From: Candidatus Adlerbacteria bacterium RIFOXYC1_FULL_48_26
GTDB taxonomy: Bacteria; Patescibacteriota; Minisyncoccia; Phycocordibacterales; SBAW01
Direction: 5' to 3'
NCBI GenBank assembly: GCA_001773575.1
Contig: MEXB01000009.1
Location: 7,441 to 71,440, forward strand
DNA: 64,000 nucleotides
The translations under genes were made by a program, and so were the position numbers. The first letter of the stretch is position 1. Each line of letters opens with the position of its first letter. The notes beneath the pieces are model-generated. The model made no database searches. It was not told the origin of the DNA and saw only the letters and a program-made list of their open reading frames with translations. This document shows, one piece after another, positions 1-64,000 of this stretch.

Positions 1-1
1 T

Positions 2-469
2 GTTGAACTCGTCGGCAGCGGCGCTGTACCGGGCATCATCCTTGGCTTTAACGTTAAGGCAGACCGCGACGCTGTACAGCTCGCAGAACGCCTCGGAGTT
101 TCAGCTGCAACGTTCTCGATCATCTACGAACTTACAAAATGGCTCGGTGAAGAGATAGAAAAACGCCGCCCACGCGCAGAGATGGAAGAAAAAACTGGCG
201 CAGCAAAATTACTTAAAGTATTTAGCACAGTTAAGAACAAAGTTGTTGTTGGCGGACGCGTTGATGAAGGAGAGATCAACGAGGGTGCTGATATTAAAAT
301 CATGCGCCGCGATGTAGAAGTTGGACGTGGAACTATCACCACTCTTCAAACACAGAAGAACGCAACCAAGAATGTCGAAAAAGGAAACGAATTTGGCGCC
401 ATGCTCAAGATTGATTTTGAACCAGCCGCTGGCGATACCCTTGAAGCATTCGCGACCGTAACTAAATAG
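2..469 (+). CDS. infB: Translation initiation factor IF-2, C-terminal domain (5' partial, continues upstream of window)
   Basis: Open frame from window edge; translation ...VELVGSGAVPGIILGFNVKADRDAV...KIMRRDVEVGRGTITTLQTQKN matches IF-2 C-terminal beta-barrel; followed by rbfA as in the conserved nusA-infB-rbfA arrangement. Confidence 0.85.
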   Translation, partial: VELVGSGAVPGIILGFNVKADRDAVQLAERLGVSAATFSIIYELTKWLGEEIEKRRPRAEMEEKTGAAKLLKVFSTVKNKVVVGGRVDEGEINEGADIKIMRRDVEVGRGTITTLQTQKNATKNVEKGNEFGAMLKIDFEPAAGDTLEAFATVTK

Positions 470-495
470 TTCGACTACGCTCACCATAAATAACT

Positions 496-816
496 ATGAA
501 CGGGAACCGAGGAGAAAGAATACAAGAAGCAGTCCGTGCAACAGCGGCAGAATTTCTAGCAAAAGAAGCTGGACCTCAGTCGCTTATTACTGTTACCCAG
601 GTTGCGCTCTCAAACGACGCTCGTAGCGCACGCGTGTTTATCAGCGTACTTCCTGAGAGCGCAGAAGAGGCCGCTCTTGCCTTTGCACAGCGTAACCGTC
701 GAGAACTCGCAGAGTTTTTCCGCACTCGCGTGCGCGGTGCATTTCCTCCCCACTTCGAATTTATGATCGACCGCGGCGAAAAGAACCGCCAGCGTCTCGA
801 CGAACTGTCGAGTTAA
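496..816 (+). CDS. rbfA: Ribosome-binding factor A
   Basis: 106 aa; RIQEAVRATAAEFL...ARSARVFISV RbfA-like; immediately downstream of infB. Confidence 0.85.
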   Translation: MNGNRGERIQEAVRATAAEFLAKEAGPQSLITVTQVALSNDARSARVFISVLPESAEEAALAFAQRNRRELAEFFRTRVRGAFPPHFEFMIDRGEKNRQRLDELSS

Positions 817-866
817 CGTTAAAGTGAAGTACGTCTCGCGTAGGTTTACCCTGAGCGAAGTCGAAG

Positions 867-941
867 GGCCACGTCGCCAAGTAGTAAGGCACGGGACTGC
901 AAATCCTGAATACGCGGGTGCGATTCCCGCCGTGGCCTCCA
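867..941 (+). tRNA. tRNA-Cys (anticodon GCA)
   Basis: Cloverleaf read by eye: acceptor GGCCACG/CGTGGCC, anticodon loop CTGCAAA, T-arm GCGGG-TGCGATT-CCCGC, encoded CCA. Confidence 0.85.
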
Positions 942-959
942 AGGACATGTTCTACATAA

Positions 960-2468
960 CTACGAAAGAGCCTTTTTAAACACGGCTATCAATGCATCAA
1001 GTTCCCCGCGTGTTTCCGTACCAAGCGAGACTCGCACAAATGGCGCGGTAATATTGGTCGCGTAGCGGGCTGTTACATACAACCGCGTCGTATCAAACCC
1101 AAAGCTTGTTCCACCAACAATATCCACGCCCGCTGCCTGTGCAGCCTTTTCCACGCGAGAAACAAATGCGTCATAGTTTGAAACATCTTGTTTTTCCTCT
1201 TTAAAACTCAACGTAACAAATGGTCCTTGGAACGGTAGATCTTTTGCCCATGAGTACGCTCCGTGAGAAGGCAGGCTTGGGTGCACCACACGCGCAAGCA
1301 TTCCCTTTCCATCTCCTACAAACTCATCGAGTTCTTGTGCAAATATTTTTGCGTTTCTACCGATACGAGAAAGACGGGTATCAAACAGTTCTCTGTCGGG
1401 TACGGGCATCGCCAACACAGAAGCATCGGGCATAATAGTTCCCAAATGCATGCGCGCTTCAAACATGCCTTGCTCTGAACCTACGGGTGTCCAGATAATT
1501 CCCCCACCAGCGCGGTCAAACCCAAACTGATGGAACTTGAGGAGACTTTCCACCACCACAAGCTTCATGCCACCAAGTGGTTTAAGTGGTAGGTCGCGCA
1601 GTGGCTGGCAGAACGACGCCAGGCCTGTGTTGTCGAGAACCAAAGTCGATTCTGCTGAAAGCAGGTTTGAAAGTTTTGGAATAAGAACAGAGAGGTTCGG
1701 CATCGCGAGAGACTCAGCGCCGCAGATGGAATCTAAAAATACAATTGAAGGTTGCAGCTTCTCTGCCATAAGGAGCATGTTTTCCGTATCAAACTCATCA
1801 ACATAATGAATCTGCCCCGGGAACAATTTTTCCAACTGCCATTTATTTTGGAAATAACTTGCCTGCCCCACCATCACGACAGAGTCGGGTGCGACACGAG
1901 AATGCAGTGACGTAAGCACCGTTGTTACAGCACTCATGCCGCTGCTGGTTGGAAATGCGAACGGTGCTAAGCGAAGCGGATGGTCAACATATGCTTTTAC
2001 AAACTGCTGGCCATAGCGTTTCTCGTCGATATGCATGTCGCGCTTGTAGTCATTTGCGGAGACAGATATCTTTCCCGTTTCATTTCCTGCCTGGGCTGTA
2101 TGCGTATGCCAAATTGAAGGAGACTGCCAATTACCTGAAGACAGTAAGCCACCGAGCGTCGCATGGAACGTTCTAAGAAGATCGCCGTACTCCTTTTTCT
2201 TTTGTATAAGTTCTTCCTCGTGTCCGACATTCCACAGAGCGTCATTCTTCAACACACGTTCAACTTCTGCAGAAATGCCCTGGAGTATTGCCTGTAGTCC
2301 ATCAGCCTGGCTTTTTACATACACCCTCGTCGGCTTTACATACGAGCCATGTGCTTTGTCTAGATGTATAGAAAACGCTTGGACGCGCTCCTGCGCAGAG
2401 CTGTACAGCGCTCGCAGACGTTCGTAATCTTCTCTCAGATCTGCCAGCGTTTCCTCCATTGGAGCCAT
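960..2468 (-). CDS. PLP-dependent Cys/Met-metabolism family enzyme (cystathionine gamma-synthase/beta-lyase/OAH-sulfhydrylase-like) with ~120-150 aa N-terminal extension
   Basis: 502 aa; fold-type I PLP motifs incl. VVESLLKFHQFGFDRAGG (PLP-Lys region) and GGTSFGFDTTRLY; N-terminal coiled region not typical. Confidence 0.7.
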   Translation of the reverse strand: MAPMEETLADLREDYERLRALYSSAQERVQAFSIHLDKAHGSYVKPTRVYVKSQADGLQAILQGISAEVERVLKNDALWNVGHEEELIQKKKEYGDLLRTFHATLGGLLSSGNWQSPSIWHTHTAQAGNETGKISVSANDYKRDMHIDEKRYGQQFVKAYVDHPLRLAPFAFPTSSGMSAVTTVLTSLHSRVAPDSVVMVGQASYFQNKWQLEKLFPGQIHYVDEFDTENMLLMAEKLQPSIVFLDSICGAESLAMPNLSVLIPKLSNLLSAESTLVLDNTGLASFCQPLRDLPLKPLGGMKLVVVESLLKFHQFGFDRAGGGIIWTPVGSEQGMFEARMHLGTIMPDASVLAMPVPDRELFDTRLSRIGRNAKIFAQELDEFVGDGKGMLARVVHPSLPSHGAYSWAKDLPFQGPFVTLSFKEEKQDVSNYDAFVSRVEKAAQAAGVDIVGGTSFGFDTTRLYVTARYATNITAPFVRVSLGTETRGELDALIAVFKKALS

Positions 2469-2504
2469 TTTAGCACGCGAGCCCTGTGATAAAGTTTCTC
2501 TATA

Positions 2505-3242
2505 ATGCCCATTGCAGACATCCTTGGTTTAAAGCCTGGCCCCACGTTGCTTGTTACCGCAGGGCTTGATGGCGATGAATATCCTTCTATTGAAGCCGCC
2601 TATGCTGCGGCAGAAACATATAACGGTGGGAATTTCAGTGGCAGACTTATTATTCTTCCCATTGTTAATGTGGCGGGGTTTGATGCCGGCACTTCAAAAA
2701 ACCCTATTGATGGAAAATATCCTAAGTACTGCATACCAGGCAGCCTCTTTGGCACCACACCGCGCCTTATGCGACGAATTGTTCAAGACTATGCACGACA
2801 CGCCTCACTATGGCTGGACCTACACAGTGCAGCACAAGGCGAGACAGTTATTCCCTGCCTCTGGAACAACATCAGTGGCGTTGCGGCCATAGATGCTCGT
2901 GGTGAAGCATTTACGCGAGTATCAGGAGTTGTGGCCGCAGTGCGCGAACAAGGCAGTACAGCAACTCGCACACTCGCAAAATATGGATGCACATACGTTC
3001 TTGCAGAATCGGAGGATGAAGAACAGCATGGACACTACATAGACCGTGCAATGCAAACACTTGGAATGATTCCTAGCGTTTCTTCCATACGACCTCCACG
3101 TGTGTTTACAAAAACACGCGACCTAGAAACCCTTGAAGATATCCCGGGCGAAGGTGAGGTACTTTTATGGAAAAAAGTTGCCCAACCTCCCCACCCGGGG
3201 GCTAGATTGGGCGAAATAGCTTACGAAGAGATTACGGAGTAA
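2505..3242 (+). CDS. Succinylglutamate desuccinylase/aspartoacylase (AstE/AspA, M14-like) family protein, possibly with degenerate metal site
   Basis: 245 aa; LVTAGLDGDEY (HxxE-position has DGDE), LWLDLHS (third ligand His region). Confidence 0.5.
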   Translation: MPIADILGLKPGPTLLVTAGLDGDEYPSIEAAYAAAETYNGGNFSGRLIILPIVNVAGFDAGTSKNPIDGKYPKYCIPGSLFGTTPRLMRRIVQDYARHASLWLDLHSAAQGETVIPCLWNNISGVAAIDARGEAFTRVSGVVAAVREQGSTATRTLAKYGCTYVLAESEDEEQHGHYIDRAMQTLGMIPSVSSIRPPRVFTKTRDLETLEDIPGEGEVLLWKKVAQPPHPGARLGEIAYEEITE

Positions 3243-3255
3243 AATAGCCTCATTA

Positions 3256-3341
3256 GCCGGGGTGATGAAATGGTAGACATAGGGGACTTAAAATCCCCGG
3301 ACGTAAAAGTCGTGTGGGTTCGAGTCCCACCCCCGGCACCA
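3256..3341 (+). tRNA. tRNA-Leu (anticodon TAA), long variable arm
   Basis: Acceptor GCCGGGG/CCCCGGC, anticodon loop CTTAAAA, long variable arm, T-arm GTGGG-TTCGAGT-CCCAC, CCA encoded. Confidence 0.85.
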
Positions 3342-3347
3342 GAACAT

Positions 3348-4205
3348 ATGTACGGCGAGATACTAAAAGAGGCACCAGAAGGCTATGTTCCCCACTACCA
3401 ATGGCCTGAGTATGTTCTTGATACTGACGTCCCTCCTCTCTTGGCACCGCGCCTCGTTGGTAAAAACCCAGTCGGCATGTACCGCCGCTTTTGGCCTATT
3501 GTTGTTGAAGAATATATTTCCGATAAAGAACCAGTCCTTGCAGACTCGGACCCAGAAAAGATTTCTCTGAACCGCATCATTATCTGGCAGCGTGTGTTCC
3601 ATAAAGATCAGCCAAAAGGATGGCGCACATTAAGACAAAAGCCTCCACAACTTGAAGGGTTTGCAGAACTCGGGGATGAATATTGGAAACAATGGTCAGA
3701 GTCTGCACGCAGATATCGTCGTAAGTGGCATGATGAATTTTTGGGAAAAGAATATGCGATAGAGAATATTAGTGCCGAAGAATTTTTAAAACATTACGAA
3801 AAGAGCACTATTAAGTCGTATATAAAAAAATTATATGCAGATATAGTTTTGCGAAAACAAAAAGCTTCAGCACATATACGTTTTATTGCCGCCCGCCATC
3901 TACCCACAGGCGACATCGCCGCGGCAATGGCTGTTGTTGATTCTCCGACACACAAAGCCTCGCACTACCTCTGTGGCTTTATAAAACCGGAATATGAAAA
4001 AGCCCCTGCAATGGTGGGAGTGATGGATGAATGGCATGCACGTGGAATAAAACACGGTATGAAGTTCCTCCACTTTGGACGTTTTTGGCAAAAAGGCGAC
4101 CCTGATGACTGGAAAGGATTCTCCCTCTTCAAATCCAAATTTGGATTGCGCTATGTCGCCTATCCACCCGCCCTGTGGAGATTTAAGGGTGGGAGGCTTT
4201 TTTAA
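3348..4205 (+). CDS. FemAB-family (aminoacyl-tRNA-dependent aminoacyltransferase-like, GNAT fold) protein
   Basis: 285 aa from first ATG after tRNA-Leu (ORF-track start 3270 overlaps the tRNA); C-terminal ...DDWKGFSLFKSKFG resembles FemABX F(K/R)KGFG tail. Confidence 0.5.
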   Translation: MYGEILKEAPEGYVPHYQWPEYVLDTDVPPLLAPRLVGKNPVGMYRRFWPIVVEEYISDKEPVLADSDPEKISLNRIIIWQRVFHKDQPKGWRTLRQKPPQLEGFAELGDEYWKQWSESARRYRRKWHDEFLGKEYAIENISAEEFLKHYEKSTIKSYIKKLYADIVLRKQKASAHIRFIAARHLPTGDIAAAMAVVDSPTHKASHYLCGFIKPEYEKAPAMVGVMDEWHARGIKHGMKFLHFGRFWQKGDPDDWKGFSLFKSKFGLRYVAYPPALWRFKGGRLF

Positions 4206-4235
4206 AGATAAAAATGTGCTACTCTTTTGTTGTTC

Positions 4236-4308
4236 GCGCCTATAGCTCAGTTGGTAGAGCAACTCCCTCTTAAGGAGATGGTCCCAGGTTCGAATCCTGG
4301 TGGGCGCA
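4236..4308 (+). tRNA. tRNA-Lys (anticodon CTT)
   Basis: Acceptor GCGCCTA/TGGGCGC, D-arm TAGCTCAGTTGGTAGAGC, anticodon loop CTCTTAA, T-arm CCAGG-TTCGAAT-CCTGG; CCA not encoded. Confidence 0.85.
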
Positions 4309-4313
4309 CAGAT

Positions 4314-4395
4314 GCTGGGATGGCGGAATTGGTATACGCGCCAGTCTTAGGAACTGGTCCCGCAAGGGATGGAGGTTCAAGTCCTCTTCCCAGCA
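4314..4395 (+). tRNA. tRNA-Leu (anticodon TAG), long variable arm
   Basis: Acceptor GCTGGGA/TCCCAGC, anticodon stem CCAGT/ACTGG with loop CTTAGGA, long variable arm, T-arm GGAGG-TTCAAGT-CCTCT. Confidence 0.8.
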
Positions 4396-4439
4396 CACAT
4401 AAACCCTCTTTTAAGCCTTATTTTGCACCCTTTTTTAGC

Positions 4440-4469
4440 TTGACAAGGTGTATTTTATTGTAGTATAAT
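4440..4469 (+). promoter_or_regulatory. Sigma70-like promoter TTGACA-18nt-TATAAT upstream of SPFH cassette
   Basis: Consensus -35 and -10 hexamers at 4440-4445 and 4464-4469; SD-like AAAGGAA ~8 nt before ATG at 4561. Confidence 0.6.
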
Positions 4470-4560
4470 ATTAAAGAATACCAAACCAGGCATATGCCTG
4501 TTAGGGACAGACATTCATCGCGGCATCTCGCCGTAGAACTTTGAAAGAAAGGAACGTGTT

Positions 4561-6156
4561 ATGGAACGCATTCTCAATTTCTTCCGTGCATTGCTCCGCC
4601 AGTCACGCACTCTGTGGCGGTGGAACAGCCGGAGGAGCACTCGTCGACTTCGGTCCACGATGCACTCGATGAACACGCTGGTGCGGTCAATGAGCACCAT
4701 CGCATCTGTGGCAGTCGCCACGGTTGGATGGGCCATCCTCATTTGGATGATCGCTCTTGCCGCACCTCTTGTAGCGGCAATCGTGGGGGCGTTGGTGACT
4801 GGTTTTACCATTCTCTTCTTCTTGCTCCCCTTCGTCCCCACCGCAATCGGGCTTGGGATTCAAAAGCCTGATCGGTATAGGCCGAAGAACGCTCCCGGTA
4901 TCACAACAACACGTGAGTATCCGCCATCAAAGTTCGGTTTCTTCATCTACCCTCATCCGGGCAGAGTGTTTGTAATCGAACGTGGCGGGCGGTTCGTTCG
5001 CGCCATGATGTCGTATCCGCATCGCATGTTCAGAGGCGAAATACGAAACCCGGATAACGATCCAGATGGACAAAGGTTCCTTCCTAACGAGCCTGAGTAC
5101 TGGGAGATCGTAAAAACGCCTGATGGCGAGCATGACACCCATCCACTGCCGTTCCCCTCCCCGGAGAACAGGCCGTGGTTCTGGATCTTCTACTCTCCCT
5201 TAAGCATCCTGTTTTGGATCTGGAAACGCTTCGTGTTCAAGGTTACCGGCGCTGCCTTCACAGGCATACCGCCGTTCCAAGGACCTCGCGTGTATCCAAT
5301 GGAGAGAAACGAAGAAATTACGTTGGAATCCGGCGAAACGGAGCTTGTACGAGTGGAAGACTACAGCAATCACTACCGGGTTGCGCACTTTCAATACCCG
5401 GTGAAGATTGCGAATGTCGACACTTACGACAAGATTCCCGTCAGGGTAATGCTCAACCTCGTCGCACATGTCTACAATCCGTTCATGACGGCCTACGAGA
5501 CTGACGACGACTGGACAACCCGTTTTAGCAACTTGGCAAAAGATGCTACAACCGGGTTCGCTCGGTCCAGGCCTCTAACCGAGGTCTGGACAGCAGCAAA
5601 GGGAAAAACGCGCGAGCTTGCGAAACGAGTGCGCGCGTTTGGACTTCTCGATACGTACAAGGAAGCGTTGCGCCAGGAGGTGCGCAATGGAACTAGTGAG
5701 GCTGAGCCAGGCGAAACGCCTGACACCGACGCAGAAAATCCTACTCGGAGCCAGAGTTTCACATGCGCCTTTGGCATCGTGATCGACAACGTCAACATTC
5801 TCGACATCTCGCCAATGGATCCGAAAGACACGGAAAAATTGGGAGATGTGGCTCGTGCGCAAGTTCGGATGGAAGCAGCACAACTGGACGCAAAAGGTGC
5901 CGTCGCCATCACCGAAGAAACCGCACGAATCATCAAGGAGAATGAGAATATGCTGCGCGACATTCCTCATGCTGCGCAGATCTTGGGGATGGAAACTAGT
6001 GTCCGTATCGCGCAAGCGGCCGGCACGGAAGGAAATCTTGTGTATATCACCGGTGGCACCAGCCAGGCAAGCGACCCAAACCAAGCGCTCGCCTTGCAAG
6101 AACTTCGGCGTCTCCGGCGGCAGAACAAGAGACTGACAAAAGAAAGCGAGGGATAA
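4561..6156 (+). CDS. Membrane-anchored SPFH/band-7 (stomatin/prohibitin/flotillin-like) domain protein
   Basis: 531 aa; Arg-rich N-terminus, two TM helices, then SPFH-like segments (VFVIERGGRFVRAM ... GIVIDNVNILDISPMDPKDTEKLGDVARAQVRMEAAQLDAKG) and C-terminal coiled-coil; GC visibly higher than neighbours. Confidence 0.55.
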   Translation: MERILNFFRALLRQSRTLWRWNSRRSTRRLRSTMHSMNTLVRSMSTIASVAVATVGWAILIWMIALAAPLVAAIVGALVTGFTILFFLLPFVPTAIGLGIQKPDRYRPKNAPGITTTREYPPSKFGFFIYPHPGRVFVIERGGRFVRAMMSYPHRMFRGEIRNPDNDPDGQRFLPNEPEYWEIVKTPDGEHDTHPLPFPSPENRPWFWIFYSPLSILFWIWKRFVFKVTGAAFTGIPPFQGPRVYPMERNEEITLESGETELVRVEDYSNHYRVAHFQYPVKIANVDTYDKIPVRVMLNLVAHVYNPFMTAYETDDDWTTRFSNLAKDATTGFARSRPLTEVWTAAKGKTRELAKRVRAFGLLDTYKEALRQEVRNGTSEAEPGETPDTDAENPTRSQSFTCAFGIVIDNVNILDISPMDPKDTEKLGDVARAQVRMEAAQLDAKGAVAITEETARIIKENENMLRDIPHAAQILGMETSVRIAQAAGTEGNLVYITGGTSQASDPNQALALQELRRLRRQNKRLTKESEG

Positions 6157-6159
6157 ACC

Positions 6160-7128
6160 ATGTACTGGGACATATTCCTCGGACTCGTAGGCCTTATCGT
6201 CGGTGTACCTCTCGCAGGTTTTCTGGCGTGGTGGCTACTGAAGCTTTTGCTTCTGCTACGGACCAAGCTTGGTCATGCAGAAGACCCAACACCTGAAACA
6301 CGGAGGCGGAGACGGCAACTGTTCCGAACAATCGCCATTGCGATTCTAGGGATTGCTGTTGTCATCACTGCCTTCTTGTATATACCGTGGGGCGCGATTC
6401 CCCACGATGAATCCAGAAGCTGGTCATCCTCTGGATGGCAGTGGCTGGAATACGCGTACGTTGCCTATGTACCAGCAGGGGTACGGAGTTTCATCCTTAC
6501 CTACATCTGGACATGGTGGTTTGCTATCGTTGTTGGCATTCTCTTCTTACTGGATCTACTCCGGCGAGGAAAGAAGGCCCAAGTGATAGCGCTTGTGGTT
6601 CTTGTGGCGGTTGGCTCAATAGCCTACTGGTTCGGGCCGGAACTTACGTGTGCCGACGACGACATTGTCTGCAAGGCCCAACATCTGCAACAAAAGCAGA
6701 TAAAGGCCGCCGAAGAGCTCCATAAGGAGCAAGAGCGGCAACGGCAGGCAGCGTTGGCCATCGAGCAAGCGAGAATCGCCACCCAAAAGCAGGTGGCGGA
6801 AGCGGCGGGAGGCGCTCAATGCCTCAACGTCGCTCACAAGGACCACCAGTTCGGGACAGCACCGGACGAATCGTCAATCATCAACCCGGACGGGAAATGT
6901 TTCTTCGCAAACTTTTACCCACCGGAAGATGAGGGTATCTGCTTTTACCAGCAGAGCGCCCATAGCTCGAAACCACACGGACCCTTCGGCAGAGATTGCC
7001 CTGGGGCCATACCGTTCAACCAGAACACAGCACCTCGAGATGTTGAACGCATCTGGGGAAACAAACCTTTCAAAGCGAACTTTGTTCTTCGCCCGCGCAG
7101 TGGCACAAACCACGGCACGAGCAACTAA
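6160..7128 (+). CDS. Hypothetical 4-TM membrane protein with coiled-coil linker and Cys-rich C-terminal domain
   Basis: 322 aa; starts 4 nt after stop of SPFH gene (operon); hydrophobic helices, Q/E/R-rich coiled-coil, C-terminal CxnC pairs. Confidence 0.6.
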   Translation: MYWDIFLGLVGLIVGVPLAGFLAWWLLKLLLLLRTKLGHAEDPTPETRRRRRQLFRTIAIAILGIAVVITAFLYIPWGAIPHDESRSWSSSGWQWLEYAYVAYVPAGVRSFILTYIWTWWFAIVVGILFLLDLLRRGKKAQVIALVVLVAVGSIAYWFGPELTCADDDIVCKAQHLQQKQIKAAEELHKEQERQRQAALAIEQARIATQKQVAEAAGGAQCLNVAHKDHQFGTAPDESSIINPDGKCFFANFYPPEDEGICFYQQSAHSSKPHGPFGRDCPGAIPFNQNTAPRDVERIWGNKPFKANFVLRPRSGTNHGTSN

Positions 7129-7136
7129 CACCAAAC

Positions 7137-7169
7137 GGCAGGACCACAAGTCCTGCCGTTTTTCTTTTT
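7137..7169. terminator. Rho-independent terminator (GGCAGGAC-loop-GTCCTGCC + T-run)
   Basis: 8-bp GC-rich stem 7137-7144/7150-7157 followed by TTTTTCTTTTT; sits between convergent gene sets. Confidence 0.75.
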
Positions 7170-7181
7170 GCATTTCTTAAT

Positions 7182-7430
7182 CTAGAACGAGTTTACTGTA
7201 TTTTGTATTACCGCAATAATGCCGAAGGCTGAGGCCATTACAAACATACCTACAATTCCCCACAGCATGTGATTTTTACCGTCCTCTTTCGCATGCTCAT
7301 CGCCTCGAATATTGAATTTGAAAAAGAATTCAGCGACACCAAATACAAACACCGCCAAACCCGCTGCAAACAAGAGCACAAGCAGCGGGTTGATGATGAC
7401 GGTATTGAGAGCCTGAACTAATTGCCCCAT
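7182..7430 (-). CDS. Small 2-TM membrane protein, signal-peptide-less paralog of the adjacent pilin-like proteins
   Basis: 82 aa; LLFAAGLAVFVFGVAEFFFKF...MLWGIVGMFVMASAFGII aligns with mature parts of neighbours. Confidence 0.5.
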   Translation of the reverse strand: MGQLVQALNTVIINPLLVLLFAAGLAVFVFGVAEFFFKFNIRGDEHAKEDGKNHMLWGIVGMFVMASAFGIIAVIQNTVNSF

Positions 7431-7786
7431 TACTGAGTTACGCGAGGTGCACGGAGAGCATCACCAGTGTTGTTGAAGTACTTGATACCAAGCGCTTCTG
7501 CACCGAACTGAAGAATACCGTAGAGGGTGATCATGACAAACAAAGATACGAGACCTGCGATCATGGTGTTTTTACCTGCAGCAGTGTCCTTTCCCTGACC
7601 CCAGATGTATTTAACCAAGCCCCAGAAGAACGCAATAATAGCGAGGACGATAAGGATAGGGATGATAAGGCGAAGGCCGTACCCTACTGAGCTTATCAAT
7701 TGAACAATGTTATTCAGCTGCTGCGCCGAAGCGATAAACGGTGTTAAAAGCAATAAAGCTGAACTTGCGACGTATATTTTCTTCAT
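7430..7786 (-). CDS. Secreted small membrane protein, TrbC/VirB2 pilin-like (2 hydrophobic helices after Sec signal peptide)
   Basis: 118 aa; signal peptide MKKIYVASSALLLLTPFIASA|QQ; motif AIIAFFWGLVKYI...GLVSLFVMITLYGIL. Confidence 0.6.
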   Translation of the reverse strand: MKKIYVASSALLLLTPFIASAQQLNNIVQLISSVGYGLRLIIPILIVLAIIAFFWGLVKYIWGQGKDTAAGKNTMIAGLVSLFVMITLYGILQFGAEALGIKYFNNTGDALRAPRVTQ

Positions 7787-7868
7787 AAAGTATTAATAGT
7801 ATTACGTTGTTAAGTGTATCAAGCGCCCCCTGCTATACAAGGAAGCTGTGTGGATAGTCCTGGGCAGA

Positions 7869-8231
7869 CTATAGAGGCAAAACCCCCTTAAGGAACTCAA
7901 GTATGCCCGCAAGAGCAACCACTACAAAAAGTCCAATCAAGCCCCACACAATGGTGTCTCTCCCCTTTTTGCGGCCCTTCACATCACCAGCGTAGTAGAT
8001 GTAGCGGACAAGACCCCAAAAAAAGGCAATTATGGCGACGGTAAGAAAAAGACCGGTAAGACTGTTTAAAAGGCCTACAAACATCTTCACCAAGCCATCT
8101 AGCGTAAGACCGCTGCTTGGGTTTGTAAGACGTATCTTTGGCGCAGTACCAGTTTGCGCATACGCAAAGAACGGAGCTAGTACGCCTACCATCAAAGCCA
8201 CACTGCGTATGTAATATTTCTTTAACGGCAT
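7869..8231 (-). CDS. Secreted small membrane protein, TrbC/VirB2 pilin-like paralog
   Basis: Start moved to MPLKKYYIRSVALMVG (signal peptide) by analogy with paralogs; motif AIIAFFWGLVRYI...GLIGLFVVVALAGIL. Confidence 0.55.
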   Translation of the reverse strand: MPLKKYYIRSVALMVGVLAPFFAYAQTGTAPKIRLTNPSSGLTLDGLVKMFVGLLNSLTGLFLTVAIIAFFWGLVRYIYYAGDVKGRKKGRDTIVWGLIGLFVVVALAGILEFLKGVLPL

Positions 8232-8644
8232 TGTCCGATAGTTGGGTTTGAACTTCCTGCCCCTGCACCAAGTGCACCGAGCGTGTTGGCAATAATTTGT
8301 CCGAGCACCCATGCGCCTATAAAAATACCGATACCTATAATGGTGTACCAGAGGTTTCTTTTTGCATCCTCCAGCGCCTTGGTGTTACCGCGTGCCCAGA
8401 CCATTTTGAAACCCGCGTACACCAAGAACAATACTGCAACAGGTCCGCCTATTGCAGAGATCGCGTCTAGGAAGAGAGTCAGTGCTTTGCAGATTGAGTC
8501 TGCTTTAAGCGGATTGGTGAAACCTACATAGTTCCCATTGTTATAACCTGAAGAATTACCATTGTTATAACCACCTTGCGCGCTCGCAACCATTGGGAGC
8601 GCGAACAAAAACGCCGCAACGTATATTTTCTTTAGATACTTCAT
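8222..8644 (-). CDS. Secreted small membrane protein, TrbC/VirB2 pilin-like paralog with Gly/Asn-rich insert
   Basis: 140 aa; signal peptide MKYLKKIYVAAFLFALPMVASA|QGG; two hydrophobic helices; tandem with three paralogs. Confidence 0.6.
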   Translation of the reverse strand: MKYLKKIYVAAFLFALPMVASAQGGYNNGNSSGYNNGNYVGFTNPLKADSICKALTLFLDAISAIGGPVAVLFLVYAGFKMVWARGNTKALEDAKRNLWYTIIGIGIFIGAWVLGQIIANTLGALGAGAGSSNPTIGQCR

Positions 8645-9948
8645 TGTAGGATACCGGGCGCAAGCGTTTGCAGTTCATGTGCCGCATCCTGAACAGCAGG
8701 GCCAGCTTGTGACTTGTTGCTTATGACATCGTTGACCATCGTACTAAATATATCATCGGTTTCTGTTGGATTTGGGTCCAACCAACCTCGTGCGATAAGA
8801 GCCGACTGGTAGAAAGTTGCGTACGCTGCGTTACCTGTCGTATCCACAGAAAGATCTAGTCGTACTGGTGCACCGCCGAATATTGGGAAGGCAAGACCGA
8901 TTCCTGTTTGGTTTGTCATCTTCTGTGCGATAGCAAGCGCGCCTTGCTGGTTTTGTGATGTACGAGGGATGGCAAGGCCTGTGAGGGCTCCGTATGTTAC
9001 ATACGTGGTGTTGCTCTGGATTTGTGGAACCGTTGCCACACCAAAACGGAGGTTTGGATTCCTTGTACTGATATCTGCATATTCACTCGCGAAGCCAAGA
9101 TACATTGCCAGCGTTCCTCCAGTAAACGCTTCCTGTGAACGAGGGAGGGCGCGGTTCCATGAATAGTCCGTTTTAGATGGATTGCCGAATTCTGTATAGA
9201 ACTGCAGCGCTGATGATGCAGGATTTTCCGTTGCTCCTGGGCTATTTGCACCAAATACGCTGCGCAAAAGGTCAGTACTGTTGTCACGCACCACAAGCAA
9301 ATCCCCCGCTTGGATAAATAGCATTGAGAGAATTTCTTTCGCGTGGTCAACATTGTTCCAACCACCAAGCGCTATAGCACTTCGTTTAAGGTTCTTAGCG
9401 GGGTCTAATAGGCTAAGTTTTTGTGCCTGTGTAACAACGTCGTTCCAATACTGTGGAGGCTGTGCAATGCCGGCTGTTTGGAATATATCTCTATTCCAGT
9501 ACATCACGAGTGGGTCAATAAGGAACGGGAAGGCCAACGTGCCTTGTGATGTAAGGAAAAGCCGCGCTTCGTCCACATAGGAAGATACAAAAGAAGATTG
9601 GGGCACTATGTTGTATGGAATAGTGTTGATTTTGTCAGCAAAGATTCCTATCTGATCTTGAGAGATAAGAATGATGTCGGGGCCGATGCCGCTGGCCATT
9701 GCGTTAATAACTTCGTTTGTATAGGTGCTTTCACTTTTTTGTACATATGACACAGCCTGGAACGAACGGTCTTGTTGGTTCAAGGCATTAAGAAAATTGA
9801 CCATCTTACCCTGGTCGGCCGTGCCCCACACCACAACGCTTCCTATATTGTTGTTGTTTGCAGTATATAGAGAAAAACTAAGAACACCGAGACCAATAAA
9901 AATGACGAACATCGCCGTAAACACAATTTGAAAGGTTGTCATTTTCAT
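8641..9948 (-). CDS. ABC transporter substrate-binding protein (family 1, sugar-type), membrane anchored
   Basis: 435 aa; N-terminal TM anchor, extracellular solute-binding fold features; start overlaps upstream stop by 4 nt. Confidence 0.7.
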   Translation of the reverse strand: MKMTTFQIVFTAMFVIFIGLGVLSFSLYTANNNNIGSVVVWGTADQGKMVNFLNALNQQDRSFQAVSYVQKSESTYTNEVINAMASGIGPDIILISQDQIGIFADKINTIPYNIVPQSSFVSSYVDEARLFLTSQGTLAFPFLIDPLVMYWNRDIFQTAGIAQPPQYWNDVVTQAQKLSLLDPAKNLKRSAIALGGWNNVDHAKEILSMLFIQAGDLLVVRDNSTDLLRSVFGANSPGATENPASSALQFYTEFGNPSKTDYSWNRALPRSQEAFTGGTLAMYLGFASEYADISTRNPNLRFGVATVPQIQSNTTYVTYGALTGLAIPRTSQNQQGALAIAQKMTNQTGIGLAFPIFGGAPVRLDLSVDTTGNAAYATFYQSALIARGWLDPNPTETDDIFSTMVNDVISNKSQAGPAVQDAAHELQTLAPGILQ

Positions 9949-9954
9949 ATAAAT

Positions 9955-10509
9955 CTATTCTGCAGTCTGAGCCGCCTTTTTGCGAACGATAAATCCCCAG
10001 TGGTATGCGCCTGCGTTTATATCATCTACCCACGCAAGACCTCCCTCTTCAAACATCTGTCGTGCAGCGCGTGCGGTTATGACATGGTCTTTGTGTGGAC
10101 CCATCCCACCAAATGACGCCGACCAGTCTATGATAAGTGCTCGACCACCATTTTTAAGTAATCGTTTTACTTCAGCCACCGCGGCCTGTCTGTTGTGTGA
10201 TGCAAATAGAACATTAGCGAGAATGCAGAGGTCGAATTGTTCAGCGGGTAGATGGCTGCCGCCTGTGTGTTCTATATCGCCGTGAATTACCTCAACATTA
10301 TTGAGGCCTTCTGCGTGCGCTAAATTTTTAAGACGAGGAAGAAGGTCGCGGTGCACATCAACGGCCCACACGACACCGGTCTCGCCCACTATGCGTGCCG
10401 CGGCACGGGTAAAAAATCCTGAACCGCACCCCAGGTCTGCAACTTTCATTCCTTCGTGCAGATGAGTAGCTCCGAGAGCTTCAGTTGGATTCAAAAAACT
10501 AGTTTCCAC
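9955..10509 (-). CDS. Class I SAM-dependent methyltransferase
   Basis: 184 aa; motif I VADLGCGSGFFT, motif II-like DVHRDL... Confidence 0.8.
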   Translation of the reverse strand: METSFLNPTEALGATHLHEGMKVADLGCGSGFFTRAAARIVGETGVVWAVDVHRDLLPRLKNLAHAEGLNNVEVIHGDIEHTGGSHLPAEQFDLCILANVLFASHNRQAAVAEVKRLLKNGGRALIIDWSASFGGMGPHKDHVITARAARQMFEEGGLAWVDDINAGAYHWGFIVRKKAAQTAE

Positions 10510-10624
10510 GCCATATATTGTACAGCAGAAAAAAGCTGCTCCATATGGTTTTTCTACGGTAGGGCTTGCATAATATTAAATAGTGTTGTATACTTATATC
10601 AGACAGAATAAAGGGGATTATCTC

Positions 10625-10879
10625 ATGATTGTTCGTATATGCGTCGAGCGTCCACTCAGCGAAACCGTTCTGGGCACCTTTAAGGAGAGGTTCCCCAACT
10701 ACGACCGGCTCAGCAGTGCGAGACACCCGACAATCGAGTATCTCGAGTTCTCCATCGAAGACAAGAATGCTGGAGAATTCCAGAAAATGCATCGGACCTT
10801 GGACCGACGTGGAGGGAAGATTACGTTCCTCCAAACAAAGACCATGGTGCCCGACACCGAACTTGGAGCCTCACTATGA
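10625..10879 (+). CDS. Small hypothetical protein (paralog A, ~84 aa, predicted alpha/beta)
   Basis: SD AAAGGGG 9 nt before ATG 10625; paralogous to 11423-11695 (KERFPNYD / RKRFPKYE; EYLEFSIEDKNA / HLLEFTVDEKDA). Confidence 0.6.
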   Translation: MIVRICVERPLSETVLGTFKERFPNYDRLSSARHPTIEYLEFSIEDKNAGEFQKMHRTLDRRGGKITFLQTKTMVPDTELGASL

Positions 10880-10898
10880 GGCTCCTTCTCTTTTATTT
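10865..10898 (+). terminator. Rho-independent terminator of paralog A (stop codon inside stem)
   Basis: GGAGCC...GGCTCC hairpin followed by TTCTCTTTTATTT. Confidence 0.6.
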
Positions 10899-11092
10899 AA
10901 CTGCGAGATTCTGCTCCTGGCCCGCCACAGAGTGATGAGCTCTTTCACTATTCAAAATAGACATACCCCAAAACGAGTACGCGAGTACAAAAACGAGCGC
11001 GACCATCGTCGCCCCCATCGCCCCGAGATTGTCCTCCACCTTTTGTCTCATACTATATATAACGCATGAGCGGCGTGTTTATTACATGAATT

Positions 11093-11129
11093 GCGAAAAC
11101 AAAAGAAAACGCTGCCATTACTGGCAGCG
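11093..11129 (-). terminator. Rho-independent terminator for minus-strand 66-aa gene
   Basis: CGCTGCCA-TTAC-TGGCAGCG hairpin; A-run on plus side gives T-run on minus strand. Confidence 0.65.
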
Positions 11130-11318
11130 CAACACTGTTCCATACTCTCCAAGCAGTCGGACCGCTGCATTGATTCCCTTCTCAGTCGTCTCCTGGTGTT
11201 CAAAGACGAAAAGGCGCTCGTTGACCTTAAACTTAAGGTCTATAGGGTAGTTACCCCATCTATAACTGAACTCATCCCGCTTTTCTGTTGAGTGGAAGTC
11301 GATCAGAATTTTACACAT
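11118..11318 (-). CDS. Small hypothetical protein (66 aa)
   Basis: Canonical SD AAGGAGG 7 nt upstream of ATG; own terminator; convergent with paralog A, divergent from paralog B. Confidence 0.5.
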   Translation of the reverse strand: MCKILIDFHSTEKRDEFSYRWGNYPIDLKFKVNERLFVFEHQETTEKGINAAVRLLGEYGTVLRCQ

Positions 11319-11422
11319 TATGTCGCCCTCCTTCTAACTGCCTTGAGGGTACTCCTTCTTAAATTTTTGTCTACTGGGAGAAATAGTGTATATTCGTCTT
11401 CGGCAACCCAGAGGAGTTCCTA

Positions 11423-11695
11423 ATGCCTTCAAACACCCAGTTGATTGCGCGAGTAAAGGTGGACCGCCGGTTCAGCGGCGACATCGCGTGCGAACTTCGG
11501 AAGCGCTTCCCGAAGTATGAAAAGTACGAACGTCTGCCGGCTGCCGGCAAGGACGATGTCACGCACCTCCTGGAGTTCACCGTTGACGAGAAAGACGCCA
11601 AGGTGTTCTTCACCCTCCACCAGCGTATGGGACCCCATCGCGGCGAACTGATGTTCTATCGGCCAGAAGTCATTCCGGAGGCCGTCGCCGCCTGA
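11423..11695 (+). CDS. Small hypothetical protein (paralog B, 90 aa)
   Basis: SD GAGGAG before ATG; paralog of 10625-10879. Confidence 0.6.
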   Translation: MPSNTQLIARVKVDRRFSGDIACELRKRFPKYEKYERLPAAGKDDVTHLLEFTVDEKDAKVFFTLHQRMGPHRGELMFYRPEVIPEAVAA

Positions 11696-11697
11696 CC

Positions 11698-11755
11698 GTC
11701 GAGGACTGTCCTCGACACAGTTTTTTCACTAGCCCTCCGGGGCTAGTTTCTTTTT
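11698..11755 (+). terminator. Two tandem Rho-independent terminators after paralog B
   Basis: GTCGAGGA-CTG-TCCTCGAC + TTTTTT, then CTAGCCC-TCCG-GGGCTAG + TTTCTTTTT. Confidence 0.65.
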
Positions 11756-11861
11756 AAAATACAGTATCTATTGTGAGCAAGGTTCGACCTTGCTCAGGTA
11801 CTACACCACAATTTTTTAACAATATTGGTACCTGACCCCAATTTCGCAATTTTCCAATTTC

Positions 11862-12638
11862 CTAAACCTCCAGATCTTTATCAATCAGTAATAAAAATGA
11901 CAAAGACAATATTGTCTTTGCAAGTTGGCCGGAAACTTCTTCTTCTTTTGGGTGGGCGGAGAATATTCTATAAATATTTAACATCTCCATTAATGGCTTG
12001 TGTTTATCTGGGAGAATTTCTTTAATTTTTTTATATTTTTTATCTTTGTATTCCTCAGGTCTAAAAATCTTGATGATACCGCCCAGCGTTGCCTCCTTAA
12101 AACTTGCTCTGTAAAGCTTTTTATTTGTTCTTTCTAACAATTTATGCAATCTATATTCAACTGCAGAAACAGACATAACAACTGAACTAAGGTAACAGTG
12201 TGCGTTTAGGGCTCGCATTGACTCTTCAAGCCGTACTGCTTCGGTTAGCGCAATAGGTTTTATTCTCTCCAATACTTCTTTATCTAAACGCTTAAGGTGC
12301 GGAAGGAGATAACCGAGATGTTTCTGAAACTGTTTTTTAACCCGATTTGCTTCTGGGTTAACAATACCCCAAAATTGTTGTTCCAATCGATGAATCTGAT
12401 TAGTCGGTACATCTAAATACGAAAGGAGCTCTACATAAAATTTTAAATGACCTCCCAGATGAGAAATCTTTGTCGAATAAGTATGTTGAAAAAAATGTTC
12501 GTCGACTTCTTTCGGATATCTTTTCAAAAAGCTCTCTGCAATTTTTGCAACATGCGGTTCTAAACCTTTTTGTTGTTTTATGAAGTAAATCATCACCTCA
12601 TGTGAGGATGAGATTTTCTTTGAATTACTCTTTTCCAT
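11862..12638 (-). CDS. AT-rich hypothetical alpha-helical protein with C-terminal HEPN-like Rx4H motif (possible Abi-like)
   Basis: 258 aa; very Lys-rich, visibly lower GC than flanks; motif YRIFSAHPKEE (R-x4-H). Confidence 0.5.
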   Translation of the reverse strand: MEKSNSKKISSSHEVMIYFIKQQKGLEPHVAKIAESFLKRYPKEVDEHFFQHTYSTKISHLGGHLKFYVELLSYLDVPTNQIHRLEQQFWGIVNPEANRVKKQFQKHLGYLLPHLKRLDKEVLERIKPIALTEAVRLEESMRALNAHCYLSSVVMSVSAVEYRLHKLLERTNKKLYRASFKEATLGGIIKIFRPEEYKDKKYKKIKEILPDKHKPLMEMLNIYRIFSAHPKEEEVSGQLAKTILSLSFLLLIDKDLEV

Positions 12639-12644
12639 AAAATT

Positions 12645-15119
12645 TTACAGACAAACGAAGCTCGCAATTGCGTCGCCGTCGCGGAGTTTCATGATGCGGA
12701 CGCCTTGAGTACCACGAGAGAGTGATGGAATTTCATTTACACCAGTGCGGATAACTTGGCCTTTCTGTGAGATGACAACCATTTCAGCATCAGAGTCGTC
12801 TGTCTTGCTGATGACACGTGCCGCGATCAATGGGCCGGTCTTTGGAGTTACTTTAACTGTCTTGATACCTGAGCCGCCACGGTTTTGGACTTTATATTCA
12901 TCGGCTGGAGTTGTCTTGCCGTACCCGTTCTTTGAAACTACGAGCACTTCAACATTCTTTGCACCCTTCTGGACAACATCGGCACCGACGATAAAGTCGC
13001 CTGAGCCAAGTTTCATTCCGCGAACGCCACCGGCTGAGCGGCCCATTGGGCGGATGTCACTTTCTTTAAATCGGATTGATTGGCCTTTTGCAGATGAAAG
13101 GAAGATTTCATCGCCCTTCTCTACAAGGAGCGCTGCGATAAGTTCATCACCCTTCTGGAGTTTGATTGCAATAAGGCCACTGCGGCGAACGTCGTGGAAG
13201 GAAGCCGCATCAACTTTCTTAGCAACACCCTGCTTGGTGATCATATAGAGGAATTTCTCTCCCTCTTTTTCTATCTTGCGCATCGGAAGCACTGACGAGA
13301 TTTTTTCTGCATCAGTAATAGAGAGGAAGTTCACAACAGCCTTACCCTTTGTAGAGCGTTTACCTTCTGGGACATCGTACATCTTTATCTGGTACGCCTT
13401 ACCAAGGTCGCTAAAGAAGAGGAGGTCGCTGTGTGTAGATGTTGTAAGGAAGGTCGTTACAAAGTCTTCTTCTTTGGTGTTCAAGTCTATAACTCCAACT
13501 CCCCCACGCTTCTGGCGGCGGAATTCTTCTGGGTTGGTGCGCTTTACATAGCCACCCGCAGTGAGTACAAGCACCTGCTCTTCATCGGTGACCAAGTCTT
13601 CAACATTGATGACACCCGCCGAGCCTTTCATAACTTTAGTTTTGCGGTCATCAGCAAAACGCTTTGCAGCAACAACAATTTCTTCTTTGACGACACCGAG
13701 CATCTTCTTGTCGCTTGCGAGCAAGATGGTCCACTCTTTGATACGTGCCTGCACTTCATCGAGTTCGTTTTCAACTTTCTTGCGTTCCAAGTTCGCCAAA
13801 CGTGAAAGGCGCATTTCCAAAATTGCCTGTGCTTGGATAGATGTGAATTTAAATTTCTTGATGAGGTTTACTTCTGCCTCTCCAACATCCTTCGATGCGC
13901 GGATGATTTTAATAACCTCATCGATATGGTCAAGAGCTTTGGTGAGACCGAGCAAGATGTGCTCGCGTTCCTGCGCCTTCTTAAGATCAAATTCTGTGCG
14001 GCGTTTTACAACTTCGCGGCGGTGTTTAATGAATTCCTGCAAAATGCCTTTGAGAGACATTGTCTGTGGAATACCATCAGCCAAAACCACCATGTTGAAG
14101 TGGAAGGTATCTTCAATGGCCGTGTGCTTGTAGAGGAAGTTCAAAACTTTCTGTGGGTGCGCACCGCCCTTCAAATCAATAACGACACGAATGTCTTTGG
14201 TTGATTCATCGCGAAGACCACGCACTCCTTCAAGTTTTTTATCACGCACCAAGTCTGCAATGCGCATAATAAGGTCAGCCTTGTTTACGCGATATGGAAT
14301 CGACGTGATAACGATTTGGAAATCGCCTTTCTTGTTTTCAACAATTTCTGCATTGCCGCGAACGACAACACCACCCTTACCTGTTGAATATGCGTGCAAC
14401 AAATCTTTCTTGTTGTATGCAACAGCACCCGTTGGAAAGTCTGGGCCTGAAACAAACTCCATCAAATCTTCTGTTGTGGCATCTGGGTTTTCTATCAAAT
14501 GCGTAAGCGCATTCGTTACCTCTGTAAGGTTGTGTGGAGGAATGGACGTTGCCATACCAACGGCAATACCGAGGGTTCCGTTAAGCAAAATGTTTGGAAC
14601 TGTTGCAGGAAGCACTTCTGGTTCCTGTTGAGTTGCGTCGTAGTTGGGGCGCCAATTAACAGTGTCCTTCTCAAGGTCGTTAAGCAAAAGCTCCGACATG
14701 CGCGACATCTTTGCTTCGGTGTAACGCATAGCAGCGGCCGAGTCGCCGTCGATAGAACCGAAGTTTCCTTGGCCAAGGATAAGTGGGTAACGCATTGAGA
14801 AATCCTGCGCCATCTTTACCATCGCGTCATACACAGACGCATCGCCGTGCGGATGGTACTTTCCGAGCACATCTCCAACTACTGCTGCTGATTTGCGGAA
14901 ACGGGCACCAGGAGTAAGACCCATGCGGTGCATGGCATACAAAATGCGGCGGTGTACGGGCTTCAAGCCATCACGAACGTCAGGCAATGCGCGCGACGTG
15001 ATAACGCTCATCGCGTAGTCCAAATACGACTCGCGCATTTCTGTTGAAATATTGCGCGCTACGATGCCTTGTGGATTCTGTTCTGCGCCAGCTGGCGGAT
15101 TTGTTTCTTGTTTTGCCAT
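12645..15119 (-). CDS. gyrA: DNA gyrase subunit A
   Basis: 824 aa; [10 protein letters not shown] active-site Tyr region, [15 protein letters not shown]-terminal beta-pinwheel repeats. Confidence 0.95.
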
Positions 15120-15122
15120 ACC

Positions 15123-15434
15123 TTAATAGTTACTAAACGTAGTAGTTGTTGTACCAACTACCTCAATTCCAGTCTGTGAAGTATCGCCGACGGCACCCGC
15201 TCCTGCAAGCTGTGTCTGTTGATCATTATTTGCAACCTGTCCAGAATTTACCGATGTTCCAAAGCGTACTCCCAACGTCGTTACCCACACTACAAACGCA
15301 AGCGCTGTAAACAGCCCCGCAAATTGCACCGCATGTTGGCGGCGATGATGTGGGGCTTTTGCTTGTACGTGTTTGACGTATTTGTTGTACATAACGCTAT
15401 GCTGTGAGAACCACGATTTCCCCCTCCTTACCAT
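15123..15434 (-). CDS. Small hypothetical membrane protein
   Basis: ORF between gyrA and MBL gene with one TM helix; no SD; weak. Confidence 0.3.
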   Translation of the reverse strand: MVRRGKSWFSQHSVMYNKYVKHVQAKAPHHRRQHAVQFAGLFTALAFVVWVTTLGVRFGTSVNSGQVANNDQQTQLAGAGAVGDTSQTGIEVVGTTTTTFSNY

Positions 15435-16017
15435 CAAGATCTTTTTTCTTAACGGTAAATTTGTCCATTGGCTCTACTTTGTCTACACCCGCTTCCTTCA
15501 AGAACGACTTAAGCGCTGCTGCTTCGTAGTGCATGGGGATGATTACCTTTGGTTCTAGCTGTACAGCGAGCTTGTACGCATCGGCATAGTCGAGAACACC
15601 TTCCCCGCCGATTGGAAGGAAAAGAATGTCTATATTGTCGAGCTCCTGCTTTGCCGCCTGGGGCATCTCTGTCGTGCCAAGTGCGCCAAGGAAGCAGAGG
15701 TTCATGCCCTCAAACGCAATTCCATAAATAGTATTGATGTGTTTTCCACCTCCATAGGTAGACTCAGATCCAAACCCGCGAACTGCGATTTCTTTTACTT
15801 CATATTCGCCAGGGCCAGAGACAACGAAAGGCTCGCGTTCACCAAAAGCAGCATTTTCAACACCGTTAAAGTCTTCGTGGTTCTGGCTTACGAGAACGAT
15901 GTCTGAACCAAATCGTACGCTTTTTTGTTTTGAATCTTTAGAAGGAAGGTTAAACGCGAGGGTAAGCTCTCCCTGCGAAATCTTGAAGCACTGGCCTCCC
16001 ATATAGTTGATAACCAT
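15397..16017 (-). CDS. MBL-fold metallo-hydrolase
   Basis: 206 aa; beta-lactamase-fold hydrolase pattern (VLVSQNHEDF..., IPMHYE). Confidence 0.75.
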   Translation of the reverse strand: MVINYMGGQCFKISQGELTLAFNLPSKDSKQKSVRFGSDIVLVSQNHEDFNGVENAAFGEREPFVVSGPGEYEVKEIAVRGFGSESTYGGGKHINTIYGIAFEGMNLCFLGALGTTEMPQAAKQELDNIDILFLPIGGEGVLDYADAYKLAVQLEPKVIIPMHYEAAALKSFLKEAGVDKVEPMDKFTVKKKDLDGKEGEIVVLTA

Positions 16018-16057
16018 ACCTTCATTTTATCATAATTTGGCTTAAAAAGACACCTAA

Positions 16058-16086
16058 TTGACGCCTAAAATTTGGCACGGTATAGT
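16058..16086 (+). promoter_or_regulatory. Sigma70-like promoter TTGACG-17-TATAGT driving GC-rich islet I
   Basis: Hexamers at 16058-16063 and 16081-16086 with 17-nt spacer. Confidence 0.55.
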
Positions 16087-16120
16087 GTCAGTCCTTAGAT
16101 CTTTCTGGAGCAACGACCAC

Positions 16121-16207
16121 ATGAGCAGCACTCCTCCCGCGCGTCCTCAGCAGCAGGAACGCGAACGCACGAACGACCGTGAACGCCAGCAGCGCGAACA
16201 CGGCTGA
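16121..16207 (+). CDS. 28-aa highly charged peptide ORF (MSSTPPARPQQQERERTNDRERQQREHG); alternatively an sRNA
   Basis: Sits between the promoter and a strong terminator in a ~200-nt transcription unit; weak SD. Confidence 0.3.
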   Translation: MSSTPPARPQQQERERTNDRERQQREHG

Positions 16208-16256
16208 TCTCGCCAGCGGCCGGGGAGTCACGCACCCATGCCAAACGGCCGCTACG

Positions 16257-16297
16257 GGCCCCTCCTGACTTTGTCGGGAGGGGCCTTTTTCTTTTCT
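16257..16297 (+). terminator. Rho-independent terminator (9-bp GC stem + TTTTTCTTTTCT)
   Basis: GGCCCCTCC-loop-GGAGGGGCC followed by T-run. Confidence 0.8.
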
Positions 16298-16322
16298 AGA
16301 TCTAGATATTCACTTCTGCCCC

Positions 16323-16350
16323 TTGCATGAATTCTACACATTGGTAGAGT
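16323..16350 (+). promoter_or_regulatory. Possible promoter TTGCAT-16-TAGAGT for mini-gene P1
   Basis: Hexamers by eye; weaker match. Confidence 0.4.
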
Positions 16351-16395
16351 TTAGGAGTTCGCGGCATTCCGCCGACGGAACAGAAGGAGGCTCTT

Positions 16396-16569
16396 ATGAA
16401 GCACTTCAGTCAGTCCTTTCCGATGCAGAAGAAGCACCTCGGCGCCAACAGCCTCGCCACCGGCAGCTCCCACGGCCTCAGCGCGACCGGCGTGAAGCTC
16501 GATCCGACCATGGCGAACATGACCGACCAGGCCGCCGCCGCCGGCCGTCTCGACGTCGACAAGGGCTGA
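16396..16569 (+). CDS. GC3-rich mini-gene P1 (57 aa, Gly/Ala/Ser-rich, C-terminal Gly)
   Basis: Canonical SD GAAGGAGG 6 nt before ATG; nearly all third codon positions G/C; followed by two hairpins, the second a strong terminator; shorter than the 60-aa ORF-track cutoff. Confidence 0.5.
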   Translation: MKHFSQSFPMQKKHLGANSLATGSSHGLSATGVKLDPTMANMTDQAAAAGRLDVDKG

Positions 16570-16615
16570 ACTGCAGCCGTACCTCTTCAATCCTGGGCTT
16601 CCCCAGGGCCAACCC

Positions 16616-16649
16616 GGGCCTCACAGAAATGTGAGGCCCATTCTTTTTT
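16616..16649 (+). terminator. Rho-independent terminator after P1
   Basis: GGGCCTCAC-AGAAAT-GTGAGGCCC + TTCTTTTTT. Confidence 0.8.
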
Positions 16650-16779
16650 CTATAACGTTGCAAAATAGCCTTATATCCTATATATTCGAGCTAATAGAAA
16701 GCCCAGCTTTTTATTAGCGAGGGTGGAATTAACCTTTCGGATCGGCCCGGAAACCTCCATCTGACAATTACATAATTAT

Positions 16780-17874
16780 ATGAATGAAGTAGAAGAGGGT
16801 TCTATCCCTACGTCCGTAATGGCCATGTTCGCAGAACAGGCCCAAATGCCACCTAAGGAAGGTGACATTATTGAAGGTACAGTGTTGGCGCTCGACCGCG
16901 CAAAGCTCTATATCGACCTCCCACCGTTTGGTACTGGTGTTATCTTCGGCCGCGAATACATGAACGCGCGCGAAGTTATCAAGCGCATTAACGTTGGCGA
17001 CATCATCGCTGCAAAGGTTATCGCAACTGACAGCAAGGATGGCTACATCGAGCTTTCTCTTAAGGAAGCACGCCAGGCTATCATCTGGGCAGAAGCAGAA
17101 GATGCAGTTCGCAACAAAACTCAGTTCGACCTCGTTATTAAAGAAGCAAACAAGGGCGGTCTCATCTTGGAATGGCAAGGTATCGCAGGCTTCCTCCCTG
17201 CCTCACAGCTTAAGGCTGAGCACTATCCTCGCGTTGCAGATGGCAACAAGGATGAAATTTTGAACGAACTCCGCAAACTTGTTGGACAGAAGCTTCCTGT
17301 TTCCCTTATCTCTGCAATTCCAAAAGAAGGTAAATTGATCTTCTCTGAAAAGGGTGCTGACGATAAAGAGAAGAAAGAAATCGTAGAACGCTATGTCGTT
17401 GGCGATGTTATTGAAGGCGAAGTCACAGGTATGGTTGACTTCGGTGTCTTCGTGAAGCTTGAAGAAGGCTTGGAAGGCCTCGTACACATCTCTGAGATCG
17501 ACTGGGGCCTCGTAGACGACCCTCGCCACTTCTTTAAAGTGGGAGATAAGGTTGGCGTTAAGATAATCGACATCAAAGAAGGTAAAGTATCTCTCTCTGT
17601 GAAGCAGCTTAAGGCAAACCCATGGATGGAAGCTTCAGGTAAATACAACAAAGGAGACAAAGTTGAAGGCGTCGTTATCAAATTCAACAAACATGGTGCA
17701 CTCGCATCTATTGAAGAAGGTATCGCAGGCCTCGTGCACGTGTCTGAGTTCGGCACTGAAGACAAGCTCCGCAGCTCGCTTGAACTTGGTAAGCGTTACC
17801 CATTCACCATTTCCCTCTTCGATCCGAAGGAAATGCGCATGGCGCTCTCATTTGGCACAGGCGAAAAGAAATAG
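16780..17874 (+). CDS. rpsA: 30S ribosomal protein S1 (short 4-S1-domain form)
   Basis: 364 aa; repeated S1 domains (GDIIEGTV..., GDVIEGEVTGMVDFGVFVKL..., GDKVEGVVIKFNKHGA...). Confidence 0.85.
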   Translation: MNEVEEGSIPTSVMAMFAEQAQMPPKEGDIIEGTVLALDRAKLYIDLPPFGTGVIFGREYMNAREVIKRINVGDIIAAKVIATDSKDGYIELSLKEARQAIIWAEAEDAVRNKTQFDLVIKEANKGGLILEWQGIAGFLPASQLKAEHYPRVADGNKDEILNELRKLVGQKLPVSLISAIPKEGKLIFSEKGADDKEKKEIVERYVVGDVIEGEVTGMVDFGVFVKLEEGLEGLVHISEIDWGLVDDPRHFFKVGDKVGVKIIDIKEGKVSLSVKQLKANPWMEASGKYNKGDKVEGVVIKFNKHGALASIEEGIAGLVHVSEFGTEDKLRSSLELGKRYPFTISLFDPKEMRMALSFGTGEKK

Positions 17875-17895
17875 ATCAGTTCTACATAACAAAAA

Positions 17896-17922
17896 CCCCG
17901 CACAATGCGGGGTTTTTGTTTT
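17896..17922. terminator. Bidirectional Rho-independent terminator between rpsA and pth
   Basis: AAAAACCCCGC-ACAAT-GCGGGGTTTTTGTTTT; pth stop lies in the T-run. Confidence 0.7.
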
Positions 17923-18478
17923 ATTGTTTTGAATGGATTTCCATCGTTGCCTTGTCGCGACCTTCGGTTACCAAAAGCTCAAGAGCATCGCGAACAAGTT
18001 TTTTTGCCTTCTTTAATTTGTCTTGCTCTGTTGCTTTAAATTTTCCAAGCACAAAATCTACGACATCTTTCTCGCCTGTTGGTTTTTTAAGTTTGCCTGA
18101 TGGAGTTGCAGGCGAGATGCCGATGCGGATACGCACAAAGTCTTTTGTCTTAATTGCTTTGTGGATGGAATTAATGCCATTGTGTCCACCCGATGATGAA
18201 CCAAAGGATAGTTTTACTTTCCCAAGCGGAAGATCGAGCTCATCCTGCAGCACAACAAGCTGCTCTGCTTGTTTTTTGGATGTCACAAGCTTCTTAAACG
18301 CCGCGCCGGAGTTATTCATATATGTGTCAGGCAGAAGGATAGTAACTTTCTTACCAAATAGTTTGCCCTTCTCCCCTTCTTTCTTATCAATAGCCATCAA
18401 AAAATCACGTCCGATATTGTGGCGCGTGCCATCGTACTCTTTTCCTGGGTTTCCAAGACCTGCAATAATCCAACTCAT
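17921..18478 (-). CDS. pth: Peptidyl-tRNA hydrolase
   Basis: 185 aa; N-terminal IIAGLGNPGKEYDGTRHNIG signature. Confidence 0.9.
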   Translation of the reverse strand: MSWIIAGLGNPGKEYDGTRHNIGRDFLMAIDKKEGEKGKLFGKKVTILLPDTYMNNSGAAFKKLVTSKKQAEQLVVLQDELDLPLGKVKLSFGSSSGGHNGINSIHKAIKTKDFVRIRIGISPATPSGKLKKPTGEKDVVDFVLGKFKATEQDKLKKAKKLVRDALELLVTEGRDKATMEIHSKQ

Positions 18479-18534
18479 GTAGCGGAATTGTAGCAGAAAC
18501 TTGCATGTTCTAAAAAGAGGACTACAATGTCTCC

Positions 18535-19092
18535 ATGCAAGAGGAGAAACGTGAGAATTTTTTCACCGAACTCCTGAAATTTGGAATACTCGCGCTCGTT
18601 ATTGTCGTACCTATACGACTTTTTATTGCGCAACCCTTCATTGTGTCGGGAGTTTCAATGGTTCCTACCTTTGAAGACGCTCAATATCTCATCATTGATG
18701 AGTTTACGTACCATTTTGAGAAGCCTAGCCGTGGCGACGTCATCGTATTCCGCTACCCAAAAGATCCTACGCAGTTTTTTATCAAGCGCATCATCGGCCT
18801 ACCCGGTGACCAAGTTCATATTTCCTCCGCAGGCATTTCAGTAACAAAGGAGGACGGTACAGTACTAGACCTCGACGAGTCATATGTGGTTAACCAAGGC
18901 AACGGCAACGAACAAACCTATACTGTTCCAGAAAATAGCTACTTCGTACTAGGAGACAACCGACCTGAAAGTTCCGACAGTCGCGCATGGGGGTTTGTAC
19001 CCCGCGAAAATATCGTGGGCCGCGCATTTGTAAGACTGCTTCCCGTCCAAACTGCTGCTCTGTTCCCTGGGTTTGCCACAGAGCCGCAGTGA
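18535..19092 (+). CDS. lepB: Signal peptidase I
   Basis: 185 aa; TM anchor, VSGVSMVPTF (Ser box), GDVIVFRYP, RIIGLPGD, VLGDNRPESSDSR boxes. Confidence 0.85.
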   Translation: MQEEKRENFFTELLKFGILALVIVVPIRLFIAQPFIVSGVSMVPTFEDAQYLIIDEFTYHFEKPSRGDVIVFRYPKDPTQFFIKRIIGLPGDQVHISSAGISVTKEDGTVLDLDESYVVNQGNGNEQTYTVPENSYFVLGDNRPESSDSRAWGFVPRENIVGRAFVRLLPVQTAALFPGFATEPQ

Positions 19093-19121
19093 TTATTTAA
19101 ATAAAGAGAAACGACGAATAT

Positions 19122-20267
19122 ATGAGCGCACCGCAACGACTTTCCCCAGCCTCGTTCATTAAACACGCCGCAGATGTTTCAAACTTTTACGGATTCAAAC
19201 CGATGAAGGAGGTTGAGCGTGGCGTACCGCGCGCATTGCGTGTAAAAGGCCCGCACTCGTTCACCACAACAACAGCCCTATCCTCTTCGTACTTTGCACA
19301 AAAGCCTACACAACCAGTACTTAGTTTTTACGCATCTCACACACCTTCACACTTACCTGGTCTCTATGTACCAAAAGAAACCGGAGAGTTTGGTTTGCAG
19401 GTAGTTGGCGCAGACGACAGCCTCGGTGAAATAGTTGTACTCAAAACATTGTTCGCAATTTTAAATGAGTGGGGCGCAAATGTTGGGAAACTTCGCATCA
19501 ACACACTTGGGGACCGCGACTCAAAACTCCGCTTTGAACGCGAGCTCTCAGCGTTTGCACGTAAGCGCGCAAATGAGATGAGCGAATGCTGCCGTGCCGG
19601 GAGCGCTCAGAACGCATTGGCACTTTATAGATGCACTAACAATTCATGTCGCGACCTTGTACGTGAAGGTCCTCGCACGATGAACTTCCTTTCGGAAAAA
19701 AGCCGTGTTCACTTTAAAGATGTACTCGAGCATATCGAGCGCCTCGGATTCCCCTATGAACTTGACGACCTTCTTGTCGGAGACGACCGTGACCCACGCC
19801 TGGTATTTGAACTTGATCTGGAGACCCCTGACGCAACAGTGCTTTCCGTTGTTGGTGGCCGCCACGACGACTACGTACGCAAGGTGACAGGTAAAAAAGA
19901 AGGAAGCTTGGTATCAGCAAGTATATTCTTCCGCAATAACGGCATTGCTCGAGCCCACTTCGCCCCAACCCCAACAGCTAAAATACCGAAGGTCTACTTT
20001 GTACAGCTCGGACTCCGCGCAAAGCTTGAAGGTCTAGCCGTAGTAGACATGCTCCGCGATGCAGGAATGCCTGTATCCCAGTCATTTGATGCAAAAAGCC
20101 TGACACCACAACTTGAGTCCGCAAAGGCACAGGGCGTCTCCCACCTACTTATCATGGGTCAGCGTGAGGCCCTCGACCGCACCGTCATCGTCCGTTCTGC
20201 CACCAATTCCTCTCAGCAAATCGTCCAACTTGCGGCCCTACCCCGATTTTTGAAGGGAATTAAGTAG
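19122..20267 (+). CDS. Class II aaRS-like protein related to HisRS/HisZ with anticodon-binding domain but degenerate catalytic motifs
   Basis: 381 aa; HisRS-like ...RINTLGDRD..., motif-3-like VVGGRHDDY, C-terminal HGTP-anticodon-like domain; motif 1/2 (RPE, FRYERPQ-GR) not recognisable. Confidence 0.5.
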   Translation: MSAPQRLSPASFIKHAADVSNFYGFKPMKEVERGVPRALRVKGPHSFTTTTALSSSYFAQKPTQPVLSFYASHTPSHLPGLYVPKETGEFGLQVVGADDSLGEIVVLKTLFAILNEWGANVGKLRINTLGDRDSKLRFERELSAFARKRANEMSECCRAGSAQNALALYRCTNNSCRDLVREGPRTMNFLSEKSRVHFKDVLEHIERLGFPYELDDLLVGDDRDPRLVFELDLETPDATVLSVVGGRHDDYVRKVTGKKEGSLVSASIFFRNNGIARAHFAPTPTAKIPKVYFVQLGLRAKLEGLAVVDMLRDAGMPVSQSFDAKSLTPQLESAKAQGVSHLLIMGQREALDRTVIVRSATNSSQQIVQLAALPRFLKGIK

Positions 20268-20311
20268 CAACTTGCGTAAAAGTGCCTTGCTGTGGTATTG
20301 TTTCTCGGCAT

Positions 20312-20563
20312 ATGGCAACAAACGCAGAGGTACAAAAGAATGATAACGAGACGCCGATAAACCTTATCCGACGCTTTTCTAAGCGCGTACAGGGTGCCGG
20401 TGTTATTTCTGAGCTCCGTGGCCGTCGTTACCACTCACGCGTTAAATCACGTGAAGTACGCCGCGCACAGACCCTCAAGGTCATCAAGCGCCGCGAAAAC
20501 GTCAAAGAACTCATCAAGCTTGGCAAAATGCCTGAGCGCCCTGTCCGTGGACGCCGCCGCTAA
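20312..20563 (+). CDS. rpsU: 30S ribosomal protein S21
   Basis: Start at MATNAEV; basic protein ...RRFSKRVQGAGV...RRYHSRVKSREVRRAQTLK S21-like. Confidence 0.7.
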   Translation: MATNAEVQKNDNETPINLIRRFSKRVQGAGVISELRGRRYHSRVKSREVRRAQTLKVIKRRENVKELIKLGKMPERPVRGRRR

Positions 20564-20566
20564 ACG

Positions 20567-20906
20567 TTTGCGAATCTCCTATAAAAAAATAAAAGACGAA
20601 GTGTTAGGCAAGGAATACGACTTATCCCTTGCCTTTTTGTCTGCCTCAGAAATGCGCGACGTAACGATCCGCACAAAAAACAAAGACAAGGTTTCTAATG
20701 TTCTCTCCTTCCCACTCTCAAAAACTTCCGGCGAGATACTTATTTGCAGAAAGGCAGCGGCGCCCTTCAGCGTCGGCTATTTGTTTATCCACGGCCTCTT
20801 TCATTTAAAAGGCTTCAAACATGGTGTTAGAATGGAAACTCAAGAGCGCAGAATTTTGAAACAATTCAAGCTCAGAATGCATGAGCAAAATAGTCACAGG
20901 AATTGA
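20567..20906 (+). CDS. ybeY: Endoribonuclease YbeY (rRNA maturation factor); start codon uncertain (likely TTG/GTG near rpsU stop)
   Basis: Frame contains ...LSFPLSK... and the HGLFHLKGFKH zinc-binding H-x3-H-x5-H motif; no in-frame ATG after the rpsU stop. Confidence 0.55.
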
Positions 20907-22059
20907 TGTTGGCACGTACCATGTAAAAGTGGTTATTGCAGAGAGCGCGGATGACCCACGCCAGCCTCCACGTATTCTAGGTACGGGATATGCAGAAAGC
21001 CGTGGCGTGAAAAATGGCTATATCATCTCTCAGGCAGAAACTACTCGTTCCATTGCAGCCGCCGTTGCGCAAGCCTCTAAGGCCGCTCATACAAAAGTTA
21101 AGCGCGCATACGTTAGCATTAGCGGTATTGGCGTAGACGAAGCATTTTCACGCGGAGAAACGGTTGTTGAACGTGGCGACTCCGAGATTACTGAACGCGA
21201 CATTCCTCGCGCTATTGCAGCAAGTGAAAAATCTCTGGCACCTGCTGCGATTGTAAATAGAAAAATAATTCACACCATCCCTCTTCGCTTCTCTGTTGAT
21301 GGCGTCAAAGTGATGGGCCGCTCTCCTGTTGGAATGAAGGGCATGCGTATTGCCGTTGAGTCTCTTTTTATCACCTGCCTCGACAGACATGTCAGCGACC
21401 TAGTCTCCGCCGTAGAAGAGGCTGGGGTTGAAGTGGAGGACGTTGTAGCTGGACCTCTTGCCGCAAGCTTCGTCGCTCTTACCAAAATGCAGAAGCGTGT
21501 TGGGTGCATACTTGCAAACATCGGCGCTGAGACGTTTTCAATAATAGTATTTGAAGACAACACACCGATATCTATAAAAGTGTTCCCCGTTGGAGCAGCA
21601 AACATCACCAACGAGCTCGCGCTTGGTCTCCGCATTGCTCCAGAGGATGCAGAGCAACTCAAACAAGGCGCAGTACTCGGTGCTCCATTTCCAAAAAAGA
21701 AAATAGATGACATCATCGCAAAAAAAGTTTTAGAGATGCTTAAACTCGCTGAAGCACATTTGAAAAAAATAGGTAAAGACGAATTGCTTCCTGCAGGAAT
21801 TGTTCTAACAGGCGGAGGTTCGCTTATTCAAGGCGTTGCAGACCTGGCAAAAACAGCACTACGCCTCCCTGCCCGCACCGCATCTCTTGCAGAAGGCGCG
21901 GCAACTAAAATGCAACTTAAGGATGGTTCTTGGGCTGTAGCCTATGGCCTCACCCTTTGGGGCCTCACATCAGGCGGAGATTTAGAAGTACGCGACGATA
22001 GCACGTTCGGAGATATTGTCCGCAGCCTCTGGCGTTGGTTCAAAAAGTTCCTTCCTTAG
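20881..22059 (+). CDS. ftsA: Cell division protein FtsA
   Basis: 392 aa; actin-like ATPase pattern GIDVGTYHVKVV..., LTGGGSLIQGV; precedes ftsZ. Confidence 0.85.
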   Translation: MSKIVTGIDVGTYHVKVVIAESADDPRQPPRILGTGYAESRGVKNGYIISQAETTRSIAAAVAQASKAAHTKVKRAYVSISGIGVDEAFSRGETVVERGDSEITERDIPRAIAASEKSLAPAAIVNRKIIHTIPLRFSVDGVKVMGRSPVGMKGMRIAVESLFITCLDRHVSDLVSAVEEAGVEVEDVVAGPLAASFVALTKMQKRVGCILANIGAETFSIIVFEDNTPISIKVFPVGAANITNELALGLRIAPEDAEQLKQGAVLGAPFPKKKIDDIIAKKVLEMLKLAEAHLKKIGKDELLPAGIVLTGGGSLIQGVADLAKTALRLPARTASLAEGAATKMQLKDGSWAVAYGLTLWGLTSGGDLEVRDDSTFGDIVRSLWRWFKKFLP

Positions 22060-22134
22060 ACTCAAAACAAAAGAGTGTTTTGTCAAAGTTTGCATCCATA
22101 CCAGAAGTGGTATACTTCGCGCACGCATTATTTA

Positions 22135-23352
22135 ATGAAAAAGCAACACCCTATGGCACAAGTACAACCAGACATTGAAGCGTTCGCACGGATCCGAGTC
22201 GTCGGTGTAGGGGGTTCGGGCAAAAACGCTGTCAATCACATGGTTGAAAGCAAAGTCCGCGGGGTAGATTTCATCTCCATCAATACCGATGCACAAGATT
22301 TGCATCACTCTCTCGCAAAAAAGAAAATTCACATTGGTAAAAACCTTACACGCGGTCTTGGTGCCGGAATGAATCCAGAAATCGGCAAGCGCGCAGCAGA
22401 AGAGACAAAAGAAGAAGTTCAACAGTCGCTTAAAGGTTCTGACATGGTGTTTATCGCAGGAGGAATGGGTGGCGGCACTGGTACAGGCGTCGCTCCAGTC
22501 GTTGCAAAAACTGCAAAAGAACTCGGCGCACTTACTGTCGCTGTTGTTACAAAACCGTTTGCATTCGAAGGCCAGCAGCGCATGCGTTTGGCAGAACAAG
22601 GCTTGGAAGAACTTCGCCGCGAAGTTGACGCCCTTATCGTTATTCCAAACGACCGCATCCTCGCAACTGTTGCAAAGGACACCACTCTCAAAGCAGCGTT
22701 TGCTGCGTGCGACGATGTGCTTAAACAAGCTGTAGAAGGAATTTCTGACCTCATCACCCACCCAGGTATCATCAACGTCGACTTCGCCGACGTACGAGCA
22801 GTTATGGAAAACTCAGGCTCAGCTCTTATGGGTATCGGCATTGCGTCAGGTGAAAACCGCGCTGCAGTTGCTGCAAAGGCTGCTGTTTCATCTCCCCTTC
22901 TTGAAATCTCAATCAACGGCGCAAAGGGCGTGCTCTTTGCAATCGCAGGTCAGGACGACCTCGGTATGATCGAAGTACACGAAGCAGCAAAGATCATTAC
23001 TGAATCTGTAGATCCAAATGCAAAGATTATCTTCGGCGCAATCAAAGACGAAAAACTTAAGAAAGGCGAAGTTCGCGTAACTGTTATCGCAACAGGCTTC
23101 CCAGCAGCAGGTATCGCACCACGCGGCACACCACTCTTTACATTCAGCGGCCGCGAAACAAAAGAAGTTGATGTTCCACCAATTGGCAAAATCTTCAACA
23201 CTCCAGCTCCTGCTCCAAAAGAAGTAGAAAAAGAGGAACCTAAGAAACCTGTTGTTGAGGCTCCAGTAGAGCCCAAACTTAAGAAAGAAGATGACGAAGA
23301 GGATGAATGGGGTGCTGTACCTTCCTTCCTACGCCGTCCTAAGATAAAATAA
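22135..23352 (+). CDS. ftsZ: Cell division protein FtsZ
   Basis: Tubulin signature GGGTGTG (GGMGGGTGTGVAPVVA), N-terminal IRVVGVGGSGKNAV; start may be 22135 or 22153. Confidence 0.9.
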   Translation: MKKQHPMAQVQPDIEAFARIRVVGVGGSGKNAVNHMVESKVRGVDFISINTDAQDLHHSLAKKKIHIGKNLTRGLGAGMNPEIGKRAAEETKEEVQQSLKGSDMVFIAGGMGGGTGTGVAPVVAKTAKELGALTVAVVTKPFAFEGQQRMRLAEQGLEELRREVDALIVIPNDRILATVAKDTTLKAAFAACDDVLKQAVEGISDLITHPGIINVDFADVRAVMENSGSALMGIGIASGENRAAVAAKAAVSSPLLEISINGAKGVLFAIAGQDDLGMIEVHEAAKIITESVDPNAKIIFGAIKDEKLKKGEVRVTVIATGFPAAGIAPRGTPLFTFSGRETKEVDVPPIGKIFNTPAPAPKEVEKEEPKKPVVEAPVEPKLKKEDDEEDEWGAVPSFLRRPKIK

Positions 23353-23356
23353 GTCG

Positions 23357-24280
23357 ATGTACGACTTAGCGATAATTGGTGGTGGCCCAGCAGGTGTCGC
23401 CGCGGGAGTCTATGCTGCCCGCAAACAACTGAAGACTGTATTTATTGCAGAAAGCATCGGCGGACAGAGCATTGACTCTGCTGAGATTCAAAACTGGATC
23501 GGCACTCCTGCAATTTCTGGCATGGACCTTGCAAAAAGTTTGGAAGCGCATCTTAAAGCATATGCGGGAGAATTCGTAGATCTCAAACTAGGGATTCGTG
23601 GGGACAGGGTAGAAAAAATTGCAGGCGGTTTTTCTATAACAACTTCAAAAGGTCCTATCGAGGCAAAAGCGGTACTTATCTCAACCGGCGGTTCGCGCCG
23701 CAAGCTCACCGTGCCTGGCGCTGCAGAGTTTGAAAACAAGGGGCTTACCTACTGCGCATCATGTGACGGCCCTCTCTTTGCTGGCCAAGATGTAATAGTC
23801 GTCGGTGCCGGCAACGCAGGTTTTGAAAGTGCTGCTCAACTGCTTGCCTACTGCAAATCCGTCACGCTCCTAAACCGCAGCGCAGAATTTACTAAAGCAG
23901 ACGCTTCAACGGTGCAGGCGGTAATGGCGCATGCAAATTTTAAAGCGCTTTCAAGCACAGAACCTATAGAAATAAAAGGCGGCCCTTTTGTAAAAAGCAT
24001 GGTTGTAAAGAATTCAGAAACTGGAGAGACAACAGAACTTGCAGCAACAGGTATTTTTGTTGAAATCGGCATGATCTCAGCAACAGGACTTGTAGAGGGC
24101 CTTGTAGATATGGACGAGCACAAACACATTAAAGTTGATCCGAGAAATCAGCGCTCGTCAGTAGATGGAATTTGGTCTGCAGGCGACTGCACAGATGGCC
24201 TCTACCACCAAAACAACATTGCTGCAGGCGATGCTGTAAAAGCACTCGAGGATATCTACTACTGGGTCAAAGCGCAGTAA
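23357..24280 (+). CDS. trxB: Thioredoxin-disulfide reductase-like FAD/NAD(P) oxidoreductase
   Basis: 307 aa; FAD motif AIIGGGPAGVAAGVYAA, redox CASCDG, NAD(P) motif VVGAGNAGFESA. Confidence 0.8.
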   Translation: MYDLAIIGGGPAGVAAGVYAARKQLKTVFIAESIGGQSIDSAEIQNWIGTPAISGMDLAKSLEAHLKAYAGEFVDLKLGIRGDRVEKIAGGFSITTSKGPIEAKAVLISTGGSRRKLTVPGAAEFENKGLTYCASCDGPLFAGQDVIVVGAGNAGFESAAQLLAYCKSVTLLNRSAEFTKADASTVQAVMAHANFKALSSTEPIEIKGGPFVKSMVVKNSETGETTELAATGIFVEIGMISATGLVEGLVDMDEHKHIKVDPRNQRSSVDGIWSAGDCTDGLYHQNNIAAGDAVKALEDIYYWVKAQ

Positions 24281-24335
24281 TTTTTGCGTTTTTGACAAAA
24301 AAACGATATATTGGCGCAGTGCTTTAGGTTCGTAT

Positions 24336-24407
24336 GGCCCTATCGTCTAACGGTTAGGACGCCGGCTTTTCAAGCCGTTAATCGGGGTTCGATTCCCCGT
24401 AGGGTCA
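24336..24407 (+). tRNA. tRNA-Glu (anticodon TTC)
   Basis: Acceptor GGCCCTA/TAGGGTC, anticodon stem CCGGC/GCCGG with loop TTTTCAA, T-arm CGGGG-TTCGATT-CCCCG. Confidence 0.85.
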
Positions 24408-24422
24408 CAAGGACAGAATTAA

Positions 24423-24509
24423 GGAGAGGTGGCTGAGTGGTCGAAGGCACCGGTTTCGAAAACCGGCATCTGGGAAACTGGATCGAGGGTTCAAATCCCT
24501 CCCTCTCCG
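24423..24509 (+). tRNA. tRNA-Ser (anticodon CGA), long variable arm
   Basis: Acceptor GGAGAGG/CCTCTCC, anticodon stem CCGGT/ACCGG with loop TTCGAAA, long variable arm, T-arm GAGGG-TTCAAAT-CCCTC. Confidence 0.85.
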
Positions 24510-24540
24510 CACACACGTAATGTAGTGGTAAGCTAACTAT

Positions 24541-24873
24541 ATGTTAGGACTGCATCATCTGCACCAGCGCAGAAAAAGAATCGCAGAACAACCGCGCACG
24601 GTTCACGTAATACTAAGTAAGGCAAAAATAGATTTGCTCATATACATTGCGGCTTTTGTCGGACCGTTGGCACTGTTGCCGCAGGTGATTAATGTATACG
24701 CGACCCGCGACACCTCCGGTCTCTTTTTGCCTACATGGTGCATGTTTGGGGTATTGAATTTTCTGTGGATCCTCTACGGTCGTGTGCATAAAGAAAAACC
24801 TATTGTCATAACAAACACAGCGCTCATGGTACTTAACTTTTCTGTAGCCGCTGGCATTGTGCTTTTTAGTTAA
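24541..24873 (+). CDS. SemiSWEET / PQ-loop (MtN3-like) small sugar transporter
   Basis: 3 TM helices with LALLPQVINVY PQ motif and ...NFLWILYG...; N-terminal extension may be start mis-call. Confidence 0.65.
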   Translation: MLGLHHLHQRRKRIAEQPRTVHVILSKAKIDLLIYIAAFVGPLALLPQVINVYATRDTSGLFLPTWCMFGVLNFLWILYGRVHKEKPIVITNTALMVLNFSVAAGIVLFS

Positions 24874-24878
24874 CACAT

Positions 24879-26159
24879 ATGAAGAAAAATCCTCACAGCC
24901 TTCCACGGAAAGCATATTTTACTACTCGGTCATTTTTGCGGTATTGGTACAGTCCTAAGGAAGTCCCAGCCCCTCGCCCAACACAAGGTCTCAAAATTGC
25001 TTTTATCCATAGCGATAAAAAAATTGCGACCGGTGCACATCATATAAACGAACTGATGAGTAAGGCCTTGGTAGAACGTGGGGCCCGTGTAAAAAGCTTC
25101 TACCCACGCCGACAGCTAACCGACACGCCTGTGCATCTCAAAGGCATTGCAAACATTTTATTCTTCCATTCGCTGCTCGAACACAAGGAAGAAATATTAA
25201 AGAATCACATTATTCAAGGCACGACATATACACCCCTACCCTTCCTGTCATTTGATGTGCCAGTCGTGTGCCACTTTGGTTCAACAATACGAGGATACCT
25301 TGATGCGGTGCCGCCCACGAAACAGCTGCCAAAAGAGGAGCTAGCTGTCTTCAAAGAACTAGCAAAGCTCAACATAATACCTGAACTCGACCTCAACACC
25401 TTTCGCCCAATGGAGGATGTTGCAGACATAGAAGCCATCGCGGCGGCACGGGCATCCGCTTGCATCGCCACCTCCCAGCGAGTGCGAGACGAGCTTATGG
25501 CCATGGAAGTACCTGCTGAACAGATTACAGTGATACATAATGCAATCGAGGATTATTGGTTTTCGACAACCAAACCGGAAAAGCCAGCAGCGCCACATCT
25601 AATATTTTTAGGGCGTCTTGGTAACGATGTATTCACCCTAAAGCTGAAAGGTTTCTCCCGTTTAGTTAATTTTTACCGTGCATTTCCAGACATACCAAAA
25701 ACCACGGTCTGCATGACCGCGAACCGCGAACTCAAGGAGTGGCTGCGCGTAACATTCCCCAAGCACTACATGTATACAAACCTCCGCAAAGACCTCATCC
25801 CAGGAGCGTTGGCTCCGCTTTATGGAAGCATCATGTTTTTGTCGTCACGGTATGAAGGATTTTCGCTTAGCCTTATTGAGGGAATGTCTCAAGGATTGGT
25901 TCCTATCGCGTACCCGGTAGGAGTAGTTCCTGAAGTCATTAAAGACGGAGAGAATGGGTATATCGTCTTTTCGCAAGAAGAGGCAATCGCTCGAACAAAA
26001 GAACTCCTCGCCGACGAGCAAAAACGTCTGAAGATGGCCCAAGCAGCACAAGTCGCAGCGCAAAACTTTCGAAGCAAGAACATTGCTGTGCAATTGCTGA
26101 CACTGTACCACTCACTCCGAGAAAAGAACTCGAAAAGACAGAGGACCCTTCAGGCCTAA
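24879..26159 (+). CDS. Glycosyltransferase family 4 (GT-B fold)
   Basis: 426 aa; C-terminal SRYEGFSLSLIEGMSQGLVPIAYPVGVVPEVIKDGENGYIV retaining-GT motif. Confidence 0.7.
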   Translation: MKKNPHSLPRKAYFTTRSFLRYWYSPKEVPAPRPTQGLKIAFIHSDKKIATGAHHINELMSKALVERGARVKSFYPRRQLTDTPVHLKGIANILFFHSLLEHKEEILKNHIIQGTTYTPLPFLSFDVPVVCHFGSTIRGYLDAVPPTKQLPKEELAVFKELAKLNIIPELDLNTFRPMEDVADIEAIAAARASACIATSQRVRDELMAMEVPAEQITVIHNAIEDYWFSTTKPEKPAAPHLIFLGRLGNDVFTLKLKGFSRLVNFYRAFPDIPKTTVCMTANRELKEWLRVTFPKHYMYTNLRKDLIPGALAPLYGSIMFLSSRYEGFSLSLIEGMSQGLVPIAYPVGVVPEVIKDGENGYIVFSQEEAIARTKELLADEQKRLKMAQAAQVAAQNFRSKNIAVQLLTLYHSLREKNSKRQRTLQA

Positions 26160-26180
26160 AAAGGAAATAGGCCCGAAGGC

Positions 26181-26351
26181 CTATTCTGCGGGTGTTTGGC
26201 GTGAGGTTTCTTGGACTGGCCATAAAAGTTCAGTCCAGAAGAACACGCCGATACATGTGACGATCAAAAAAGGATTACCCGTCTTACATGCCTGCGCCAG
26301 GATCTCCTGACGATTTTTGGTGAAACGATCTTGCTTCTGTTGTGCAACCAT
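26181..26351 (-). CDS. Small membrane protein (56 aa), below ORF-track cutoff
   Basis: SD GGAGGTGA 4 nt before ATG; one TM helix (NPFLIVTCIGVFFWTELLW); stop followed by hairpin AGGCCTTCGGGCCT + T-run. Confidence 0.45.
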   Translation of the reverse strand: MVAQQKQDRFTKNRQEILAQACKTGNPFLIVTCIGVFFWTELLWPVQETSRQTPAE

Positions 26352-26421
26352 ACGTCACCTCCACCTTCCCCTCTAAGTATACTCCTGACAAAAAGGGCTT
26401 TTTTTGGTATTGTCGGTTTAC

Positions 26422-26497
26422 GCGCGGTTAGCTCAGTTGGTAGAGCATCCCCTTGACGTGGGGAGGGTCACAGGTTCGAGTCCTGTATCGCGCACCA
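26422..26497 (+). tRNA. tRNA-Val (anticodon GAC), CCA encoded
   Basis: Acceptor GCGCGGT/ATCGCGC, D-arm TAGCTCAGTTGGTAGAGC, anticodon loop TTGACGT, T-arm ACAGG-TTCGAGT-CCTGT. Confidence 0.85.
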
Positions 26498-27571
26498 ATG
26501 AAAATTCTAGCTATAGAAACGTCCTGCGACGAAACGGGTGCGGCGCTTGTTGAGGGCCAAAAAACTGAAACCGGTTTTATATTCAAGCAGCTTGGTAATG
26601 CAGCTCTCAACTCCCAAGCAAAATTGCATGCAGAGTATGGTGGCGTATACCCCAACCTCGCCAGACGCGAGCACGAGAAAAACCTTCCTATTATCTTGGA
26701 GCAGGCGCTTCAGCAAACAGAGGGTTCAGAGATTGATGCGATTGCAGTAACCCAGGGCCCAGGTCTTGAACCTGCGCTTTGGGCTGGCATTATGTTTGCA
26801 GAAGCGCTCGCGAAAGAGAAAAATCTACCGCTCATTCCAACAAATCACATGGAGGGACACTTGGTCTCCTCTCTTGTTCAAGATGGGAAAATGGAAAACG
26901 TTCAGCTTCCTGTGCTTGGGCTTTTGATTTCCGGCGGACACACAGAATATGTGTTGATGAAGAACTGGTTTGAGTATGAAGTCATAGGAGAAACGCAGGA
27001 TGACGCCGTTGGAGAAGCGTTTGATAAAGTAGCACGCATGCTTGGACTTCCCTACCCTGGCGGCCCGGAGATTTCAAAACTTGCGGAGCACGCACGCAGT
27101 GGAGGAGAAAACTCTTCTGTGAAGCTGCCTCGCCCCATGATCCACGACAAAAACTTGAATGTTTCTTTCTCAGGACTCAAGACTGCCGTGCTGTACATGC
27201 TACGCGATGCAGGCGGGATACATACACTAAGCGCAGGCCAAGTGGCGGCAATTGCATTGGAATTTGAAAATGCTGTTGGCGACATCTTTATCTCAAAGAC
27301 TCGTAGAGCGCTTGAAGAAACTGACGCAAAAACATTTGTTATAGGAGGCGGTGTTGCTGCAAACAAATACTTGCGCGCACGTCTGGTGAAATTTTTGGAG
27401 GATGAGTTCCCTAATGTAGAGATGCGTCTGCCAGAACTCTCCATAACTGGCGACAACGCTGTGATGATAGCGGAAGCCGCTCTTGCTCGTGCGCTCTCTG
27501 GTATAGATGATGTCGCTAAAGAGCCTGTCCGAGCCTACAGCAACAGGTTCTCGATTTTACCGCCTAAATAA
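26498..27571 (+). CDS. tsaD: tRNA N6-adenosine threonylcarbamoyltransferase (Kae1/TsaD)
   Basis: Start MKILAIETSCDETGAAL immediately after tRNA-Val CCA; ASKHA-fold pattern, metal-binding HMEGH. Confidence 0.9.
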   Translation: MKILAIETSCDETGAALVEGQKTETGFIFKQLGNAALNSQAKLHAEYGGVYPNLARREHEKNLPIILEQALQQTEGSEIDAIAVTQGPGLEPALWAGIMFAEALAKEKNLPLIPTNHMEGHLVSSLVQDGKMENVQLPVLGLLISGGHTEYVLMKNWFEYEVIGETQDDAVGEAFDKVARMLGLPYPGGPEISKLAEHARSGGENSSVKLPRPMIHDKNLNVSFSGLKTAVLYMLRDAGGIHTLSAGQVAAIALEFENAVGDIFISKTRRALEETDAKTFVIGGGVAANKYLRARLVKFLEDEFPNVEMRLPELSITGDNAVMIAEAALARALSGIDDVAKEPVRAYSNRFSILPPK

Positions 27572-27585
27572 ACTACAATTGGCAC

Positions 27586-29649
27586 ATGCCAGAAAAGGTT
27601 CCGGAAAAGTTTAATACGCCCTACCAACCGCAAGATACCGAAACCGCCATATATAAAAAGTGGGAGGAAAGCGGCTTTTTCAACCCAGACAACTTGCCAG
27701 GTGAACGCACCGAACCTTTCACCATCATCATGCCGCCACCTAACGCGAACGGCTCACTCCATGCCGGCCACGCGCTCTTTGTAACCCTCCAGGACATCAT
27801 GGTTCGCTTTGCCCGCATGCAAGGTAAAAAAACACTTTGGTTGCCAGGCGCAGACCATGCAGGATTTGAAACTCAAGTAGTGTATGAAAAGAAGCTCGAG
27901 AAAGAAGGTCGTTCGCGTTTTGATATGCAACCTCAAGATCTCTACAAAGAGATTTTGGACTTCACTCTCTCTAACAAGTCATTTATGGAAGGCCAGATTC
28001 GTCAACTCGGCGCATCATGCGACTGGTCACGCGAAACATTTACGCTTGATGAAAAGGTTATAAAAACCGTCTATAGCACTTTCAATAAGTTGAATGACGA
28101 TGGCCTTCTCTACCGAGGTTCGCGCATTGTGAACTGGTGCCCTAAACACCAGACATCTCTTTCAAATTTGGAAACCGAACGCGAGACCCGTACGGATAAT
28201 TTCTACTATCTAAAATACGGACCGTTTGTTATCGCAACAGCGCGCCCTGAAACAAAGTTTGGCGACAAATATGTTGTCATGCACCCAGATGACGCACGCT
28301 ACGCACAATATAAACAAGGAGACCAGTTTGATCTTGAATGGATCAACGGCCCTATTACAGCGACTGTGATCAAAGACGAGGCTATTGATATGGAGCTTGG
28401 TACTGGAGTAATGACCATTACCCCATGGCACGACCAAGCAGACTTTGATATTGCCTCTCGCCACAGACTCCCCTTTGAGCAAATTATCGACTGGCGCGGC
28501 AAACTTCTCCCAATTGCAGGAGAATTTGCAGGAATGAATATAAAAGAAGCTCGCACAAAGATCGTCGAGAAACTTCAAACAAAAGGTTTGGTTGAAAAGG
28601 TGGATGAAAAATATACTCACGAAGTTCCAGTCTGTTACAAATGCAACCGAGAAATCGAACCTCAGGTGCGCCCTCAGTGGTTCGTAAAGATGAAACCGCT
28701 CGCAGAGCGTGCCATTGCCGCTGTTAAGAATAAAGAAGTTCATGTCGTAACAGAAAGCCATGAACGCGTACTACTACACTGGTTAGAGAATATCCAAGAT
28801 TGGAATATCTCCCGCCAAATTATTTGGGGTATCCCAATCCCAGCATGGAGTAAGGGCGACGAATGGAAAATTCAGGAAGAAACTCCGGGCGAAGGTTGGG
28901 AGCGCGACCCTGACACATTCGACACTTGGTTCTCATCCGGACAATGGCCATTCGCAACGCTTGGGTACCCAGACAACTCTGATTTCAAAACATTTTACCC
29001 AACCAGTGTTATGGAGACTGGTGCTGACATCATTTTCTTCTGGGTTGCCCGCATGCTCATGCTTGGACTCTACTGCACGGGAGAAGTTCCCTTTAAAGAG
29101 ATATATCTTCACGGCCTTGTTCGTGACGCGAAAGGTATGAAGATGAGTAAGAGCAAAGGTAATGTTATTTCCCCTCTTGAGATCTCAAATGAATATGGAA
29201 CCGATGCATTACGCATGGGTCTTGTGGTAGGTAACACGCCAGGAACAGACTTAAACCTCGACCCTCACAAGATTGGCGCGTACAAAAAATTTGCCAATAA
29301 ACTCTGGAACGTTACTCGCTTTGTGCTTTCTCAAGAAAATACTGGTGAAGTAAAACAAGACTTGAAAGAAGAGTTTGAAGCAATGGCAGCGGATGTTACG
29401 AAGGACATGGAGGAGTATCGCATCTACATGGCAGCAGAAAAACTCTATCACTATGTATGGGACCGCTTTGCAGCTGAGATTTTGGAGGAAAGTAAAGGCA
29501 AGCCAGAGTATGGCGCAACGCTTTACTATATTTTGACGAACGTACTTAAACTTCTTCATCCTTTTATGCCATTTATTACAGAAGAAATTTGGCAAAGTGT
29601 ATCAGAGAAGGACTCACTGTTGATGGTCGAGGCTTGGCCAACAAAGTAG
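27586..29649 (+). CDS. valS: Valine--tRNA ligase (short form without C-terminal coiled-coil)
   Basis: 687 aa; PPPNANGSLHAGHAL (HIGH), KMSKSKGN, editing-domain segment. Confidence 0.9.
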   Translation: MPEKVPEKFNTPYQPQDTETAIYKKWEESGFFNPDNLPGERTEPFTIIMPPPNANGSLHAGHALFVTLQDIMVRFARMQGKKTLWLPGADHAGFETQVVYEKKLEKEGRSRFDMQPQDLYKEILDFTLSNKSFMEGQIRQLGASCDWSRETFTLDEKVIKTVYSTFNKLNDDGLLYRGSRIVNWCPKHQTSLSNLETERETRTDNFYYLKYGPFVIATARPETKFGDKYVVMHPDDARYAQYKQGDQFDLEWINGPITATVIKDEAIDMELGTGVMTITPWHDQADFDIASRHRLPFEQIIDWRGKLLPIAGEFAGMNIKEARTKIVEKLQTKGLVEKVDEKYTHEVPVCYKCNREIEPQVRPQWFVKMKPLAERAIAAVKNKEVHVVTESHERVLLHWLENIQDWNISRQIIWGIPIPAWSKGDEWKIQEETPGEGWERDPDTFDTWFSSGQWPFATLGYPDNSDFKTFYPTSVMETGADIIFFWVARMLMLGLYCTGEVPFKEIYLHGLVRDAKGMKMSKSKGNVISPLEISNEYGTDALRMGLVVGNTPGTDLNLDPHKIGAYKKFANKLWNVTRFVLSQENTGEVKQDLKEEFEAMAADVTKDMEEYRIYMAAEKLYHYVWDRFAAEILEESKGKPEYGATLYYILTNVLKLLHPFMPFITEEIWQSVSEKDSLLMVEAWPTK

Positions 29650-29665
29650 GCGTTATACTAACTGA

Positions 29666-30358
29666 ATGAGTCCAGCAGTTCTTTTGACTGCATTTTTAGG
29701 CGGTGTACTACCAGCGTTTATCTGGCTGTTTTTTTGGTTACTTGAAGACAGAGCCCATCCGGAACCTAAGCGATATATTTTCTACTCCTTTCTCGCCGGT
29801 ATGGGTGCCGTTCTCCTAGCGCTTCCGCTTGAACGTTTTGCTGCGGGCTATTTCTCCATGAACAACTTCACCCTCTTTCTCTCGTGGGCAACGATAGAAG
29901 AGCTTCTTAAGTTCGGTGCAGCGTACTTTGTAGCACTACGCTTTGCTGTATATGACGAACCGCTCGATGCAGTTATCTATATGGTTACAGCAGCGCTTGG
30001 TTTTTCAGCTCTAGAAAACGCACTCTTCCTCTGGAGCCCTCTCCAACAAGGAGATGTGTTGCGCGCATTGGTCACTGAAGATTTGCGCTTCATGGGCGCA
30101 ACACTCCTCCACACGCTTGCGTCAGTTACCGTCGGCATTTCACTCGCACTTTCGTTCTATATGCGCGCCGCAATACGAAAACAATACGTCATCGTAGGAG
30201 TTGTCCTTGCAATATTGTTGCATACCACTTTTAATTTTTTTATACTGAAGTCAGGAAACTCAGCAACATTTTGGATCTTCCTGTGCATTTGGATCGGCAT
30301 TGTTGCGGCGTTGCTTATGACTGAACGAATTAAACAGCCGATTAAAGAATATTGTTAA
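29666..30358 (+). CDS. PrsW-family intramembrane glutamic protease
   Basis: 230 aa polytopic; EExxK (IEELLKF), FxxxN/H motifs (ALENALF, HTTFNF). Confidence 0.6.
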   Translation: MSPAVLLTAFLGGVLPAFIWLFFWLLEDRAHPEPKRYIFYSFLAGMGAVLLALPLERFAAGYFSMNNFTLFLSWATIEELLKFGAAYFVALRFAVYDEPLDAVIYMVTAALGFSALENALFLWSPLQQGDVLRALVTEDLRFMGATLLHTLASVTVGISLALSFYMRAAIRKQYVIVGVVLAILLHTTFNFFILKSGNSATFWIFLCIWIGIVAALLMTERIKQPIKEYC

Positions 30359-30364
30359 ACCCTC

Positions 30365-30868
30365 ATGGCAAAAGAAAAACGATCACTATTTGAATGGCTT
30401 ACTGGCGGCACCGCTGCTGATAACGATTATTCTTTTGAAGACTTAGAAAGTGGTGGCTCGAGCTACGCTTCTAAAACTCCCGCTAAAGAAAAACATCTCA
30501 ACATTGCTATAGAAGACACTACTGTTGCAGAAGAACCAGATGGAGAGCTTGCTGTAGACGTCTACCAGACACCTACGCACATCATCATCAAGGCTATGAT
30601 TGCCGGCGTACGCCCTGAAGATCTCGATGTTTCAATAACACGCGACATGGTTACCCTACGCGGTAAGCGCGAACGCCACACAGAAGGCACTGCAGGAGAT
30701 TTCTTCTTCCAGGAACTCTACTGGGGTTCATTTTCTCGCACCATCATTCTTCCTCAAGAAGTTGAAATAGAAGAAGCAGAAGCAACTGAGAAGCACGGGC
30801 TTCTTAGCATCAAGCTTCCGAAACTCGACAAAGGCCGCCAAGCTAAGTTGAAGATTAAGTCTAACTAG
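30365..30868 (+). CDS. Hsp20/alpha-crystallin small heat-shock protein
   Basis: 167 aa; alpha-crystallin domain DVYQTPTHIIIKAMIAGVRPEDLDVSI...GLLSIKLPK. Confidence 0.8.
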   Translation: MAKEKRSLFEWLTGGTAADNDYSFEDLESGGSSYASKTPAKEKHLNIAIEDTTVAEEPDGELAVDVYQTPTHIIIKAMIAGVRPEDLDVSITRDMVTLRGKRERHTEGTAGDFFFQELYWGSFSRTIILPQEVEIEEAEATEKHGLLSIKLPKLDKGRQAKLKIKSN

Positions 30869-30946
30869 ACTACATAAAAAGTCCCCGTTTCAGGGAGATA
30901 TACCTCGCCCTTCCACGGGAACTTTTTATTTTGTCTTACGCTGCTG

Positions 30947-31019
30947 TGCCTGGGGCCAGGATCGAACTGGCGACCCCTTCCTCTTCAGGGAAATGCTCTA
31001 CCAACTGAGCTACCCAGGC
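30947..31019 (-). tRNA. tRNA-Phe (anticodon GAA)
   Basis: Minus strand: acceptor GCCTGGG/CCCAGGC, D-arm TAGCTCAGTTGGTAGAGC, anticodon loop CTGAAGA, T-arm GCCAG-TTCGATC-CTGGC. Confidence 0.85.
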
Positions 31020-31042
31020 GGTACAAAGAGATACTACCAAAA

Positions 31043-31345
31043 TTAAGGCTGATTTCCAAACTGCTTTAGGAACTCCGCAAACTGGGCCCCGTAGCTTTCA
31101 GCCTGCTGACCGCTCATACCTATTTGGTTATATATCTCTGTAGCTTTCTCAACGTATGGCTGTAGGTAGTAATAGTACGCCGCACCTGAAACTGCAATTA
31201 TGATGATCCACCATACTATCGAGAAAAATCTCCCCCATCGTGCAGACGAGCGTATACCGCGCAATATGCGATTGTTTTCTTCTGTAAGCGCCAGCGTTTT
31301 CTTTACCAAATCGCGCGTCTCTTCGTCATTTATATCGACAGACAT
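31043..31345 (-). CDS. Hypothetical small membrane protein
   Basis: 100 aa; one TM (WWIIIIAVSGAAYYYYL); no family recognised. Confidence 0.5.
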   Translation of the reverse strand: MSVDINDEETRDLVKKTLALTEENNRILRGIRSSARWGRFFSIVWWIIIIAVSGAAYYYYLQPYVEKATEIYNQIGMSGQQAESYGAQFAEFLKQFGNQP

Positions 31346-31399
31346 ACTGAAATAATACCACGCTGCACATAGTAAGGACGTGATAAGATTTACATAAAG

Positions 31400-31933
31400 A
31401 TGCGACTACACGCTCACAACAAACGCGGCTTTACACTTATAGAACTCTTGGTTGTTATCGCCATCATTGGTATTTTGGCATCAATCGTCCTCACATCACT
31501 TGAAAGTGCTCGTGCGAAGGCGCGGGACTCGCGTCGCCTAACTGAATTAAAAGAGGTGGAAAAGGCCGTTGCCCTTTACGAACTCGAAAACGGAGCATAT
31601 CCATCTACGAGTAATGCTTGGTGGGGAACGTGCTCAAGCTACGGAAGCCACCCGACTTCTGGCTCCACAGGATGGGTGCCAAATCTTGCACCAACATACA
31701 TATCCGTATTACCCGCCGACCCTAAGCCAGTTGGAAACAACGGCTGTTATCTTTATAGGTCCAACGGCACCAACTACATGCTTCTCGCGTATCTCACTGT
31801 TGAAACGTATCCGACCGTGACTACAAATCCGATACCGCGTCCGAGCACAGACGGATCGGCAACAACCTGCGGAGGCGATCCCGGCTACCAATTCACGTTT
31901 GCAAAATACACACCAGGAGGGATGTGCTGGTAG
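31400..31933 (+). CDS. Type IV pilin / pseudopilin (prepilin N-methylation motif)
   Basis: KRGFTLIELLVVIAIIGILASI class-III signal motif followed by variable globular domain with Cys pair. Confidence 0.8.
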   Translation: MRLHAHNKRGFTLIELLVVIAIIGILASIVLTSLESARAKARDSRRLTELKEVEKAVALYELENGAYPSTSNAWWGTCSSYGSHPTSGSTGWVPNLAPTYISVLPADPKPVGNNGCYLYRSNGTNYMLLAYLTVETYPTVTTNPIPRPSTDGSATTCGGDPGYQFTFAKYTPGGMCW

Positions 31934-31952
31934 AAGTTTCTATATTATCTAG

Positions 31953-32024
31953 TGCCCTCGGTAGGAATCGAACCTACATCTACTCCTTAGGACGGAGCTG
32001 TTCTATCCATTGAACTACAAGGGC
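31953..32024 (-). tRNA. tRNA-Arg (anticodon CCT)
   Basis: Minus strand: acceptor GCCCTTG/CGAGGGC, D-arm TAGTTCAATGGATAGAAC, anticodon loop GTCCTAA, T-arm GTAGG-TTCGATT-CCTAC. Confidence 0.8.
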
Positions 32025-32082
32025 CAATGCAAAACCGACCACGAGGGTCGGTTTTGAGTATGCGACAGATTCAGAGATTTTG

Positions 32083-32322
32083 CTACGCCTCAATACCGAG
32101 CTTACCGGCTACTTTTTCACGGTCAAAACCAACCATAAGATCTTCTCCGATCTTGATAACCGGTACGCCGAGCTGGCCTGTAAGGTTGATCATTTCTTCG
32201 CGCTTTTCAGCGTCGGTTGAAACATCGTATGCGGTATATTCAACATTCTTTTCAGCGAAGAATTCCTTTGCGAGCTTGCAGAAGTGGCATGTAGGGGTCG
32301 TGTAGATAGTTACAGGCTTCAT
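32083..32322 (-). CDS. Glutaredoxin/NrdH-like redoxin
   Basis: 79 aa; CxxC motif TCHFC, thioredoxin-fold pattern GQLGVPVIKIG. Confidence 0.75.
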   Translation of the reverse strand: MKPVTIYTTPTCHFCKLAKEFFAEKNVEYTAYDVSTDAEKREEMINLTGQLGVPVIKIGEDLMVGFDREKVAGKLGIEA

Positions 32323-32358
32323 ACAGTTTTGATTATCGTTATATGGCTAATTATATCA

Positions 32359-32976
32359 CTAAAACCCTAGATTTTCTTTGACTAAAAGTATCGTTATGCT
32401 GCGCCCTGTATAGGTTGGTTCTGCGTGGAATATAAACTCTTTATTGAGCGCAGTGCCACCCATACCAACTGACTTCATGCGCTCATCCTCAAGCGGCACG
32501 ACGTGCTCACGGAGACGTGCGCGCGCATCCTCGAGAGTTGGAACAATCTTATTCGTGCCTACAATAAAGATAACGTTTGGAGAGCTGAATACAATGTGTG
32601 GAAGCTGGCTGCCTGAGTTAGATGCAATAACTAACTCACCTGTCTCTGCCATCGCATGCACGCTGCCGAGATAGAAATCGGACAAAAGCGCTTGGCGTCT
32701 TAACTCGTTTTGTTTTACTGGGTCTTTTTCATTAACAATACCTTCGTGCACATTGTTCCAGCCATGTTGCCCACCCTTTAAATAGTCTATGTACCCTATC
32801 TGCTGGAGCGTTGTAGAAGCACCGTTCATCACTGACGCTCCTGCGGGTACAAGTTCTTTAATTTTTGCAAACGCCTCTTCTTTAGTGCTGACAATAATGG
32901 GTTTAAAGTTGCGCGCCTCAAGAGCTGCCACTGTACTTGTAAGTGCTTCTTCAGAAGCTAGTGTGTTGTAATCCAT
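32359..32976 (-). CDS. LUD-domain (LutC/YkgG-like) protein
   Basis: 205 aa; LUD-like central region with ...ASNSGSQLPHIVF... Confidence 0.55.
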   Translation of the reverse strand: MDYNTLASEEALTSTVAALEARNFKPIIVSTKEEAFAKIKELVPAGASVMNGASTTLQQIGYIDYLKGGQHGWNNVHEGIVNEKDPVKQNELRRQALLSDFYLGSVHAMAETGELVIASNSGSQLPHIVFSSPNVIFIVGTNKIVPTLEDARARLREHVVPLEDERMKSVGMGGTALNKEFIFHAEPTYTGRSITILLVKENLGF

Positions 32977-33031
32977 GCATCTAGTATAATCCTGTACTTT
33001 ACTTTGTAAAGTATTTACAAATTGCTATACT

Positions 33032-33325
33032 GTGGGCATGTCATCTTCAGACCCCTGCCCGGTACAGAAAACGGCTGTTCTCCTCTCAGATACATGGACC
33101 ATGCTTATTATTCGTGACCTGCTTGAAGGAGAGCAGCGTTTCTGCGACCTTGAGCGCTCGCTCGAGGGTATTTCCACCCGCACGCTGACAAACAAATTAA
33201 AGAAACTAGAAGAAGACAAGCTTATACGCAAAACAGAGAGCGGGTGCTATGAAGCCACAGATAAAGGCAAAGGTCTGCGCACTGTCGAAACTGCTATGCG
33301 CCGATATGGAGAGAAGTATCTTTAA
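33032..33325 (+). CDS. HxlR-family winged-helix transcriptional regulator
   Basis: 97 aa; DPCPVQKTAVLLSDTWTMLIIRDLLEGEQRFCDLERSLEGISTRTLTNKLKKLEEDKLI typical HxlR. Confidence 0.7.
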   Translation: MGMSSSDPCPVQKTAVLLSDTWTMLIIRDLLEGEQRFCDLERSLEGISTRTLTNKLKKLEEDKLIRKTESGCYEATDKGKGLRTVETAMRRYGEKYL

Positions 33326-33346
33326 ATGCTAAAATCCGCTTGCAAA

Positions 33347-33417
33347 GCGAGTGTAGTTTAGTGGCAGAACTGGTGCTTCCCAAGCATCGGGCGGGAGTTC
33401 GATTCTCCCCACTCGCA
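33347..33417 (+). tRNA. tRNA-Gly (anticodon CCC)
   Basis: Acceptor GCGAGTG/CACTCGC, anticodon stem GGTGC/GCATC loop TTCCCAA, T-arm GGGAG-TTCGATT-CTCCC. Confidence 0.85.
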
Positions 33418-33420
33418 CAT

Positions 33421-33813
33421 TTACCAAGAAAAGAGTGTGTGGAATAGCGCCTTAAGCCAGCCTTTTTGTGCTGTGTTTCCAGAAGCCGTTGTTGAAGCCT
33501 GGGCCACTATCTGGACAACCCCCTCTCCAGGCTTAACAACGCCATAATGTTCGCGTAAAAGGGCTTCCTGGCCCCTTGGGGAGGAAAGCTGCCCCACTGA
33601 GGCGGAGATGGTCTTTTTTTGAGCCTCTAGGGTTGCTAGGCGAGCCTCAGCATCCTGCTGGCCTGCAGTGGCTGTATTGAGGCGTCCGTACATATCCCAG
33701 GCAGCCCGCACCATGACAACAGTAAAGGCTAGTAACAGAAGAGCTCCTGCAAATCGCAGGCAGAAATTGAGCAATTCTGCTCTTTTACTCCGATGCTTTT
33801 TGAACTCCCTCAT
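33421..33813 (-). CDS. Septum-formation initiator family (FtsB/DivIC-like) single-TM coiled-coil protein
   Basis: Start at MREFKKHRSK...; TM then coiled-coil; ORF-track TTG start further upstream less likely. Confidence 0.45.
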   Translation of the reverse strand: MREFKKHRSKRAELLNFCLRFAGALLLLAFTVVMVRAAWDMYGRLNTATAGQQDAEARLATLEAQKKTISASVGQLSSPRGQEALLREHYGVVKPGEGVVQIVAQASTTASGNTAQKGWLKALFHTLFSW

Positions 33814-34022
33814 ATATGCTATTGTATCAGCTATATGTTTAGCAAAAACCAGAAAAAACAGAAACGCATCATGCAAATCTTTACCGGCGTCTTAGGCGTC
33901 CTGGTAATTCTAAGTATGGTCCTCTCCTACTTTGCGATGCTCGTTTAAGGGAAATTGAGAAATATTTCAGTATCCTTTTTGATACTGTTAGCGAACCATC
34001 GCAGATACCAATGTGATGTAGA

Positions 34023-34093
34023 GCCAACGGCAATGGTTTGCAGTTTTAGACTTGGTATTCTGAGACTCTAGGGTTCGATTCCCTTCGTTGGCT
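34023..34093 (+). ncRNA. Non-canonical tRNA-like element (intact acceptor stem and T-arm, no foldable anticodon arm)
   Basis: GCCAACG...TAGGG-TTCGATT-CCCTT-CGTTGGC-T; 7-bp acceptor pairs perfectly; D/anticodon regions do not form a cloverleaf; related to element at 51246-51313. Confidence 0.35.
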
Positions 34094-34184
34094 TAGGAAA
34101 AACTTTCGATTCCAGGCAATTGACAGGATTAATATGGTCGCTTTATAATTATGAGCGAATACCAAGTCTGAGTCTGCGACTAAA

Positions 34185-34219
34185 TAAAAAACTCCGCTTC
34201 ACGCGGAGTTTTTTATTTT
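34185..34219. terminator. Bidirectional Rho-independent terminator (lepA 3' end)
   Basis: AAAAAACTCCGC-TTCAC-GCGGAGTTTTTTATTTT. Confidence 0.7.
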
Positions 34220-36086
34220 AATCGCTCTTGATCATTTTTAGAAACACATCTTCAGGGATGTTCACTTTCGCATTTTCCAATGCCTTCTTCTTTCCCTTTT
34301 TCTGCTTTTCACGCAGCTTCATTTTGCGCGTGATGTCGCCGCCATACATGTGCTGAGTAACGTCTTTAGAGAGCGCTGAAAGTGTGCGGGATGAGATGAT
34401 GCGGCCCAGAGCTCTTCCTTGAATCTTGGTACTGAATTGCTGACGCGGCAAGATTTTATACAACTTCTCTACTGCAGCTATAGCCTCTTCATCGGCGCGG
34501 TGCTTTGCAATAATACGTGAAAACGCTGGGACTATATCGTCGGCAACATAGATGTCTAGGCGTGCGACGTCCGCTAGGCGCAACTCGCGTAGCTCGTAAG
34601 AAATGGATGCATAGCCGGACGACACACTCTTTAGTTTGTCGAAGAAGTTTCGCATCAGTTCGCGAAGCGGCATAACCACTTTCACAATAACGCGTGCTTC
34701 TGAGAACGTTTCTGTAGACTCTACATTTGCCTCGTGCTCATAGAGCAACGGCATCACGCCTCCAACATATTCGGCTGGCAAAATAATTTCTGCTGAAACA
34801 AATGGTTCCCACACCTGTGCAATATCGCCGTATTCAGGAAACTGAGGTGGAGAATAGATGGTGTGGCGTTTTCCGTCTCGTGTTTCGACTTCGTATGTGA
34901 TAGTTGGTGTTGTTACAACAAGGCTAAGGTTTGCCTCGCGGCGCAAACGCTCAGTAACAATTTCCAAGTGGAGCATGCCGAGCAAACCACAGCGGAAACC
35001 GCGGCCCAAAATACCTGAAGACTCTTCTTCAAATGAGAGGGATGAGTCAGAAAGGCGCAAACGTGAAAGCGCCTGGCGGAGTGCGACAAAGTCGTCTTGG
35101 CTTTCAGGATACACAGAGGCCCACACAACTGCCTTAGGCTCGCCATAGCCAGAAAGTGGAGTGGCTTTTGAACCGTTCTGGCGAACAGTATCTCCGACGC
35201 GCGCCAGACCTGGCTCTTTAATACCAGTTACGACATACCCGATAGAACCGGCAGTAAGACCTTCTGGAAGCACGAGGGGCTTAGGAGAGAACGTGCCGAC
35301 TTCGAGTGCGGTGAACTTACGGCCTGTTGCTGCAAATTCAAGCACGTCGCCTTTCTTTAGCTGCCCATCAAACATACGCAAATACACAATCACACCTTGG
35401 TGGTCAGAATATTGAAAGTCGAAAACCAAACCACGTGGCGGCGTAACCATAGAAATTGAGGATGCCGAAGCAGAAAGATCCTTCGCGGTGAGAGGAGCAC
35501 CGCTCGAAGGGTCTTTCTGCAAAGGCTCAGTCACCAACTTAGGTGGAGGCACCTGCGCAATAATTGCATCGAGTAATTCAGGAACGCCCTCCCCTGTTTT
35601 ACCGGAGCACGTGAGAACTGAATCAGGATCTATATCAAGCAAAAGCGCAACTTGTTCGCGAACGTTTTCAACATCAGCAAGTGGCGAGTCAATTTTTGAA
35701 AGTGCTGGAATAATCACCAGCCCTAATTCTCGCGCAGTGCGCAATGTAGTTAAGGTCTGAGCCTGCACACCCTGGGTGGCATCAACGAGGAGTATCGCGC
35801 CTTCAACGGCAGTGAGCGCTCGTGAGACTTCATATGAGAAGTCTATGTGGCCAGGGGTATCAATAAGATGGAGCATGTATTCCTTGCCCTCTTTGCTGTA
35901 GCGCATGCGCACAGGCTGCATCTTGATGGTAATGCCGCGCTCACGCTCGAGGTCCATAGAATCGAGCACTTGGTCGCGCATTTTGCGCTTCTCAATGGTG
36001 CCTGTGACCTCAAGAAAACGGTCGGCAAGGGTCGACTTGCCGTGGTCAATATGGGCGATAATAGAAAAGTTTCGAATATTATTCAT
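34218..36086 (-). CDS. lepA: Elongation factor 4 (LepA)
   Basis: 622 aa; G-domain NFSIIAHIDHGKSTLADR, DTPGHIDF, LepA-specific C-terminus. Confidence 0.9.
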   Translation of the reverse strand: MNNIRNFSIIAHIDHGKSTLADRFLEVTGTIEKRKMRDQVLDSMDLERERGITIKMQPVRMRYSKEGKEYMLHLIDTPGHIDFSYEVSRALTAVEGAILLVDATQGVQAQTLTTLRTARELGLVIIPALSKIDSPLADVENVREQVALLLDIDPDSVLTCSGKTGEGVPELLDAIIAQVPPPKLVTEPLQKDPSSGAPLTAKDLSASASSISMVTPPRGLVFDFQYSDHQGVIVYLRMFDGQLKKGDVLEFAATGRKFTALEVGTFSPKPLVLPEGLTAGSIGYVVTGIKEPGLARVGDTVRQNGSKATPLSGYGEPKAVVWASVYPESQDDFVALRQALSRLRLSDSSLSFEEESSGILGRGFRCGLLGMLHLEIVTERLRREANLSLVVTTPTITYEVETRDGKRHTIYSPPQFPEYGDIAQVWEPFVSAEIILPAEYVGGVMPLLYEHEANVESTETFSEARVIVKVVMPLRELMRNFFDKLKSVSSGYASISYELRELRLADVARLDIYVADDIVPAFSRIIAKHRADEEAIAAVEKLYKILPRQQFSTKIQGRALGRIISSRTLSALSKDVTQHMYGGDITRKMKLREKQKKGKKKALENAKVNIPEDVFLKMIKSD

Positions 36087-36124
36087 ATCGTTATCTGCAA
36101 CAGGAGTCTAGCATGTTCAGGTTG

Positions 36125-37798
36125 CTAGGACGAGATGTCCGTCGTTTCCAGGGCAACACCGCGGACATCCTGGAAACGGCGACGGAATGCAGCAATCGAC
36201 TCAGCCAACTCTGTATTTTTTAGCAACGCGAGGACGCCCGCAGTTACCGAAAGCCCAAGAATGCCTGCACATGCTCCTTGTAGCACCAAAAGCCCGGTCG
36301 TATTAATGGTGCCTGCAATACCTGTCTCCATAAGAAATAGATACGACACGCCGCCTCCAATAACTGATGCAGAAAAGCTTTGGAATATAAGACGAGAGAT
36401 ACGTATACGAGGAATTTTAAAATCACGCATAAACACAAAAAGTCCTATGAAAAACTCTGCAACAGAACCCAGGCAGTATCCAAAGGCCAACACCAGCACT
36501 ACTGTGCCCGGAACATCGCCTACGCGTAACAGTGACTCAACAAAGTGGCGGACAAACTCATTATTTTGGAATACCCACAAACAGCCCAAAGCAGATAGGA
36601 CGGAGATAAGGATATCGCTAAGACCAAAGTAGAGAGGTTTTTTGCTATTACCCGCTGCGTAGTATGCGCGCGCGATAAGCATAGATACCGACTGTGCCGC
36701 GAGCGAAATAATAAATAGTGCGAGTGCGGCTGCAGTAAGACGTGTTGCGCTCCAATCAAAGGCGCCAGCGCCCAAAACCACACGCACCAATTGCGCGCGG
36801 AACACGATGAAGAAGATTGTTGCAGGAATACACCAGAAGAAGATATGCCGAAGTGCAGTTTCCACATACTTAACAAATTCTCCATGGTCCCCCATCGCAT
36901 GCAGACGAGCCAGTGTTGGAAACGCGGCGACAGAGTATGAGACGCCGATGATGGTCAGCGGAACTGCCTGTAAGTTGTATGCAAACATAAATACAGAGAT
37001 GGAGCCCGCGGAGAAGAACGATGCAAGCGCTATCAAAATAAGGAGTGAAATTTGGGTCGCGGACAACGCAAGCGTTCGAGGGATAGAGAGAGTAAGTACA
37101 GCAACCATCTCACGCAAACCTTCCTTAAACGGCAGCCTGTGTGGGATTTTCTCTGCAGTGAAGAACGGAATCTGCAACGCGCAGTGCATAGTCGCACCAA
37201 GCACCACGCCCCACCCAAGGCCAGCGAGCCCCATGTGTGGATACAGTGCAATTACGCCAAAGATAATTCCGAAGTTGTACAGCAGCGGAGAGATAGAATA
37301 GAGAAAAAATCTATGTCGCAACTGCGTAAGGCTCCCTAGAATGTTCGACGCACCAAGAAGGATAGGCTGCAACAACAAGATGCGAACAAGTAACACAAGC
37401 TGTGGATCGTTAATACCAGGCACAACAAGCGGCACAATCCATGGCGCAAGCAAGAACACAACAAGTGATATGGCGCCCATTCCCACAAAGAATATGAGCA
37501 AACATTGTTCGAGGAACGAGATCATGTACCCTTCCTTTTCACGCTCCAGCCGTGTTAACACTGGCAACAGCGCATACAACGAAAGCAGCGACGCAATAGT
37601 TGCGAAAAGAAAGTCTGGGATACGGAACGCTGCGTAGTAGAGGTCAAGCGTGTGTGACGCACCAAACTCAGCAGCAAGCAGGCGGTCGCGCACAAGGGCC
37701 AATAGCTGTGAACAAAGGGCAAAGAACGCAAGAAGATACGCGGCCTCATGCATGCCGCGTATCTCTTTGCCAAACATCGTTAACAGAGACCGTACCAT
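36125..37798 (-). CDS. murJ: Lipid II flippase MurJ (MviN family)
   Basis: 557 aa, ~14 TM; N-terminal SQLLALVRDRLLAAEFGAS...YYAAFRIPDFLF characteristic of MurJ. Confidence 0.8.
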   Translation of the reverse strand: MVRSLLTMFGKEIRGMHEAAYLLAFFALCSQLLALVRDRLLAAEFGASHTLDLYYAAFRIPDFLFATIASLLSLYALLPVLTRLEREKEGYMISFLEQCLLIFFVGMGAISLVVFLLAPWIVPLVVPGINDPQLVLLVRILLLQPILLGASNILGSLTQLRHRFFLYSISPLLYNFGIIFGVIALYPHMGLAGLGWGVVLGATMHCALQIPFFTAEKIPHRLPFKEGLREMVAVLTLSIPRTLALSATQISLLILIALASFFSAGSISVFMFAYNLQAVPLTIIGVSYSVAAFPTLARLHAMGDHGEFVKYVETALRHIFFWCIPATIFFIVFRAQLVRVVLGAGAFDWSATRLTAAALALFIISLAAQSVSMLIARAYYAAGNSKKPLYFGLSDILISVLSALGCLWVFQNNEFVRHFVESLLRVGDVPGTVVLVLAFGYCLGSVAEFFIGLFVFMRDFKIPRIRISRLIFQSFSASVIGGGVSYLFLMETGIAGTINTTGLLVLQGACAGILGLSVTAGVLALLKNTELAESIAAFRRRFQDVRGVALETTDISS

Positions 37799-37807
37799 GA
37801 ACCTATA

Positions 37808-40117
37808 TTACTGCGAAATTGGAGCTTTTTCTCTATCCTCTGGGTTTGAGGTAACTGGTGGCGTTGCCCCATCAAACGGAGGCTTACCTGCCTCCAAGTT
37901 AGCTAAGATAAGTTTCACTTCAGCATTGTCAGGGTTCGTAGCAACGAGATCTTTGAACTGTTGTATTGCCTCAGGTGTTTTCTTGAGCGCAGCATACGTC
38001 AGACCAAGGAAGTACTTTGCGTTTGCGTAGTCTGTCTGTAGTGAGACTGCTTTTTCAAGCGCAGGAGCAGCGTCGCTCATGTTGTTGTTTGAGTAGTACA
38101 GGAGACCAAGTTGAAACCATATAGACGCAACACCTGGAGCACTGTTTACTGCGGCTTTTGCAGCAACGATCGCATTAGGCATATCTTTTTCTGCAACATA
38201 CATCTGGACCGCAAACAATATTGCATCTGTGTAATCCTGTTTAAGTGTAAGTGCCTGTGTAAGCGCATCGTTTGTTGCTTGTTTATTTTTTTGTCCATAC
38301 TCAAGACGTGCAACTGCCAATGGAATCTCTGGATCCAGTGGGTTGTGTGTCTGCGCTGATGCGTAGAATTGTTTTGCTTGAGTATACGCACCTTCTACCC
38401 CAACACCTGCAAGCAGGTCATAGATTCTCGCAAGGATGAAGTGTGCACGGAAGTCGTTGGGGTTTGCTTGTATGCCCTGCTGGCCGAACAAAACAGTAGT
38501 TTGCGCAAGCGCAGTGAACTGCTGTTGTAGTTCTGTGCTTGGTGTTGAGGTCGATTGTGCCAACTGTTGCATTGCAGAGAGACCTGCCTGTGCTGCAAAT
38601 TGCAACGAGTCTCCTGTTTTCTCAACTGAAAGCGCCGCATTTGCTTTATTAAGAGCACCATTAACATCGCCGCTTCCGAGCGCAATAGCACCTTGGTTAA
38701 CATTCTTTTCTGTAATGAAGCGACGCACAACAGATGCTCCTGCAACAGCTACTACTACTAGTACGACAATGAGTACTCCGAGTGCAATACGCTGCATCAA
38801 CAGGGAGACTGTAGAATTTTCTGGATTTGCATCGCTCTTCATCGAGAACGCAAACGATGCGCCAGACAGAGCGAGTGCAAGAAGAAGAATGTTCTGGTTT
38901 GGAGTATATACGAACGCCGCAATCCACAGATAGAGGCTAGCGCTCGAGCACATAACCATTGCTGTCTGTTCATACCAATTGAACGATTCGCGGCGGCGCA
39001 TAACCTGTATAAGCCCTAAAAGAACGAGGATCAACGGTATGCACCACGCGAGCATACCTACAACACCAACTGTTCCAAGCGCAGTTGTAAATGTGCTGTA
39101 GCCAGAACTGAAACTAAGATTCCAGAATTGTGACTGGTTAATAGCTGCTGGTTTGTGCAAAGACCATTCATTGTTGAACGTGCCTGGACCAGTACCTACC
39201 AAAAACTCTTTCATTGACGCTTCGTGTGACAAGCGAACAACTTCGAGTGTTGTACCAAACGAAGGTCGGATTTCGAACGACGAAACTGGAAATACTTTTA
39301 CCAAGCCTGACTGGATTCCAGCTCCCCACACCAAGAAGAAGATGGAGACGACGCCTGCAACAATGGAGACCTTTGGTAATTTTTTATTTGTTACGAAAGA
39401 CCATGTGCCAACTATAAACATCATTCCAAGGAGTAATGCCCAGACAGCTGAGTATTGCACGAGCGCTAAAAAGAGCGTTACAACAAGCGCTACACTCATG
39501 AGCCCAATGCGACGACCCATAGATAGAGGTACGCATTCAATAACTATAAGAAGCACCAAGAGGCATACGCCCGCCAACAACCCCAAGTCATTCCACTTGC
39601 CAACCAAGTTTACGGAAGCGTCAGAGAATACCGCTGGCAATATTTTTGTTCCAAAAAATATATTGATGAACTGGAACAGAATTGCGAAGCCTGCTGCAAG
39701 CGAGACACTTGCCAACAATAGGCGCACTGAGCCAAGGCGGCGGAATAGGAAGAAAGATATCAAGAATGTAAATGCTGCAATGACTGTGAAGCAGACAGTG
39801 TCTGTTTCAATAGAGTATCCAAACAGACCAACAGAACGGTCGGCTGATACAAGGTAGGAGAAAAGGTAGACAATAGGTAGAAGCAGAACGAGCCACGCGG
39901 CGCGATATCCCTTCTTTCCAACTACGCCTCCCAACCCTCCCCCTACTACAAAGAGAAGGCCGGCAACAAGTATAAAAAATGCTGCGACTGCTAATTTACC
40001 CAGCTGCAAAGGGAACCACGGTGTTGGAACGAGACTAATAAGAGAGAGAACGAGGCCAGCCATATAGGCGTAGCGTGCCCATACGAGGAGGGGCAATTTT
40101 TGCAGATACGTTTGCAT
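37808..40117 (-). CDS. O-antigen ligase (Wzy_C-like) polytopic membrane domain fused to C-terminal TPR repeats
   Basis: 769 aa; ~12 TM N-terminal region, periplasmic loop, C-terminal TPR-like repeats (A-x-Y-x-x-A, YxLGLxYxxxxxxxxAxxxxxKA). Confidence 0.65.
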   Translation of the reverse strand: MQTYLQKLPLLVWARYAYMAGLVLSLISLVPTPWFPLQLGKLAVAAFFILVAGLLFVVGGGLGGVVGKKGYRAAWLVLLLPIVYLFSYLVSADRSVGLFGYSIETDTVCFTVIAAFTFLISFFLFRRLGSVRLLLASVSLAAGFAILFQFINIFFGTKILPAVFSDASVNLVGKWNDLGLLAGVCLLVLLIVIECVPLSMGRRIGLMSVALVVTLFLALVQYSAVWALLLGMMFIVGTWSFVTNKKLPKVSIVAGVVSIFFLVWGAGIQSGLVKVFPVSSFEIRPSFGTTLEVVRLSHEASMKEFLVGTGPGTFNNEWSLHKPAAINQSQFWNLSFSSGYSTFTTALGTVGVVGMLAWCIPLILVLLGLIQVMRRRESFNWYEQTAMVMCSSASLYLWIAAFVYTPNQNILLLALALSGASFAFSMKSDANPENSTVSLLMQRIALGVLIVVLVVVAVAGASVVRRFITEKNVNQGAIALGSGDVNGALNKANAALSVEKTGDSLQFAAQAGLSAMQQLAQSTSTPSTELQQQFTALAQTTVLFGQQGIQANPNDFRAHFILARIYDLLAGVGVEGAYTQAKQFYASAQTHNPLDPEIPLAVARLEYGQKNKQATNDALTQALTLKQDYTDAILFAVQMYVAEKDMPNAIVAAKAAVNSAPGVASIWFQLGLLYYSNNNMSDAAPALEKAVSLQTDYANAKYFLGLTYAALKKTPEAIQQFKDLVATNPDNAEVKLILANLEAGKPPFDGATPPVTSNPEDREKAPISQ

Positions 40118-40159
40118 GGAGACAGTATAACGCGCAAACGCCCCCGCTAGGCGAGGGCG

Positions 40160-40544
40160 TCCACATATCTGCGCGCGCGTATGTAAGCCGAATTCTGTTT
40201 TGCAGAATGTAATTTATCTGGGCCTGTCCTCGCGGACAGGCTCGAGCGGCTCCCAATCCCAACTAATGTTGGGAAGTACGGCCTTGCACCCAAGTAAGGA
40301 TTTTGCCGTTTCACCCGAACTAAATCGGTTCGTCACTGTTCGCACCTCTCTCGCCCGCAAAAAGCGAGTGACAGGGATTACCCACGCAAAGCAAAGTTAC
40401 CCTTGCCGCGTGGCCCCGAGATAAAATCAGAGATTTTATTTTTCGGGGCTGCTACCTTGTTAACCCTACGATTGCTCGAGGGTGGGTGTTCGGACTTTCC
40501 TCCCCTCAACTTTCATTGAGGAGCTACATTCCAACGCGCTGATA
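40160..40544 (-). ncRNA. rnpB: RNase P RNA (bacterial type)
   Basis: Minus-strand reading contains P3 hairpin CCUCAA-UGAAAG-UUGAGG, P4 5' strand GGAGGAAAGUCCGAAC, GGUGAAA / GGUGCAAG motifs and P4 3' strand ACAGAAUUCGGCUUACA; ends approximate. Confidence 0.75.
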
Positions 40545-41012
40545 TTATTGTACCACAATTTTTTGCCCTATGGCAATACCTCGGGCATTTGCATACCCTG
40601 CGGGTACTTCGAGTACGTAACGAACTGGAACATCAGAAGGAAATGTTTGCGGAGGTTGGCGGTCTGTATAACTTTCAGGTGAGGCGTTGCTGACTATCTT
40701 TACGACCGAACCTTCTTCGTCGGCAAAAATCATATCAATAGAAAAATTCATATCTTTCATCCAGAACCCAACCTTACGCGCCGGGTCAAAAATAAACAGC
40801 ATGCCATGGTCGACCTTAAGAGACGTGCGGTCAGATAAACCCTGCTCGCGTTGTTCATCATTTGAGGCAACTTCAACTTGTATAGATGTTTCGCCAATCG
40901 TAATAGTTTTCATAGGTAATCCTGCATTAGGCTGTAACTGCCGATGATTGTATACGTACGCAACCCCTCCAACCAAGAACGACAGAAGAAGTATACCGAC
41001 GGCGTATTTCAT
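40545..41012 (-). CDS. DUF192-family protein (secreted/anchored)
   Basis: Start MKYAVGILLL (signal/anchor); ...DHGMLFIFD...FWMKDMNFSIDMIFADEEGSVV DUF192 pattern; 4-nt overlap with zwf stop. Confidence 0.6.
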   Translation of the reverse strand: MKYAVGILLLSFLVGGVAYVYNHRQLQPNAGLPMKTITIGETSIQVEVASNDEQREQGLSDRTSLKVDHGMLFIFDPARKVGFWMKDMNFSIDMIFADEEGSVVKIVSNASPESYTDRQPPQTFPSDVPVRYVLEVPAGYANARGIAIGQKIVVQ

Positions 41013-42010
41013 ATATGCAGATCTTTCCATGACTCTATAATTGGATCAATAAAACGCCACTGCGCACGGACATCTTCCATAGAAGGAAATAGACTTCTGT
41101 CGCCCTTTATTGCCGCAGAAATAAGCATCTCGTATTCAGGTATTTTATTTGGGGATTCAGATATGGTTATTTCGTTTCCATCTTTCAGTGACAGAGCTAC
41201 TTCTTTAGAAGATTTCTGCATGGCCTTCCCTCCCTCAAGCGTTATAAAAGGAGTGTGGATTTTAAAATATGTTTCAGTTTGGGAACCCGCAGCTACGCCT
41301 GGAATATCTTTGTAACCTGGATATTGAGCACGCACAGTTTCTGCTGGCGTCGGTGTGGGCAATTGCCCCAAGATATGAGCAACTATTTGCAACATATGGT
41401 TTTGTCCCACATCGCGAAGGGCGCCAAGTTGATCGTAGGAAATTCCACGCTTTTCAACTCCAACGGTTTCAAAAAATCGAACATAGATATGAGAAATGCT
41501 TTCTTTTGGAACAGGCAGAGTTTTTAACCCGCGCACCCAATCTTTTGCGAGATAGTGGTCAACAAAAAATATATTCTGTTCAGAAACAATGTATTGAAGT
41601 TGTATATACAACTCTTCGGCCACAGCCCCACTTGTACCAAATGGTTTTTCTATCATTACCCGCGTAACGCCCGCACCCTGCATAGCATTGAACGCCGCTT
41701 TGTATAGCGCAGGCGAAAGTGCCAAATACACGAGCAACTCACCACTCTTAGATATTTCAGATAGCTTAGAAAAAGTTGCGGCGTCTTCTGCCTCTCCTTG
41801 TAAAAAAGTAAAAAGGGACAGAAATGATTCTTCTGCGTGCGGGAGTATTTCTTTGACATAGCTGCGTAATTCAGCGTCGCTCCACGCCTTGCGTGATACG
41901 CCGACAATACGCGTGACTGGCAATTCTCCCCTGCCATACAACCCATGCAGTGCAGGCAAAATCTTAAGTCGCATCAAATCTCCCGTGATTCCGAAAGCAG
42001 CGAAGGTCAT
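41009..42010 (-). CDS. zwf: Glucose-6-phosphate 1-dehydrogenase (short form)
   Basis: Start at MTFAAFGITGDLMRLKILPAL; MIEKPFGTS, FFVDHYLAKDWV, DQLGALRDVGQNHMLQIV motifs; ORF-track N-terminal extension rejected. Confidence 0.75.
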   Translation of the reverse strand: MTFAAFGITGDLMRLKILPALHGLYGRGELPVTRIVGVSRKAWSDAELRSYVKEILPHAEESFLSLFTFLQGEAEDAATFSKLSEISKSGELLVYLALSPALYKAAFNAMQGAGVTRVMIEKPFGTSGAVAEELYIQLQYIVSEQNIFFVDHYLAKDWVRGLKTLPVPKESISHIYVRFFETVGVEKRGISYDQLGALRDVGQNHMLQIVAHILGQLPTPTPAETVRAQYPGYKDIPGVAAGSQTETYFKIHTPFITLEGGKAMQKSSKEVALSLKDGNEITISESPNKIPEYEMLISAAIKGDRSLFPSMEDVRAQWRFIDPIIESWKDLHI

Positions 42011-42148
42011 ACGGACAGTGTACTGTATTTGCGAAAATCTGCGGATAAGCAACCTTGCGCTTCCTCCGATGAGGAATATAGTTATCGAGGCTAGCGTACC
42101 TTTTACAGAAATACAGTCCCTCTTCAATGACTTTCTGGGGAGCGCCAA

Positions 42149-42733
42149 ATGAATGGAACGAATGCACGCGGCAGACTCGCGCTGGTTGACGGAGTATCAC
42201 TCGAAAGATCCCTCTCGACACATGGGATCAATAAAATAGACGCGGATATGCTCCGTAGATTACTGAAGAGTAAAATACCTGGAGCATACGAATTCTTGCA
42301 GAATCCCGTCATTACCATGCACCCTGAGTTGGCCGACGGAGAACTTGGGAGCGCCTTTGTGCGAAAAGGGTTTGAAGTTCTTGGGAGACACAGTCGCGAC
42401 GAGGCCGACGATTACGCGTTGCGCGAACGTATCGAGAACGCAGACCCGGCCAAGATTGGCCAAATCGTTATGGTCAGCTCCGACGCCGGCTACGCTCGAG
42501 CGCTTTTCGAGAAGTGGAAGCAGGGCGTATCTATCTGCTGGTTCGTCGCGGATAGCTGCGACGAGAAAGATGGCGATACACGAATAGGCCGATTGTTGCG
42601 AAAATTTTTCGCTTGCGGAGCATTTACCTGGGTCAGGATGGAGCCTTTTATTGCGTCTTTGCAATATCCTTCCTCGGCCCTAGAAGGCAAGCGCCATCGG
42701 CAAGGGACTCGCCCACACGCACACAGTATGTAA
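42149..42733 (+). CDS. NYN-domain (LabA/DUF88-like, PIN-related) protein
   Basis: 194 aa; LALVDGVSL start of NYN core and IVMVSSDAGYARAL; lone plus-strand gene among minus-strand genes, GC visibly higher. Confidence 0.5.
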   Translation: MNGTNARGRLALVDGVSLERSLSTHGINKIDADMLRRLLKSKIPGAYEFLQNPVITMHPELADGELGSAFVRKGFEVLGRHSRDEADDYALRERIENADPAKIGQIVMVSSDAGYARALFEKWKQGVSICWFVADSCDEKDGDTRIGRLLRKFFACGAFTWVRMEPFIASLQYPSSALEGKRHRQGTRPHAHSM

Positions 42734-42812
42734 GTACGAAACAAGGCGCGGGAGAAATTCCGCGCCTTTTTCTTTAGTATCTCTACCCACAGTATGGGAA
42801 GTAGGTCCCCTA

Positions 42813-43196
42813 CTAGGACAGGTAGGCAAACCAAGAGAGGTAGGCGCCGAGAAGCAGTGCAAAGCCTCCTGCAGCTGGAACAACTTTCGTGTTCAACGCC
42901 CAATCGCCACCAAAGTCGGCAAGTTTAGGAAATGTGACACAGACAATACCCTTAATGAGAGTACCCCACCCTAGGAGAGTCACGAGAACTTGTGGAAGGT
43001 TGCCCCACACATTGTGGGCCATTATCTGCACAATACCTACTGCCATAGCGAACATGCCGAAGAAAAGAACAGCGAATGATTCCTTTTCAAGATCACGATA
43101 GATAGTGACGTAATATTTAGTACTAAAGAAAAACCCGAGACCTATAGCTACAAGTATCGGTCCCCATATTTGGGCCAAAAATATTGTTATTTCCAT
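42813..43196 (-). CDS. Hypothetical 4-TM membrane protein
   Basis: 127 aa, four hydrophobic helices. Confidence 0.5.
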   Translation of the reverse strand: MEITIFLAQIWGPILVAIGLGFFFSTKYYVTIYRDLEKESFAVLFFGMFAMAVGIVQIMAHNVWGNLPQVLVTLLGWGTLIKGIVCVTFPKLADFGGDWALNTKVVPAAGGFALLLGAYLSWFAYLS

Positions 43197-43231
43197 ACCC
43201 TTTATTATAGGGTCTGTTTTAAAACCTCACG

Positions 43232-43573
43232 TTACTTATCCAAAATTCGAAGTGATCTCTTTATAGCCACAAATGCATGTGCCCATAGAAATGGGAGCCA
43301 GATGGGCATAAGACCAAGGAAGCTGCGGCTAAGAAATGTCTCAGCTCCTGTGCTGACAAAGAATCCTTCTGAGATCGTTATAACCACGAAGCCAAAGAAG
43401 AAAGCGAGCAGGTCATTTTTCTCTCTCTTAAAAGACAGGAGCGCGATGCTGAACAGTATGTATATCCCAGCCAAAAGATAATCATTCGACACAAATGGTA
43501 TGAGCCCGATCATCACAACAATCGGAATACAGTAGAAAGCGATTGCTTTAACTTTCTTAAACATGCCGTTCAT
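43232..43573 (-). CDS. Hypothetical 3-4-TM membrane protein
   Basis: Start trimmed to MNGMFKK because ORF-track start overlaps tRNA-Ser. Confidence 0.5.
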   Translation of the reverse strand: MNGMFKKVKAIAFYCIPIVVMIGLIPFVSNDYLLAGIYILFSIALLSFKREKNDLLAFFFGFVVITISEGFFVSTGAETFLSRSFLGLMPIWLPFLWAHAFVAIKRSLRILDK

Positions 43574-43605
43574 TATAAACCCTGCAGACAATATAAAACT
43601 TCGGG

Positions 43606-43690
43606 CGGAGGCGGAGAGATTCGAACTCTCGGTGGGTTGCCCCACACACGCTTTCCAAGCGTGCGCACTAGACCGCTATGCGACGCCTCC
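43606..43690 (-). tRNA. tRNA-Ser (anticodon GGA), long variable arm
   Basis: Minus strand: acceptor GGAGGCG/CGCCTCC, anticodon stem CACGC/GCGTG loop TTGGAAA, long variable arm, T-arm CGAGA-GTTCGAATC-TCTCG. Confidence 0.85.
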
Positions 43691-43786
43691 GTGCTGGAAA
43701 AATATAACACAAATCGTTGATCCCGACTGAAACGTCGGGAAAGAAAATGGCGACCTAAAGAAGGCCGCCATAAAAAAACAGATGAA

Positions 43787-43933
43787 CTAGTTGTCGTTGC
43801 AGGGAATGACGACCTTGGTCTCCGGATCTCTCCAACGTGCAAGACGCTTGTCTCGGATCTCTTTGACCTCCACCGCAATGCGTGGAGAGAGGGCTCTCCG
43901 CGCCCGGATCAGAAATTCTTCTTGCGCTGTCAC
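43787..43933 (-). CDS. Possible small protein (48 aa, GTG start) MTAQEEFLIRARRALSPRIAVEVKEIRDKRLARWRDPETKVVIPCNDN
   Basis: Canonical SD AAGGAGG 8 nt upstream of GTG; not low-complexity unlike overlapping R-rich frames. Confidence 0.3.
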   Translation of the reverse strand: MTAQEEFLIRARRALSPRIAVEVKEIRDKRLARWRDPETKVVIPCNDN

Positions 43934-44050
43934 TACTCACACCTCCTTTTGATTGTCCTCTTTTATATACGCCTCAGGCGCATACAAAGTTTCAGTAGAA
44001 AAGTTTGAGGCGGCTCTCTTTCGAGAAACCGCCTCGGTGAACGTGCGCTG

Positions 44051-44296
44051 CTAGTAAAAGCAGCGTCCGCGCTTGCCCTTGCAGACCGGCGCCCTTTCGA
44101 AGGAGCCGTGCGACGGCGTTTCGGGATAGTCCCGGAACACCGTGGTGTGCGCACTGGCCGCCGGCGCGATCGCGGGCTTGGACGCCTGCATCGACATCTG
44201 CGCCACTTCGACAATCTTGAGGTTGCCGTACATGGCCCGATGAACAGCACGGTCGGCGAGCGTCGGGTCAACAGTATTCAGAACCAAAGTGCCCAT
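44051..44296 (-). CDS. GC3-rich mini-gene P2 (81 aa)
   Basis: SD GGGGAG 7 nt before ATG; perfect consensus promoter upstream; hairpin GAGGCGG...CCGCCTC + T-rich tail after stop; GC-rich codons. Confidence 0.5.
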   Translation of the reverse strand: MGTLVLNTVDPTLADRAVHRAMYGNLKIVEVAQMSMQASKPAIAPAASAHTTVFRDYPETPSHGSFERAPVCKGKRGRCFY

Positions 44297-44347
44297 TGAG
44301 ATTCTCCCCTAGTCAAAGTCCTTCATGCACTGTGCATGATTAGATAT

Positions 44348-44376
44348 ATTATATATCAGGAAACTGTTCCTGTCAA
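44348..44376 (-). promoter_or_regulatory. Perfect consensus sigma70 promoter TTGACA-17-TATAAT (minus strand) with 8-bp inverted repeat ACTGTTCC/GGAACAGT flanking the -35
   Basis: Read on minus strand: cTTGACAggaacagtttcctgataTATAATat; inverted repeat ACTGTTCC-TGTCAA-GGAACAGT spans the -35 hexamer. Confidence 0.7.
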
Positions 44377-44395
44377 GGAACAGTAGGAGTTCCTA

Positions 44396-46045
<1,650 letters not shown>

Positions 46046-46420
46046 TTAGAGAATGTAGCTGATGTTATCTTCGCGAATAAGGTAGTACTCTGTGCCGTCA
46101 ATCTTTACCTCGTCGTATCCGTACTTGTTGAACATAATAGTGTCGCCAACGTTCACTCCAACAGGAATAAGTTCGTTATCATCGCCACGCTTACCAGGAC
46201 CCACAGCAACCACAACACCTTGTTCAGGTTTTTCTTTGCTTGAATCGGGAATAATAATGCCAAAAGAGGTCACCTCTGCAGCCGTTACAGGTTTTACCAA
46301 CACACGGTCGCCATACGGAGTCCCGAGCTTATTTTTTTGAACTACAGGGTTACTCTTCTTTATAAGCTTTTTTGAAACCTTCTTTACTGGTACTTTGACC
46401 TTCTTTTTAGATTTCTTCAT
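46046..46420 (-). CDS. groES: Co-chaperonin GroES with ~30-aa Lys-rich N-terminal extension
   Basis: 124 aa; core LGTPYGDRVLVKPV...GIIIPDSSKEKPEQGVVVAVGPG...VGDTIMFNKYG; N-terminus MKKSKKKVKVPVKKVSKKLIKK. Confidence 0.85.
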   Translation of the reverse strand: MKKSKKKVKVPVKKVSKKLIKKSNPVVQKNKLGTPYGDRVLVKPVTAAEVTSFGIIIPDSSKEKPEQGVVVAVGPGKRGDDNELIPVGVNVGDTIMFNKYGYDEVKIDGTEYYLIREDNISYIL

Positions 46421-46460
46421 AGTGAAAATACTTTACTTGAAATGAGGTTGCGGGGCAAAT

Positions 46461-46715
46461 ATGGCTGTGTTAGGGTTATATCTAATGACGCTCGCAGGGG
46501 TTCTCCCCTACATCCAAATAGTGCTTTCAGTCGCGCTTATCGTGTGCATCCTACTCCAGCAAACTGGGGCTTCTCTTGGTGGCGCATTTGGCGGTGATAA
46601 CTTCAGTGCCGCATACCACACACGCCGCGGCATGGAAAAGTACTTGTTTTGGGCGACTATCGTCATCGGCATCCTGTTTGCCGCATCGGCACTCATCGCT
46701 CTTGTCATTCACTAA
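46461..46715 (+). CDS. secG: Preprotein translocase subunit SecG
   Basis: 84 aa; two TM helices with LLQQTGASLGGAFGG signature. Confidence 0.7.
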   Translation: MAVLGLYLMTLAGVLPYIQIVLSVALIVCILLQQTGASLGGAFGGDNFSAAYHTRRGMEKYLFWATIVIGILFAASALIALVIH

Positions 46716-46742
46716 CTCCCCCGCTAAACGCGGGTAAATTAT

Positions 46743-48482
46743 ATGCGTGCATTTTGGCGCAAACACTCTACAATCGCAGAAGCTACATATCGTTCATTCT
46801 CAGCCAGCGGCCGCGCTATCTTTCTCTTTTTTGCTGCCCTTCTTATCATAAGTAGTGCCGGCCTCCTTTATATACTCAATGCGCGTTTACTTGTCGTTGT
46901 CCCTACCCACGGCGGTTCACTCCACGAAGGTGTTATAGGCGCTCCTCGTTTTATCAACCCCATCTTGGCAATTTCAGACGCAGACTTAGACCTCACAAGC
47001 CTTGTCTACTCGGGCCTGCTTAGAGCAACTCCAAGCGGCGACTATATCGCTGACTTAGCATCCGACTACACCATCTCTCCTGATGGCCTAACGTATACCT
47101 TTCATATCCGTCCAAATGCTACCTTCCAGAACGGCACTCCTGTTACTGCCGACGACATTGTCTTCACCATACAAAAAACACAGGACCCTGAACTCAAAAG
47201 CCCTAAGCGCGCAAACTGGGTTGGCGTAACAGTGGAGGCAATTGACTCACACACTGTGCAATTCACTCTCAAGTCTCCGTACGCACCGTTTATAGAAAAT
47301 CTAACACTCGGTATTTTGCCAAAAAGCCTCTGGCAGAATATTAGCGATGCTGAATTCCCATTCAGCAATTTAAACACCTCACCTATAGGCTCAGGGCCGT
47401 TCAAGGTTTCTAATATCACCCGCACGTCATCTGGCATTCCCTCTTCATACAGACTCAATGCATTCTCCCACTATGTATTAGGTAAGGCGTATTTAAATAA
47501 CATTACCTTTACATTTTATCAAAACGACGAGGATCTCGTGAGCGCACTTAAGAGTGGTGCCGTTGATTCAGCAAGCGGAATTTCCCCCGCAGCGCTTTCA
47601 GCACTCAAAGGCCTCAATGTAGACACCTCTTCGCTCAACCGCGTCTTTGCAGTCTTTTTTAACCAAAACCAGTCAGTTGTACTCCGTGACGCAGCAGTTC
47701 GCCAAGCACTCAATAGTTCAATCGACCGCAGCGCGCTCGTACAGCAAGTTCTTAGCGGGTACGGCACGCCCCTGACAGGTCCTGTTCCTCCAAGCGTTAT
47801 GGAAACATCAGATGCACTACCCCTTACGGCAAGTTCTACCTTGCAGGCGTCGCTTATAGAAAAAGCTGGCAAGACTCTTGATGCCGCAGGTTGGACCATG
47901 GGCGAAGATGGTGTTCGTGGAAAAACCACAGGTAGCGGAAAGACAGCAAAAACACAACTGCTTGAATTCTCGCTTGCGACCGACAATGTGCCTGAACTTC
48001 GTGCCGCCGCACAGTATGTACAAAACGTATGGTCGCAGCTGGGCGTGAAGGTTAGTATCCAGATTTATGACCAAGGCGACCTCTCAGAAAATGTTATTCG
48101 TCCGCGCAAATATGACGCGCTACTCTTTGGTGAAATTATAGGCCGAGAGCTCGACCTCTTTGCATTCTGGGACTCATCCCAGCGCAACGACCCAGGTCTC
48201 AATATTGCCATGTATGCAAACTCTACGGCAGACAATGTGCTTGGACAATTACGCCAAACAAGTGACGAAACCAAGCGCGCCTCGCTCTATGCGCAGTTCG
48301 ATGCACAGCTTAAAAAAGACATTCCTGCCGTATTTCTCTATGCGCCTGATTTCGTGTATATTGTACCCAAAGACTTACACGGGGTTGATCTTGGCTTCAT
48401 CGAGACCCCCAGCGACAGGTTTTTGAGCGCCGCATTGTGGCACACGGACACCGACAAGGTATGGCCACCATTTGCACACTAG
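46743..48482 (+). CDS. ABC transporter substrate-binding protein family 5 (peptide/nickel/oligosaccharide type), membrane anchored
   Basis: 579 aa; N-terminal anchor; SBP_bac_5-like pattern. Confidence 0.7.
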   Translation: MRAFWRKHSTIAEATYRSFSASGRAIFLFFAALLIISSAGLLYILNARLLVVVPTHGGSLHEGVIGAPRFINPILAISDADLDLTSLVYSGLLRATPSGDYIADLASDYTISPDGLTYTFHIRPNATFQNGTPVTADDIVFTIQKTQDPELKSPKRANWVGVTVEAIDSHTVQFTLKSPYAPFIENLTLGILPKSLWQNISDAEFPFSNLNTSPIGSGPFKVSNITRTSSGIPSSYRLNAFSHYVLGKAYLNNITFTFYQNDEDLVSALKSGAVDSASGISPAALSALKGLNVDTSSLNRVFAVFFNQNQSVVLRDAAVRQALNSSIDRSALVQQVLSGYGTPLTGPVPPSVMETSDALPLTASSTLQASLIEKAGKTLDAAGWTMGEDGVRGKTTGSGKTAKTQLLEFSLATDNVPELRAAAQYVQNVWSQLGVKVSIQIYDQGDLSENVIRPRKYDALLFGEIIGRELDLFAFWDSSQRNDPGLNIAMYANSTADNVLGQLRQTSDETKRASLYAQFDAQLKKDIPAVFLYAPDFVYIVPKDLHGVDLGFIETPSDRFLSAALWHTDTDKVWPPFAH

Positions 48483-48528
48483 TGCAGTACAAATTTTAGT
48501 ATTTATTTTATTCATTAGTAATTAGATT

Positions 48529-50421
48529 ATGGAAGAACCGAAAAAGCCGTCCCAACCAGGACGCACAGGACGTGGGCCCCGACCAGCAGGATCACGCCCA
48601 CAAGGAGCTAAAGGACGCGGACGCCGCAATGATTTTCGTCGTGGTGGACCAAAGCCTCACCAGACACACCCAGTTCGTGAGATAAAAGAACATGATCCAA
48701 ACGCCGCTTCAAATGGAGGCCCTGACGAAAAGCCAGTTCCACCACTTGAGGCTGGAAACATTCGCATCATCCCTCTTGGTGGTGTAGAGGAAATCGGCCG
48801 CAACATGACAGCGGTTGAATACGGCGATGACATCGTGATCATCGACTGTGGTTTCCAATTCCGCGAAGACGATACTCCAGGCATCGACTACATTTTGCCT
48901 AACACCCGCTACCTCGAAGAACGTCGCGATAAAATCCGTGGGCTTTTCATTACGCACGGCCACCTCGACCACATCGGCGCTATTCCATATATCATCGATC
49001 GCATCGGCTACCCTGCCCTCTATACGCGATTGCTCACGTCTATCATGATCAAGAAGCGCCAGGATGAATTCCCTAACCTCAAACCTCTCACTATTCACGA
49101 AGTTGAAAAGAACGAGACAGTGCGCGCAGGTAAATTGAAGATTCGTTTCTTCTCAGTTACGCACACCATCCCAGACTCAATGGGTATCATTATTGAAACT
49201 CCACACGGCAACATTGTTGCAACGGGCGACTTGAAACTCGACCACGTAGACGGCGTACCTACAGAGGAGGAAGAGAAAGAATGGTCAATCTTTAAAGACA
49301 TGAATGTCTTGATGCTTATGGCCGACTCGACCAACTGTGAAGAGCCGGGCTTCTCCCTTCCAGAACGCACGGTGCGTAAAAACATGGAGGAGATTATCTC
49401 AACCACGAAAGGTCGCCTTATTATCGGCACCTTCTCTTCTCAACTCGAACGTTTGATCCACATCATTGAGACTGCAGCAAACTGTGGCAAGTCTATCTTG
49501 ATCGAAGGCCGCTCAATGAAGGTCAACATCGATATCGTAAAACAGCTTGGTATGTTGAAAGTTCCAGAAAAGACTTTCATCGGCCCACAGGAACTTGAAG
49601 CACTTCCAGATAACAAGATTCTTATCTTGGCGACGGGCGCACAGGGCGACGAATTTGCGGCACTTATGCGTATCGCAATGAAGACCCACAAGAACGTTAA
49701 AATCAAACCAACGGACGTGGTGCTTCTCTCTTCATCGGTTATCCCAGGCAACGAACGCTCAGTTCAGAAACTTAAAGACAATATTTCACGCCAGGGTGCA
49801 AAGATCATTCACCGCAAGACGATGGACGTCCACGCATCGGGCCACGCAAACCGCGACGAGCTCGTATGGATCCATATGCACGTGAACCCTCGCTTCTTTA
49901 TGCCAATGCACGGCTACCATTACATGCTCCGCACCCACGCTGAAATCGCTAAAGCCTGCGGCCGCCGTGAAGAAGAGGTTATTGTTCCAGACAACGGAAC
50001 CGTTATTGAAATCCGTGACGAAGGCCAGAGCTTGGTACGTTTGAAAGAAATGGCTCCCAACTCACTTCGTTTGGTGGACGGCTTCTCTATTGGCGACATC
50101 CAAGAAGTAGTTATCCGCGACAGAAGCGTCTTGGCACAGGAAGGAATGTTCGTGATTATTGCAACGGTGAACCCAAAGAACGGCCGCTTGCGCAAGTCTC
50201 CCGACATCATTTCCCGCGGCTTCGTGTACCTACGCGAAAACCAGGAACTTCTCCAGCAGACACGCATGATTGTTAAGAAAACAATTGAAGACACAACCAA
50301 GGGCATGCAGCCAGTGAACTTCGACTACGTTAAGAACAACGTTACCGATGCAGTTGCACGCTTCCTCTTCGAGAAGACCAACAAGCGCCCTATCGTTATT
50401 CCAGTAGTTCTAGGAGTGTAG
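48529..50421 (+). CDS. rnj: Ribonuclease J (MBL/beta-CASP) with Arg/Gly-rich N-terminal extension
   Basis: 630 aa; IIPLGGVEEIGRNMTAVEYGDDIVIIDCG, FITHGHLDHIGAIPY (HxHxDH), beta-CASP and C-terminal domain. Confidence 0.85.
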   Translation: MEEPKKPSQPGRTGRGPRPAGSRPQGAKGRGRRNDFRRGGPKPHQTHPVREIKEHDPNAASNGGPDEKPVPPLEAGNIRIIPLGGVEEIGRNMTAVEYGDDIVIIDCGFQFREDDTPGIDYILPNTRYLEERRDKIRGLFITHGHLDHIGAIPYIIDRIGYPALYTRLLTSIMIKKRQDEFPNLKPLTIHEVEKNETVRAGKLKIRFFSVTHTIPDSMGIIIETPHGNIVATGDLKLDHVDGVPTEEEEKEWSIFKDMNVLMLMADSTNCEEPGFSLPERTVRKNMEEIISTTKGRLIIGTFSSQLERLIHIIETAANCGKSILIEGRSMKVNIDIVKQLGMLKVPEKTFIGPQELEALPDNKILILATGAQGDEFAALMRIAMKTHKNVKIKPTDVVLLSSSVIPGNERSVQKLKDNISRQGAKIIHRKTMDVHASGHANRDELVWIHMHVNPRFFMPMHGYHYMLRTHAEIAKACGRREEEVIVPDNGTVIEIRDEGQSLVRLKEMAPNSLRLVDGFSIGDIQEVVIRDRSVLAQEGMFVIIATVNPKNGRLRKSPDIISRGFVYLRENQELLQQTRMIVKKTIEDTTKGMQPVNFDYVKNNVTDAVARFLFEKTNKRPIVIPVVLGV

Positions 50422-51120
50422 TAGTTTCTCCAACTCCTTTTCACTAGCTCCGGTCTTAAGCGCGTCGCGAAGTAATGCGGCGCGCTTTTGGCGTGTAGAA
50501 CCTTCAAATTTAGACTGCTTAACATAGTGTTTGCTTTTGTTGTTTATACGAACGCCACTCGCCTTCAGGTGTGAGCCGTAGTCCATCAAGGCCGCATAAA
50601 AATCTCTTGGCTCCATCTTCGACTTTTTTAAATCACTCTCTATCAAAAGCAGGATTTCTTTATCAGACACAAGCCTCTTTGTTGGAAAATAAAAGTGCGT
50701 AAATACCGTGCGAATATTTGTCTCAATAAATACCTCTGGATTATTAAAAGCGAAGGTCGAAACAGCGCGAGCAGTGTAGTGGCCAATGCCGGGAAGTTTT
50801 TCTATCTCCAAAACTTCTTTAGGAAATTTTCCCTTGTATTGTTTTGCAACAATCTTGGCGGTTTCATGGAGAAACTTCGCACGGCGGTTGTAGCCCAGCC
50901 CCTGCCACTCTTTAAGAACGTCTGAAAGAGACGCTTTTGCTAACACAGCGAACGTTGGAAAACGTTTGAGAAACGCTTCGTACTTCGGTACCACACGAGA
51001 GACTTGGGTCTGCTGAAGCATCAGCTCAGATACCAAAATTTTGTATGGATCCTTGGTCTTCCTCCACGGAAGATGCCCGCGGCCAGATTTTTTATAGAAG
51101 CTTTTAAGCTCTCGTAACAT
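50410..51120 (-). CDS. HhH-GPD base-excision DNA glycosylase (MutY/Nth-like) lacking the C-terminal 4Fe-4S Cys cluster
   Basis: 236 aa; helix-hairpin-helix LPGIGHYTARAV and WQGLGYNRRAKFLHETAKIV; no Cx6CxxCx5C. Confidence 0.65.
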   Translation of the reverse strand: MLRELKSFYKKSGRGHLPWRKTKDPYKILVSELMLQQTQVSRVVPKYEAFLKRFPTFAVLAKASLSDVLKEWQGLGYNRRAKFLHETAKIVAKQYKGKFPKEVLEIEKLPGIGHYTARAVSTFAFNNPEVFIETNIRTVFTHFYFPTKRLVSDKEILLLIESDLKKSKMEPRDFYAALMDYGSHLKASGVRINNKSKHYVKQSKFEGSTRQKRAALLRDALKTGASEKELEKLLHS

Positions 51121-51133
51121 GCAAAACTATAGT

Positions 51134-51166
51134 AACAAAAAACTCCCTGATGGGGAGTTTTTTGTT
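51134..51166. terminator. Rho-independent terminator (AACTCCC-loop-GGGAGTT flanked by A/T runs)
   Basis: AAAAAACTCCCTGATGGGGAGTTTTTTGTT. Confidence 0.65.
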
Positions 51167-51245
51167 CTACTGGCTCCAGAGGATTTCTCCTCAACTACAT
51201 AGGACTCGGTAACCTCAATTAAGAGTATAGCCTGCCGCCCTTTGA

Positions 51246-51313
51246 GTCAAATCTACAGCCAGCAGAGGGAATCGAACCCTCAACACTAGGTTACCGATCC
51301 TACTATTGTAGCC
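51246..51313 (-). ncRNA. Non-canonical tRNA-like element (perfect acceptor stem and T-arm; D/anticodon regions atypical)
   Basis: Minus strand GCCAGCA...GAGGG-TTCGATT-CCCTC-TGCTGGC-T; 68 nt; only a 4-bp/8-nt-loop pseudo anticodon arm (TAGG-ATCGGTAA-CCTA); similar in sequence to element at 34023-34093. Confidence 0.35.
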
Positions 51314-51400
51314 ATACTGCTGGCTTATTCCATCACGTCGGTATACCGTGATGGTTCGCTAACGATAGCAGAACGGGTACTGAAATAATCCTAAAATTTT

Positions 51401-51436
51401 CATACACAAAACAAAAACCTCCCCGAGTTGGGGAGG
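51401..51436. terminator. Bidirectional Rho-independent terminator downstream of RRM gene
   Basis: AAAACAAAAACCTCCCCGAGTTGGGGAGGTTTTTG. Confidence 0.7.
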
Positions 51437-51454
51437 TTTTTGAAAGGGACAGTA

Positions 51455-51709
51455 TTACTGTGCCTTTGGACGTGCGTCAGAAACTGTGAGCATGCGACCA
51501 CCGAAGTCCTTGCCATTCCACATAGAAATAGCGGCGTCGGCGCCAGCATCATCTGCCATTTCAACGAAGCCGAAGCCACGTGAACGACCAGTTTCGCGGT
51601 CAGTAACGATAGATGCCGAAGCAACTTCGCCTGCCTGTGCGAACGCATCGCGGAGCTCATCACCCGTAGTACGGTATGGGAGTCCACCGATGAACAATTT
51701 GCGTGCCAT
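51455..51709 (-). CDS. RRM (RNP-1/RNP-2) RNA-binding protein
   Basis: Start MARKLFIGGL (RNP-2 KLFIGGL), RNP-1 RGFGFVEM; 84 aa. Confidence 0.75.
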   Translation of the reverse strand: MARKLFIGGLPYRTTGDELRDAFAQAGEVASASIVTDRETGRSRGFGFVEMADDAGADAAISMWNGKDFGGRMLTVSDARPKAQ

Positions 51710-51869
51710 AATGCGCGAATTCAAAACAACTAAATAAGATGTTCTGGTAAGGCGACCCTCCGAACTTACTTCCGCGCAAACGGACACAGTGGAGATACTT
51801 ACTTGAACACTAGGTAGTATAGCACACTACTATGAAATTGCAAGCAAATCTTGATAAAGAAAAAATGAT

Positions 51870-52568
51870 CTACTTGTTCGTCAGCTTTGCGTATACAACA
51901 AGACGTTTGTTGTATGAGCGCGCCTCTGCATCCCATGCGCCATCGCAGGTAATGAGTACAAGTTGTGTAGGGCCGGTCTGAGAAAAGATGTCAGCAACCG
52001 GCGCAGAGTCGAGATTGTACTGTGCAGTTTGGTGAACGATGTAGATAAGCGTTCTACCTGCGCTGTCCTCAACAGTGATATAGTCCCCTACTTTTACATC
52101 AGAAAGGTGTTCGAATACACCTGACGTAGTAAGTGCGTTGTTTACATGGCCAGCCATAACTGCGTTGCCTGCAGCACCTGGCTTAGGACCCAATGTATAC
52201 CAACCAATATTTTGGAAGGACTTAGGAGTCTCCATCGAGCCGTCATCTTTTTTACCAACCTGTTCAATGTTCGCATCAACTCCAATACTTGGAATTTTTA
52301 CATGCGTCGGGGTGATGGGAGTTGTTGTGGCCACCAAGGAAACATTAGGAAAGGCAGAAGCAAAACCTTGAGAAGAACCGAGAGTTCCTAGCGGTTGGAA
52401 GGCAGTCTGCACAGCATCTGTTCCACCAACATAATTAAATGCTCGTGAAAAAAGATTCGCTGCTCCTATAAGGATCACCAGGCTTCCGATTGCAATCAGG
52501 ACCCAGCGCGCCAACGTAGAATGCTTAGCCAAGTGTGACACTGATAGCTCGTTTGACATAAGGGGCAA
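51870..52568 (-). CDS. Sortase family transpeptidase (membrane anchored)
   Basis: 232 aa; N-terminal TM; catalytic VLITCDG (TLxTC) and conserved His/Arg context. Confidence 0.7.
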   Translation of the reverse strand: MPLMSNELSVSHLAKHSTLARWVLIAIGSLVILIGAANLFSRAFNYVGGTDAVQTAFQPLGTLGSSQGFASAFPNVSLVATTTPITPTHVKIPSIGVDANIEQVGKKDDGSMETPKSFQNIGWYTLGPKPGAAGNAVMAGHVNNALTTSGVFEHLSDVKVGDYITVEDSAGRTLIYIVHQTAQYNLDSAPVADIFSQTGPTQLVLITCDGAWDAEARSYNKRLVVYAKLTNK

Positions 52569-53427
52569 AGTAGATGCCTGCGCCGATCAAGAGTACGAGA
52601 GCAAACGCGAGCACCGCGCTGTCCTGCGGGCCAAAGCCAGTGTTAGGCAAGAAGGCTGGGATGAAGTTAGACGTTATTGTTGGTGTGCCTGGGTATGTAA
52701 TAGCGCCTGCAACACCTGCCACAACGTTTATCGTGCAGTTCGCAGTCTGTATACCATTGTTAACCATCACAGTCTGAACACCTGTGCTTTGAAATACGGT
52801 TGAGTACGAAGCACCAATATTTAATGTGGTGCGGTCAGTTGTCGTCCACGTATATGCGTTTGAGCTACCACCTGTGGCAGTGAAGGTTGCTGGTTGTCCT
52901 GCGGCAACAGTCTGGTACGAAGGATTACATGCAAGTGTGTACTGTCCATATGAACCCTGGTACGGAACAACTGGTGCAGGGCAGCCTGGGTTTCCGTAAT
53001 ACCCTGGGATGCAAGCGCTGGGTGATGTTGGAGGAGTGTTTGAAAGTGTGATTACGCAAGAAACAATTTCACCGCTCAAGCGAGTAAAGCCTGAGCATGT
53101 GTTTGAGTAGTGGAAGTAGTAGCCTGAGCTATTTGTACTTGCAGTAACTGAATAGCTACCTGGAACAAATGTCACTCCACGAGTTTCACCGGTAAACCCT
53201 GAAGCGTAGCCCAACGTACCTCCAGTTGTATTGTTGGTATAGCCAGCCATAGCAGGAGCTGTTGCTGTAACTGTCACGATAGGCGCATTGGAAGGCTGAG
53301 AAACGCCTGGAGCAAGTACGGTTGTAATAACAACCTGTGAGTTAGGGCTGGTCTGGGCCCATGCAATAACTGGAAGCGCAACTATAGATATAGAAATGGC
53401 TGCTGCGGCAAAACTGCGGAATGTCAT
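52525..53427 (-). CDS. Secreted Thr/Ser/Gly-rich surface protein with C-terminal LPNTG sortase sorting signal
   Basis: Signal peptide; C-terminus FLPNTGFGPQDSAVLAFALVLLIGAGIYFAPYVKRAI (LPXTG + hydrophobic + basic); overlaps sortase gene start. Confidence 0.65.
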   Translation of the reverse strand: MTFRSFAAAAISISIVALPVIAWAQTSPNSQVVITTVLAPGVSQPSNAPIVTVTATAPAMAGYTNNTTGGTLGYASGFTGETRGVTFVPGSYSVTASTNSSGYYFHYSNTCSGFTRLSGEIVSCVITLSNTPPTSPSACIPGYYGNPGCPAPVVPYQGSYGQYTLACNPSYQTVAAGQPATFTATGGSSNAYTWTTTDRTTLNIGASYSTVFQSTGVQTVMVNNGIQTANCTINVVAGVAGAITYPGTPTITSNFIPAFLPNTGFGPQDSAVLAFALVLLIGAGIYFAPYVKRAISVTLG

Positions 53428-53534
53428 AGGAAATAAGGGCTTTAATTAATAGAGTAAGTAATTAGTGCATAAGGCACATGGAGCTAGAGTGAACCTAGCC
53501 GAAAGATTACCACTTTATTTGAGAAACGCAATGC

Positions 53535-53726
53535 TTAAAAGCCAGAGATACCGCCAACTCCTTGAGATGCCAAGAAGGCTGGAAGAACGAGAGGTATTAT
53601 TACCAAAGGAAGGAGAATGAAAGACAGAGTTATGATAGCGCTCCACAAGAAGTATTTACGCATTTTTTCTGCTGATTTATAGGTCGCGTCGAGCTTCTGT
53701 TCAATTCGGTTCAGCTGTTCATCCAT
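53535..53726 (-). CDS. Small membrane protein (63 aa)
   Basis: Start MDEQLNRIEQKLD; C-terminal TM helix; ORF-track N-terminal extension overlaps ZIP gene. Confidence 0.4.
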   Translation of the reverse strand: MDEQLNRIEQKLDATYKSAEKMRKYFLWSAIITLSFILLPLVIIPLVLPAFLASQGVGGISGF

Positions 53727-53745
53727 AGGCTTATTATACTGCACC

Positions 53746-54468
53746 CTATTCAGCGATAGTGATGGCAATAAACAACACCAAAGCACCCACAAGAGTCATA
53801 AATGTAGTCCAGAATGTTGGGTGTGCGTGATGGCTTTCTGGTATCAAGTCGGATGCGCCGATGTAGAGGAAGAACCCAGCAAAGAGTGCGAGCAAGAGTC
53901 CAAGGGTCGCAGCAGGTACTGTAAAGAATAGAGTTACGATGATGCCGGCGACAGGCGCAAGCGCATCAACAAAAAGCCATCTCAAAGCCTGCTTCTTTTG
54001 GCCACCATGACGCACCACAACATTTACTGTATTTATGCCGTCAGAAAAATCGTGGGCAAGTACGGCGGCCGCGACAATAAGACCAACCGCAGGCGACACT
54101 TGAAAGGCTAAGCCAATTCCAACACCATCAAGAAAACTATGGATTGAAAGTGAACCTGCTTTTACATGACCTCGAGAATGACCGTGTTCGACATCCTCTG
54201 CATGTCCATGACCATGCAACATCAACAAACGATCGAGCAACAAGTACAGCAAAAATCCGAGACCTACGAATGAGGCAATCGTGGATACTTCATGCACCTC
54301 CCCTGCGAGTTCAAATGCCTCAGGCACCAAGTCAAAAAAGGCAACCGCAATAACAGCGCCTGCGCTGAATCCCAAAATCAAATGCATTTTGTCGCGTAGT
54401 TTAAGCGCAACAAATCCTCCAATCATAGTTGCACAAAACGCTGCGAAAGAGATGAAAATTAATGTCAT
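53746..54468 (-). CDS. ZIP-family zinc/metal transporter (ZupT-like)
   Basis: 240 aa; 8 TM; His-rich loop HGHGHAEDVEHGHSRGH; HDFSDG and LAHDxxDG-like ZIP motifs. Confidence 0.8.
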   Translation of the reverse strand: MTLIFISFAAFCATMIGGFVALKLRDKMHLILGFSAGAVIAVAFFDLVPEAFELAGEVHEVSTIASFVGLGFLLYLLLDRLLMLHGHGHAEDVEHGHSRGHVKAGSLSIHSFLDGVGIGLAFQVSPAVGLIVAAAVLAHDFSDGINTVNVVVRHGGQKKQALRWLFVDALAPVAGIIVTLFFTVPAATLGLLLALFAGFFLYIGASDLIPESHHAHPTFWTTFMTLVGALVLFIAITIAE

Positions 54469-54487
54469 AGAAGAAAATACTTACATA

Positions 54488-54901
54488 TTACGAACATCGG
54501 GCACACAGACCGAATAATTCCAACGAGTGGCTGTTAATGCTTTTAAATGCTTTCGCGTTTTTAGCTGCTTTTATAAGGGCTGTTTCAAGTGACGGGTCAG
54601 AAAAATCCTCCACCCTTTCACAGCTGGTACACACAAGATGGTGGTGATGCTTCTTCCCCACCGACAACTCATAGTGCGCGTGTCCGTGCCCAAGCTCCGA
54701 ACGCGCGAGCAGATTCTTTTCTGTAAGCGCTTCGAGGGAACGATACAGTGTTACGGTATCTTGTTTTTGTCTTAGTTTTTTTTGGATCTCTACAACAGTT
54801 AAGGGCTTGACCTCATCCTGCAAAAGCTCCAACAACGCAACTTTCCCCGGCGTTGCGCGGAAACCAGCCTTGCGAAGCATTTCTTTAAATCCCTGTTGCA
54901 T
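54488..54901 (-). CDS. Fur-family metalloregulator (likely Zur, next to ZIP transporter)
   Basis: Start MQQGFKEML; wHTH, HHHHLVCTSCERVEDF and GLCARC metal-binding Cys pairs. Confidence 0.75.
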   Translation of the reverse strand: MQQGFKEMLRKAGFRATPGKVALLELLQDEVKPLTVVEIQKKLRQKQDTVTLYRSLEALTEKNLLARSELGHGHAHYELSVGKKHHHHLVCTSCERVEDFSDPSLETALIKAAKNAKAFKSINSHSLELFGLCARCS

Positions 54902-54958
54902 ATGTGGAGTATGTATTACATGCAAAATAATTGCAAATAAATATATGCGCCGCCGTTG

Positions 54959-55297
54959 TTAGTCTTTATGCTTCGTGCGGTGCATGTCGGTAAGCACACC
55001 GTTTGCCTCCATCAGAACAGCTATAGCATTTCGCAAGAAAAGAACTCCTGCGCCAACTGTTAGCCATCCAGTAGCGAAAGACATAACCGGAGAAGTAAAC
55101 ACGGTAACAGGGTTATACATACAAACGGCAAAAAAAGTAAACCAGAGCGATGCGCAGAACCCGCAGTACAAGGCTCCTCCAACAATAGGAAGCGATTCAA
55201 TCTTTTTTGCAAAGTCCTTATGGTCAAGCAAGATAGCTCGCCATATAAGCGTAAACGTAGCAACGGACGCGGTCAGTACTAAATATTCAGCAATCAT
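54959..55297 (-). CDS. Hypothetical 4-TM membrane protein
   Basis: Start MIAEYLVL right after upstream terminator; ORF-track Arg/Pro-rich 74-aa extension is read-through into GC-rich islet and rejected. Confidence 0.5.
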   Translation of the reverse strand: MIAEYLVLTASVATFTLIWRAILLDHKDFAKKIESLPIVGGALYCGFCASLWFTFFAVCMYNPVTVFTSPVMSFATGWLTVGAGVLFLRNAIAVLMEANGVLTDMHRTKHKD

Positions 55298-55312
55298 ATA
55301 TTTATAGTAATA

Positions 55313-55356
55313 GTTTAATAAAAGTGCCCCGCCAAACATAAAGTCCGGCGAGGCAC
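55313..55356 (-). terminator. Rho-independent terminator after mini-gene P4
   Basis: Minus strand GTGCCTCGCC-loop-GGCGGGGCAC (10-bp stem, one mismatch) + TTTTATT. Confidence 0.7.
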
Positions 55357-55377
55357 GACGCACGATGAGGTGACGCC

Positions 55378-55641
55378 TTACAGGTGGGCGGCCAGCGGGT
55401 TGCCGCTGTCGCGCAGGAACCCCATCCCGAACTTCGAGACCGGGTGGACATTCCCGCCACGCGTCTGGCAGAGAGCGCCGTCCTGGACGACGAGGTCGCC
55501 CGCGTCCGGCCGGACGCAACCGTAGTCCTTGGCCGAGACCACGACCACAGCATCGGATTTGACGCTACCCTGCTGCTCCGGCGTGAAGACACAGGACGTG
55601 CAGCAGGGCGGACAGCCGCCACACGGGGGCTTCTTGGACAT
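55378..55641 (-). CDS. GC3-rich mini-gene P4 (87 aa) with Cys-rich N-terminus MSKKPPCGGCPPCCTSC
   Basis: SD AGGAG (inside palindrome CCTTCGAAGG) 8 nt before ATG; strong terminator after stop; GC-rich islet flanked by AT-rich DNA. Confidence 0.5.
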   Translation of the reverse strand: MSKKPPCGGCPPCCTSCVFTPEQQGSVKSDAVVVVSAKDYGCVRPDAGDLVVQDGALCQTRGGNVHPVSKFGMGFLRDSGNPLAAHL

Positions 55642-55759
55642 CGAATCAACTCCTTCGAAGGTACTTCAAACGCAACCAATTTGCGTTTGTATATGCAAGA
55701 ATATCACAGCATATAACCAATTGCAAGTTATTTGCAATTACATATATCGACTAAACACA

Positions 55760-56905
55760 CTAGTGTCGATGTCCGTGAGAACCCGTGTGTGTTATAGATG
55801 ACACCTTCGACAACATCCACACTGCCACAAATGTTGTGATAGGTACGGCAAGAATAAGGCCGATGCTGCCTACAAGAATACGGACAATTTCTGTGGCAAA
55901 TAATTCGCTATTAAGTACAGAACTCAGGCTCGCACTTCCAGAATATGTTTGTGTCAGAAGTAAGAGCAACGGCAAGGCGACGCCGACGTATGCAATTGCC
56001 AACGTGTTTACTAAAGCGCCTATGTGTTCCCTACCGATGCGGATTGCTCGCTTATAGATATCAACACGGCTCATGTGTGTGCCTGCCAAAAATAATTCTT
56101 CTACAGCTATTGCCTGGCTAATAGCAATGTCGTACAGCACTCCAAGCAGACCTATCATAATGCCGCCAAAGAGAAGGCCTAGCATGTCGATACCGCCCTG
56201 CGTATTAAAGTTGAGATAAATACTCTCTTCGCTGCCATATCCGCTGAAATGCCCCATATGGACGACAGTGTATGCGAGAGCGCCGGTGATACTAACCGTA
56301 ATAAGCATGCCGATAACAGCCGCACTCGTGGTCTTGGTAAACCCGTGTGTGACATATGATCCCGCAATAATAATGAGCGACGCGACCCCGATACTCACAA
56401 GAATTGGGGAGTATCCGCTTAATATTCCTGGCAACAGTATGTAGAAAATTAAAATCAAACTACCAGCCAGACTCAAAAGCCCTCTGATACCCTGCACACC
56501 TCCGAACACAAAAAGCAGCATGAGAAAAAGAATTCCAAGCCATATAAGCAAGTCGAGACGGTACGCGTCTGACACAGTCCAATGGTCGGTTGCATCAAGT
56601 GGGTTACTGATATGCCGAACGTAGAAAATATCGCCCTCTTTTAATTGGGTGAAATTATTTTCAAACGTCGGTGTCTGTCCTTTATCCGGCCCTTCAAGTA
56701 CTTCTATTTTCAATGTCTGCACAGTGGCTGGGGTATCTGTCCCTGGAATAACTGTGTCGTGTTGATTAGTCATTTCCAAAACCCTAGCCTTCCCCACACT
56801 TATCGTGTCAGGCACTAATTCCTGGGCATGCGTAACGAAAGGAACTGCACCCAACAAGAGTGCAGTTCCTAGACCTATGTAGAGTATGCGCTTCATTCGA
56901 AGCAT
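55760..56905 (-). CDS. YibE/F-family polytopic membrane protein
   Basis: 381 aa; signal peptide, extracellular N-domain, then ~8 TM with YibE/F-like pattern; C-terminal His-rich tail. Confidence 0.7.
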   Translation of the reverse strand: MLRMKRILYIGLGTALLLGAVPFVTHAQELVPDTISVGKARVLEMTNQHDTVIPGTDTPATVQTLKIEVLEGPDKGQTPTFENNFTQLKEGDIFYVRHISNPLDATDHWTVSDAYRLDLLIWLGILFLMLLFVFGGVQGIRGLLSLAGSLILIFYILLPGILSGYSPILVSIGVASLIIIAGSYVTHGFTKTTSAAVIGMLITVSITGALAYTVVHMGHFSGYGSEESIYLNFNTQGGIDMLGLLFGGIMIGLLGVLYDIAISQAIAVEELFLAGTHMSRVDIYKRAIRIGREHIGALVNTLAIAYVGVALPLLLLLTQTYSGSASLSSVLNSELFATEIVRILVGSIGLILAVPITTFVAVWMLSKVSSITHTGSHGHRH

Positions 56906-56915
56906 GAGAGAGAAA

Positions 56916-57743
56916 TTATTGAACTGAAGTTGTGCTACTTGCAGTTGCGTTAGCGCCGACTGGGCCTATTTTCGCCAAGCCTTTCACTATTACATTGATG
57001 TCTGCGCGTGCAGCTTTAAGATCTGCCTCAACTGTTTTCAAGTTTGCACGAGCCGCCTTAAGCGCCGCAGTGTTTGCTGCCATCTGCGCACTGTCTCCGG
57101 TGTCAGGAGTAAGAGAAGCAGTAGAGGAAACGCTTGCCTGTGCCTGTGTGTTTGCATTGCTGATCTTTGTGGCAAGGTCATTAAGCGCTGTCTGAAGCGC
57201 AGTTACATCTGCACCTGCGTCTGCAGCAGCCTGAATGCGCGCAGCAAGTTTGTTACCAAGGGTCTGCATCATTGTTGAGATAGAAACTGCACGGTCTGCA
57301 GCTGCGGCGATGTGGATTTGTGGCACCACGAGCGCGTACACACGGTACGACTGAGTGATTGACTGCACATCGGCCTTCAATGTTGCCTCATCTGTATCTG
57401 CTTGGATCTTTGCATCAAGAGCCTGGAATGCGCTTGTCTGTGTCTGGATCGCATTTGCCAAACTCTGCTTAAACGATGGAGTTACCTGCTGCATTGCCTG
57501 AACGCGTGCGTTTATAGAAGCGAGTGCGTCAACGCGGCGCTGAAGTTCTTGGTGTGCGCGATCTTTTTTCTTGTCCATTGCCGCAGTTGCAGCTGCGCTT
57601 GCTTTTACACTTGTGCTTGCAGCAGTAGTGCGGACTTCTGCTGAAACTCCAACATTAGCTGCACCAGTCTGAGCAGAAGCTACTACTGGAGCGAGAACAA
57701 CCAAACCGAGAGACGCTGCGAGGATATAAGGTAGTCTATTCAT
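56916..57743 (-). CDS. Secreted Ala/Gln-rich coiled-coil protein
   Basis: 275 aa; Sec signal peptide (…VVASA|QT); highly helical A/Q/T-rich. Confidence 0.5.
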   Translation of the reverse strand: MNRLPYILAASLGLVVLAPVVASAQTGAANVGVSAEVRTTAASTSVKASAAATAAMDKKKDRAHQELQRRVDALASINARVQAMQQVTPSFKQSLANAIQTQTSAFQALDAKIQADTDEATLKADVQSITQSYRVYALVVPQIHIAAAADRAVSISTMMQTLGNKLAARIQAAADAGADVTALQTALNDLATKISNANTQAQASVSSTASLTPDTGDSAQMAANTAALKAARANLKTVEADLKAARADINVIVKGLAKIGPVGANATASSTTSVQ

Positions 57744-57744
57744 A

Positions 57745-58035
57745 TTACTGGCTTATCTGCTTATCATTCATGCTTGAATCAACCCCTGCTGTATCGGTTG
57801 TGTATGCGCTGAGCTGTGCATCGATAGCTGCAGTGTCTTGTGAGATGGCTTCATCAGACGCATCGTTTGATGCGCTCATACCATTGATAGGCCCTGTCTC
57901 CTGCGTTGAGGTAGCGTTTTGATTTCCAAGCATAGGGTTAGCTTGTTTATTTGTAAGCCAACCGCTCCACCACAAAAGCCACGCGAGGGCTGCAATAACG
58001 ATTACTGCAAGGACCCATTTAATTGCCATAGACAT
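57745..58035 (-). CDS. Small membrane-anchored protein
   Basis: 96 aa; N-terminal TM (WVLAVIVIAALAWLLWW), acidic Ser/Thr-rich tail. Confidence 0.4.
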   Translation of the reverse strand: MSMAIKWVLAVIVIAALAWLLWWSGWLTNKQANPMLGNQNATSTQETGPINGMSASNDASDEAISQDTAAIDAQLSAYTTDTAGVDSSMNDKQISQ

Positions 58036-58088
58036 ACTATTTCTTCTTTGTTTTTAGACGTAATTTCGAATAATACCGCCCAAGTATA

Positions 58089-58472
58089 CTACAATTTCTT
58101 TGGATCTAGCTCGAGACACACAGAATTGACGCAGTAACGATTGCCCGTACCTGTTGGGCCATCAGGAAATATATGGCCTAAATGCGAGCCGCATTGAGCG
58201 CATGTGATTTCTTCACGATGCATCCCGTAAGAATCATCTACGGTTGTTTTAGTAGAGCCGGGAATTGCCTGGTCGAATGAAGGCCACCCTGTTCCAGAGT
58301 CGAACTTTGCATCTGAAGAAAATAGCGCATTTCCGCAGACTTTACAGCGATACATGCCGTCACGTTTTTCATGTAGAAGCTCACCTGAGAACGGCGCCTC
58401 CGTCCCCTTCTCTCTTAGAACGCGGTATTGCTCTGGAGTGAGCTTTTTCTTGAGCTCTTCTTCGTCCATCAT
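58089..58472 (-). CDS. msrB: Peptide-methionine (R)-S-oxide reductase MsrB
   Basis: 127 aa; two CxxC zinc pairs (CKVCGNALF, CAQCGSHLGHIF) and catalytic Cys (RYCVNSVCL). Confidence 0.85.
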   Translation of the reverse strand: MMDEEELKKKLTPEQYRVLREKGTEAPFSGELLHEKRDGMYRCKVCGNALFSSDAKFDSGTGWPSFDQAIPGSTKTTVDDSYGMHREEITCAQCGSHLGHIFPDGPTGTGNRYCVNSVCLELDPKKL

Positions 58473-59224
58473 CGTTGCTTGAAGTATATCATTTGGGTTT
58501 CTCCCCCAAGCCAGGTAGTAGTACTGCTTCCAGACACAGGAAATTGCTCACCAAGATATTTAGGCTTGCGCCCTGAGGCAATATCGAACGCAGCTTTTAA
58601 AGATGCAGGAATTTCTCGCAAGGAGTTATAGAAATATCTCTCCCCTTCCTGAGAAGCATCCACGCCGTATGCGTCCACACCAAGTGTGCGAGCAATAAAT
58701 ATCGCTCTAGGTAAGTGATATTGCTGCGTCACTATAAGCATATGAGAAACTCCGAACACATCTCGCGCACGGTACATACTGCTGTATGTATCAAAGCCAG
58801 CGTAGTCGAGGAAGATGTCGGCTTGAGGCACTCCAAGTGCGAGCAAATATTTACCCACTGGATACACCTCGTCATACTGGAGCGTACTGTTGTCGCCAGT
58901 TACTAAAATTTTTGAAACGACGCCAGACTGGTAGAGAGTTGCTGCGCGGTCGGCGCGCTCTTTCATCACCGCAGACAACGTGCCGTTGGACATGACAGAA
59001 GCACCGAGCACAAGTGCCACTGGAGCCTTAGGAGGAGCCTCCTGGCGGCCATATATAAAGCGAACAGTGGAAATATCCACATACGCAACAACAAGTACGC
59101 ACGTAAAGACAAACAGGAAGGGCGCGAACAGCACCCATCGAAAAATCCCTTTTATCACAATGATTATTATAAAGCCTGCGTAAAACTTTTCGATCGGTTC
59201 TGGGGAACCGCGAGAAAGTTTCAC
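58469..59224 (-). CDS. SanA/YdcF (DUF218) family membrane-anchored protein
   Basis: 251 aa; N-terminal TM; DUF218 core ...KILVTGDNSTLQYDEV... Confidence 0.65.
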   Translation of the reverse strand: MKLSRGSPEPIEKFYAGFIIIIVIKGIFRWVLFAPFLFVFTCVLVVAYVDISTVRFIYGRQEAPPKAPVALVLGASVMSNGTLSAVMKERADRAATLYQSGVVSKILVTGDNSTLQYDEVYPVGKYLLALGVPQADIFLDYAGFDTYSSMYRARDVFGVSHMLIVTQQYHLPRAIFIARTLGVDAYGVDASQEGERYFYNSLREIPASLKAAFDIASGRKPKYLGEQFPVSGSSTTTWLGGETQMIYFKQR

Positions 59225-59235
59225 TTCGGCATCCT

Positions 59236-59913
59236 CTACATTAATTCTTCGTCTAGGGGAACCACTTCTGTCATTTGCATCTGCGGCGCTGGGATAATAC
59301 AGAGCACTTTCCCTGCGATTTTAAAATCTTCTTTCAAGATAATTGGTTTGAATTTAGGATCTTTTGATTCTGGCCAGAGAATGACCATACCGTCGCGTTT
59401 CTCCAGACGTTTAACCGTAACCATGTCGTTTACTATCGCCGCGACGCGGTCGCCATTTTGCACATCATCAGTAAAACGGATAAGAACATAGTCGCCAGTG
59501 TTAATACCTGCGTCGTTCATACTGTCGCCGATAGCGCGCACGGCAACAATGTCTCCATCCTCTTCATCAACGATACGTTTGTCTACTTCTAGAAATTCAT
59601 CTGCTCCTTGAGTGTTCTGCGCAAAGACACTGAGGTCGTCGCACCCAACATTGGCAATGACGGGGATGCTTACTGTCCCCCACGCACCATCAACATTGCG
59701 TAGCTCTATATTGCGAGAAGCATTTTTGCGGCGAACGATGTAGCCCTTTCTCTCTAAGATGTCTAAATATTGAGTAACGGTGCGAAGCGAGTTAAAACCG
59801 AGCGCTGAACGTAGCTGTTCCAGCGTTGGAGACTGGTTTTGCGTGTACATGTAGTCCCTGAGAGTGCTAAGTACGCGCTGCTGCTTAAATGTTAGGAGGT
59901 TTTGTATTTGCAT
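59236..59913 (-). CDS. lexA: LexA repressor (S24 peptidase with N-terminal wHTH)
   Basis: 225 aa; Ala-Gly cleavage region VIANVGCDD..., catalytic Ser GDSMNDAGINTGD and Lys VKRL. Confidence 0.85.
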   Translation of the reverse strand: MQIQNLLTFKQQRVLSTLRDYMYTQNQSPTLEQLRSALGFNSLRTVTQYLDILERKGYIVRRKNASRNIELRNVDGAWGTVSIPVIANVGCDDLSVFAQNTQGADEFLEVDKRIVDEEDGDIVAVRAIGDSMNDAGINTGDYVLIRFTDDVQNGDRVAAIVNDMVTVKRLEKRDGMVILWPESKDPKFKPIILKEDFKIAGKVLCIIPAPQMQMTEVVPLDEELM

Positions 59914-59980
59914 ACACCAATACTAACACTAATTACTGCGTGCAATACACAAGATACACTAATGTGTGGATATCTTCGCG

Positions 59981-60310
59981 CTAGCTTTCGTGATGATGAG
60001 CGTGTTTGTGATGCTGTGGGCCCTTGGTAAAAAGCTGGTCGAAGCGCAACTTTGCGAAACCAAACAAGTACACGATCTCCAAAATACCTAGGGTGTTAAT
60101 GAGGAGTATGGCGAGAAACCACCATGGCTGGCCATTGCGTGAGGCGTGCCATAGAGCCAAACCCTTCCATACCATTGACCAAAGCACCGCAATAAAGACC
60201 AGCCCACCAACTGCACCTACAGCGAGCGGAGCGTTAATAAACCAAGCCTGATTCATGCCCCAATCATGCGTATACATATATCGTAAGTATACAACGCTCT
60301 TATCCGTCAA
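59981..60310 (-). CDS. DUF5652-family small membrane protein
   Basis: ...VWKGLALWHASRNGQPWWF... characteristic; real start may be MNQAWF (60256). Confidence 0.5.
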   Translation of the reverse strand: MTDKSVVYLRYMYTHDWGMNQAWFINAPLAVGAVGGLVFIAVLWSMVWKGLALWHASRNGQPWWFLAILLINTLGILEIVYLFGFAKLRFDQLFTKGPQHHKHAHHHES

Positions 60311-60318
60311 CTATATAT

Positions 60319-61308
60319 ATGACACCATTTAAAAAAGGCCTCGTTTCTCTAGCAATTATCGGTAGCGTATTGGCTCCCGCATCTGGCGCGTTTGCCCAAA
60401 CGTATTCGACTATTTCAGCTCAGGTTGTTAATACCAACTGTCCAGTACTGAACTACGACCTCTACTACGGAATGGTCAATAGCGATGTCGTGGCGCTGCA
60501 ATCCTTCTTAGCTGTGCAAGGATACTTCCATTCAACCCCTATCGGTGTCTTTGGCCCACTGACATACCGCGCGGCACAGAACTTCCAAGCAGCTCACGGC
60601 ATTCCAGCAACTGGCTATGTTGGCCCACTTACACGTGCAGTGATCAACTCAATGCAGAACTGCAATAACCCTATGCCTCCAGTTCCGCCACCAACACCTG
60701 CGCCATTTATCCAGAACATTTCTCCATCATCTGGAACTGTGGGAACGAGTGTGACGCTTTCCGGCTACGGCTTCAGCAATAACAGCACTGTTGTGTTTGG
60801 TGGTAGCGGAATCTCAAACGTATATTCAAATGGCTCAAGTCTAACGTTTACTATTCCTGAATACACATCTGTATGTCCCCCAGGTGCATACTGCATTATG
60901 ATGGCGCGCCAGGTGACGCCAGGAACATACTCGATCTACGTTCAAAATCAAAACGGTACAAGTAACACAGTGAACTTTACTGTGACAAGCCAGGCAACGA
61001 CACAACCTCTTTCAATCACAGGTCTTGATGCGCCGGCAAGCGTACGTATTGGACAAGCAGCTACATGGACATTACGCACTAATGTAGAAAATTATGTTCC
61101 AGGTTCAACTCTTCGCTACTCAGTAACGTGGGGCGATGAAGGAGTCTATCCTACCTATGCATCGAACGCTTCTTCTCCAAACATACAAACAACTGCAAGC
61201 TTTACGCACACATATTTGATGGCTGGCACATATCGCCCAACCTTCACTGTCACAAACGACGCTGGGCAAACTGCCTCAGCAACTGCGACTGTGATTGTAG
61301 GGTATTAA
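60319..61308 (+). CDS. Secreted protein with peptidoglycan-binding (PG_binding_1-like) domain and Ig-like/PKD-like beta domains
   Basis: Signal peptide; DVVALQSFLAVQGYF...GPLTYRAAQNFQAAHGIPATGYVGPLT; Ser/Thr-rich beta modules. Confidence 0.6.
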   Translation: MTPFKKGLVSLAIIGSVLAPASGAFAQTYSTISAQVVNTNCPVLNYDLYYGMVNSDVVALQSFLAVQGYFHSTPIGVFGPLTYRAAQNFQAAHGIPATGYVGPLTRAVINSMQNCNNPMPPVPPPTPAPFIQNISPSSGTVGTSVTLSGYGFSNNSTVVFGGSGISNVYSNGSSLTFTIPEYTSVCPPGAYCIMMARQVTPGTYSIYVQNQNGTSNTVNFTVTSQATTQPLSITGLDAPASVRIGQAATWTLRTNVENYVPGSTLRYSVTWGDEGVYPTYASNASSPNIQTTASFTHTYLMAGTYRPTFTVTNDAGQTASATATVIVGY

Positions 61309-61349
61309 AAAGAAAAGACCCCTCACCGCACCGAAGTGCTAAGTGAGGG
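61306..61349. terminator. Rho-independent terminator (mainly for minus-strand mini-gene P3 / E1-E2 transcript)
   Basis: Plus AAAAAGAAAAGA-CCCCTCAC-loop-GTGAGGGG; the T-run lies on the minus-strand side. Confidence 0.7.
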
Positions 61350-61395
61350 GCTAGTTTAGGGAACCCACTCGTACGCGTACGCTACTGAAGCCGCG

Positions 61396-61575
61396 CTAGC
61401 CGAGCGTGGGATGGAAGCTGAGTTCGTTGCTCGGGTCGGTGCCACGCTCCTGCGCGCCACCGCTGCTGCTCGCCGAATGTGCGCCGGTGCCGCCGAGATG
61501 AGCCTGGACCTCAGCCGTCGTCATCACCGTCGCACCTTCACCCAAACGGGCCGTGAGGGCCGATTGCATATTCAT
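61396..61575 (-). CDS. GC3-rich mini-gene P3 (59 aa, Gly/Ser/Ala-rich, ends ...HPTLG)
   Basis: SD GGAGG 6 nt before ATG (MNMQ...); 80 nt downstream of E1-like gene with no terminator between; strong terminator after stop. Confidence 0.5.
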   Translation of the reverse strand: MNMQSALTARLGEGATVMTTAEVQAHLGGTGAHSASSSGGAQERGTDPSNELSFHPTLG

Positions 61576-61654
61576 AACCGTCCTCCGTTTGTACTCCGAC
61601 CATCTCAAGGATGGCCTTTCTAACAGTAGCAACCAGAACTAGCCCGTCAAGTGT

Positions 61655-62353
61655 TTACCACTGGAACGTCTGTACTTCGTGGGAAACCATGTCGACGCGC
61701 ATTTGATTGTTCAACAAATCATCCGCTCCACTGCGAATGGCATGGAAGCGCACCATCTCCCACACAGCATCGCTTGCTGCACGCACGACTGTCGTGGGGA
61801 TAGCGATATGCCCTCCGCACCCGCCAATAAGATTGTCTCCCTGCTCGTCGGGATACCAGTACCTTTCCCACTGCTCGATGTGAGAAGCGTTGTTAGGGTC
61901 GATGACATGCGTGATGATATGGGTCGCATCCATGCGCGTTTCGATGAACAGCGTTATCTGGTCGTTCTGCTTGATACAGCTTTCCCAGATACTCTTACGC
62001 GTTTTCATGCTATCGAGACACGCGAAGACTACGCCTGCAAGAGGCCTGTAGCCATCAACAAATTCCCGATGTTCATGAATTTGTGCACCTGTCCATTGCT
62101 CTGCGAGCCGGACAAGCGCCTCCGTTTTGTACATACCAACATGATTCATCCCATACACTTGGTTGGGAGGATTATGTGAGGCAACTGTATCGCCATCCCA
62201 CACATGAAGTTCGTTTTGATGACCGCATCCGAACCTGACTAGAAGTTCGGCGACACGGCCACCGATTCCGCCCACGCCGATCACATGGATTGGATCCTTG
62301 AACGTCGTGTGATCGAAGATGGCGTCATGGCGTCTGGTGTCATAAACCATCAC
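61655..62353 (-). CDS. E1-like ThiF/MoeB/HesA-family adenylyltransferase (ubiquitin-activating-enzyme fold)
   Basis: 232 aa; Rossmann HVIGVGGIGGRVAELLVRFG; DGDTVASHNPPNQ matching DxDxVexSNLNRQ; Cys-containing ACLDSMKTRK region. Confidence 0.8.
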   Translation of the reverse strand: MMVYDTRRHDAIFDHTTFKDPIHVIGVGGIGGRVAELLVRFGCGHQNELHVWDGDTVASHNPPNQVYGMNHVGMYKTEALVRLAEQWTGAQIHEHREFVDGYRPLAGVVFACLDSMKTRKSIWESCIKQNDQITLFIETRMDATHIITHVIDPNNASHIEQWERYWYPDEQGDNLIGGCGGHIAIPTTVVRAASDAVWEMVRFHAIRSGADDLLNNQMRVDMVSHEVQTFQW

Positions 62354-62974
62354 TTACTCCTGTATTTCATCCAAGGGCCATTTTTCAACAGTGGCACTTG
62401 GATATTGTCCCGGATTAGCGCTGAACACTGCGGCCAGCAAGATTCGACATGCCTCCAGCAAATTACCATCTGCAATGGCGGTTTTGATCTGCACAGCTCC
62501 GTCGGTCATACAGATGGCTCCATACTCACTTATATGAGGATGGTGGTATAGACCAGTTCCAAACTGCTCCATTCCGGTATCCTCCATTCCGGTCAACGGA
62601 GTAAGGTTCTGGAACGTATATTCTTTCATTTCTACATTGAGAGTAATGATGAACTCCCCAATCTTGCGCCACATTTTGTTATTGTCTTGCAAGCGCACGA
62701 GGTGCGTCCCCAAAAGCAACTCCCCTGCCGCAAAGTTGATAGCAACACACTGCAACTGAGGGTTACGGACAAGTTGAACGAAGTCATCAAATCCTTTTTT
62801 GAAGACCACCTCTTTCTCAGCATCATCCTTCACATGGGTTGAGCACAGCGTCGCAAACCCATTTCTAACGGTCTCATCGATTCCTACGGTTTCAACAATT
62901 TCCGGAACTGTGGGTTTTGCAGGATTTTCCGTGATGGAGTTCTTTCTTTTCCTCCAGCCGCTGAACACACTCAT
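62354..62974 (-). CDS. E2-like (UBC-fold) protein with HPN-type motif and candidate catalytic Cys
   Basis: 206 aa; YHHPHISEYGAICMTDG matches UBC HPNI-x3-G-x-IC-LD; abuts E1-like gene with no gap; N-terminal ~50-aa extension. Confidence 0.55.
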   Translation of the reverse strand: MSVFSGWRKRKNSITENPAKPTVPEIVETVGIDETVRNGFATLCSTHVKDDAEKEVVFKKGFDDFVQLVRNPQLQCVAINFAAGELLLGTHLVRLQDNNKMWRKIGEFIITLNVEMKEYTFQNLTPLTGMEDTGMEQFGTGLYHHPHISEYGAICMTDGAVQIKTAIADGNLLEACRILLAAVFSANPGQYPSATVEKWPLDEIQE

Positions 62975-63070
62975 ATGTCCCTCCTGAAGTTTGGGTTTAT
63001 AGTCTCAACGTTCTTCTGTGGGCATACTACAACTTAGGGTTCTTCTTGAACAGTGAAGAGTCTGTCGTAT

Positions 63071-63373
63071 TTATATCCCCCGCAGGGCGCTAAAAATGAA
63101 GGCGACGAGCTCTATAAGTAGCCAACCGATAATGGCGTAGGCGATCATTGCAAGAACAGCAACGACATCTATAAATGCATTGGGGGTGAAATATATTCCA
63201 GGAAACGCACCTATAAATGGCCCAATAAATACTGCGCTGGTGTTGTATACCCATGCGACGAAGGATGAGCTGGAGCTGGCTCCAAACAATTCAAGTCCGA
63301 AGCGCAACAACAATATAAATTCGATTACTCCAATAACCGCATTAATAAGGCGTGCAATAAAAAATGATGACAT
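63071..63373 (-). CDS. YggT-family small membrane protein
   Basis: 100 aa; two TM helices; resembles YggT/Ycf19 pattern. Confidence 0.5.
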   Translation of the reverse strand: MSSFFIARLINAVIGVIEFILLLRFGLELFGASSSSSFVAWVYNTSAVFIGPFIGAFPGIYFTPNAFIDVVAVLAMIAYAIIGWLLIELVAFIFSALRGI

Positions 63374-63418
63374 AGAGAGACTTTACCCCCTCCTAGATGG
63401 AGAACTCATGAAGACGAG

Positions 63419-64000
63419 TTAGCGGCCCAACACTAGTGTGCGGCGGATCTGGTCGAACTGGGCAACAAGTGCAGCGTGGTCAAACGCGACGCGCGTGCCC
63501 GCTGGGTAGTTTGCGAGCTGGGTCGAGTGGATCATATAACGGATTGCTGTGCATGGAATAGTGCCTGGAATTGCATAGACGATCTCTTCGTAGAGGTTGC
63601 CTGCTCCTGCACCGCCCCCAGTAGCCACTGAATATTCGACGCTGTTCTCTGTAACTGTGCCTGGATTCTTTGCATCATCGAGGAAAAGATTTGCGGAACA
63701 CGCATCCACATTTGGCAGTTGTTCAACTGAAAGGTATGTATCTGAACTCAAGTTCGTGCCCGTGGCCATTGTTGTCGGAATGGTAAATTTTACGCCGTTG
63801 ATTTCTAAGCCAGGACCCATAGCCTGGTACTGATACGAAGCATCTACTGTGTACTCCATTGGGTAAAGAATAGAAAAACCAAATTTAGATGACGCATATG
63901 CCTTCCAGCTTTCTTGTTCTGTTGTTCGAGTGCTTACTTCAATACAACCTGTATATGTTTGTTTCCCTTTTTCTTGTACAAAAGCTGTGTTGCCCTTGTT
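63419..64000 (-). CDS. Hypothetical protein, 5' partial (reading frame stays open to window edge)
   Basis: Minus-strand frame of the 146-aa ORF has no stop between 63859 and 64000 (…NKGNTAFVQEKGKQTYTGCIEV…SILYPMEYTV…); no SD before internal Met. Confidence 0.5.
   Translation of the reverse strand, partial: NKGNTAFVQEKGKQTYTGCIEVSTRTTEQESWKAYASSKFGFSILYPMEYTVDASYQYQAMGPGLEINGVKFTIPTTMATGTNLSSDTYLSVEQLPNVDACSANLFLDDAKNPGTVTENSVEYSVATGGGAGAGNLYEEIVYAIPGTIPCTAIRYMIHSTQLANYPAGTRVAFDHAALVAQFDQIRRTLVLGR

Follow-up and report, generated by a model that had tools for sequence, protein, structure and literature searches.

A probable clade-restricted small gene, P2, whose promoter may share its DNA with a groESL 3' hairpin in a Candidatus Adlerbacteria genome

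Several described systems are close to the locus analysed here. Intrinsic (Rho-independent) terminators are stable stem-loops with G+C in the stem that stand shortly after a gene's stop and lead into a run of U. The LexA/Cheo-box operator has the form GAAC-N4-GTTC. 5'-terminal stem-loops that stabilise mRNA are known from the ompA leader of E. coli and from the 5' stabilisers of B. subtilis. Orphan small-protein islets near tRNA genes are short, belong to no family, have a foreign base composition and occupy a tRNA-bounded gap of variable length.

The locus belongs to the CPR/Parcubacteria genome Candidatus Adlerbacteria bacterium RIFOXYC1_FULL_48_26 and lies in a stretch of 64,000 nucleotides that was analysed as a whole (the window). 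It extends on the minus strand from groEL to a tRNA-Ser(GGA) gene and contains a small gene, P2, followed by a shorter ORF (Table 1). The region directly after the groEL stop codon, at the end of a highly expressed operon, likewise forms a stable stem-loop with an A/U-rich stretch next to it, but, unlike the usual intrinsic terminators, it has a poor U-tract in the window lineage and carries the -35 element of the next promoter inside its loop, and its terminator activity is predicted. The same DNA resembles LexA/Cheo-type operators in that palindromic GAAC/GTTC sequences overlie a promoter, with lexA encoded elsewhere in the window; it differs from them in spacing (N7/N8), in its lack of recurrence in the window, in its absence upstream of lexA and in not being conserved in the orthologous promoter. 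The leader of P2 is similar to the ompA-type stabilisers, as a hairpin of 6-7 bp, conserved between lineages, begins about 1-3 nt after the transcription start. The start is, however, predicted from the -10 element alone, and the same DNA palindrome could be a repressor site. Finally, P2 and its neighbour share the short length, the absence of a family, the foreign composition and the variable gap with the orphan islets near tRNA genes. Unlike tRNA-associated islets, they have no integrase gene among the called neighbours of P2 and no flanking direct repeats, P2 as the cargo lies 5' of the tRNA, and the promoter and leader look native and are AT-rich.

Taken as a whole, the sequence comparisons make it reasonably probable that the inverted repeat at the -35 element belongs to a groESL terminator or 3' hairpin which overlaps the P2 promoter, and that P2 is an expressed small gene limited to a narrow clade of Adlerbacteria. 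When the sequence was re-read, every element named in an earlier note on this DNA was found in its place. The span drawn around them needs a correction at one end: it stopped at 44376 and so cut the palindrome in half, while the full hairpin reaches 44394.

Table 1. Positions of the features between groEL and tRNA-Ser and of further GC3-rich mini-genes, counted from the first letter of the window
Feature	Position	Strand	Basis or remark
groEL, 548 aa, upstream gene	44396..46042	(-)	ORF; identical gene has a Pfam match to Cpn60_TCP1
groEL stop codon TAA	44396-44398	(-)	sequence re-read
Extended RNA hairpin, groEL 3' region	44358..44394	(-)	RNA fold and exact repeat
Palindrome ACTGTTCC-TTGACA-GGAACAGT	44363-44384	(-)	exact repeat
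P2 promoter TTGACA-17-TATAAT	44348..44376	(-)	12/12 consensus match
P2 -35 element TTGACA	44371-44376	(-)	in hairpin loop and 3' arm
P2 -10 element TATAAT	44348-44353	(-)	17-nt spacer from -35
P2 5' leader, conserved	44313..44339	(-)	22/26 positions identical in L006
Leader palindrome TCATGCA-CAG-TGCATGA	44323-44339	(-)	stem about -7.6 to -9 kcal/mol
Leader box GGACTTTGA	44313-44321	(-)	3' of leader palindrome; kept in L006
P2 SD GGGGAG	44304-44309	(-)	7 nt 5' of ATG at 44296
P2 CDS, 81 aa, NCBI hypothetical protein A2419_00625	44051-44296	(-)	codon-position GC and homologue P0003
Predicted P2 terminator, hairpin and tail	43995..44035	(-)	fold; conserved hairpin
P2 terminator hairpin GAGGCGGUUUCUCGAAAGAGAGCCGCCUC, then tail AAACUUUUCUAC	44007-44035 (hairpin)	(-)	-21.3 kcal/mol, z = -3.8
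GAAAC-N17-CGTATA, candidate promoter of 48-aa ORF	43966..43993	(-)	motif and spacing repeated in L008
SD AAGGAGG of 48-aa ORF	43942-43948	(-)	8 nt 5' of GTG at 43933
48-aa GTG-start ORF	43787-43933	(-)	ORF; called by JGI in one assembly (L002)
Predicted intrinsic terminator of 48-aa unit	43747-43771	(-)	10 pairs, T-run; -16.9 kcal/mol, z = -5.0
tRNA-Ser(GGA), downstream gap boundary	43603-43691	(-)	tRNA and RNA-family scans; conserved in relatives
Mini-gene, 57 aa	16396-16569	(+)	GC3 0.91
Mini-gene, 87 aa, Cys-rich	55378-55641	(-)	GC3 0.86
Mini-gene, 59 aa	61396-61575	(-)	GC3 0.75
Mini-gene, 90 aa	11423-11695	(+)	GC3 0.74

Several observations make it very probable that P2 is a genuine protein-coding gene. 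The GC content of P2 by codon position is 0.585/0.50/0.79 (chi-square p = 3.6e-4), as compared with 0.57/0.41/0.47 in the long ORFs of the genome. An exhaustive HMMER search of 1.84 billion representative proteins found a sole homologue, P0003 (89 aa, E = 2e-10), which is 54-59% identical to P2 and has the same periodicity in the same frame (0.556/0.578/0.789; p = 1.5e-3). GC3 is 0.79 in both lineages, despite host values of 0.47 versus about 0.62. P0003 is carried by two Logan contigs, L006 and L007, of a sister lineage in which groEL is 92.5% identical to that of the window in protein and 80% in DNA, and the order of genes around it is the same as in the window (SBP-secG-groES-groEL-P2-tRNA-Ser, the contig reaching the start of the tRNA gene). 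The start codons, stop codons and SD sequences of the two genes align, and the three indels between them (3, 18 and 3 nt) are all in frame. Among related lineages the gene is present in this one alone, and there the ORF, the SD, the promoter with its 12/12 match and the terminator are all kept, in agreement with the earlier description of P2 as a genuine mini-gene with a promoter of its own. The Arg-rich frames that overlap P2 (102 aa and 63 aa) had been set aside as artefacts, and they are indeed out of phase with its GC periodicity.

The dN/dS ratio of P2 between the two lineages is about 0.41 and its substitutions are distributed over the three codon positions as 30/21/37, which points to weak purifying selection. 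P2 would therefore very probably be a fast-evolving protein. Its synonymous divergence is lower than that of groEL (pS 0.54 versus 0.69). The DNA of P2 is identical, with zero variation, in the eight contigs that contain exactly this gene. When 5.8 billion proteins were searched by word index, P2 and its profile matched P2 itself and P0003 and nothing else, and scanning genome and metagenome contigs with the profile and with the conserved hairpin revealed no further P2. There was no match in viral contigs, none by tblastn in plasmids and phages, and no additional homologue when both proteins were compared by tblastn with 80 groEL loci of related Parcubacteria.

Both proteins are basic, with pI values of 9.4 for P2 and 10.7 for P0003, and P2 is largely disordered. 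The conserved N-terminus, TLVLxTxD...RAV...YG..KxVxVAxM, is predicted with low confidence to form a beta-alpha-beta unit; a second motif, KPAIAPAxSAH, and a basic tail, RAPVxKGKR, are also conserved, and the two cysteines near the C-terminus are not. The AlphaFold model of P2, built on the two-sequence alignment, is poor (pLDDT 53). P2 matches nothing in Pfam, NCBIfam, PHROGs, PADLOC or the PDB, and nothing specific to the P2 locus, nor any link to a function, was found in the literature. It may be guessed that P2 binds nucleic acid or the ribosome.

By combining the signals around P2, it is possible to describe its predicted expression in some detail. The promoter, which had been called a textbook one, matches the consensus at 12 of 12 positions with a 17-nt spacer; three such 12/12 promoters are present in the 64 kb on both strands, versus about 0.02 expected, and the hexamers and the spacing of the P2 promoter are identical in L006/L007. 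P2 would be transcribed from this perfect sigma-70-type promoter. The 5' end of the mRNA would then be the conserved stem-loop of the leader, probably shielding the transcript against decay. In L006 the leader palindrome is kept as TCATGCA-n-(T/C)GCATGA together with the box that follows it, and there is no other copy of the palindrome within the window. It is probably a stabilising stem-loop at the mRNA terminus, but it could equally be an operator, and for that role it is a better candidate than the repeat at the -35 element. The ribosome-binding site, which was correctly named in the earlier note and is aligned with AGGGAG in L006, is predicted to be strong. The hairpin with a T-rich tail reported after the P2 stop is also present, with AAACTTTTCTAC directly 3' of it, and all 29 of its 29 nucleotides are identical in L006/L007, though the groEL DNA of the two lineages is so much less similar. 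The mRNA would thus end at a strong and strictly conserved terminator, and P2 may be seen as a stand-alone small-protein gene with predicted strong expression. Control by CIRCE/HrcA reaching P2 was also considered and was rejected, as the window contains no CIRCE element.

The perfect 8-bp inverted repeat that embraces the -35 hexamer is present as had been described, and its arms lengthen to 9 bp when the bases at the edge of the loop are counted. The exact 22-nt palindrome appeared in none of 100 shuffles, and the simulated probability of a perfect repeat of at least 8 bp flanking the fixed hexamer within 16 nt is about 0.001. When read as RNA, the arms (44376-44384 and 44363-44371) form the inner 9-bp stem, ACUGUUCCU/AGGAACAGU, of a larger hairpin, the outer stem of which is AGGAA/UUCCU. 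This hairpin (9 + 5 bp, a 14-bp stem) begins 2 nt past the groEL stop codon and folds with -18.4 kcal/mol (about -16 to -18; z = -2.55). L006 has at the same place a hairpin of 7 + 3 bp with -10 kcal/mol, followed by UUUUCU, and in both lineages no more than 1-2 nt separate the hairpin from the stop codon of groEL. The repeat around the -35 element of L006 is AACCTGA/TCAGGTT (7 bp, p ~0.005 by simulation). The arms in the two lineages compared, ACTGTTCC in the window and AACCTGA in L006, are unrelated in sequence, and both are improbable by chance; the structure is kept in the two lineages while its sequence drifts. As just two lineages are at hand, the conservation of the hairpin rests on n = 2.

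The predicted start of the P2 transcript lies beyond the repeat, which can consequently be part of the groEL RNA alone. The repeat would then be an RNA hairpin that ends the groESL transcript, either as an intrinsic terminator or as a stabiliser of the 3' end, an activity that we infer from its fold and its place. Canonical terminators are found at the same position after groEL in L008 and L010, and in a crude scan of 80 related groEL loci, 25 had a hairpin with a U-rich tail no more than 110 nt after the stop and many others had strong hairpins. Against termination count the lack of a good U-tract in the window, where the tail is UUCCUGAU, or AUAUAUAA beyond the outer stem, with 3-4 U in 8 nt, and the failure of a consensus terminator scan to call the hairpin. 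The arms are also out of strict register, the loop of the window measuring 4-6 nt as against 5-13 nt in L006. As the -35 element of P2 lies in the hairpin loop, the upstream terminator and the downstream promoter would occupy one and the same segment of 40 bp.

The 48-aa ORF is plausible as a gene, with support that is thinner than that of P2. The earlier note had pointed to its GTG start and to an AAGGAGG SD at 8-nt spacing, and both are there and make good translation signals; the standing of the ORF as a gene is less clear, as it is absent from L006 and has a weak homologue in L008. Conservation of the two small ORFs in related genomes is accordingly divided: P2 is kept in the sister lineage, whereas the 48-aa ORF is missing from it and finds a weak match in L008. 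In L006 the tRNA-Ser gene follows about 40 nt after the P2 terminator. The 48-aa protein is an orphan, with no homologue in the protein database. L008, however, has an ORF of 59 aa in the same position, directly upstream of tRNA-Ser, and the two proteins share LIxARR...SP...RDxRxAxWR. Their local alignment has a score of 52 versus 25.5 +/- 5.2 for shuffled sequences (p = 0.0004) and a BLASTP E value of 0.13; tblastn between the ORF and the L008 locus is weak, yet the matches fall on each other's position. Both ORFs are preceded at the same spacing by GAAAC-N17-CGTATATA. GAAAC-N17-CGTATA has no other exact copy in the window and is similar to ECF-sigma promoter sites, and no ECF sigma factor was found among the ten window ORFs scanned. 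The motif is a possible ECF-type promoter and a candidate lead. The 48-aa ORF would represent a separate, dispensable small cassette beside the tRNA gene.

The distance between groEL and the downstream tRNA-Ser(GGA) varies in L006, L008, L009 and L010. In L010 the gap measures 96 nt and is free of cargo; in L006 it measures about 450 nt with P2 alone, and in the window 705 nt with P2 and the 48-aa ORF. L009 has a gap of 721 nt with an NYN-like gene, which runs on the opposite strand and has its homologue at positions 42149-42733 of the window, and L008 one of 929 nt with an HTH_3 regulator of 151 aa besides the 59-aa ORF. The regulator is of an alphaproteobacterial type, with a GC3 of 0.79 and 62% identity to Azospirillum proteins, and nearly all of its 774 plasmid matches are alphaproteobacterial. 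The varying length of the gap and the HTH gene of L008 together suggest that the gap is a plastic site, where high-GC DNA of foreign origin was acquired on at least one occasion. An integron cassette or an integrase island was rejected, as no attC-like site could be seen by eye and direct repeats do not flank the cassette.

The GC content over 44000-44300 is 0.62-0.67, as compared with the window mean of 0.48. RNase P, tmRNA, 6S and SRP RNAs were considered as the cause of this GC islet and discarded, since neither Rfam nor ARAGORN has a match in the region. The RNase P RNA of the window is located elsewhere, at 40168-40542.

The earlier note had regarded the palindrome and the additional GGAAC/GTTCC half-sites as an operator, at which a dimeric repressor of the LexA or HxlR type, bound over the -35 element, would silence P2. 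The repeat is indeed perfect and statistically unusual, its overlap with the -35 element is a classical place for a repressor, and GAAC/GTTC is close to the half-sites of Gram-positive LexA boxes. However, the palindrome and all of the half-sites are missing from the promoter of L006/L007, which is itself identical, and a different 7-bp repeat stands in their place. A motif search that might have defined a regulon allowed up to 3 mismatches and found neither a second copy nor a near-copy of the palindrome in the 64-kb window, pairs of half-sites spaced by 3 to 9 occur there at chance frequency, and the region upstream of lexA (59236-59913) has no GGAAC motif and no GAAC/GTTC pair. The spacings, N8 and N7, do not agree with the N4 of the Cheo box. 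Every half-site is accounted for within one nested RNA hairpin, in which the additional ones pair together as the outer stem of the groEL 3' structure. An operator at the -35 element is thus unlikely. It is slightly less likely still that the GC-rich transcript is mainly a structured ncRNA or a dual-function RNA, with an ORF of 81 codons that is open by accident of the high GC. Such an RNA would be in keeping with a GC-rich islet in a genome of 48% GC, with the folding energy of the transcript (MFE -146 kcal/mol, z = -2.98 versus shuffles) and with the value of pS in P2, which is below that of groEL. The leader and the terminator are conserved above the body of the ORF, and a role at the RNA level would therefore fit too; RNAalifold reports 11 double-sided changes, which with two sequences are no evidence. 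On the other hand, no Rfam family reaches its gathering score, a chance terminator-like match being all that appears at E <=10, and the three-base GC periodicity in the same frame of both lineages, the in-frame indels, the conserved ATG, stop and SD, and the protein-level match at E = 2e-10 against the whole library all speak for a translated ORF.

P2 might instead be a functionless fragment of foreign high-GC DNA, recently captured in a recombination-prone gap beside a tRNA gene. Its GC3 of 0.79 is foreign to a genome with 0.47, it is an orphan, the same gap is empty in L010, and in L008 it holds a clearly alphaproteobacterial HTH gene. A functionless fragment would hardly be expected to retain its promoter, 5' hairpin, SD and 29/29 terminator while the synonymous sites of groEL are near saturation (pS 0.69), nor to have its ORF open in both lineages, and no homologue from a donor was found among the 1.84 billion representatives, the plasmids, the phages or the viral contigs. 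Recent capture of this kind is rather improbable. A pairing of P2 with the 48-aa ORF in a toxin-antitoxin or similar module is suggested by two adjacent small genes on the same strand, both of them basic. The genes, however, each have their own terminator, neither PADLOC nor Pfam nor NCBIfam gives a match, and P2 occurs without the 48-aa ORF in L006, as does the homologue of the 48-aa ORF without P2 in L008. This independent distribution led to the rejection of the pair, which is exceedingly improbable.

P2, read as a small gene whose promoter overlaps a groESL 3' hairpin, is not alone in its composition. At least five GC3-rich mini-genes, including P2, are present in the 64 kb, with GC3 values of 0.74-0.91 versus 0.47 genome-wide. 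Each of the others has a promoter-like site of its own, a strong SD and a terminator. They share no sequence with one another, and the 57-, 87-, 59- and 90-aa mini-genes have no Pfam, PHROGs or plasmid matches among the searches run. The 59-aa mini-gene had appeared ultra-conserved in comparison with L088, an impression that was abandoned: it is part of a larger block of 95-100% identity with a breakpoint at 61419, which indicates recombination and not a constraint specific to this cassette. It is possible, although doubtful, that P2 belongs to a population of foreign-looking mini-genes, in which a CPR bacterium would repeatedly have captured small ORFs from high-GC neighbours or hosts at plastic sites between genes and furnished them with native signals for high-output expression. 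The alphaproteobacterial HTH gene in the groEL/tRNA-Ser gap of L008 would then be another case, and a role as effectors, or as factors that bind nucleic acids or ribosomes, is conceivable for genes of this sort.

The locus is of an ordinary kind, namely an orphan small-protein gene with an overlap of terminator and promoter. The attractive operator proposal gives way to a more mundane and better-fitting reading, according to which a terminator and a promoter would occupy the same DNA, and what is annotated in this CPR genome as a hypothetical ORF very probably encodes a real, fast-evolving small protein with predicted strong expression. The modestly interesting side of the locus is that mini-genes with a high GC3 and a foreign look occur in a CPR genome. 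If true, this pattern would have a bearing on the ways in which small foreign genes are taken up and domesticated by reduced episymbiotic bacteria, and it might hint at GC-rich partners in DNA exchange.

Besides the islet of P2, the 81-aa orphan ORF between groEL and tRNA-Ser(GGA), the window has other GC-rich islets, and each of them carries a small ORF (see table). Their GC3 compares with a genome-wide value of 0.47. Each of the tabulated mini-genes has its own promoter-like site, a strong SD and a terminator. The searches run on the 57-, 87-, 59- and 90-aa ORFs returned zero Pfam, PHROGs or plasmid matches. The 87-aa protein starts at its N-terminus with a cysteine cluster, CGGCPPCCTSC.

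The surroundings of the 59-aa mini-gene can be compared with contig L088 (1-470; GCA_019749995.1). The identity between the two is 95-100% from window position 61869 down to ~61420, and then falls sharply to ~75% just beyond the stop codon of the mini-gene, where the terminator region begins. The stem sequences of the two terminators differ. This alignment marks window position 61419 as a recombination or transfer breakpoint relative to GCA_019749995.1.

Features of the window and of a related contig
Feature	Sequence	Position	Strand	Remarks
57-aa ORF, GC-rich islet	window	16396-16569	+	GC3 0.91
87-aa ORF, GC-rich islet	window	55378-55641	-	GC3 0.86
59-aa ORF, GC-rich islet	window	61396-61575	-	GC3 0.75
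90-aa ORF, GC-rich islet	window	11423-11695	+	GC3 0.74
28-aa ORF, GC-rich islet	window	16121-16207	+	GC3 0.66
Second 12/12 consensus promoter and short unit	window	34120-34215	+	TTGACA-18-TATAAT
RNase P RNA, bacterial class A	window	40168-40542	-	Rfam, 91.7 bits, E = 1e-28
48-aa ORF / tRNA-Ser pair, 11 nt	window	43823-43833 / 43613-43623
48-aa ORF / tRNA-Ser pair, 13 nt	window	43894-43906 / 43606-43618
NYN/LabA-like ORF, 194 aa	window	42149-42733	+
HTH_3 (XRE-type) regulator, 151 aa	L008 (MAG JARIGK010000004.1)	4782-5243		between groEL and tRNA-Ser

The unit behind the second 12/12 promoter is only ~60 nt long, ends in a strong terminator (ACTCCGCttcacGCGGAGT followed by a T-run) and is a candidate small RNA. 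The 9-mer GAATACCAA follows the -10 directly both here and in the third 12/12 promoter (4440, plus strand). The RNase P RNA was missed by the default scan because its score is slightly below the Rfam gathering score of 100. A promoter-like TTGCCA-18-TACAAT is seen at 40576, 5' of this RNA.

Candidates for this organism's LexA boxes are the ACAC-ATTA-GTGT and the repeated TAGTGT motifs in the lexA leader (59914-59990, minus strand). They are unrelated to the GGAAC palindrome around the P2 -35. The groES and secG starts lie on opposite strands with 40 bp between them (46421-46460), and no CIRCE element was found across the whole window. As judged from this arrangement, the groESL promoter must therefore be located within secG, and, since CIRCE was not found, HrcA/CIRCE control seems to be absent.

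Two segments of the GTG-start 48-aa ORF between P2 and tRNA-Ser show 85-91% complementarity to the 3' portion of the neighbouring tRNA gene, probably by chance.

In two relatives the groEL/tRNA-Ser gap holds other cargo. The HTH_3 regulator of L008 has a GC3 of 0.79 in a locus of 52% GC and shares 62% identity with Azospirillum proteins; it appears to be an alphaproteobacterial gene that reached an Adlerbacteria genome by transfer. The gap it occupies is the one that holds P2 in the window. The NYN/LabA-like ORF of the window, which has no match in Pfam, has a homologue in another relative (contig L009, 4708-5235), where it is encoded on the opposite strand and groEL and tRNA-Ser are its immediate neighbours on either side. 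Between lineages, the NYN/LabA-like gene has changed its place relative to groEL.

Follow-up and report, generated by a model that had tools for sequence, protein, structure and literature searches.

A cysteine-rich small protein of Patescibacteria, predicted to be under Fur-type control and most likely involved in metal handling

The P4 locus

The window, by which we mean the whole 64-kb stretch of DNA analyzed, has a mean GC content of 0.48 and includes a GC-rich patch (0.63) at 55309-55665. In this patch lies a small gene, P4, surrounded by the following genes:

53746..54468, minus strand: ZIP-family divalent-metal transporter, directly downstream of fur (PF02535, E = 1.5e-21)
54488..54880, minus strand: Fur-family transcriptional regulator, 130 amino acids from the ATG at 54880 (PF01475, E = 3e-22)
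54959..55300, minus strand: partner gene, encoding a 113-amino acid membrane protein of three predicted helices (homolog alignment; hydropathy and positive-inside analysis)
55378..55641, minus strand: P4 coding sequence, 87 amino acids, ATG start (open reading frame, homologs, alignments and AlphaFold2 model)
55760..56905, minus strand: YibE/F-family membrane protein, directly upstream of the P4 promoter (PF07907, E = 8.9e-63)

An earlier note on this DNA had proposed the 87-amino acid frame as a gene with its own Shine-Dalgarno sequence and terminator. We find it to be a real gene, and our translation is identical to that of the note. The frame is kept at the protein level in about 40-60 proteins, a degree of conservation that puts the predicted coding sequence beyond chance. 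The cysteine count given previously, seven within 13 residues, has to be corrected: the segment CGGCPPCCTSC comprises 11 residues and five Cys (C7, C10, C13, C14 and C17), and C42 and C59 complete the total of seven for the protein. The overall layout is C7-x2-C10-P-x-C13-C14-x2-C17, followed by an invariant Y40-G41-C42 and a C-terminal alpha/beta domain. No paralog of P4 or of the islet was found in the 64-kb window by tblastn and blastn. A JGI groundwater metagenome contig matches the window sequence.

The P4 protein family

An indexed protein search with P4 returned four relatives and an identical copy. Profile searches went deeper: an exhaustive search of 1.84 billion representatives gave 42 relatives with E<1e-3, including 19 at E<1e-10, and a search of the indexed database gave 38. 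Long repeat proteins from the exhaustive search (P0033 and others) have unrelated domains or none and were dismissed as low-complexity matches. The family has about 40-60 members, and Patescibacteria are the sole group in which it is seen; the two genome-resolved members come from metagenome-assembled genomes of Candidatus Nomurabacteria and Saccharibacteria. All relatives are stand-alone proteins of about 85 amino acids, annotated as 'hypothetical' or without any label. Members of deviant length appear to be start-codon miscalls: P0005, with 53 amino acids as annotated, corresponds to an 83-amino acid frame with its own Shine-Dalgarno sequence and a PCKGCPCSCTGC cluster. Neither P4 alone nor the 39 family members scanned gave a meaningful match in Pfam or NCBIfam, and no relatives were found in plasmid and phage collections.

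Alignment of 32 full-length members shows complete or almost complete conservation of C7, C10, P11, C14, C17, Y40, G41 and C42, and the family core can therefore be written as C-x2-C-P-x2-C-x2-C plus Y-G-C. Conservation spans all 85 residues and is highest in the Cys-rich N-terminus. The earlier note had held that its proposal would fall if this segment were not conserved in homologs; the four cluster Cys and the Y-G-C motif are conserved. A residue of the C/H/D/E set occupies position 12 or 13 in 48 of 51 members. C13 itself is variable (Cys in 32 of 51), and the C/H/D exchange at this position is of a kind that a metal ligand would tolerate and that a disulfide or a post-translational modification site would not. 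The metal- or redox-binding knuckle suggested from the window sequence fits this pattern of four fully or nearly invariant Cys with a fifth, ligand-type position. Family members contain five to seven Cys each. Two features set the P4 of the window apart: C59 replaces the Gly of the family, and a C-terminal Cys common to its closest relatives is missing.

Predicted structure and comparison with known protein classes

An AlphaFold2 model of P4, based on the 39-sequence alignment, reached a pLDDT of 83.9 and a pTM of 0.71. Residues 21-87 were modeled with pLDDT values of about 86-93; confidence was lower in the Cys loop, as expected since no metal was modeled. After this loop, the model forms a compact domain with strands at 32-35, 47-53, 56-61 and 64-68 and helices at 37-40, 70-79 and 82-86. 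Foldseek comparisons of both AlphaFold2 models with the PDB, and of the better model with the viral BFVD collection, gave no match below E = 0.5; the top matches of P4 were SH3-like at E>0.5 and were taken as noise. The protein has no signal peptide, and as it also has no hydrophobic segment we consider it cytosolic.

Several protein classes were considered for P4 and rejected. Rubredoxin, desulforedoxin and zinc-ribbon knuckles resemble P4 in that their four Cys form two CxxC pairs; however, the pairs are separated by just 3 residues in P4 and by >10-25 in those folds, and matches of P4 to rubredoxin or zinc-ribbon profiles and folds are absent. Bacterial metallothioneins of the SmtA/BmtA type were discarded given five to seven Cys per roughly 85 amino acids and no Pfam or NCBIfam match. 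The motif CxxCxxCC of the YkgJ family (PF03692) occurs in 32 of the 51 members, yet none of the 39 scanned matches this Pfam model at E<=1. Finally, the signature of a 4Fe-4S ferredoxin (C-x2-C-x2-C-x3-C-P plus a remote Cys-Pro) is matched in the window by C7, C10, C13 and C17; C13 is variable and the Cys-Pro is absent.

The ferredoxin comparison bears on the main rival to a metal-handling function, in which P4 would be a redox or Fe-S protein belonging to a PerR-like oxidative-stress regulon. P4 would then hold Fe(Cys)4, a small Fe-S center or redox-active dithiols, would be supplied by glutaredoxin-like and ferredoxin/reductase proteins, and would pass electrons or reducing equivalents to its CxxC membrane partner. 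The window P4 indeed fits the spacing C-x2-C-x2-C-x3-C, and a profile search of the PDB with the family gave a marginal match to a single-cluster ferredoxin of Pyrococcus, the position of the Y-x-C included (E = 0.1). However, this E-value is insignificant for a Cys-biased profile. The ferredoxin spacing depends on the unconserved C13, whereas the invariant spacing is C-x2-C-x3-C-x2-C without a Cys-Pro fourth ligand, and none of the 39 members scanned matches a rubredoxin or ferredoxin Pfam model.

A conserved gene neighborhood

We compared 15 independent loci (window/L005, L001-3, L004, L007, L008, L009, L010/L014, L011, L012, L013, L015, L016 and L017). In all 15, P4 is followed on its 3' side by a hairpin and then by the gene for the CxxC membrane protein. 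A Fur-family gene adjoins P4 in 14 of 15 loci (the exception is L011), mostly in divergent orientation, and a YibE/F gene adjoins in nine. Metal importers are also found alongside: ZIP in the window and L014, ZnuABC-type in L001 and L011, and Nramp in L015 and L017. Locus L001 combines several of these genes in a fur-znuA-znuC-znuB-yibE/F-yibE/F operon divergent from grx-P4-partner.

The frame of the partner gene needs care. A 186-amino acid reading frame at 54959-55519 had been judged to run into the GC-rich islet only as an artefact; alignment of homologs bears this out and places the true start at the ATG 55298-55300 (MIAEYL...). The public gene call of 126 amino acids, which starts inside the terminator loop, is probably too long. 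Across loci, the partner has about 100-128 amino acids and three hydrophobic segments, with P38, C46-G-[F/V]-C49, W53, W79 and R90 invariant and a His/Lys-rich C-terminal tail. Loop 1 and the tail are rich in K, R and H and loop 2 is not, so that, in the predicted topology, helix 2 has the CxxC at its cytoplasmic end. The YibE/F protein also has a His-rich C-terminal tail (HTGSHGHRH); like that of the partner, it is predicted to be cytoplasmic. We found 61 homologs of the partner, all unnamed and one labeled Patescibacteria, which makes this family about as large as that of P4. The nearest named domain is DUF1360 (PF07098), itself without known function, which resembles the partner in size (about 110 amino acids), in being a membrane protein and in a C-x-x-C...W region at profile positions 52-88. 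This match is weak, with 14 bits where the cut-off is 21 (E = 0.03-0.05), and appears in 6 of 11 members. A literature search on YibE/F, DUF1360, CX2CX3CX2C and Zur-regulated Cys-rich small proteins found no functional information.

The gene context speaks against one of the possibilities raised in the earlier note, that the Cys-rich segment is a modifiable core peptide. P4 would in this case be the precursor of a ribosomally synthesized and modified peptide (RiPP) or a secreted Cys-rich peptide, with read-through of the terminator setting a high ratio of precursor to enzyme. The dense Cys cluster is in keeping with such a role, and the gene order resembles that of lantibiotic operons, where a hairpin separates the structural gene from a poorly translated downstream gene. 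However, among the called genes and Pfam labels of the window and of the 15 loci there is no maturase gene, whether of the radical-SAM, YcaO, lanthipeptide (LanB/C/M), MNIO or another type, nor is a protease or exporter gene conserved in the loci, and no known modifying enzyme is as small as the 110-amino acid partner. A test for leader and core was also negative: the Cys stretch begins at residue 5-7, at the extreme N-terminus, which leaves no leader, and the remainder of the protein is conserved and confidently predicted to fold as a domain (residues 21-87). The exchange at position 13, as discussed above, resembles that of a ligand and not that of a modification site. The RiPP reading is largely refuted by context, and we hold it to be extremely improbable.

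The regulator encoded next to P4 has near-tied matches in the PDB: PerR (2.6e-13), Fur (6e-13), Nur (3.7e-12) and Zur (8.5e-12). Its clade is marked by the motifs HxHAHYE and HHHHxxCxxCGxxED(V/F) and by a C-terminal CxxC, and, unlike Fur and PerR, it has no N-terminal His. Seven of eight full-length regulators have Asp in alignment with PerR Asp104, a state which we take to be PerR-like rather than Fur- or Zur-like. We did not retain an assignment as Zur, Fur or PerR, as PDB alignments and ligand residues give ambiguous answers. The presence of ZIP, ZnuA-type and Nramp transporters in the regulon argues for a divalent-metal signal. Lineage-specific neighbors (glutaredoxin-like, ferredoxin plus disulfide reductase, and Msr proteins) keep alive a peroxide or redox signal.

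These neighbors are also part of the case for P4 as a redox or Fe-S protein. A glutaredoxin-like gene with a CIPC motif shares an operon with P4 in L001-L003 and directly precedes it; in L016, fur, ferredoxin and Pyr_redox_2 genes form an operon; MsrA or MsrB genes occur nearby in the window, L012 and L014; and the regulator has PerR as its top PDB match, with Asp at the equivalent of PerR D104. Glutaredoxin and ferredoxin neighbors are, however, confined to single lineages, whereas metal importers recur. We regard the redox function as rather unlikely, though with a chance too substantial to neglect.

Operators and expression signals of P4

The following signals were identified around P4:

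54917..54939: predicted Fur-family box 3, in the fur-ZIP promoter region (position weight matrix (PWM) score 19.2 bits; match to GCAA-N5-TTGC)
55324-55356, minus strand: intrinsic terminator or stabilizing hairpin at the junction between P4 and the membrane-protein gene (14-pair stem, then TTTTATT)
55650-55655, minus strand: Shine-Dalgarno sequence AAGGAG, 8 nt upstream of the P4 ATG
55667..55689: predicted Fur-family box 2, CAAACGCAA-ccaat-TTGCGTTTG (inverted repeat, 100%; PWM score 27.8 bits)
55698..55726, minus strand: putative promoter (-35 TTGCAA at 55721-55726, 17-bp spacer, -10 TATTCT at 55698-55703)
55718..55740: predicted Fur-family box 1, TAATTGCAAAT-a-ACTTGCAATTG on the coding strand (inverted repeat, overlapping the -35; PWM score 30.1 bits)

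In every locus, the region 5' of P4, or of the grx-P4 operon, contains a palindrome that follows the pattern AAAyGCrAA-n-TTyGCrTTT. From 15 sites we built a symmetrized PWM with the consensus TAAATGCAAATAATTTGCATTTA (23.4 bits). The core of this putative operator, TGCAAAT-n-ATTTGCA, has a 7-1-7 layout with AAT-n-ATT at its center, features which we take to be common to classical Fur, PerR and Zur boxes. When the window was scanned with the matrix, three sites exceeded 12 bits, all of them at the P4 locus (boxes 1 to 3), and the next site scored 11.9 bits; box 1 is the top site of the 64 kb. A 9-bp inverted repeat had already been noticed in the P4 leader, and it is there as described, with arms at 55667-55675 and 55681-55689, complete complementarity and a 5-nt spacer; what had been missed is its identity with a conserved, predicted Fur-family operator, box 2. 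Its 7-1-7 core reads CGCAAAT-t-GGTTGCG on the coding strand. Box 2 is located just downstream of the putative -10, over the likely transcription start, and an equivalent second box is seen in L004, L007, L008, L010/L014 and L017.

The -35 hexamer of P4, TTGCAA, is identical to the half-site of box 1, and the layout TTGCAA / 17 bp / TAnnnT is found in five loci (window, L001, L004, L007 and L008). In a generic sigma-70 scan the hexamers of the P4 promoter were sub-threshold; since the scan leaves them unflagged, the promoter is predicted from conservation only. A box is placed on the promoter elements and a Fur-family gene (PF01475) is present at the locus, and we infer that P4 is a directly operator-controlled member of a Fur-family regulon.

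Translation and termination signals also recur among the loci. A strong Shine-Dalgarno sequence precedes P4 in 11 of 11 loci compared. The perfect 10-bp palindrome CCTTCGAAGG, in which the earlier note had seen this element embedded, does exist at 55652-55661; none of the other loci has a conserved counterpart, and the palindrome is probably coincidental. The terminator that the note placed after the stop codon is well supported: the 85-nt fold has a free energy of -34.3 kcal/mol (z = -5.7), and none of 200 shuffled sequences was as stable. A GC-rich hairpin occurs 3' of P4 in every locus examined, and a Shine-Dalgarno sequence is absent from the partner gene in every locus. An Rfam scan at gathering thresholds detected tRNAs only, with no riboswitch or leader RNA at the P4 locus.

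Two further readings of P4 can be set against the predicted Fur-type control and the neighborhood. The first is a classical metallothionein-like sink for an excess of a metal or for a toxic one (Zn, Cd or Cu). The clustered Cys and the metal-homeostasis neighborhood agree with it; however, P4 has few Cys for its length, a folded non-Cys domain takes up most of its chain, a gene under a Fur-type repressor box is expected to be expressed in metal scarcity and not in excess, and the neighboring transporters are importers, not exporters. We rate this function as very unlikely. In the second reading, the target of P4 would be the Fur-family regulator and not transport: P4 would tune the set-point of the regulator by donating metal to it, by serving as a metal sink or by acting as an anti-repressor. 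The fur gene is indeed one of the two most constant neighbors of P4, while the type of transporter varies, and P4 has the strongest pair of boxes at the locus. However, a repressor gene beside its main target is common and a link between the two proteins need not follow; moreover, the equally constant CxxC membrane partner is left unexplained. An action of P4 on the regulator is unlikely, with a small chance of being correct.

A GC-rich allele of P4 in the window

P4 genes are slightly richer in GC than their neighbors in all loci, owing to their Gly, Pro, Ala, Cys and Arg content, and in eight other loci their GC3 tracks that of the neighbors. Only in the window does P4 stand apart, with a GC content of 0.674 and a GC3 of 0.864, where the partner, YibE/F and fur genes have a GC3 of 0.44-0.50. 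The anomalous stretch comprises the Shine-Dalgarno sequence, the coding sequence and the hairpin; box 2 has a normal GC content. P0057 is a likely ortholog from a related organism, with the same KPPCGGCPPCCTSC, the same ...HL end and 52% identity over the aligned part, and the partner protein P0089, presumed to be encoded on the same contig as P0057, is 67% identical to the window partner. P4 and its partner are co-directional with fur in the window and divergent from it in most other loci, so that a local rearrangement accompanies the GC anomaly. The composition suggests a foreign allele, and the observations would fit a replacement of the P4 cassette by one from a GC-rich patescibacterium. 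No donor of the allele was found, the plasmid and phage collections being empty in this respect, and a metagenome scan for closer relatives of the locus returned distant loci only. This gene-sized GC3 anomaly would be a compact case of apparent allele replacement within a conserved operon.

Proposed function

P4 is most likely a metal-handling accessory protein and not the precursor of a peptide natural product, because its gene has that of a tiny CxxC membrane protein beside it in all loci and that of a Fur-type regulator in 14 of 15. In the specific form that we tentatively favor, and to which we give slightly less than an even chance, P4 would be a Fur-repressed cytosolic metal-thiolate protein, paired with its CxxC membrane partner in the handling of a metal, probably Zn.

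Under this model, the C-x2-C-P-x2-C-x2-C cluster would bind a metal ion or a small metal center through its thiolates, and the ligand-type residue at position 12/13 and the invariant Cys42 may add to the site. As the promoter has two 7-1-7 Fur-type boxes, the adjacent Fur-family repressor most likely shuts P4 off when its metal cofactor is plentiful. Once the repressor is without cofactor, P4 would become abundant and the partner would stay scarce, an imbalance predicted from the double-box promoter, the strong Shine-Dalgarno sequence, the hairpin and the partner gene devoid of a Shine-Dalgarno sequence. On the cytoplasmic side of the membrane, P4 and the partner could then exchange ligands from Cys to Cys, with P4 accepting, buffering or delivering a thiophilic divalent metal; the cytoplasm-facing CxxC and His-rich tail of the partner would serve as a docking and exchange site. 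The pair would thereby support the co-regulated importers, ZIP in the window and ZnuABC-type, Nramp or YibE/F proteins elsewhere. Zn(II) is our best guess for the metal. The analysis shows that the gene is real and conserved, and it shows the synteny, the operator motif, the hairpin and the predicted topology of the partner; Fur repression, the identity of the metal, the interaction of P4 with its partner and the direction of metal flow are the points of this model that we infer.

Some observations sit uneasily with a Zn-thiolate protein. Nramp and ZnuA-type transporters may carry Mn or Fe, and thiolates bind Mn poorly and Fe as Fe-S. Induction of a Cys-rich protein by Zn starvation is also counter-intuitive, unless this protein is a chaperone.

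Relation to known systems

By its predicted control and ligands, P4 is an uncharacterized family in a known functional category, that of Fur-controlled metal or redox accessory proteins. The systems discussed here are its closest functional analogies, and P4 belongs to none of them in sequence or fold. The Fur-regulated Feo system for ferrous-iron uptake offers one point of comparison. In this system, a small beta-rich SH3-like domain makes up FeoA, and a four-Cys cluster site is found in FeoC. Like these proteins, P4 is small (about 75-85 amino acids), cytosolic and located beside a metal transporter and a Fur-family box, and it would unite in one chain a Cys cluster and a small beta-rich domain, for which the sole, insignificant fold matches are SH3-like. 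However, P4 has no sequence or significant fold similarity to Feo proteins, FeoB is absent, and the membrane partner is a CxxC protein of 110 amino acids.

A second parallel is with MerP and MerT/MerF, in which a soluble protein with a Cys motif is combined with a tiny membrane protein of two or three helices that has a Cys pair in or near a helix, as in P4 and its partner. In Mer systems, as would be the case for P4, metal is handed over by exchange of thiol ligands. Homology to these proteins, MerA and MerR are all absent, and P4 is predicted to be cytosolic, not periplasmic. Furthermore, control by a Fur-type box implies a nutrient-metal context, in contrast to the detoxification carried out by Mer. 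Expression on metal shortage is known from MntS, under MntR, and from the COG0523 proteins ZagA and ZigA, under Zur: these are switched on when the metal-bound repressor is lost and are thought to improve the allocation of the scarce metal. P4 differs from both in its unrelated sequence, COG0523 proteins being GTPases and MntS having no Cys cluster.

A broader hypothesis is that the Fur-family regulator, P4 and the CxxC membrane protein, often together with YibE/F, constitute an unrecognized metal-acquisition module specific to Patescibacteria, a Mer-like thiol relay put to use for nutrition. Through exchange of thiol ligands, the abundant cytosolic P4, as acceptor with its Cys cluster, and the three-helix CxxC membrane protein would bring a thiophilic nutrient metal into the cell. 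We consider this doubtful in our present judgment. If true, it would give YibE/F a functional setting for the first time, that of a metal transporter under Fur control.

Significance for Patescibacteria

Patescibacteria (CPR) are ultra-small bacteria with tiny genomes; they account for a large part of bacterial diversity, and almost none has been cultured. A gene kept across lineages as distant as Saccharibacteria and Nomurabacteria is likely to be important, and the P4-partner pair is such a case, with no name, domain or fold match. P4 is a candidate for a new small metal-binding protein, with the membrane protein as its companion. Its locus provides a testable regulon, with a defined operator, for a divergent clade of the Fur family, and may bring a circumstantial functional context to the uncharacterized YibE/F family.

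Orientation and translation starts of the P4-partner cassette

In the window, the cassette formed by the Cys-cluster gene P4 and its membrane-protein partner (54959-55641) runs in the same direction as YibE/F, fur and ZIP, whereas in most other loci (compared: L014, L004, L012 and L013) fur and P4 are divergently oriented, and YibE/F and the partner gene are convergent. Such a difference implies that the cassette was inverted in the window lineage.

The database protein P0005 (53 aa, from locus L007) is a start-codon miscall: the true ORF, at L007 515-766, encodes 83 aa, has its own SD and carries a variant cluster, PCKGCPCSCTGC, in which the Cys occupies position 12 rather than 13. Among the other P4 'members', several of 55-69 aa are probably start-codon miscalls of the same kind. 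At window 55298-55339, the public gene call for the partner, 126 aa long, takes as its start codon an ATG that lies within the loop of the terminator; homolog alignment supports the start at MIAEYL, which gives 113 aa. In none of the loci is there an SD ahead of the one start or the other, and this suggests that initiation of the partner is leaderless or very inefficient.

Short Fur-family gene calls

In the GC-rich loci of Saccharibacteria type, the Fur-family genes are called short:

L007 55-354, Fur-family gene
L014 5539-5847, Fur-family gene (L010 likewise)

The gene calls for L007, L014 and L010 are just 99-102 aa long and end in ...C(R/S)AC directly after an HHHH-x-x-C-x-x-C motif, the entire C-terminal dimerisation half being absent from the called proteins. 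These are either natural minimal Fur proteins or frameshifts or miscalls.

Other GC-rich small ORFs

Four further small ORFs (57-90 aa) lie in GC-rich islets of the window other than that of P4:

11423-11695, plus strand, small ORF with high GC3
16396-16569, plus strand, small ORF with high GC3
44051-44296, minus strand, small ORF with high GC3
61396-61632, minus strand, small ORF with high GC3

Their GC3 is abnormally high (0.72-0.93), and none of the four has a Pfam match. Together with the P4 islet they may represent one phenomenon, that of gene-sized cassettes of foreign or otherwise odd composition.

Redox-related and YibE/F neighbors

One lineage (L001-L003) has an inserted glutaredoxin-like gene that separates P4 from the Fur-box promoter, and genes for a methionine sulfoxide reductase, either MsrB/SelR or MsrA/PMSR, recur in several genomes at most a few kb from the P4 locus:

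L001 7336-7617, glutaredoxin-like protein, 93 aa, with CIPC active site and HGNHSH stretch
window 58089-58472 region, minus strand, methionine sulfoxide reductase gene
L012 7813-8370, methionine sulfoxide reductase gene
L014 10369-10755, methionine sulfoxide reductase gene

The recurrence of the reductase genes may reflect simple small-genome synteny or hint at a link to oxidative stress.

Two YibE/F proteins have His-rich tails:

window 55760-56905, minus strand, YibE/F, tail HTGSHGHRH
L014 6655-7785, YibE/F, tail HGHSHSHSH

In L001, a single operon comprises two YibE/F genes, fur and znuABC. These tails and this operon provide circumstantial evidence that YibE/F, an uncharacterised family, is a Fur-controlled metal transporter.

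Follow-up and report, generated by a model that had tools for sequence, protein, structure and literature searches.

A three-gene E2-like/E1-like/peptide cassette from a Patescibacteria-type bacterium that looks like a stripped-down protein-tagging system with a non-ubiquitin-like tag

The window analyzed here, a stretch of 64,000 nucleotides from a tiny-genome Patescibacteria-type bacterium, contains three ORFs on the minus strand, in the order E2-like, E1-like and P3, that together form a cassette of about 1.6 kb. All three were found, from the ORF calls and the sequence, where the original prediction had placed them. The features of the cassette, in minus-strand order, are as follows.

62354..62974, minus strand: E2-like (UBC-fold) gene, 206 aa
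61655..62353, minus strand: E1-like (ThiF-family) gene, 232 aa when read from GTG 62353
61576..61654, minus strand: E1-P3 spacer, read from the sequence
61650-61645 and 61628-61623, minus strand: promoter-like TTGACG and TACTGT with a 16-nt spacer, recognized by eye
61616-61598, minus strand: hairpin GGCCATC/GATGGTC within the E1-P3 spacer
61586-61582, minus strand: GGAGG Shine-Dalgarno, 6 nt before ATG 61575
61396..61575, minus strand: P3 gene, 59 aa plus TAG, starting at ATG 61575
61307..61350, minus strand: intrinsic terminator, CCCCUCAC...GUGAGGGG then UCUUUUCUUUUU

The E2-like gene has an AGGAGG Shine-Dalgarno just 5' of its ATG (62974), and its TAA stop codon (62356-62354) directly abuts GTG 62353, as had been predicted. 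The 232-aa E1-like ORF is real when read from this GTG, but the true start is more likely ATG 62350, which would give a protein of 231 aa; this judgment rests on an AGGAG located 6 nt 5' of the ATG and on the L001 orthologue, in which the corresponding Met is the start and the gap is likewise 3 nt. Between the E1-like and P3 genes lie 79 nt. Promoter function of the spacer hexamers is inferred only, since a consensus scan did not report them; L001 keeps both hexamers and the hairpin, though the sequence between the hexamers differs, and in other lineages, too, the Shine-Dalgarno is preceded by TTGAC motifs and/or a hairpin. The strong terminator claimed after P3 is also present, as a hairpin and T-run of -24.2 kcal/mol (z = -5.45; 0 of 200 shuffles as stable) that abuts the stop of a convergent gene (60319-61308) and that was missed by the consensus pattern scan because its loop is long. 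Two weak in-gene promoter/terminator sites reported by the consensus scan were disregarded.

The assignment of the E1-like protein to the ThiF-MoeB adenyltransferase superfamily is solid, given a match to Pfam ThiF (PF00899) over residues 22-203 with 49 bits against a cut-off of 28.1 (E 5.8e-13), together with the Gly-rich loop and the Mg-binding Asp. The predicted motifs HVIGVGGIGGRVAELL, DGDTVASHNPPNQ and ACLDSMKTRK are all found in it. The loop, GVGGIGG (coded at 62258-62278), and Asp114 (62012-62014) are invariant in the subfamily, as are D53, N61/Q65, K76, R119 and Cys179, and in a PDB profile search 'CLDSM' of the E1-like protein pairs with 'CTDNM' of ThiF, which aligns D114 with its Asp. 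Cys179 (61817-61819) lies in a GCGG loop, and the PDB alignments reach only residue 130. The Arg of the 'NxxRQ' phosphate-binding motif is replaced by Asn. The protein is a single minimal adenylation domain that begins some 20 residues ahead of the Gly loop; it lacks CxxC zinc motifs, separate Cys or UFD domains and an N-terminal peptide-clamp/RRE domain.

In NCBIfam and the PDB, the E1-like protein matches ThiF best by sequence, and this is what speaks for the alternative raised in the original prediction of a sulfur-carrier pair (ThiF/MoeB with ThiS/MoaD), in which a thiocarboxylate would be made on P3 to serve cofactor or thionucleoside synthesis. We give this almost no credence. The ThiF match reaches 45.5 bits where 159 are needed, every NCBIfam match being far below its family cut-off; there is no CxxC zinc site; no rhodanese, cysteine desulfurase or ThiG/MoaE-type neighbor is seen in any cassette; the partner conserved beside it is E2-like; and P3, which ends in TLG with a single Gly instead of GG, has no predicted strands and would not be a beta-grasp protein. 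A PRTRC system was also rejected, with TIGR03736 at 39.6 bits against a cut-off of 144.75 and no ParB-like neighbor.

The E2-like protein carries the predicted active-site motif at residues 142-159 (LYHHPHISEYGAICMTDG), in which His145-Pro146-His147 (62534-62542) and the putative catalytic Cys155 (62510-62512) form the pattern HPH-x7-C, while residues 1-33 are predicted to be disordered. Whether the protein has a UBC fold was a check called for by the prediction, and the outcome is favorable: the AF2 model has a pLDDT of 87.6 and a pTM of 0.80, and hhalign aligns the protein with UBE2D2 (P 1.8e-4), pairing C155 with Cys85 and HPH with HPN. The HPH/Cys also aligns with the HPH/Cys of UBE2W. A Foldseek search of the model against the PDB gave a ranking that agrees with E2 enzymes and no significant match. 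The protein satisfies two of three criteria for membership of the UBC-fold E2 superfamily, the fold itself and an HPN-type motif followed by the Cys, and fails the third, a match to a curated E2 model (UQ_con, Prok-E2_A to E). It has no matches in Pfam (E <=1), NCBIfam or PADLOC, and UQ_con is touched by only 3 of 70 family members (best E 0.026, Pfam). A word-indexed protein search returned only two relatives, and an exhaustive profile search yielded a family of 91 representatives, in which G106, P146, C155 and W199 are invariant and H145 and H147 are near-invariant (90% or more). The protein evolves rapidly, with 57% amino acid identity versus 88% for the E1-like protein, and its gene was not found in a search of phages. 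The folds and families of both enzymes and the conservation of their catalytic residues are thereby demonstrated, which supports the predicted minimal or divergent bacterial E1/E2 ubiquitin-like conjugation module.

P3 (MNMQSALTARLGEGATVMTTAEVQAHLGGTGAHSASSSGGAQERGTDPSNELSFHPTLG) ends in ...HPTLG with Gly59 directly before the stop, as predicted. Its C-terminal pieces would be LSFHPTLG with GluC and GTDPSNELSFHPTLG with trypsin. The AF2 model, built on a shallow alignment of three close sequences (pLDDT 65), has helices at residues 3-11 and 20-27 and no strands, so that, as far as the model can be trusted, P3 is not a beta-grasp. The tail that follows the helices is Gly/Ser-rich and predicted to be flexible, and Gly, Ser, Ala, Thr and Pro account for 56% of the residues; the Uversky charge-hydropathy value is borderline and leaves disorder undecided. 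P3 has zero matches in Pfam, and a sequence search brought up nothing beyond its orthologues (98% and 88% identity), one of which is annotated by NCBI as a hypothetical protein. We regard P3 as a real gene from its start, Shine-Dalgarno, terminator and codon-position bias; there are no expression data. Differences between the peptides are concentrated at the third position of codons; of seven peptide pairs compared, the four closest have pN/pS values of 0.08-0.44. The possibility that the stretch is a structured RNA was rejected, with no Rfam match (E <=1), a folding z of +0.88 versus shuffles and codon-patterned substitutions. The stretch is GC-rich and conserved at the nucleotide level, with high GC3 and low synonymous divergence, and by inference these two properties, the promoter-like motif and the 5' hairpin fit a stoichiometric substrate that exceeds its enzymes.

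Comparison with related loci bears most directly on what P3 might do. The E1-like and E2-like genes occur together in 39 of 73 distinct related loci, from Patescibacteria, Melainabacteria, cyanobacteria and Gammaproteobacteria, and the order E2/E1/peptide repeats in eight distinct lineages, more than chance would give. The cassette of the window belongs to a compact clade in which a peptide of 50-59 aa (positional homologues of P3 in L008, L011, L077, L080, L083 and L013) directly follows E1, and the peptide-type E1s form one clade. In every lineage the peptide is encoded with a start (ATG), a Shine-Dalgarno (GGAGG/AGGAG) and a terminator of its own (a 3' hairpin and T-run in 8 of 8). The peptides are otherwise only 20-35% identical, yet a small C-terminal residue is kept, Gly in seven of the eight lineages and Ala in one (PTLG, PSLG, PDLG, PQNG and VRLG; VDLA once). 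Gene callers often overlook the peptide gene or annotate the antisense strand, and for this reason the cassettes are likely to be under-counted.

Sister cassettes (in Saccharibacteria, Melainabacteria/Obscuribacter and Gammaproteobacteria; L023, L028, L035, L040, L042 and L048) have the same E1 subfamily and an HPH-Cys E2-like domain and, like the cassette of the window, place a modifier-slot gene directly after E1. They differ in that this gene, as in most relatives, encodes a beta-grasp-like protein, here of 70-100 aa and ending in ...NG, ...GA or ...GN, an assignment that rests on weak ThiS/Ub-Mut7C Pfam matches only, and in that the E2-like domain often sits at the C-terminal end of a protein of 280-1280 aa. 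In some of them a ClpB-like AAA+ ATPase and an uncharacterized protein of about 350 aa are also encoded, neither of which is part of the cassette of the window. The sister cassettes appear to be undescribed too, with no Pfam models and no paper found. The literature yielded no account of the cassette itself or of ubiquitin-like systems in Patescibacteria/CPR, although coverage was incomplete and this is weak evidence of novelty. What can be observed directly is the conserved linkage of the two enzyme genes and a peptide with a small C-terminal residue in the slot that relatives use for a Ubl.

These comparisons can be set against two further explanations. The E1 and E2 could be a real conjugation pair that activates the C-terminus of some other protein, with P3 being a regulator, an inhibitor/decoy or an unrelated small protein. 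P3 has no ubiquitin fold, one of its homologues ends in Ala, and there is a precedent in CBASS for E1/E2 acting on a non-Ubl tail (PMC11601596). Nevertheless, we consider this unlikely, given that no further gene is conserved with E1/E2 across the compact cassettes and that the peptide sits exactly in the Ubl position of the relatives and has a small C-terminal residue over eight lineages.

Quite unlikely, in our view, is that P3 is a RiPP precursor whose C-terminus is adenylated by the E1-like protein, with the E2-like protein as a tailoring or carrier enzyme and a small modified peptide as the product. MccB, which acts in microcin C7, and PaaA, which acts in pantocin A, are E1-like enzymes that work on short ribosomal peptides, and both are PDB relatives of the E1-like protein (5e-7 and 1.6e-8, respectively). 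P3 is also short, with a helical leader-like N-terminal half, a conserved C-terminal motif and strong expression signals of its own. Against this, the E1-like protein has no N-terminal peptide-clamp/RRE domain, none of the cassettes has a gene for an exporter, a leader peptidase or immunity within it or nearby, the same slot holds beta-grasp-like Ubls in sister cassettes of the same E1/E2 families, and the E2-like partner has the UBC HPH-Cys transfer site.

It had been suggested that a YggT-like membrane protein and a partial gene lie upstream; the 146-aa ORF is indeed partial, the gene extending beyond the end of the window so that only its 3' part is included (the orthologue in L001 has 304 aa and an MliC domain), but the YggT-like match, with E 0.016, is weak and falls short of the Pfam cut-off. 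No JAB/DUB gene was found among the flanking genes here or in related cassettes, in agreement with the prediction, although the whole 64 kb was not scanned, and comparison of related cassettes revealed no deconjugating peptidase, E3 or target gene conserved beside them. PADLOC, run on five proteins of the cassette and its upstream flank, gave only matches to the E1 Gly loop. The local context is housekeeping-like, not a defense island.

We return to the reading that P3 is the modifier, which the original prediction had flagged as pure inference. It now has comparative support, a Gly/Ala-ended peptide in the Ubl slot, but its expression, adenylation and conjugation are unproven. In the mechanism that we put forward, abundant P3 would bind the minimal and presumably homodimeric E1, which would use ATP to adenylate the Gly59 carboxylate. 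The acyl group would then pass, possibly via Cys179 of E1, to Cys155 of the UBC-fold E2 to give a P3 thioester, and aminolysis at the HPH-Cys site would join it to an amine of the target, most likely a lysine. As no E3 is encoded, E2 would recognize target proteins itself. All of these chemical steps are inferred, as are the nature of the targets and the biological role, and there are no biochemical or expression data; even so, that P3 is adenylated by E1, passed to Cys155 and ligated to targets is the reading we favor, with moderate confidence. Counting against it are the non-beta-grasp P3, the Asn in place of the NxxRQ Arg, the one Ala end, the absence of a conserved peptidase, E3 or target and the housekeeping-like context. 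No E1/E2 pair is known to use a free-standing modifier that lacks the beta-grasp fold. The wider proposal, on which we see the chances as evenly balanced, is that a free-standing, largely disordered, non-beta-grasp peptide of 50-59 residues modifies via a genuine E1-to-E2 thioester cascade, that it evolved once by replacing the Ubl in an undescribed E1/E2/Ubl family, and that it was kept in ultra-small Patescibacteria genomes.

The cassette of the window looks like a stripped-down protein-tagging system with a non-Ubl tag. Conjugation of P3 would mean that E1/E2-type tagging can do without the ubiquitin fold even when the modifier comes from a separate gene, which would bear on the evolution of Ubl recognition by E1. 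With three genes in about 1.6 kb, the cassette would perhaps be the smallest known system that is complete for protein conjugation, and because it is very small and self-contained it should be easy to reconstitute and could become a compact ligation tool. It also points to a larger E1/E2/Ubl family for which Pfam, NCBIfam and PADLOC have no models and which is represented in Saccharibacteria, Melainabacteria, cyanobacteria and Gammaproteobacteria; giant E2 fusions and a ClpB-like ATPase occur in some of its members.

Several known systems resemble the cassette, and Bil, CBASS, Bub, PRTRC and ThiF/MoeB were each rejected because a defining feature fails. Bil (bacterial ISG15-like) systems of Type I/II comprise the Ubl BilA, the E2 BilB, the JAB peptidase BilC and the E1 BilD. 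The cassette is like them in that E1 and E2 are encoded by separate genes of a single operon, together with a small modifier candidate that ends in Gly. However, its E1 consists of one adenylation domain (about 230 aa), in contrast to the IAD-AAD-CYS architecture of Bil, its E2 matches no curated E2 model, and the candidate modifier is a helical/disordered peptide of 59 aa, not a beta-grasp. Membership was rejected with no JAB in the neighbors or related cassettes and an E1 of one domain (231 aa). The Cys-based E2 of Bil is thought to choose its targets itself without an E3 (PMC11601596), a further likeness to what we propose for the cassette. In Type II CBASS, the Cap2 E1/E2 acts on the non-Ubl C-terminal tail of the CD-NTase (PMC11601596), and E1/E2 chemistry on a flexible, non-ubiquitin-fold C-terminal tail is the likeness to the cassette, together with weak PADLOC 'E1-E2' matches (4e-11). 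These matches are confined to the E1 Gly-loop segment (residues 20-98) and membership was rejected: the cassette includes neither a CD-NTase nor an effector or Cap3, its E1 and E2 are not fused as they are in Cap2, and the substrate would be a free-standing peptide instead of an enzyme tail. Bub (6E/DUF6527) is also a diverged bacterial E1, E2 and Ubl operon without an E3, and BubCD is a PDB relative of E1 (2.5e-5), but Bub forms Ser/Tyr oxyesters, has no catalytic cysteines and encodes a DUF6527 serine protease (PMC11601596), whereas Cys155 of E2 and Cys179 of E1 are invariant in the family of the window and DUF6527 is unmatched in Pfam. The suggested antiphage kinship stands by analogy only, with no membership criterion of the three systems fulfilled; antiphage or stress-linked tagging, by analogy with Bil and CBASS, remains the leading guess as to function.

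Two peptide-based systems complete the comparison. As in MccB-MccA and PaaA-PaaP, a ThiF-family enzyme is paired here with a short, genetically encoded peptide that would be activated in its C-terminal region, but those enzymes have an N-terminal peptide-binding domain, no E2 and exported antibiotics as products, none of which applies to the cassette of the window. Pup is a largely disordered bacterial tag of about 60 residues with its reactive group at the C-terminus, and it is joined through the side chain of a C-terminal Glu by a glutamine-synthetase-like ligase (PafA). P3 resembles Pup/UBact in size, in apparent disorder and in the proposed reactive group at the C-terminus; it showed no sequence similarity to Pup in the search, which gave its orthologues alone, and Pup involves no E1/E2 acting on a Gly alpha-carboxylate. 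If our proposal is correct, P3 would be a Pup-like tag with ubiquitin chemistry, and its conjugation would bridge two bacterial tagging logics, that of the disordered Pup and that of the beta-grasp Ubl with its E1/E2.

The E2-like, E1-like and P3 open reading frames are arranged head to tail on the minus strand, and P3, the candidate modifier peptide, is followed by a hairpin and T-run:

62974-62354, minus strand: E2-like ORF, 206 aa
62353-61655, minus strand: E1-like ORF, minimal ThiF family, 232 aa counted from GTG
61598-61650, minus strand: E1-P3 spacer with TTGACG, a 16-nt spacer and TACTGT
61575-61396, minus strand: P3 ORF, 59 aa
61350-61307, minus strand: hairpin and T-run after P3 (-24.2 kcal/mol, z -5.45)

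All motifs quoted in the original prediction of an E1/E2 conjugation module are present in the sequence. The E2-like stop codon directly adjoins the GTG at 62353, but the E1 probably starts at the ATG at 62350, which would leave a 3-nt gap, because AGGAG lies 6 nt upstream and the orthologue in the close orthologous locus L001 begins at the equivalent Met. P3 lies 79 nt beyond the E1, with GGAGG 6 nt 5' of its ATG. Judging from 11 tRNA genes and synteny with Patescibacteria MAG contigs and contigs of related metagenomes (~75-79% nucleotide identity), the window belongs to the chromosome of a CPR-type bacterium with a small genome. The neighbour genes vary by lineage, with PG-binding and DUF5652 genes in some and pilus genes in another. 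A secreted PG_binding_1 (plus TIG/PKD) protein and a DUF5652 membrane protein are encoded near the cassette in the window (60319-61308 and 59981-60310) and in the more distant locus L008 (6582-7241 and 11085-11315), while the pair is absent near the L011 cassette, which type IV pilus-like genes precede instead. This recurrence may be coincidence, since these genomes commonly carry genes of both kinds.

The E1-like protein matches Pfam ThiF above threshold (49 bits vs 28.1) and falls far under all NCBIfam equivalog cut-offs (ThiF, MoeB, PRTRC, 6A-MBL Cap2_3, TcdA, UbaA). A profile built from ten close homologues matched the solved structures of ThiF, UBA5, PaaA, Uba1, MccB, BubCD and Cap2 similarly weakly (6.5e-11 to 1e-4), which places the protein, on sequence comparison, close to none of the characterised E1 families. 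Invariant in its family are the Gly loop, D53, N61, Q65, K76, D114, which aligns with the Mg-binding Asp of ThiF, R119 and Cys179 (GCGG). With no CxxC zinc site and no additional domains, it is a bare adenylation domain. Jumbo Xanthomonas/Erwinia phages (~227 kb) carry a 227-aa homologue annotated as 'thiamine biosynthesis protein'; that of Xanthomonas phage PhiXhv-12 (L092, record 143445-144128; 28% identity, E 2e-42 vs the family HMM) adjoins an 892-aa Cys-rich protein and small ORFs, and no E2-like domain was detected beside it by HMM.

The E2-like protein matches no curated model. An exhaustive profile search gave a family of 91 cluster representatives in which G106, P146, C155 and W199 are invariant and T90, N123, H145, H147 and P200 near-invariant, within the signature GT...IGEFII...F-x-N-x-T...HPH-x7-C...WP. 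The AlphaFold model is confident (pLDDT 87.6, pTM 0.80), with the element order helix, beta-meander, loop, helices. Nearly all returns of the family profile against PDB sequences were E2 enzymes, although below threshold, and they included an alignment of the HPH-Cys with that of UBE2W. An hhalign comparison with UBE2D2 (P 1.8e-4) paired IGEFIITL with GGVFFLTI, HPH with HPN, and Cys155 with the catalytic Cys85, and the Foldseek ranking agrees with E2 enzymes without a significant match. The UBC fold and active site are thus supported for a very divergent family. Between the window and L001 (62354-62974 vs 5992-6588) the E2-like protein has 57% amino-acid identity and a pN/pS of 0.36, vs 88% and 0.12 for the E1; it is the fastest-evolving gene of the syntenic region and the part with the lowest conservation, at 43-69% nucleotide identity in 120-nt windows. 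This would fit a role in target recognition and could be the mark of diversifying selection acting on the surface that binds targets, although there was no test for positive selection.

Scans with the E1 as seed returned 61 loci in species-representative genomes and 18 in metagenomes; 39 of the 73 distinct E1 loci have an E2-like domain, across Saccharibacteria, Paceibacteria-like and other Patescibacteria, Melainabacteria/Obscuribacter, Planktothrix and Gammaproteobacteria. From this co-occurrence we infer that the pairing is a conserved functional unit and not chance adjacency. The same E1 family occurs in larger operons (L028 1253-8065, also L014, L023, L029 and L030; Melainabacteria/Obscuribacter, Planktothrix, Falkowbacteria), which encode one or two big proteins (280-1281 aa) with the HPH-Cys E2-like domain at the C-terminal end and an uncharacterised ~350-aa protein; in L028 a ClpA/ClpB-type double AAA+ ATPase lies downstream of the E1. 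No Pfam family was found for any non-ATPase component of these operons.

In most relatives the gene directly after the E1 encodes a 70-100 aa protein of beta-grasp-like sequence, backed only by weak Pfam ThiS or Ub-Mut7C matches, with Gly terminal or 1-3 residues from the end (...LRNG, ...KVANG, ...KVKNG, ...VKGA, ...VKGQ). In sister cassettes of this Ubl type, mostly in Saccharibacteria (L042 5650-5886; L040, L048, L037, L087; L035 5729-5941), these proteins end in ...NG, ...NGA, ...NGL or ...KGQ, only one having a weak Pfam ThiS match; from these sequences Asn-Gly seems the usual modifier end. In the compact cassettes an E2 of ~180-206 aa is immediately followed by the E1, and the modifier slot holds a 50-59 aa peptide with these C-termini:

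Window, L001 and L007: ...FHPTLG
L008: ...HRPSLG
L011: ...ARPSLG
L077: ...AKPDLG
L080: ...PRPQNG
L083: ...QVRLG
L013: ...RKVDLA

The Saccharibacteria member L013 (about 5750-5917) encodes MSTMESKMAALNLSAVSVNNLGGGRSASSPGSGTGGSTRLDAGPKSGPLRKVDLA, clearly related to the others, with terminal Ala, not Gly. Overall identity among the peptides is only 20-35%; what they share is a helical motif at the N-terminus, a middle rich in Gly/Ser and a small residue at the C-terminus. All peptide genes have an ATG, a strong Shine-Dalgarno and their own terminator, and substitutions fall mostly at third codon positions (5/2/9, window vs L001; 18/18/34, L011 vs L077). The E1s of peptide-type cassettes form one clade in a neighbour-joining tree, which suggests that the Ubl was replaced by a peptide a single time. 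From a shallow alignment of three sequences, AlphaFold models P3 with helices at 3-11 and 20-27 and a tail of coil; having no strands, P3 as modelled is not a ubiquitin fold. A sulfur-carrier pair, offered as an alternative in the original prediction, is poorly supported, with the E1 far below ThiF/MoeB cut-offs, P3 without strands and the E2-like partner conserved. We also disfavour an MccB/PaaA-like RiPP pathway: there is no peptide-clamp domain, exporter or peptidase, and sister cassettes bear Ubls. It remains possible that P3 is a bystander and the E1/E2 substrate the tail of another protein, but this is disfavoured because no other gene is conserved with the pair. Several public assemblies annotate an antisense ORF of 91-92 aa over the GC-rich peptide gene and not the peptide itself (gene-caller annotations L010 8785-9063, L012 8785-9063 and L008 8731-9006), so the peptide family is systematically under-annotated.

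In every lineage the P3 gene is GC-rich (64-67% GC, GC3 68-80%, vs 46-59% GC for the genomes; window 66% GC and 75% GC3 vs 48%), the high GC3 extending to all eight peptide lineages. When window 61396-61575 and 61655-62353 were compared with L001 6592-7544, synonymous divergence in P3 was 0.18 vs 0.56-0.72 in neighbour genes, that is 3-4 times lower (binomial P about 7e-8), and it dropped steadily along the E1 toward P3 (0.77, 0.59, 0.43, 0.44). Selection on codons for very high expression, an RNA-level constraint (none detected by folding) or a recombination tract could each account for this, and the data do not discriminate among them. In the E1-P3 spacer both hexamers are the same in L001 while the sequence between them differs, and a hairpin just 5' of the P3 Shine-Dalgarno is kept there with a G-U change. 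TTGAC motifs and/or 5' hairpins again precede the peptide gene in other lineages, and in L080 a terminator-like hairpin directly follows the E1. P3 may have its own transcript, made at a higher level than that of the enzymes.

The cassette is most simply read as an E1-to-E2 cascade that works on the C-terminus of P3, in which the E1 would adenylate Gly59, the acyl group may then travel via E1 Cys179 to form a thioester on E2 Cys155, and the E2 would hand it over by aminolysis to targets of its own choice. What has been established is the parts list and its conservation; adenylation, thioester formation and transfer are all inferred. Among the neighbour genes, none for a deconjugating peptidase, an E3 or a candidate target is conserved across the cassettes. 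A role in tagging for defence or stress is suggested only by analogy with the Bil, CBASS and Bub systems (PMC11601596) and is not a finding.

The concept of bacterial E1/E2 conjugation is already known. No description appears to exist of this particular E2 family, of the minimal E1 clade or, most notably, of a peptide without a beta-grasp fold in the modifier slot: Pfam, NCBIfam and PADLOC have no models for them and a literature search found no paper on them. Assignment to Bil, CBASS, Bub, PRTRC or ThiF/MoeB fails on a defining feature in each case: the cassette lacks the JAB peptidase and multidomain E1 of Bil and the CD-NTase and Cap2 fusion of CBASS, it has cysteines and no DUF6527 where Bub has Ser/Tyr and DUF6527, and its E1 scores far under the curated cut-offs for PRTRC and ThiF/MoeB. 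Although these features fail, we propose by analogy that it operates in the manner of bacterial E1/E2 systems of the Bil or CBASS type.
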